15,876 bases of DNA. Origin: Caldisericota bacterium (GTDB lineage: Bacteria; Caldisericota; Caldisericia; JAAYUI01). Below the pieces are notes generated by a model. That model worked only from the letters and a program-made list of their open reading frames with translations, had not been told where the DNA came from and made no database searches. Where the stretch lies: the NCBI GenBank assembly GCA_029548865.1, contig JAKPMO010000017.1:1-15876 (forward strand), read 5' to 3'. This document shows positions 1 through 15,876 of this stretch, piece by piece. Within the stretch, counting starts at the first letter, position 1, and each line of letters begins with the position of its first letter. A program made the position numbers and the translations under genes.

Positions 1-2493
1 GGTGGTGGTGTCTTCACCCACCTTGAGCACCTTCTTTGCCCTCTGGCCTGTTGCATAGTATGTGAACTCTATAGTGTCACCGTTTGGCTTTGTTACCTTT
101 GTCACCTGACCTTCATCGTTGTAGGTGAGGTATGTCCAACCGGGGGTCAAAAGTGGGGCGGAGGGGGTATCGGGGTTGTAACTGCTATTACCATAACCAA
201 GGGAAGGGGTGGTGTCGTTGTATCTGGAGTTGATGAGGACCATTGGGGAGTGGGGGAGAGTCTTATCTTGCGCAAAATAGACCTGGTGAGGCCCAAAGCT
301 CGTCATCCTTCCTGCCTTGTCGTACACGTAATCGATTGTGTCGGTTCCGTTGTTGCTCTGGGTGAGTTGGTCAGAGGCATTGTAGGTATAGGAAGTTGTG
401 ACCAACCCAACGGTTTTTGAGGAGCAGTTGTATGCGTCATCATAGACCAGCGAGGTCGTGACAGAACCATCAACAACCTGGGTAACTTGCCCCATCGCAT
501 CGTATGTGTATGAGTGCGTTCCATCTGCATCCTGCATCTGGGTGCGCTGTCCGATATCATCAAATGTGTAGGTCCAGTCGTACTTGTTTGTTGTACCATA
601 GTCAACAGAAACCGCCGAGGCCTTGTAAAGATCATTGAGTGTGTAGTCATAGACTACATCTTGCAAGCCTGGAACAGTTTTCTTTGTGAGCCTGCCCGAG
701 GCATTGTACTGATATGCCACCGAGCTGAGCAGCTCTGGCGGTTTGAAACCAGTCAATCTCCTGTTTGTATAGCTGTAAGTGTAGTTTCCCCTGGGATTGG
801 TTTTTGAGGTCAGGAGAGCACCACTGCCCCTTGTATAGTCAACCTGCCAGTTGTATGGCGAGACATATCTTGTCAGTTCACCACTGGCCGCATAGGTGAA
901 TGAATGCGTGCCAAGCGGCTCCGTGATCGAGGTAATATCGCCAGTCAATTGGCTAAATGCATAGGTTATGGTCGAGGAGTCAGAATGCGTGACACCTGAC
1001 ATGCGCTTTAGCAGGTCATAGGTGAACTGCATCTCCTGGTTCTCGCCATTTTTAAATGATGTTTTGAGGCCATCGTTCGTGAACTCGGAGACCTCTGGTT
1101 CCTGGACTCCTGGCCAGTAAACGTTTGTTGGCCTTTGCCAATCGTCGTATGTGTATGTCGTTTCATGGTTTTTCGGATCAGTTTTCTTTATGAGGTTGCC
1201 ATCCTGGTAGGTATAAGACCAGATTTTTCCTTTTGCATCAGTTACAGATGATATTCTGCCCGCGTCATCATAGGTGTAGCTGGCGGTATTCCCTAAGTCA
1301 TTTTCGACTTCCGAGATGCCGCAGGGATTGTATGTTAGATTTGTCTGGGCACCGTTGGGCGCCTCAATCTTGGTCATCCTTCCAGCATTGTCGTATGCGT
1401 AATTGGTTGTCTTTCCCATCTCATCGGAGGTTGATGCGACCAGATTAGTCAGATTCTTGTAAGTGCGGTCCTGGTGGTTGCCATTAGGGTCAGTCAACCT
1501 TGTTGGGCGCCCCCAGTCATCATAGGTGGCCGTCAAATAGTATCCGTCTTCCCAAGAGACCTTGTTTATTCTGCCATTGTCAGTGTACTCAAGAGTAATC
1601 AGGTGCCCATCCGGTGGTACATACCTGTTTATCCTGCCGTTCTGGTCCTTGAGCCACTCTTCGGTGCGGTTTCCTGGATGAATAATCTTTTTTACGGTCG
1701 AATCATCATTGTAGTAAATGTTGGTTTCTTTGCCTTGAGGGTCGGTGACTTTCTTCAGTAGACCAGTTTCGCTCAAATACTCATAGCTTGAAGTCTGGCT
1801 ATCTTTGGTGATCGATGACACTCTCCCTTTTGTATCATAATTGAAGCTGGACGTAACAGTGTGGTTTGTTGGACCTTCAACAATCTGTGAAATCTGGCCT
1901 TTCGTATTGTATGAAAATTCAGCAGGGTAATTGCCGGTGACTTTTGACAATCTGTCCTTCTGGTCATAAATGAAATTGTAGCTCTCTCCCGTTGGATAAT
2001 TGATTCCCAATGGTTTACCATCATCGGTCCAAGTCATTGTGGTTTCAATTGTTCCACTACCGCAAGAGCTCGATTTCAGCTTTATTGGCTGGTTTGAAGC
2101 GTCATACTCAATCTCTCTTGTTTCACCCGTTGGATGATTGACCCTTCTTGGCAATCCATTGTCATAATATTCGTAGGTGGTTTCAGAACCATTCCCATTT
2201 TTAGATTTCATCATGTTTCCACATTGATCAGTATACTCGTATGTAGTCTCCGGTCTTTGCTTGTTTAATGGAGCATCATACTGGACTTTTGCAACCTGAC
2301 CCGTGTGTGATGGAGATCCTTCAACCTCATAGTCATACGTATATGTTGTACCCTGAAATTCACATCCTTTTATGATGCTCTTGAGATCACCATAATCGTT
2401 GTATGTGTAGGTCCAAAGTTTTACCAAATCACATGTAGGATTGGTTGGATAATCGCACCAGACCACCTCCTCAAGCGGATCCCCCTTTATATC
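1..2493 (-). CDS. Rhs/YD-repeat protein, C-terminal-side segment (partial; open frame runs off the left edge; apparent frameshifted continuation of 2471..4567)
   Basis: Manual translation: no stop from 2493 (just after an in-frame TAG at 2496-2494) down to base 1, 831 codons. It is missing from the ORF track because it has no stop in the window. Many YD repeats: TYTYNDYGDL, TTYEYYDNGLP, FIYDQKDRL, ATYDDWGRPTRLTDPNGN, YAYDNAGRMTKI, YTYDDAGRISSVTDAKG, YTYDAMGQVT, YVYDKAGRMT, YYATGQRAKK. Confidence 0.9.
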
Positions 2494-4567
2494 CTATGCC
2501 CAATACATTGTCCTCAGTCGTTTTTGTTGTGTATTGATCATAAAAATAATGGCAATCTTGTGAATGGTGAATTTGCCAGTGCCATCTTTGCACCGATTCC
2601 TCCTGGTTGTTCGGTATGTGGTGGTCTGTGAACTCTACCTTTCCCGGTTCCCCTTGTTTATATTGGATATTCAAACCTTTTGGCTTCATCTCTCCAAGCT
2701 GAGTGTATTCAATGTTTTCATAAACATAAACGCCATTTAATTTTATGTTTTTCAGATAAGTGAGCCCACTCGGATAGGTTCCATACTCAAATTCGCAATC
2801 AGTCGGGTCTGTCGTATTATCTCTCACTTTTACCAATCTGGTTGTCCCAGGGAGATAGAAAAATTCAAGATTCCTGCTCGAATAATCGTTTCTTACATTG
2901 GTCAAAAGACCCTCTGGAGAGTAATAAAGATAGAAATATCTTCCCTGGCAATCTAGGTACTTCACTGGCAGATAGTTACCATTGGGCATTAATTTGAATT
3001 CAATCTTTGTACCATCCTTATGGTGTAATCTTATCCATGGGTTATTCTCCTCATCAAAGAATTCTTCAGCCATGAGGTGAGATTTTTCCGCTTTCCATGA
3101 TCTGGGGGTTGTGCCCTGACTGGCAAGCCTTGTGAGCGTGCCAGTTGATCCACGCAATATAAGATAATCCTCACACCATGGGGTCAATTTCACCTGGTAA
3201 TTGTGTACCCATCCCCATCCAATACCTGTGTCGATATAGGATTGTGAATTATACGTAATCGAGAAATTCATCGACAAAGCAGACGACCCTTTGACCGGCA
3301 GCGAGAATGGACTGAAATCAGTAATAAAATTCAGGTTGGCAGTATTCAGAAGATGGTTCCCATCATTTAGCTCTTCATAAAATGTTTGGTGTTCTTTGCC
3401 GATATCATTTCCAAGGCAATCCCCATTCCAGTTTGCCTGTATATAGCTGCCGAGTGTATCATCCGGTTCATAATAGACATAGTTGACCGCCATAACTGGC
3501 AAAGGTTGGTTTACAATACAAAGTGTGGATGCAATATCTTGTTGCTTGAAACCAAGCCCAATGTTTGTTGAAGTGCCGCTGGCTTCTCTGACAGCGGCTG
3601 TTATATCAACAATCCCGCACCTTGATGGGCACTGGAAAGTATCTATCAGATCTCCCTGGGGCTGGTTTTCCCAGTTTATGTCTTGCCCATTCCAGTTTGT
3701 GCCAATATTTAATATCCCAACATTTGTGCTAACACATGAATTGATAATATTGGAAAAATCAAGAGTGGCCTCTGTTATGTAAACATTTTGCAAATTGCCA
3801 AACTCATAGTTTATGTATGTGTTGGAAACAATACTCTGCGGTGGTTCCTGGACGATGTAATTTGTCACATCAAATCTTGAATTTGGAAGGACGTACTTTG
3901 TAACTTGACCATTGTCATTCACAAGTGATGCAAAATCTACTACTGATGGAATACTTGCCCCAACTGGACTTGTGGTCATTGACTTCATGGGGTCTATGGT
4001 TAAGGTATATATTTTTCCAAATTCATTTTTGGCTGGTCCTGGTTTGATGATGGCTTCTCTTCCTGAAGCGTTAGTAATACTGACTATAATGCCAGCGTTT
4101 TTGTTTTGTTCGGTTTCTCTTGCTGCTTTGGAGAGATCAACGCTCCCGGCTGGCTGGAAATACTTTTCATAAGTGATCGAGTCATCACAGAAATTTGTAA
4201 TATCACCAATTTGACATGTCCCAACTCTCACAAAAATATTGTCATCATCTGAAAATTTGACTTTCGATGGTCCCTTGTATCTAGGGCTGAGAAGTTTTAC
4301 TTGTTGGCCAGCACCTATCTTGAAACCATTATCATCAATCTTTTCCCAGCCAGAATTCTTGTCTGGCACATAGAATGTGCTAGATGCCAAAACACCGCTA
4401 TTTATTGATGAAAGATTGTAAATACTCTGGCTCAATGTCGATGGAGGTACTGCATGAGCTGTTTGTGATTGTGTTTTTGAATCATCGCCGTTGTCTTTGC
4501 TCACCACAAAACTAACCTGTGAAAACATCAGAATGATCGCCATCGCCGGAACAACAAATTTGCGCAT
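2471..4567 (-). CDS. Secreted Rhs-family protein, N-terminal segment (signal peptide, DNRLRE-like region, DUF6531-like domain, first YD repeats)
   Basis: 698 aa ORF. The start MRKFVVPAMAIILMFSQVSFVVS looks like a Sec signal peptide, with an SD-like GGGGGTG just upstream. ITEATLDF...WNGQDINWENQP resembles DNRLRE-type modules. FSITYNSQSYIDTGIGWGWVHNY matches the DUF6531-type RxYNS...GxGW pattern of Rhs proteins. YD-like motifs follow (YLYYSPEGLLTNV, IEYTQLGEM). Confidence 0.8.
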   Translation of the reverse strand: MRKFVVPAMAIILMFSQVSFVVSKDNGDDSKTQSQTAHAVPPSTLSQSIYNLSSINSGVLASSTFYVPDKNSGWEKIDDNGFKIGAGQQVKLLSPRYKGPSKVKFSDDDNIFVRVGTCQIGDITNFCDDSITYEKYFQPAGSVDLSKAARETEQNKNAGIIVSITNASGREAIIKPGPAKNEFGKIYTLTIDPMKSMTTSPVGASIPSVVDFASLVNDNGQVTKYVLPNSRFDVTNYIVQEPPQSIVSNTYINYEFGNLQNVYITEATLDFSNIINSCVSTNVGILNIGTNWNGQDINWENQPQGDLIDTFQCPSRCGIVDITAAVREASGTSTNIGLGFKQQDIASTLCIVNQPLPVMAVNYVYYEPDDTLGSYIQANWNGDCLGNDIGKEHQTFYEELNDGNHLLNTANLNFITDFSPFSLPVKGSSALSMNFSITYNSQSYIDTGIGWGWVHNYQVKLTPWCEDYLILRGSTGTLTRLASQGTTPRSWKAEKSHLMAEEFFDEENNPWIRLHHKDGTKIEFKLMPNGNYLPVKYLDCQGRYFYLYYSPEGLLTNVRNDYSSRNLEFFYLPGTTRLVKVRDNTTDPTDCEFEYGTYPSGLTYLKNIKLNGVYVYENIEYTQLGEMKPKGLNIQYKQGEPGKVEFTDHHIPNNQEESVQRWHWQIHHSQDCHYFYDQYTTKTTEDNVLGIGYKGGSA

Positions 4568-4848
4568 ATCCCACCCCCAATGTTATTTTTATGAATAAAC
4601 ATAAATCTGTTTCCCAGTAGCATCAATTATCCTGGATTAATCAATAATGAACCAAATATCAATTCGATGTCTGGATTTTGTTAATTATATTTTCGTAAAA
4701 AAGATGGTCGAAAAAATGTATGATGGATTTTGAAATATTGCACAATCAAATGCTATCCAACGCTATTTTTTGGAGGACATCATTTTTTGTGTTTATGGTT
4801 TCGATCCTTTTGCCTGTTTTGATATTTTCGAAAACCTAAGTGAAGGGT

Positions 4849-4868
4849 TGTGACAAAATGCTGTCACA
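4849..4868. promoter_or_regulatory. Perfect inverted repeat TGTGACA-AAATGC-TGTCACA, putative operator of a dimeric transcription factor
   Basis: 7-6-7 palindrome read directly in the AT-rich intergenic region, ~60 bp upstream of the predicted cas promoter. The operator role is inferred. Confidence 0.55.
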
Positions 4869-4928
4869 GGTCATGTGTATAAATGGGAAGGCTATCTTGA
4901 ATAATGGTTTAATGTCTTGTTGATTATA

Positions 4929-4958
4929 TGGACATGTTGATGAAAAAGGTGCTATAAT
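4929..4958 (+). promoter_or_regulatory. Putative sigma70-type promoter of the cas operon
   Basis: TGGACA (4929-4934, 5/6 match to TTGACA), an 18-nt spacer, then TATAAT (4953-4958) preceded by an extended -10 TG at 4950-4951. A second TATAAT is at 4966-4971. GGAG SD at 4995-4998 lies 7 nt before the cas3 GTG. Confidence 0.55.
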
Positions 4959-5005
4959 ATTTTTGTATAATATTATCTATAACATTTAAATAGTGGAGAC
5001 AAATC

Positions 5006-7870
5006 GTGAAAAAATCATTGCTTTTTTGGGGAAAAACTCTTCAGGAAAAAGATACAACAAATAGTGGTGTTGTAATAGCAAAAAGTCACCCATTGCTCTT
5101 CCATATGGTTGATGTCGCCAGTGTTACAGAAAAGATATTTGAAAGGGCGATCAGTGATCACATAAAAAAGAATTTGAAAACACTATACCAAAATGAGGAC
5201 GATTCTTCTCTATCCTCAAAGATTGCCTTCCTTGCAGGGTTGCATGATTTGGGAAAAGCTACCCCGCCATTTCAGGGTCTTTGGCGTGAAGGAGCAAAAG
5301 AACTTTCAGCCGAGGGCTTGAAGTTCCCTCCTGTAAATGACAAGACAAAAAATCACGGATTGATGACTTCCTCATTGATTTTTGCAGAATTTGAGTCCAC
5401 AAAAGACAAGGACAAACTAACAAATCAAATTGGGAGGAAGATAGCCATATCTCTTGGCGGTCATCACGGACTGATGAGTGATTGCTACGTCTGGAAAGAT
5501 TTCGCAAGTCACAAGTTTTTCTCCGGATCCGCATCATGGCTGGAGGCACGCAAAGAACTGCTGTCCGATTACTACAAATGCATCTATGAGATGGACATGG
5601 GTGAAAAAACACTCAAGGAAGCGATACTGGAAGCCCTCCCAAAAGATGAATCATTGAAAATCCTTCAGTCAAATGATTCATTTTTTGCATTTCTCTCCGG
5701 CCTTGTTTCTGTTGCCGACTGGGTTGGTTCATCAACCGATTGGTTTGAATTTCATGAGCCTGATGACTCCACAAGCGCAATTGATGATTATCTAAGTCAC
5801 TCCAGAGAGTCGGCTGCAAGGGCCGTTGACAACGTGTGGCCTGAAGAAACCGGCGAACAAAAGATGTTTGCGAATGGCGAAGAGCTATTTTCATACATAT
5901 TCCCAGAGATTAGACAGGGTCCAAGGCCACTTCAGAGAAAGTGCATTGATATTGCCCCCACCTCTAGTGATGGGAAAATGGATTCAAATCAGATAGTAAT
6001 AATTGAAGCACCAACTGGTGAAGGGAAAACTGAGGCAGCATTCTACCTCTTTGATTCCTGGCAGAGACAAAATGTTGCTCATGGTGCCTATATTGCTTTG
6101 CCGACCATGGCAACATCAAACCAGATGTTTTCGCGTTTCAAAAATTTCCTCTCGAGGGGTCATGGAGAAAAGATTACCTTAAATCTTTTGCACTCAATGA
6201 AATTCTTTAATGATGATTTCAGGGAGCTAAAGATAGTTGGTGCAAACGACCAGGGCTACTCTGATACAATCGTTGCCAATTCATGGTTTCAAAAATCCAA
6301 GAGGGGGCTCATAACACCTTATGCCGTAGGGACAATCGACCAGTCCCTAATGGGTGCACTTCAAGTGAAGCATATGTTTGTGAGGCTTTTTGGGCTGGCC
6401 GGGAAAACCGTAATCTTTGATGAAGTCCACGCCTATGATACATATATGAGCAATTTACTTGACATGCTCATAAGCTGGCTTTCAGAGCTGGGTTCGTCAG
6501 TGATAATTCTTTCAGCAACCCTTCCAGAAAAAAGAAAGAGGGAGCTATTAAAAGCTTTTTGTAGAGATAGTGTAAAGGGAGAGGCCAAAAATACTTATCC
6601 TGCAATAACTTATACCAGCAAAAACAAGAAAATTGAGTCTGCCACATTCCAGTCAAACAAGGAAGTAAGGCCGGTTGTGACACTCAAGAAAGCTGGATCC
6701 AGCATCCAGGAGACTGCCGACACAATCATGGATCTAATCGATCAAGGTGGTTGTGCGGCCTGGATATGCAACACTGTAAACCAGTCTCAGGAAGCTTTTC
6801 ACTACTTAAAAGAGAAAGCTCCTGCCGATGTGGAACTTGTTCTCTTCCATGCAAGATTTACTGCCTCAGACAGACTTGGCATTGAAGATCGCGTCCTTTC
6901 AATGATGGGCAAGGGGCAACAGGCAAAGAGGCCCAAAAAAGCAATTGTTGTTGCAACCCAGGTCATCGAGCAGAGCCTTGACCTTGATTTCGATGTTATG
7001 GTAAGCGAATTTGCTCCAATCGACCTCCTTGTTCAAAGGGTTGGGAGGCTCCACAGACACAAAAGGGAACAAAGACCTCCTAAGGTTTCTGAGCCTGCGA
7101 TGTTTGTCCAGTTTCCAGAAAAGAAAGATGGCATCCCCGATTTCGGCCCCAGCAAATACATTTATGAAGAGTATGTTCTGGCAAAAACATTGCTCACCCT
7201 TGAGAACAGACTGAAAGAGGATTCTTATACTTTCTCTGACAGAGATGACACTGTAAAAAAACTGATCGAAGAGGTTTATGGAGATTCAGGGTCAGATGCC
7301 ATGGAGCTTGAAGGACACCTCAAAAAACTCAAAAAGAAATTTGATGAGAAAAATCAGGAAATAGAGTCAAATGCTAGAAAGATAATTATTGACTACCCGG
7401 TACAAATTCCAGCCGGGAAAAAACAAGCTGATGATTTCAGGTTCGCATTCATAAATTATTACAGGGATTGCAAGGCTCCGGACGATGATGATCCAGGCAA
7501 CCCAACAAAATTTGCCCCATTAACCAGGCTTTCCGATGGTCCATCTTTTAAAGCGGTTTGTCTTTTTGAGGATGGAGGAAAAACATACCTGGATCTTGAA
7601 ACAAAACAGCCTGTTGATATTTCAAAATCTCCGAAGAACATTCACGAAACAAATAGTCTAATTCAAAACTCTTTAACAATTTCAGGCTGGAAGAATTTCA
7701 ATATCTTGAAATCTCTTGCTAAACCTGAATCTTGGGCCAATTCGCCTTCCCTAAAAGGGATGCCAGTAATAATTTTCAAGAAAACCGATGGAGTATGGGT
7801 TTCTGTTGTGGATACAAAATTCCGGTATTCCAGAGAATTCGGGCTTGAGATTGCAAAGGAGGGTGATTGA
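5006..7870 (+). CDS. cas3: CRISPR-associated HD nuclease/SF2 helicase Cas3 (type I-E)
   Basis: 954 aa. HD-domain motifs HMVDVA, LHDLGKATPPFQ, GGHHG and SVADWVGS. Walker A APTGEGKT, DEVH, SAT, VATQVIEQSLDLDFD and QRVGRLHRH. GTG start with a GGAG SD. Confidence 0.97.
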   Translation: MKKSLLFWGKTLQEKDTTNSGVVIAKSHPLLFHMVDVASVTEKIFERAISDHIKKNLKTLYQNEDDSSLSSKIAFLAGLHDLGKATPPFQGLWREGAKELSAEGLKFPPVNDKTKNHGLMTSSLIFAEFESTKDKDKLTNQIGRKIAISLGGHHGLMSDCYVWKDFASHKFFSGSASWLEARKELLSDYYKCIYEMDMGEKTLKEAILEALPKDESLKILQSNDSFFAFLSGLVSVADWVGSSTDWFEFHEPDDSTSAIDDYLSHSRESAARAVDNVWPEETGEQKMFANGEELFSYIFPEIRQGPRPLQRKCIDIAPTSSDGKMDSNQIVIIEAPTGEGKTEAAFYLFDSWQRQNVAHGAYIALPTMATSNQMFSRFKNFLSRGHGEKITLNLLHSMKFFNDDFRELKIVGANDQGYSDTIVANSWFQKSKRGLITPYAVGTIDQSLMGALQVKHMFVRLFGLAGKTVIFDEVHAYDTYMSNLLDMLISWLSELGSSVIILSATLPEKRKRELLKAFCRDSVKGEAKNTYPAITYTSKNKKIESATFQSNKEVRPVVTLKKAGSSIQETADTIMDLIDQGGCAAWICNTVNQSQEAFHYLKEKAPADVELVLFHARFTASDRLGIEDRVLSMMGKGQQAKRPKKAIVVATQVIEQSLDLDFDVMVSEFAPIDLLVQRVGRLHRHKREQRPPKVSEPAMFVQFPEKKDGIPDFGPSKYIYEEYVLAKTLLTLENRLKEDSYTFSDRDDTVKKLIEEVYGDSGSDAMELEGHLKKLKKKFDEKNQEIESNARKIIIDYPVQIPAGKKQADDFRFAFINYYRDCKAPDDDDPGNPTKFAPLTRLSDGPSFKAVCLFEDGGKTYLDLETKQPVDISKSPKNIHETNSLIQNSLTISGWKNFNILKSLAKPESWANSPSLKGMPVIIFKKTDGVWVSVVDTKFRYSREFGLEIAKEGD

Positions 7871-9573
7871 TGGAGACAAAAGAATTCAACCTCCAAGATG
7901 AACCCTGGATCTGGTGCACTCTGAATGGAAAGTCCAAGGAGCTGAGTTCGAAAGATGTATTTAAAATGAGCCAGAACATTGGAGAAATCACAGATATCTC
8001 TCCAATGGTTACAATCAGCATCTACAGATTTCTTCTGGCCATTATGTACTCAGCATTCAGAGGGGAGAGGCGTTGGCCTGGAAAGCATGAAATCTGGTCG
8101 ATTGATGACTGGAAAAACATTCATGCCGATCCTGATGGCGCAATTGAGCAAATACTTGCCTACCTTGAAACTGTCCATGAAAGGATGTGGCTTTTCCACC
8201 CAGAATATCCATTCTATCAAAAACCTGACCTGAAACTAAAGGAATCAAAGGACCCGGAAGATGGCAAGATGCCAATCGGAAAAATGAGGATGTATGCCGC
8301 AAACAGCAGTCAGGGCACACTTTTTGACCACACTGTCGAATCGGACTTGTTTTCCACAAAATCTGTTTATCCTGATGAAGCGGCAAGACTATTGCTTGCA
8401 TTCCAGAATTTTGACATAGGCACGGCAGGTACTGCAGAGTATCATGATGATGGCCAAGAAACAAAATATCTGAAAGATTCATTGCTGAGAGGGGAGGCAG
8501 TAAACTTTTGGCAAGGAAAATCTCTTTTTCAAACACTCTTGCTGAACATGATTCCAGTGCATGAACTAGATGCCCTGTCAAAGCTTGGATACCCTGCAGG
8601 GGATTCATCCGATCGGCCCAGTTTTGAGGTTGATCCTGGCCATTTCTGGAAAGAACCGGGTTGTAGACAAAAAACTGAAAAAGGTGATTTTGTATATATA
8701 AAAAAAGTTGAAGGGATAATCGACTATCTGACTTGGCAAAGCAGAAAAACCAAGCTTTTCAGAAATGAGCAAAGCATGACAGTTTCATTTGCAAGAACAA
8801 AGGGGCTGGTTTTTCCCGGAAATGAAAATATGCTTGATCCATTTGTAATTTACAATTACAGGGAAGGGAAAAAACCTAGCGAAAGTGGCTGGAAAAGCAA
8901 AATACGATTGGATCCTGAAAAACAGGTTTGGAGAAGTCTGGACGTTCTTCTTGCCCGAACAATACCATCAAAACATGATTTTCTGCCGGCCCTCACAACA
9001 AAGTTTCTCTCAGAGACTTATTCAAAAGAAATATCAAATGGGGATATAAAACTCTCCCTGTTTTGTCATTACCAGGAAGCCAACCAGAGAATAAAAGACT
9101 GGTCACAACAAACCTTTCCCATACCAGCCACCTACATGAAAAACGAGAGCTTTGTAGATGGCATCGAAATTGTTTTAAATATTGGCAAAGAAATTAGTTG
9201 GGGCTTAAAAAAATCATCACAAACAATCATAGAAGAGCTCCTCGCTGGAAAAGAAAAATCAGTTCAAATTGATCTTGAATCCGATTTCTGGCCACTGCTG
9301 CAAATACCTTTTGCAAGGTTTGTAAATGATCTTGGCCAATATGATGAAGATGCCTTCTGGGATGATGCCTCCCAGCTAAAAATCAGGGAGATCTTTAGCA
9401 ACTGGCAAAATACGGTCATAGCACTGGCAAAGGACGTTTTTAACAGGGCCACAACAAAAATAAGATTTAACGCAAATGGCATAAATGCAATCATAAAAGG
9501 CCAGCAAGTGCTTGAGAGGTCAATAGATAAACTGAAAAGTAAGTATGAGATTGACAACGGAGGCGAGCAATGA
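7870..9573 (+). CDS. cas8e: Type I-E Cascade large subunit Cas8e (Cse1/CasA)
   Basis: FNLQDEPWI N-terminus, LFHPEYPFYQ, GTLFDH, EAARLLLAFQNF, SLFQTLLLN, DYLTWQSR, DPF, WRSL. Position after cas3. ATG at 7870 overlaps the cas3 TGA and is 7 nt after AAGGAGG (7856-7862), so it is preferred over TTG 7867. Confidence 0.92.
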   Translation: METKEFNLQDEPWIWCTLNGKSKELSSKDVFKMSQNIGEITDISPMVTISIYRFLLAIMYSAFRGERRWPGKHEIWSIDDWKNIHADPDGAIEQILAYLETVHERMWLFHPEYPFYQKPDLKLKESKDPEDGKMPIGKMRMYAANSSQGTLFDHTVESDLFSTKSVYPDEAARLLLAFQNFDIGTAGTAEYHDDGQETKYLKDSLLRGEAVNFWQGKSLFQTLLLNMIPVHELDALSKLGYPAGDSSDRPSFEVDPGHFWKEPGCRQKTEKGDFVYIKKVEGIIDYLTWQSRKTKLFRNEQSMTVSFARTKGLVFPGNENMLDPFVIYNYREGKKPSESGWKSKIRLDPEKQVWRSLDVLLARTIPSKHDFLPALTTKFLSETYSKEISNGDIKLSLFCHYQEANQRIKDWSQQTFPIPATYMKNESFVDGIEIVLNIGKEISWGLKKSSQTIIEELLAGKEKSVQIDLESDFWPLLQIPFARFVNDLGQYDEDAFWDDASQLKIREIFSNWQNTVIALAKDVFNRATTKIRFNANGINAIIKGQQVLERSIDKLKSKYEIDNGGEQ

Positions 9574-10145
9574 CAGAGGTAAACAAAAAGATCCATGAGA
9601 AACCTGCTTTTGTGGAATCGCTGGAAGACCTTGTGAAAAAAGGCGACAGGGCAGGGCTTGCTACATTAAGAAAAGGCCTTGGAAAAGAGCCAGGTACAGT
9701 CACAGAAATGTACAAATATGTTTATTCCAGAATACCAGGGCAGACAAACCTTTTTAATGAGAAGATTTATTTTTTGACGGCTTCCCTGTTTGCTCTCTGG
9801 CATCAGGGTAAACAGAAACTGGAAAAAGATTTTGAAGGGGATTTTGGGAAAACTTTTAGGCAAATAAGCAAAAACTCTGAATCTGAATCAATAAAAGAAC
9901 GTTTTACTGCAATCATCAATTCACATTTTGACGATTTGCCAAATCACTTGCGGCACGCTGTGTCATTGGCAAAATCAAAAGATGTTCCAATTAATTGGAG
10001 TTTTCTTCTCGAAGACCTGAAATGGTGGAACAACGATGACAAGCGTGTTCAAAGGAAATGGATGAAATCTTTCTTGCAGGAAGAAAAAAAGGAACTTCCA
10101 CAGGCAGAAGGAACACAGAAAGAGGAGGAACAAAATGAAGATTGA
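9570..10145 (+). CDS. cse2: Type I-E Cascade small subunit Cas11 (Cse2/CasB)
   Basis: 191 aa. DRAGLATLRKGLGKEPG, LTASLFALWH, HLRHAVSL, INWSFLLEDLKWW, VQRKWMKSF. ATGA overlap with the cas8e stop and a GGAGG SD. Confidence 0.93.
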   Translation: MTEVNKKIHEKPAFVESLEDLVKKGDRAGLATLRKGLGKEPGTVTEMYKYVYSRIPGQTNLFNEKIYFLTASLFALWHQGKQKLEKDFEGDFGKTFRQISKNSESESIKERFTAIINSHFDDLPNHLRHAVSLAKSKDVPINWSFLLEDLKWWNNDDKRVQRKWMKSFLQEEKKELPQAEGTQKEEEQNED

Positions 10146-11274
10146 GCTTCACATATTGCAGAATTTCGCGCCATCAAACCTGAACCGTGACGACACCAAT
10201 GCCCCAAAGGATTGCGAGTTTGGTGGAGTCAGGCGTGCAAGGATTTCCAGCCAGTGCCTTAAAAGGGCAATCAGGACAAATGAGATTTTTTCGAATACCC
10301 TGAAATCTAGTGATTCGGAACAGGATGTATCTGTTGGAAAGAGGACCCGCCTCCTGAAGGATCAGATCATTGCAATACTTGGCTTGCAGGAAAACCTAAA
10401 AGATGTCCAAAAAACCTCTGACAAAGAAAAAACGGCCAAAACCGAAAACTCAAAAAAACTTGATGATTTTATCAAGGCTGCAGTCAAAACAGCTATTGAT
10501 GACAGCGATGCGACAAAGATGCTTATTCACTATGATGATGCCGAAATAAAGATGCTTGCAAACCTCTTCTCAAAAGTTCTTTCCGGTGAAAAGAAACCGG
10601 AGGAAGCAGCAAAAGAGTTCAAACCCAAATCAAAGGCCTCCGATATAGCCCTCTTTGGCAGGATGGTTGCGGAAAATACAGATTTTAATGTTGATGCGGC
10701 CTGCCAGGTTGCCCATGCGATTTCCACCAACAAGGTCAGCATGGAGATGGACTATTTCACTGCCATCGATGATCTCAAGAAAGACTTTGCCTCTGAAGAT
10801 GCCGGTGCGGGCATGATAGGTACTGTTGAATTCAATTCAGCATGCTTTTACCGTTACTCAGTAATCGATACTAATCAGCTCAGGGCAAATCTTGACGGGG
10901 ACAACGAGCTTTCCAAAAAAACTGTCCGTGCATTCATTGAATCTTCAATTGCTGCAATCCCGACTGGCAAACAAAACAGCATGGCAGCACAAAATCCTCC
11001 CAGTTTTGTGATGGCCGTCGTGAAAGACTCCTGCGCTCCGTGGTCTCTTGCAAATGCGTTTGAAAAACCGGTTGGCCCCGGCCAGAATGGTCTTGTTGTT
11101 TCATCAATCGAACGCTTTGATGACTACTGGGGAAGGCTTGTGTCTGTCTACTCGGATGATGGTGTCAAAACAGCCGCCCTTTTCACAACTGAAAATGTTG
11201 ATCTCAAAAATCTTGTTTCCTCCAAGGTTTCGGGGAAAAAGGAATTGGTTGAAAAAATAATTGGAGCCATTTAG
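10135..11274 (+). CDS. cas7: Type I-E Cascade backbone Cas7 (Cse4/CasC)
   Basis: 379 aa. IELHILQNFAPSNLNRDDTNAPK, RARISSQCLKRAIR, DIALFGRM, AACQVAHAIST, DYFTAIDD, GAGMIGTVEFNSACFYRY, PTGKQNSMA. Confidence 0.97.
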   Translation: MKIELHILQNFAPSNLNRDDTNAPKDCEFGGVRRARISSQCLKRAIRTNEIFSNTLKSSDSEQDVSVGKRTRLLKDQIIAILGLQENLKDVQKTSDKEKTAKTENSKKLDDFIKAAVKTAIDDSDATKMLIHYDDAEIKMLANLFSKVLSGEKKPEEAAKEFKPKSKASDIALFGRMVAENTDFNVDAACQVAHAISTNKVSMEMDYFTAIDDLKKDFASEDAGAGMIGTVEFNSACFYRYSVIDTNQLRANLDGDNELSKKTVRAFIESSIAAIPTGKQNSMAAQNPPSFVMAVVKDSCAPWSLANAFEKPVGPGQNGLVVSSIERFDDYWGRLVSVYSDDGVKTAALFTTENVDLKNLVSSKVSGKKELVEKIIGAI

Positions 11275-11276
11275 TA

Positions 11277-12062
11277 ATGGATTCCTCAAACAAGTTCGCC
11301 CTGATTTTAAGGCTTGCTGGCCCAATGCAGGCCTGGGGCATACAAAGCCGGTTCGAATACAGGGACACCGGGGCCGAGCCTTCCAGATCGGGTGTAATAG
11401 GTCTGCTTGGCTGCTCTCTTGGAGTTGGCAGGGAGGACAAAGAGTTCCTTTCCAGATGCATGAGGCTGGAGATGGGTATACTTGTCCTCAAAGAAGGCGC
11501 TGTTTTGTGGGATTACCAGGTTTCTGGCGGTGGCAAATGGAAGGGCAGGGAATATGGTGTCGCTACTGCAAATGGGAAATCAACGACAGTTGTTTCAAAC
11601 CGGCATTACCTTTCAGATGCTGATTTCCTGGTTGGATTGATAGGAGAGCCAGGTTTTATCGAGGAATTGTCTGCCGGAGTCAAATCGCCTGTATGGCCAA
11701 TCTTTCTTGGAAGAAAGGCTTTTGTGCCGTCTCATCCAGTTTTTGTTGCCACCCTTCAGCTCCATGACATAAAAGAAGCTCTTGCAGAGGGCCTTTTAAG
11801 GTTGGCCACAAAAGAAGGCTGGCTGAAGGATAGCAACTCTGGAAACTCATCAAATCCTGTCCTTTCAAACCATCCTTGGCTTGCTGGTTCCAAACAAGAA
11901 CCTCCTCTTTTGAGAATGCAAATTGAATGCGATCAGGACGCTGGAACCGAAAAAAATGATGTCCCGCTGAGTTTCAGCAAGCTCGACAGAAAATATATGA
12001 AGCGTTATGTTTCCAACACATATATTGATCCAGCGGCCATTCTTGGCAAAGGAAAGGCATAA
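11277..12062 (+). CDS. cas5: Type I-E Cascade subunit Cas5 (CasD)
   Basis: 261 aa. LRLAGPMQAWG, RDT..PSRSGVIGLLGCSLG, RHYLSDADFLVGL, PVWPIFLGRKAFVPS, DVPLSF. Confidence 0.95.
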   Translation: MDSSNKFALILRLAGPMQAWGIQSRFEYRDTGAEPSRSGVIGLLGCSLGVGREDKEFLSRCMRLEMGILVLKEGAVLWDYQVSGGGKWKGREYGVATANGKSTTVVSNRHYLSDADFLVGLIGEPGFIEELSAGVKSPVWPIFLGRKAFVPSHPVFVATLQLHDIKEALAEGLLRLATKEGWLKDSNSGNSSNPVLSNHPWLAGSKQEPPLLRMQIECDQDAGTEKNDVPLSFSKLDRKYMKRYVSNTYIDPAAILGKGKA

Positions 12063-12067
12063 AAAAT

Positions 12068-12724
12068 ATGGACGAGATTTATTTCTCAAAAATCAGGCCG
12101 GATTTTCGCAATCACGATGCACGAAATGCAATGTCTGATACTGAAAAACTGCATAAATTGCTTATGTCCGCTTTCCCAGATTTTGGAGGGAACGGCAGGG
12201 AGAAAACAAACCTTCTTTTCCGGGTGGAAACAGACGGGTACATAATTGCTTCATCAACTGTAAAACCAGACTGGTCTTTTTTAGGTCCCGGATTTATGGT
12301 TGAGAGTACAAATGTGCTTGATCTTTCCACAACCCAATTTGCTGGTGCCGATTTTGCCTTTCGTCTTGTTGCGAATCCAACATACAAAAAATCTGGATCA
12401 AAAAATGTTGTCCCTCTTCGCGAGTATTACACGCAGAATTTTCTGGATAAGTACAAAATGGCAAAAAATCCGCCAACTGTCTTTGAATGGATGGAGCGAA
12501 AAGCAAATAATTCTGGTTTTCAAATCCGCCAGCTTTCTGCAGTTGGATTGAATTATCGTCCTGATGGTTCATCAAGACGTTCCATAAACTTCAAGATGTA
12601 CCTCTTTGAGGGGCAATTGCGGGTTGTTGATGTCCCCCTTTTTGCCCGAACCTTGAAAACTGGAATAGGCAGAGAAAAAGCTTTTGGTTGTGGCCTTCTT
12701 TCAATAGCGCCCATAAAAGGTTAG
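12068..12724 (+). CDS. cas6e: Type I-E crRNA-processing endoribonuclease Cas6e (Cse3/CasE)
   Basis: 218 aa. LHKLLMSAFPD, LLFRVE, FRLVANPT, FEGQLRV, and the C-terminal glycine-rich loop GIGREKAFGCGLLSIAP. Confidence 0.95.
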   Translation: MDEIYFSKIRPDFRNHDARNAMSDTEKLHKLLMSAFPDFGGNGREKTNLLFRVETDGYIIASSTVKPDWSFLGPGFMVESTNVLDLSTTQFAGADFAFRLVANPTYKKSGSKNVVPLREYYTQNFLDKYKMAKNPPTVFEWMERKANNSGFQIRQLSAVGLNYRPDGSSRRSINFKMYLFEGQLRVVDVPLFARTLKTGIGREKAFGCGLLSIAPIKG

Positions 12725-12728
12725 AAAA

Positions 12729-13658
12729 ATAAAAGATCTTCATGAGCTGAGCAGGTTTGAGGATTGCCTCGCACATGTCTATGTCGAGCACTGCGTTGTC
12801 GAGCAGGACGCAAAGTCGATTGCCATATTTGATTTGAATGGCAAAACGCCAATTCCTGTTGCCAACCTTTCTGTCCTCTTCCTTGGTCCGGGCACAAAGA
12901 TAAGTCATCAGGCCATAAAAAATCTGGCTGACTCAGGATGTATTGTTTTCTGGACTGGGGAAGAGGGCGTAAGGTTCTATGCTTGCGGTGTTGGCAAGGG
13001 CAGGTCTTCACGCAATCTCCTTCTTCAGGCGAAGCTTGTTTCAAATCCGGAAGCAAGACTCAAGGTTGTCCGAAAAATGTATGAAAAGCGTTTTGAAGAA
13101 CTGCTTGACCCTTCCCTGACGCTTCGGCAGATAAGGGGTAAAGAGGGTGCCAGAATGAGGGATACATACGCCATGCAAAGCGCTGCAACCGGTGTTCCCT
13201 GGTCTGGCCGGGAATATGACCCAAAAAAATTTGATTTTTCAAACCCGATCAATCGTGCCCTGACCTCAGCAAATGCGTGCCTTTATGGAATTTGCCATGC
13301 CGCAATCGTTTCTGCTGGTTACTCGCCTGGTCTTGGTTTCATCCACACCGGCCTCCAGCTGTCTTTTGTGTATGATGTGGCAGACTTATACAAAACTGAA
13401 ACGGCAATTCCCATTTCTTTCAAGGTTATCTCCGAGGGAGACTATGAGGTTGAGAGGCGTGTCAGGATTGCAATGCGCGATTCCTTCAAGGCGACAAAAC
13501 TGATGGGTCGCATTATTGCAGACATGAAAGAATGTCTTACTGTTCCGGATTACATTTCCGAAATACCTGAAACTTTTGATCTTGACCCCCAAAACTTTAT
13601 TTGGGACCCGGAAGAGGGTGTTCTTTCTGGTGGAATAAACTACAACTCGGACTTGTAA
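12729..13658 (+). CDS. cas1: Type I-E CRISPR integrase Cas1 (proposed non-canonical ATA start; ORF track starts it at TTG 12834)
   Basis: LFLGPGTKISHQA, RGKEGARMR, NRALTSANACLYG, GYSPGLGFIHTG, SFVYDVADLYK and WD...GGINY. The 35 in-frame codons upstream of 12834 read IKDLHELSRFEDCLAHVYVEHCVVEQDAKSIAIFD, resembling the usual I-E Cas1 N-terminus. An in-frame TAA at 12714-12716 bounds the frame. The gene identity is secure; the start position is less so. Confidence 0.93.
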   Translation: MKDLHELSRFEDCLAHVYVEHCVVEQDAKSIAIFDLNGKTPIPVANLSVLFLGPGTKISHQAIKNLADSGCIVFWTGEEGVRFYACGVGKGRSSRNLLLQAKLVSNPEARLKVVRKMYEKRFEELLDPSLTLRQIRGKEGARMRDTYAMQSAATGVPWSGREYDPKKFDFSNPINRALTSANACLYGICHAAIVSAGYSPGLGFIHTGLQLSFVYDVADLYKTETAIPISFKVISEGDYEVERRVRIAMRDSFKATKLMGRIIADMKECLTVPDYISEIPETFDLDPQNFIWDPEEGVLSGGINYNSDL

Positions 13659-13691
13659 ACCATCATTTTCCATTGTTCTAGGGAGGTTTTG

Positions 13692-14201
13692 ATGAAAAAA
13701 ATGACAACACTAATAATGCTGGTCTTGGTTATGGCCATGGTCGGTGCCGTTCAATTCCAGAGGGTCACAATGCGACCTCATGAAACAAAGTTTTGGTGCG
13801 ATGAGAATACAGTCATCAATATAAACTGGACTGTAGACGCACCATCGGATACTGTTGAGGAGGGCCTATTTCTGATTGTATATTCAGAAGATGAGGGCCT
13901 TCAATATGCAGATTACTTTGACCTGCTAGAAATGAGTGAGTTTGTTGATGATAAAGGTCAGGGTACATTCGCAGTTGGTGGTTTGCAGAAAGCTAGATAT
14001 ACAGTCATGATTATGGACTATATGTTGCCAGAACATCGCTTTAATGCTGATATTACTGTAGTCCCAGAAACAGGGGAAGAGGAAGGACACATTATAAAGC
14101 TTGATGAAATCAGACATGCTAGCCATCAGCAATACATTTTGAAGATGAAAACCATTTTAAAAACAGAAAAAACAGGAATGATTCCAAAGGCCAGTCGATA
14201 A
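13692..14201 (+). CDS. Hypothetical exported or membrane-anchored protein (~169 aa) between cas1 and cas2
   Basis: Strong SD GGGAGG (13681-13686) 5 nt before ATG 13692 (ORF track uses TTG 13689). The N-terminus MKKMTTLIMLVLVMAMVGA has a basic n-region and a hydrophobic h-region. The mature part is acidic with beta-strand-like segments. Its TAA is immediately followed by the cas2 ATG. Confidence 0.75.
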   Translation: MKKMTTLIMLVLVMAMVGAVQFQRVTMRPHETKFWCDENTVININWTVDAPSDTVEEGLFLIVYSEDEGLQYADYFDLLEMSEFVDDKGQGTFAVGGLQKARYTVMIMDYMLPEHRFNADITVVPETGEEEGHIIKLDEIRHASHQQYILKMKTILKTEKTGMIPKASR

Positions 14202-14555
14202 ATGGTTGTAATGGTCCTTGAAAAAGTCCCTGCATCGCTCAGGGGAGATTTGACCAGATGGCTGCTGGAACTCAAAACAGGGGTTTTTGTGGGCAATATA
14301 TCTGCTCTTGTCAGGGAAAAACTCTGGGAAAAAGCTTGTGGAGGCTGCAAGGGTGGAGCTGCAATGATGCTTTTTTCCGCATCCACCGAACAAGGTTTTG
14401 ATATCCGTTTTTGGGGAAAAACCAGCAGGCTGGTTCAGGATTTTGAAGGTGTAAAGCTCATCACGATACCAGAAAAAACACAAACAAAAAGCGCCATTTC
14501 TGAGGTGCCAGGTGATGAGCATAACACTGGTGAAGCTGACCTCGAAGAAATATAG
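14202..14555 (+). CDS. cas2: Type I-E Cas2
   Basis: 117 aa. MVVMVLEKVPASLRGDLTRWLLELKTGVFVGNISALVREKLW, EQGF and DFEGVKLI are hallmark I-E Cas2 motifs, followed by a 27-aa acidic tail. Confidence 0.96.
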   Translation: MVVMVLEKVPASLRGDLTRWLLELKTGVFVGNISALVREKLWEKACGGCKGGAAMMLFSASTEQGFDIRFWGKTSRLVQDFEGVKLITIPEKTQTKSAISEVPGDEHNTGEADLEEI

Positions 14556-14666
14556 GTTTTTCCAATTGTTTATTTGTTTATGAAACAAATATAGGCCAGG
14601 ACAGGTTTTATTACTTAAACAAGATTTTCTTTATTTCAGGGTAGGCTGCATATCATTTTCTTTAGT
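14556..14666 (+). promoter_or_regulatory. CRISPR leader
   Basis: AT-rich non-coding 111 bp between the cas2 stop and the first repeat, ending in TTTAGT. Confidence 0.8.
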
Positions 14667-15876
14667 CTCTTCCCCACACACGTGGGGGTGTCCCTATAAT
14701 GAATCCTTATTATGTTTGTTATATTTGCTCTTCCCCACACACGTGGGGGTGTCCCTGGTGTTGCAGGAGTATTAATAGAGTACGTTAACTCTTCCCCACA
14801 CACGTGGGGGTGTCCCTTAAATCCATTGACGGCCAGCCGGTCAAACTCACTCTTCCCCACACACGTGGGGGTGTCCCTAAAGGGTGTCCATGAAATAGGA
14901 AAGGAGCTAACTCTTCCCCACACACGTGGGGGTGTCCCTGGTGCGGTTGCCTATCTCTTTATAAATCTGATCTCTTCCCCACACACGTGGGGGTGTCCCT
15001 TTCAGCAGTGGAGGTGACAACGACGTGGGACTCTCTTCCCCACACACGTGGGGGTGTCCCCAAATCTTTACAAGTCAGTACGCAACAGGGTTTCTCTTCC
15101 CCACACACGTGGGGGTGTCCCTGAAAATAATTGAGATGGACATCATGAAGGTAACTCTTCCCCACACACGTGGGGGTGTCCCTGCAAAAAGCCAGTTTTG
15201 ATATGCTTTGTCTGGCTCTTCCCCACACACGTGGGGGTGTCCCCAAACCACGCTTGACAATTGAAATAACCGATAACTCTTCCCCACACACGTGGGGGTG
15301 TCCCTGTCAAAAATGCAATAAATAATACAGCCGAAACCTCTTCCCCACACACGTGGGGGTGTCCCTAAGGCCTGCGTCAGAGTCGGCTGGATGGGTATCT
15401 CTTCCCCACACACGTGGGGGTGTCCCTCATAAAATTGTAGGGATAAGTGAAAAGCATTACTCTTCCCCACACACGTGGGGGTGTCCCTAAAGCCAGGGCA
15501 TAAAAAAGGCCAGAAAGAGACTCTTCCCCACACACGTGGGGGTGTCCCCCTTTCCAGGCAAGCAAATTCTCCCTCTATCCTCTCTTCCCCACACACGTGG
15601 GGGTGTCCCTCCAGACGCAAGATTGGCGTGGAAATGCAAGAACTCTTCCCCACACACGTGGGGGTGTCCCTATCTTTTGTATCAGGGATTTTTGGTTCAG
15701 GCACTCTTCCCCACACACGTGGGGGTGTCCCTTTCCCTCTCTTTGTAGTGGCGTTGGTTTTGCGCTCTTCCCCACACACGTGGGGGTGTCCCTTTCTTAC
15801 TCTCTTTTACAAGAATTGCTAGATACTCTTCCCCACACACGTGGGGGTGTCCCTCGACACCACAGTACGCGTTAGA
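14667..15876 (+). CRISPR. Type I-E CRISPR array: 20 identical repeats CTCTTCCCCACACACGTGGGGGTGTCCC (28 nt), 19 complete 33-nt spacers plus one partial; truncated by the window edge
   Basis: Repeats start at 14667, 14728, 14789 ... 15826 with a strict 61-bp period; the last repeat ends at 15853. Hairpin CCCCAC-ACAC-GTGGGG is followed by GTGTCCC plus one base, giving the 8-nt 5' handle expected from Cas6e cleavage. This and the leader position support plus-strand transcription. Confidence 0.99.

Follow-up and report, generated by a model that had tools for sequence, protein, structure and literature searches.

The Cas1-Cas2 integrase is cytoplasmic, and few gene pairs in CRISPR loci are linked as tightly as cas1 and cas2. 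Genes outside the core cas set that are directed at the cell envelope have been described in such loci. As far as its available text goes, the work of Shmakov et al. (bioRxiv 10.1101/270033) reports CRISPR-linked CorA, membrane CARF proteins and small membrane proteins encoded beside STAND NTPases in minimal type I-E loci, and the accessible part of PMC10038342 reports that membrane proteins are linked genome-wide to the carriage of CRISPR. Neither "secreted" nor "signal peptide" appears in the main text of 10.1101/270033, and no precedent emerged from the accessible sections of PMC9453068 and PMC5216340. Likewise, our literature search, outside of which most subscription papers fell, found no report of an exported gene between cas1 and cas2 of type I-E. 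Here we describe a type I-E locus in which a gene encoding a probably exported protein occupies exactly this slot.

The DNA analyzed here, subsequently called the window, is a stretch of 15,876 nucleotides corresponding to contig C7 of genome G000. It carries a complete type I-E operon extending from cas3 (5006) to cas2 (14555) with the gene order cas3-cas8e-cas11-cas7-cas5-cas6-cas1-ORF-cas2, followed by an array of 20 repeats (Table 1). Matches to Pfam and NCBIfam models identified cas3, cas8e, cas11, cas7, cas5, cas6e, cas1e and cas2e, with PRK09694 remaining below cut-off for cas3 and cas3_core matching instead. Both genes flanking the inserted ORF encode full-length proteins, Cas1e and Cas2e. 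The gap between them measures 543 nt in the window and 545-548 nt in relatives, and adjacency of cas1 and cas2, which is usual though not defining for type I-E, is absent at this locus. No Rfam match was obtained within positions 12600-14700. Divergently from cas3, an RHS-type gene containing DNRLRE/CBM96 and DUF6531 domains occupies positions 1-4567 of the minus strand. In G000 this gene falls into two overlapping frames near 2471-2493, while in both G001 and G003 a single open frame runs up to the end of the contig.

Table 1. Coordinates of the features at the type I-E locus (window positions).
Feature	Position	Strand	Evidence or remark
Type I-E interference genes cas3, cas8e, cas11, cas7, cas5, cas6e	5006..12724	+	Pfam/NCBIfam matches over cut-off
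cas1e, likely non-canonical ATA start at 12729	12729..13658	+	TIGR03638 E 7e-104
Strong Shine-Dalgarno site of inserted gene	13680..13686	+	AGGGAGG; duplex -11.5 kcal/mol; GGGAGG kept in 4/4 species
Inserted orphan gene, 169 aa (161-164 aa in other alleles)	13692..14201	+	
Predicted Sec signal peptide, residues 1-19	13692..13748	+	hydropathy, charge, invariant V17-G18-A19
Predicted acidic seven-strand beta-sandwich, residues 21-128	13752..14075	+	AlphaFold2 pLDDT 83, pTM 0.76
Acidic linker and basic C-terminal helix (low-confidence model); recombined segment in G000	14076..14174	+	
A-run: six A in window, five in other species	14167..14172	+	extra A lengthens protein to cas2 start
7-codon mini-ORF; ATG overlaps TGA stop of short alleles, TAA abuts cas2 ATG	14178..14201	+	
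cas2e, weak SD	14202..14555	+	PF09707 E 4e-32; TIGR01873 E 1.5e-20
AT-rich CRISPR leader	14556..14666	+	position, cross-species conservation, polarity of new spacers
CRISPR array: 20 repeats, 61-nt period, 19 spacers of 33 nt; extends to contig end	14667..15853	+	

The first-pass annotation, which relied on the letters of the window, had proposed an intact ORF of ~169 aa with a strong Shine-Dalgarno (SD) site of its own between complete cas1 and cas2 genes. Indeed, the ORF at 13692-14201 (plus strand) comprises 169 aa when counted from its ATG and lies downstream of the cas1 stop (13658) and before the start of cas2. Scored as duplex with the anti-SD motif, its SD site is the strongest of the adaptation module, reaching -11.5 kcal/mol as compared to -3.4 kcal/mol for cas2; the AAGG of cas2 ends 11 nt before the ATG, and the annotation of this site as weak could also be confirmed. 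The frame is intact in three other species (genomes G001-G003). Ratios of dN/dS were 0.08-0.14 in 5/6 species pairs and 0.27 in the nearly identical pair G000-G001, values that fall inside the range of the cas genes. Moreover, codons 20-126 exhibited an excess of synonymous changes in 9/10 pairs (Fisher p 1e-5 to 3e-17), the tenth pair being nearly identical, and the codon comparison gave no sign of diversifying selection on the core. The ORF is a real gene under purifying selection. Its synonymous divergence amounts to 0.52-0.63 in 5/6 pairs versus 0.29-0.44 for cas1 and 0.07-0.21 for cas2. The GC content is 0.40 (genome: 0.45), and codon usage ranks at the 12th percentile of the genome, with cas6 ranking at the 6th.

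Database searches left the protein without a family. Pfam and NCBIfam provided none for the ORF, nor did Pfam for seven proteins of its family, and there was no match among the 5027 defence models of PADLOC. The best hit in PHROGs (E 0.024) was a baseplate/tail family, a sequence search of the PDB returned nothing under E 0.19, and a plasmid search yielded no match. There is no paralogue in the own genome, and no longer or fused form of the ORF was seen among 7994 candidates, which is weak evidence. When features of a protein language model were used, the top named cluster was DUF2141 (PF09912) with a score of 0.83 and 177/256 shared features, a value that below 0.9 counts as a lead only; whole-protein atlas features scored 0.76 at best. 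DUF2141 proteins are of similar size, but the ORF protein lacks a match to the profile: PF09912 matched in 0/11 genomes of the family, while the control matched in 3/14. Three candidate relatives were discarded, namely P0008 (E 5e-4), a repetitive protein with an hhalign probability of 2.9%, the viral locus L097, in which the signal peptide alone matched (33% over 40 residues), and a match in G082 (E 0.078) that contains an internal stop.

Next, we consider the distribution of the gene. It is present as single copy in the 4/4 genomes (species) of the genus and absent from the other 57 of the 61 relatives searched. A profile search in 93 genomes of the phylum returned four real matches, in the same genomes, and one rejected fragment. 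Among 1.84 billion protein representatives, relatives formed one true cluster and none were from outside the genus. The gene resides in the same slot of a syntenic operon in G001, G002 and G003, and the upstream RHS-type gene is shared in synteny by G001 and G003. In a metagenome scan with 57/64 parts covered, 5/5 full-length matches (loci) were likewise located between cas1 and cas2. Since L092 and L093 are almost identical to the window and the matches of L094 and L095 are fully so, the nine loci represent about six alleles. All nine loci with this cas1 lineage keep the ORF or a remnant, and no clean deletion was seen. The names or titles of the sources of homologues and loci refer to Caldisericales or Caldisericia, and the runs holding the ORF derive from sludge, biofilm and digesters.

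For comparison outside the genus we used the best 80 of at least 569 Cas1 loci in the genome collection (52/64 parts covered). Three of these (96-100% identity) carry the ORF and were left uncounted, as they are possibly the same DNA as G001-G003. None of the remaining 77 type I-E loci possesses a homologue of the ORF; 76 of them show cas2, and in 74 of these 76 the cas1-cas2 gap is 24 nt or less. The only other type I-E cas1 in the phylum sample, in G082, overlaps its own cas2 by 20 nt. Wider gaps of 417 nt and 110 nt were observed in the Pyrinomonadaceae type I-E loci L031 (5003-5419) and L017, respectively, and the 417-nt gap contains no homologue of the ORF. In a quick tree comprising 79/81 rows (two rows with internal stops were left out), the Cas1 proteins of the genus group as a single clade whose branch is long (length 1.32, support 100), and a single Cas1 cluster at 60-96% identity, P0029 (82%), was present among the 120 matches listed. 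Homologues located mainly inside cas loci are a trait of CRISPR accessory genes, and this trait is seen in 9/9 loci. The first-pass annotation had suggested examining whether homologues recur in cas operons: they occur solely in this cas slot, genus-wide, and thus not in unrelated contexts, the outcome that would have refuted the first-pass idea, but recurrence in independent lineages was not found with the queries used, which gave one genus, one Cas1 clade and 0/77 outside loci. One event explains all cases, because the neighbourhood is syntenic and the Cas1 proteins form a single long-branch clade. Since all carriers derive from one locus, conservation reflects this one event rather than repeated association. 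The association of the ORF with cas genes is therefore perfect, yet of single origin.

The 3' junction differs between alleles. In the window, the TAA stop of the ORF (14199-14201) abuts the ATG of cas2 (14202), as had been noted in the first-pass annotation. A run of six A at 14167-14172 is present in G000, L092-L095 and related proteins, while G001-G003 and L096 have five, and in the five-A alleles a TGA closes the frame 20 nt ahead of cas2. The TAA-ATG fusion is allele-specific and absent from 3/4 species. A mini-ORF starting with the ATG at 14178 is present in 9/9 loci and its stop adjoins the cas2 ATG. Its 24 nt show 0-2 differences, as compared to 0-6 in the 33-nt spacer between cas1 and the ORF. 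The mini-ORF could be a coupling element or an old tail of cas1. Re-initiation into cas2 is plausible for both allele forms, judging from these arrangements. At the 5' side of the module, the homologous start of cas1 is ATA in 9/9 loci of the genus, whereas 75/77 outside loci have a canonical start nearby. In-frame stops are found upstream in G000, G001, L092 and L093, and no ATG, GTG or TTG occurs until 12834, the position to which gene callers would cut cas1 back. The ATA start likely dampens translation of Cas1.

The protein has the anatomy of an exported one. Its N-terminus carries a charge of +2, followed by a hydrophobic stretch at residues 7-17 (mean hydropathy 3.27) and the motif V-G-A; V17-G18-A19 is invariant in 7/7 cluster representatives. 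A Sec/SPase I signal consists of a basic n-region, a hydrophobic h-region and a small-X-small site, with no further membrane helix in the protein, and charge and hydropathy revealed all of these features. A lipobox cysteine is missing. Cleavage is predicted after residue 19 (V-G-A), and the protein is likely Sec-exported. The core (residues 20-128) has a net charge of -13 and the tail (residues 146-169) of +5, in agreement with the Sec-like N-terminus, acidic core and basic tail recognized at first pass.

A model of the full-length protein reached a pLDDT of 67, with a helix at residues 145-160 and values <50 from residue 149 onwards. The core alone was modeled by AlphaFold2 as a seven-strand sandwich with pLDDT 83 and pTM 0.76, using a shallow alignment of five sequences. 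GOLD domains headed the lists of both Foldseek and VIA-align, and the next ranks were taken by protease C-terminal modules (PPC-type), then by collagen-binding modules and those binding carbohydrates (CBM); jelly-rolls of these types (5azx, 5azw, 1wmd, 3afg, 3jqw, 8zqf) are the best structural matches of the core. The best Z was 7.7 (rmsd 2.7, 85 residues aligned), a value that according to the tool may mean only a common arrangement and is tied with many other sandwiches, and 0/48,161 chains reached Z 8. Two GOLD domains gave Z 7.7 at rmsd 2.7-3.0 over 85-86 residues, with a Foldseek TM of about 0.5-0.58. Identity to the jelly-roll matches is 3-20%, with no Z of 8 or above and no HMM match, and the profiles of GOLD (PF01105) and PPC (PF04151) had no match at E <=10 in the own genome. 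The ORF protein is a stand-alone domain with a basic tail and no enzyme to which it would be appended. Viral structural matches show the same general kind of sandwich, and nuclease folds are absent among the structural matches of the core. An Ig/FnIII-like beta-sandwich had been raised as a possibility for the core at first pass. A beta-sandwich of seven strands is what the model predicts, and it is not clearly of the Ig/FnIII type: Ig or FnIII entries do not lead either fold list, and the matches that do, GOLD/PPC/CBM, are all weak. The model thus weakly suggests a core shaped like an extracellular binding module with a likeness to GOLD/PPC/CBM jelly-rolls.

To what extent the locus is expressed was addressed in RNA data. 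In four metatranscriptomes, contigs covered much of the region from cas3 to cas2 and none covered the upstream bin 4600-4936. One contig of an RNA library bridges cas1 and the ORF (13247-13765), while the ORF-cas2 junction was not bridged by at least 31 letters in RNA contigs and parts of the ORF were also left unbridged. DNA can occur in metatranscriptome libraries, and such contigs reveal neither strandedness nor whether one transcript is involved. As the depth of contigs is no measure for ranking genes, the lower depth over the ORF was disregarded. Promoter-like sites were as frequent as expected by chance (5 vs 2.9 +/- 1.6), and the same applied to terminator-like sites. At the level of DNA, contigs of two runs, which are possibly the source of this DNA itself, span both junctions of the ORF, the point on which its reality had been made to depend at first pass, and no joint skipping the ORF was detected in these two runs.

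Spacer acquisition appears to be active in presence of the ORF. The arrays of G000 and L092 have 17 spacers in common, arranged in the same order, and differ at their leader ends by two and four spacers. Of 74 distinct spacers, 71 start with T or C, a pattern as expected for ongoing PAM-guided uptake. No match of the spacers was obtained in 50,697 phage records, and no PAM or target was found. Broken alleles of the ORF occur as well. In L096 (1500-1989) two bases are missing at about window position 13977, which shortens the product to 116 aa, removes the two final strands of the predicted fold and makes the frame end about 160 nt before cas2; cas6, cas1, cas2 and the array are intact beside this frameshifted allele. 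The truncated protein recurs as P0023, on 4 contigs and from 5 sources, and a version with two additional changes is P0027. Because P0023 and P0027 repeat it, the truncation is not a one-off assembly error. The broken allele accounts for 1/9 loci and 2/25 listed cluster members.

The module also carries traces of exchange between species. Between G000 and G001 (contig C12), the region 12036-14579 is identical except for two sites and a block of differences at 14043-14167. Outside this region, the operon differs by ~10%. Judged by this pattern, the adaptation module (cas6 to cas2, ~2.5 kb) is a recent exchange between species, and the 3' part of the ORF is a recombined mosaic. Elsewhere in the operon, cas8e of G003 (L006:5096-6853) has 81% identity and is 18 residues longer in the alignment, its neighbours having at least 90%; it is possibly a swapped PAM-reading subunit.

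Which explanation accounts best for these observations? We slightly favor one old insertion inherited by descent, by which a Sec-exported envelope-binding protein rides in the cas transcript without a role in adaptation. A single insertion between cas1 and cas2 would have taken place in the ancestor of the locus. The exported domain would bind a glycan or a protein of the cell surface, the protein may be retained on the envelope by its basic tail, and it would be selected for a job outside the cell. Lacking a promoter of its own, the ORF would use the cas transcript. Ribosomes loaded at its strong SD could re-initiate at cas2, either directly in the long allele or via the mini-ORF in the short one, and the insert would be harmless to adaptation because cas2 is re-initiated at the end of the ORF. 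The export anatomy implies a location apart from Cas1-Cas2, a cytoplasmic integrase. The ligand-binding role is suggested weakly, by fold matches that are themselves weak, and among the tests run nothing shows a function in CRISPR or against phage. Arguing against a passenger, a true accessory gene would be expected to show the same picture, i.e. purifying selection and an occurrence restricted to a defence operon.

An unlikely alternative, though the main rival, is an accessory gene of defence: the protein would be co-expressed with the cas genes and exported to act at the cell surface as a shield or decoy. By binding to the receptor or the tail of a phage it would slow adsorption and thereby buy time for spacer uptake by Cas1-Cas2. 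The exclusive occurrence of the selected ORF inside this cas operon fits this idea, as do the strongest SD of the adaptation module and a fold class that includes glycan-binding modules and phage tail domains. Phage-facing genes often show high divergence and mosaic recombination, and the ORF combines synonymous divergence above that of cas1 and cas2 with a recombined 3' mosaic. These features fit, but none of them is specific. Moreover, linkage is not independent evidence when the gene has one origin, none of the 5027 defence models matched, the core lacks signs of diversifying selection, and a broken allele persists in nature. A precedent for the shielding mechanism is the Psh protein of Pseudomonas putida (bioRxiv 10.64898/2026.09.02.748959), which according to the available description is secreted, shields from phage and masks receptors. 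As described there, Psh is helix-rich and leaves the cell by a type I secretion system, unlike the ORF protein, and its description, which names no link to CRISPR, sets it apart.

A more elaborate version, which we likewise regard as doubtful, sees the locus as an undescribed type I-E variant in which the adaptation module brings along an exported shield against phage. Induction of the cas genes would secrete a glycan-binding jelly-roll that masks the receptor, while the strong SD and the mini-ORF feed Cas2 and the ATA start throttles Cas1, such that surface defence and memory are switched on together.

It is quite improbable that the position of the gene matters more than its protein, i.e. 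that the strong SD serves as a ribosome relay setting the Cas1:Cas2 ratio, which may also couple the amount of Cas2 made to the export of the ORF protein during its synthesis. This reading would make sense of the ATA start of cas1, kept throughout the genus and rare outside, of the weak SD of cas2 and of the conserved mini-ORF that joins the end of the ORF to the cas2 ATG in every locus. However, a relay would not need 126 selected codons, the 24 nt of the mini-ORF are also the initiation region of cas2, for which conservation is expected anyway, and cas2 is intact in L096 even though the frame ends far upstream of it.

That the protein acts as a Cas1-Cas2 cofactor comparable to Csn2 or Cas4, either in the cytoplasm or anchored in the membrane, is suggested by the position between cas1 and cas2 alone and appears very unlikely: the positive charge at the N-terminus and the signal anatomy would put the domain outside, no Cas family matched, the core is acidic and resembles no nuclease fold, and related type I-E loci do without such a gene. 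Although the ORF breaks a normally tight gene pair and has a GC content below that of the genome, a mobile-element remnant, a gene inserted by Cas1 or an assembly artefact is hardly credible and largely refuted, as four species possess the gene, both junctions are covered by DNA contigs with no skipping joint, no repeats among those listed flank the ORF, the TAAA common to both junctions reads TAAG in G002 and G003, codon usage is within the range of the genome, and neither a plasmid match nor a real viral match exists. In particular, there was no transposase, terminal inverted repeat, target duplication or empty site in close kin indicating an insertion sequence or mobile cassette, consistent with the first-pass annotation, which had seen neither transposase nor terminal inverted repeats nor an obvious target duplication, and a gene-sized insert written by Cas1 between repeats was rejected as no listed repeat flanks the ORF.

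Taken together, the data reveal a real and unusual variant of the type I-E locus and a new orphan protein family. They indicate that the cas1-cas2 pair of type I-E tolerates a stable, selected and predicted exported gene throughout a genus, with spacers apparently still being added. If the gene is a passenger, it is a curiosity of operon evolution together with a new orphan family; if it is a surface shield, a single transcript would couple defence at the level of the receptor with CRISPR adaptation. Because a frameshifted allele occurs naturally, the question of function is testable in metagenome time series. Compared to the known type I-E operon, the locus has all eight genes in the usual order, the 61-nt period of the array and addition of spacers at the leader end, and differs by the 543-nt insert with its own gene and by the likely ATA start of cas1. 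In comparison to the accessory genes in the accessible text of 10.1101/270033, the ORF is likewise a non-core, envelope-directed gene inside a cas locus. However, those genes encode integral membrane proteins, are found mostly in type III loci or in type I-E loci lacking cas1, cas2 and cas3, and recur across lineages, whereas the ORF encodes a predicted exported protein, belongs to a complete type I-E locus and has one origin.
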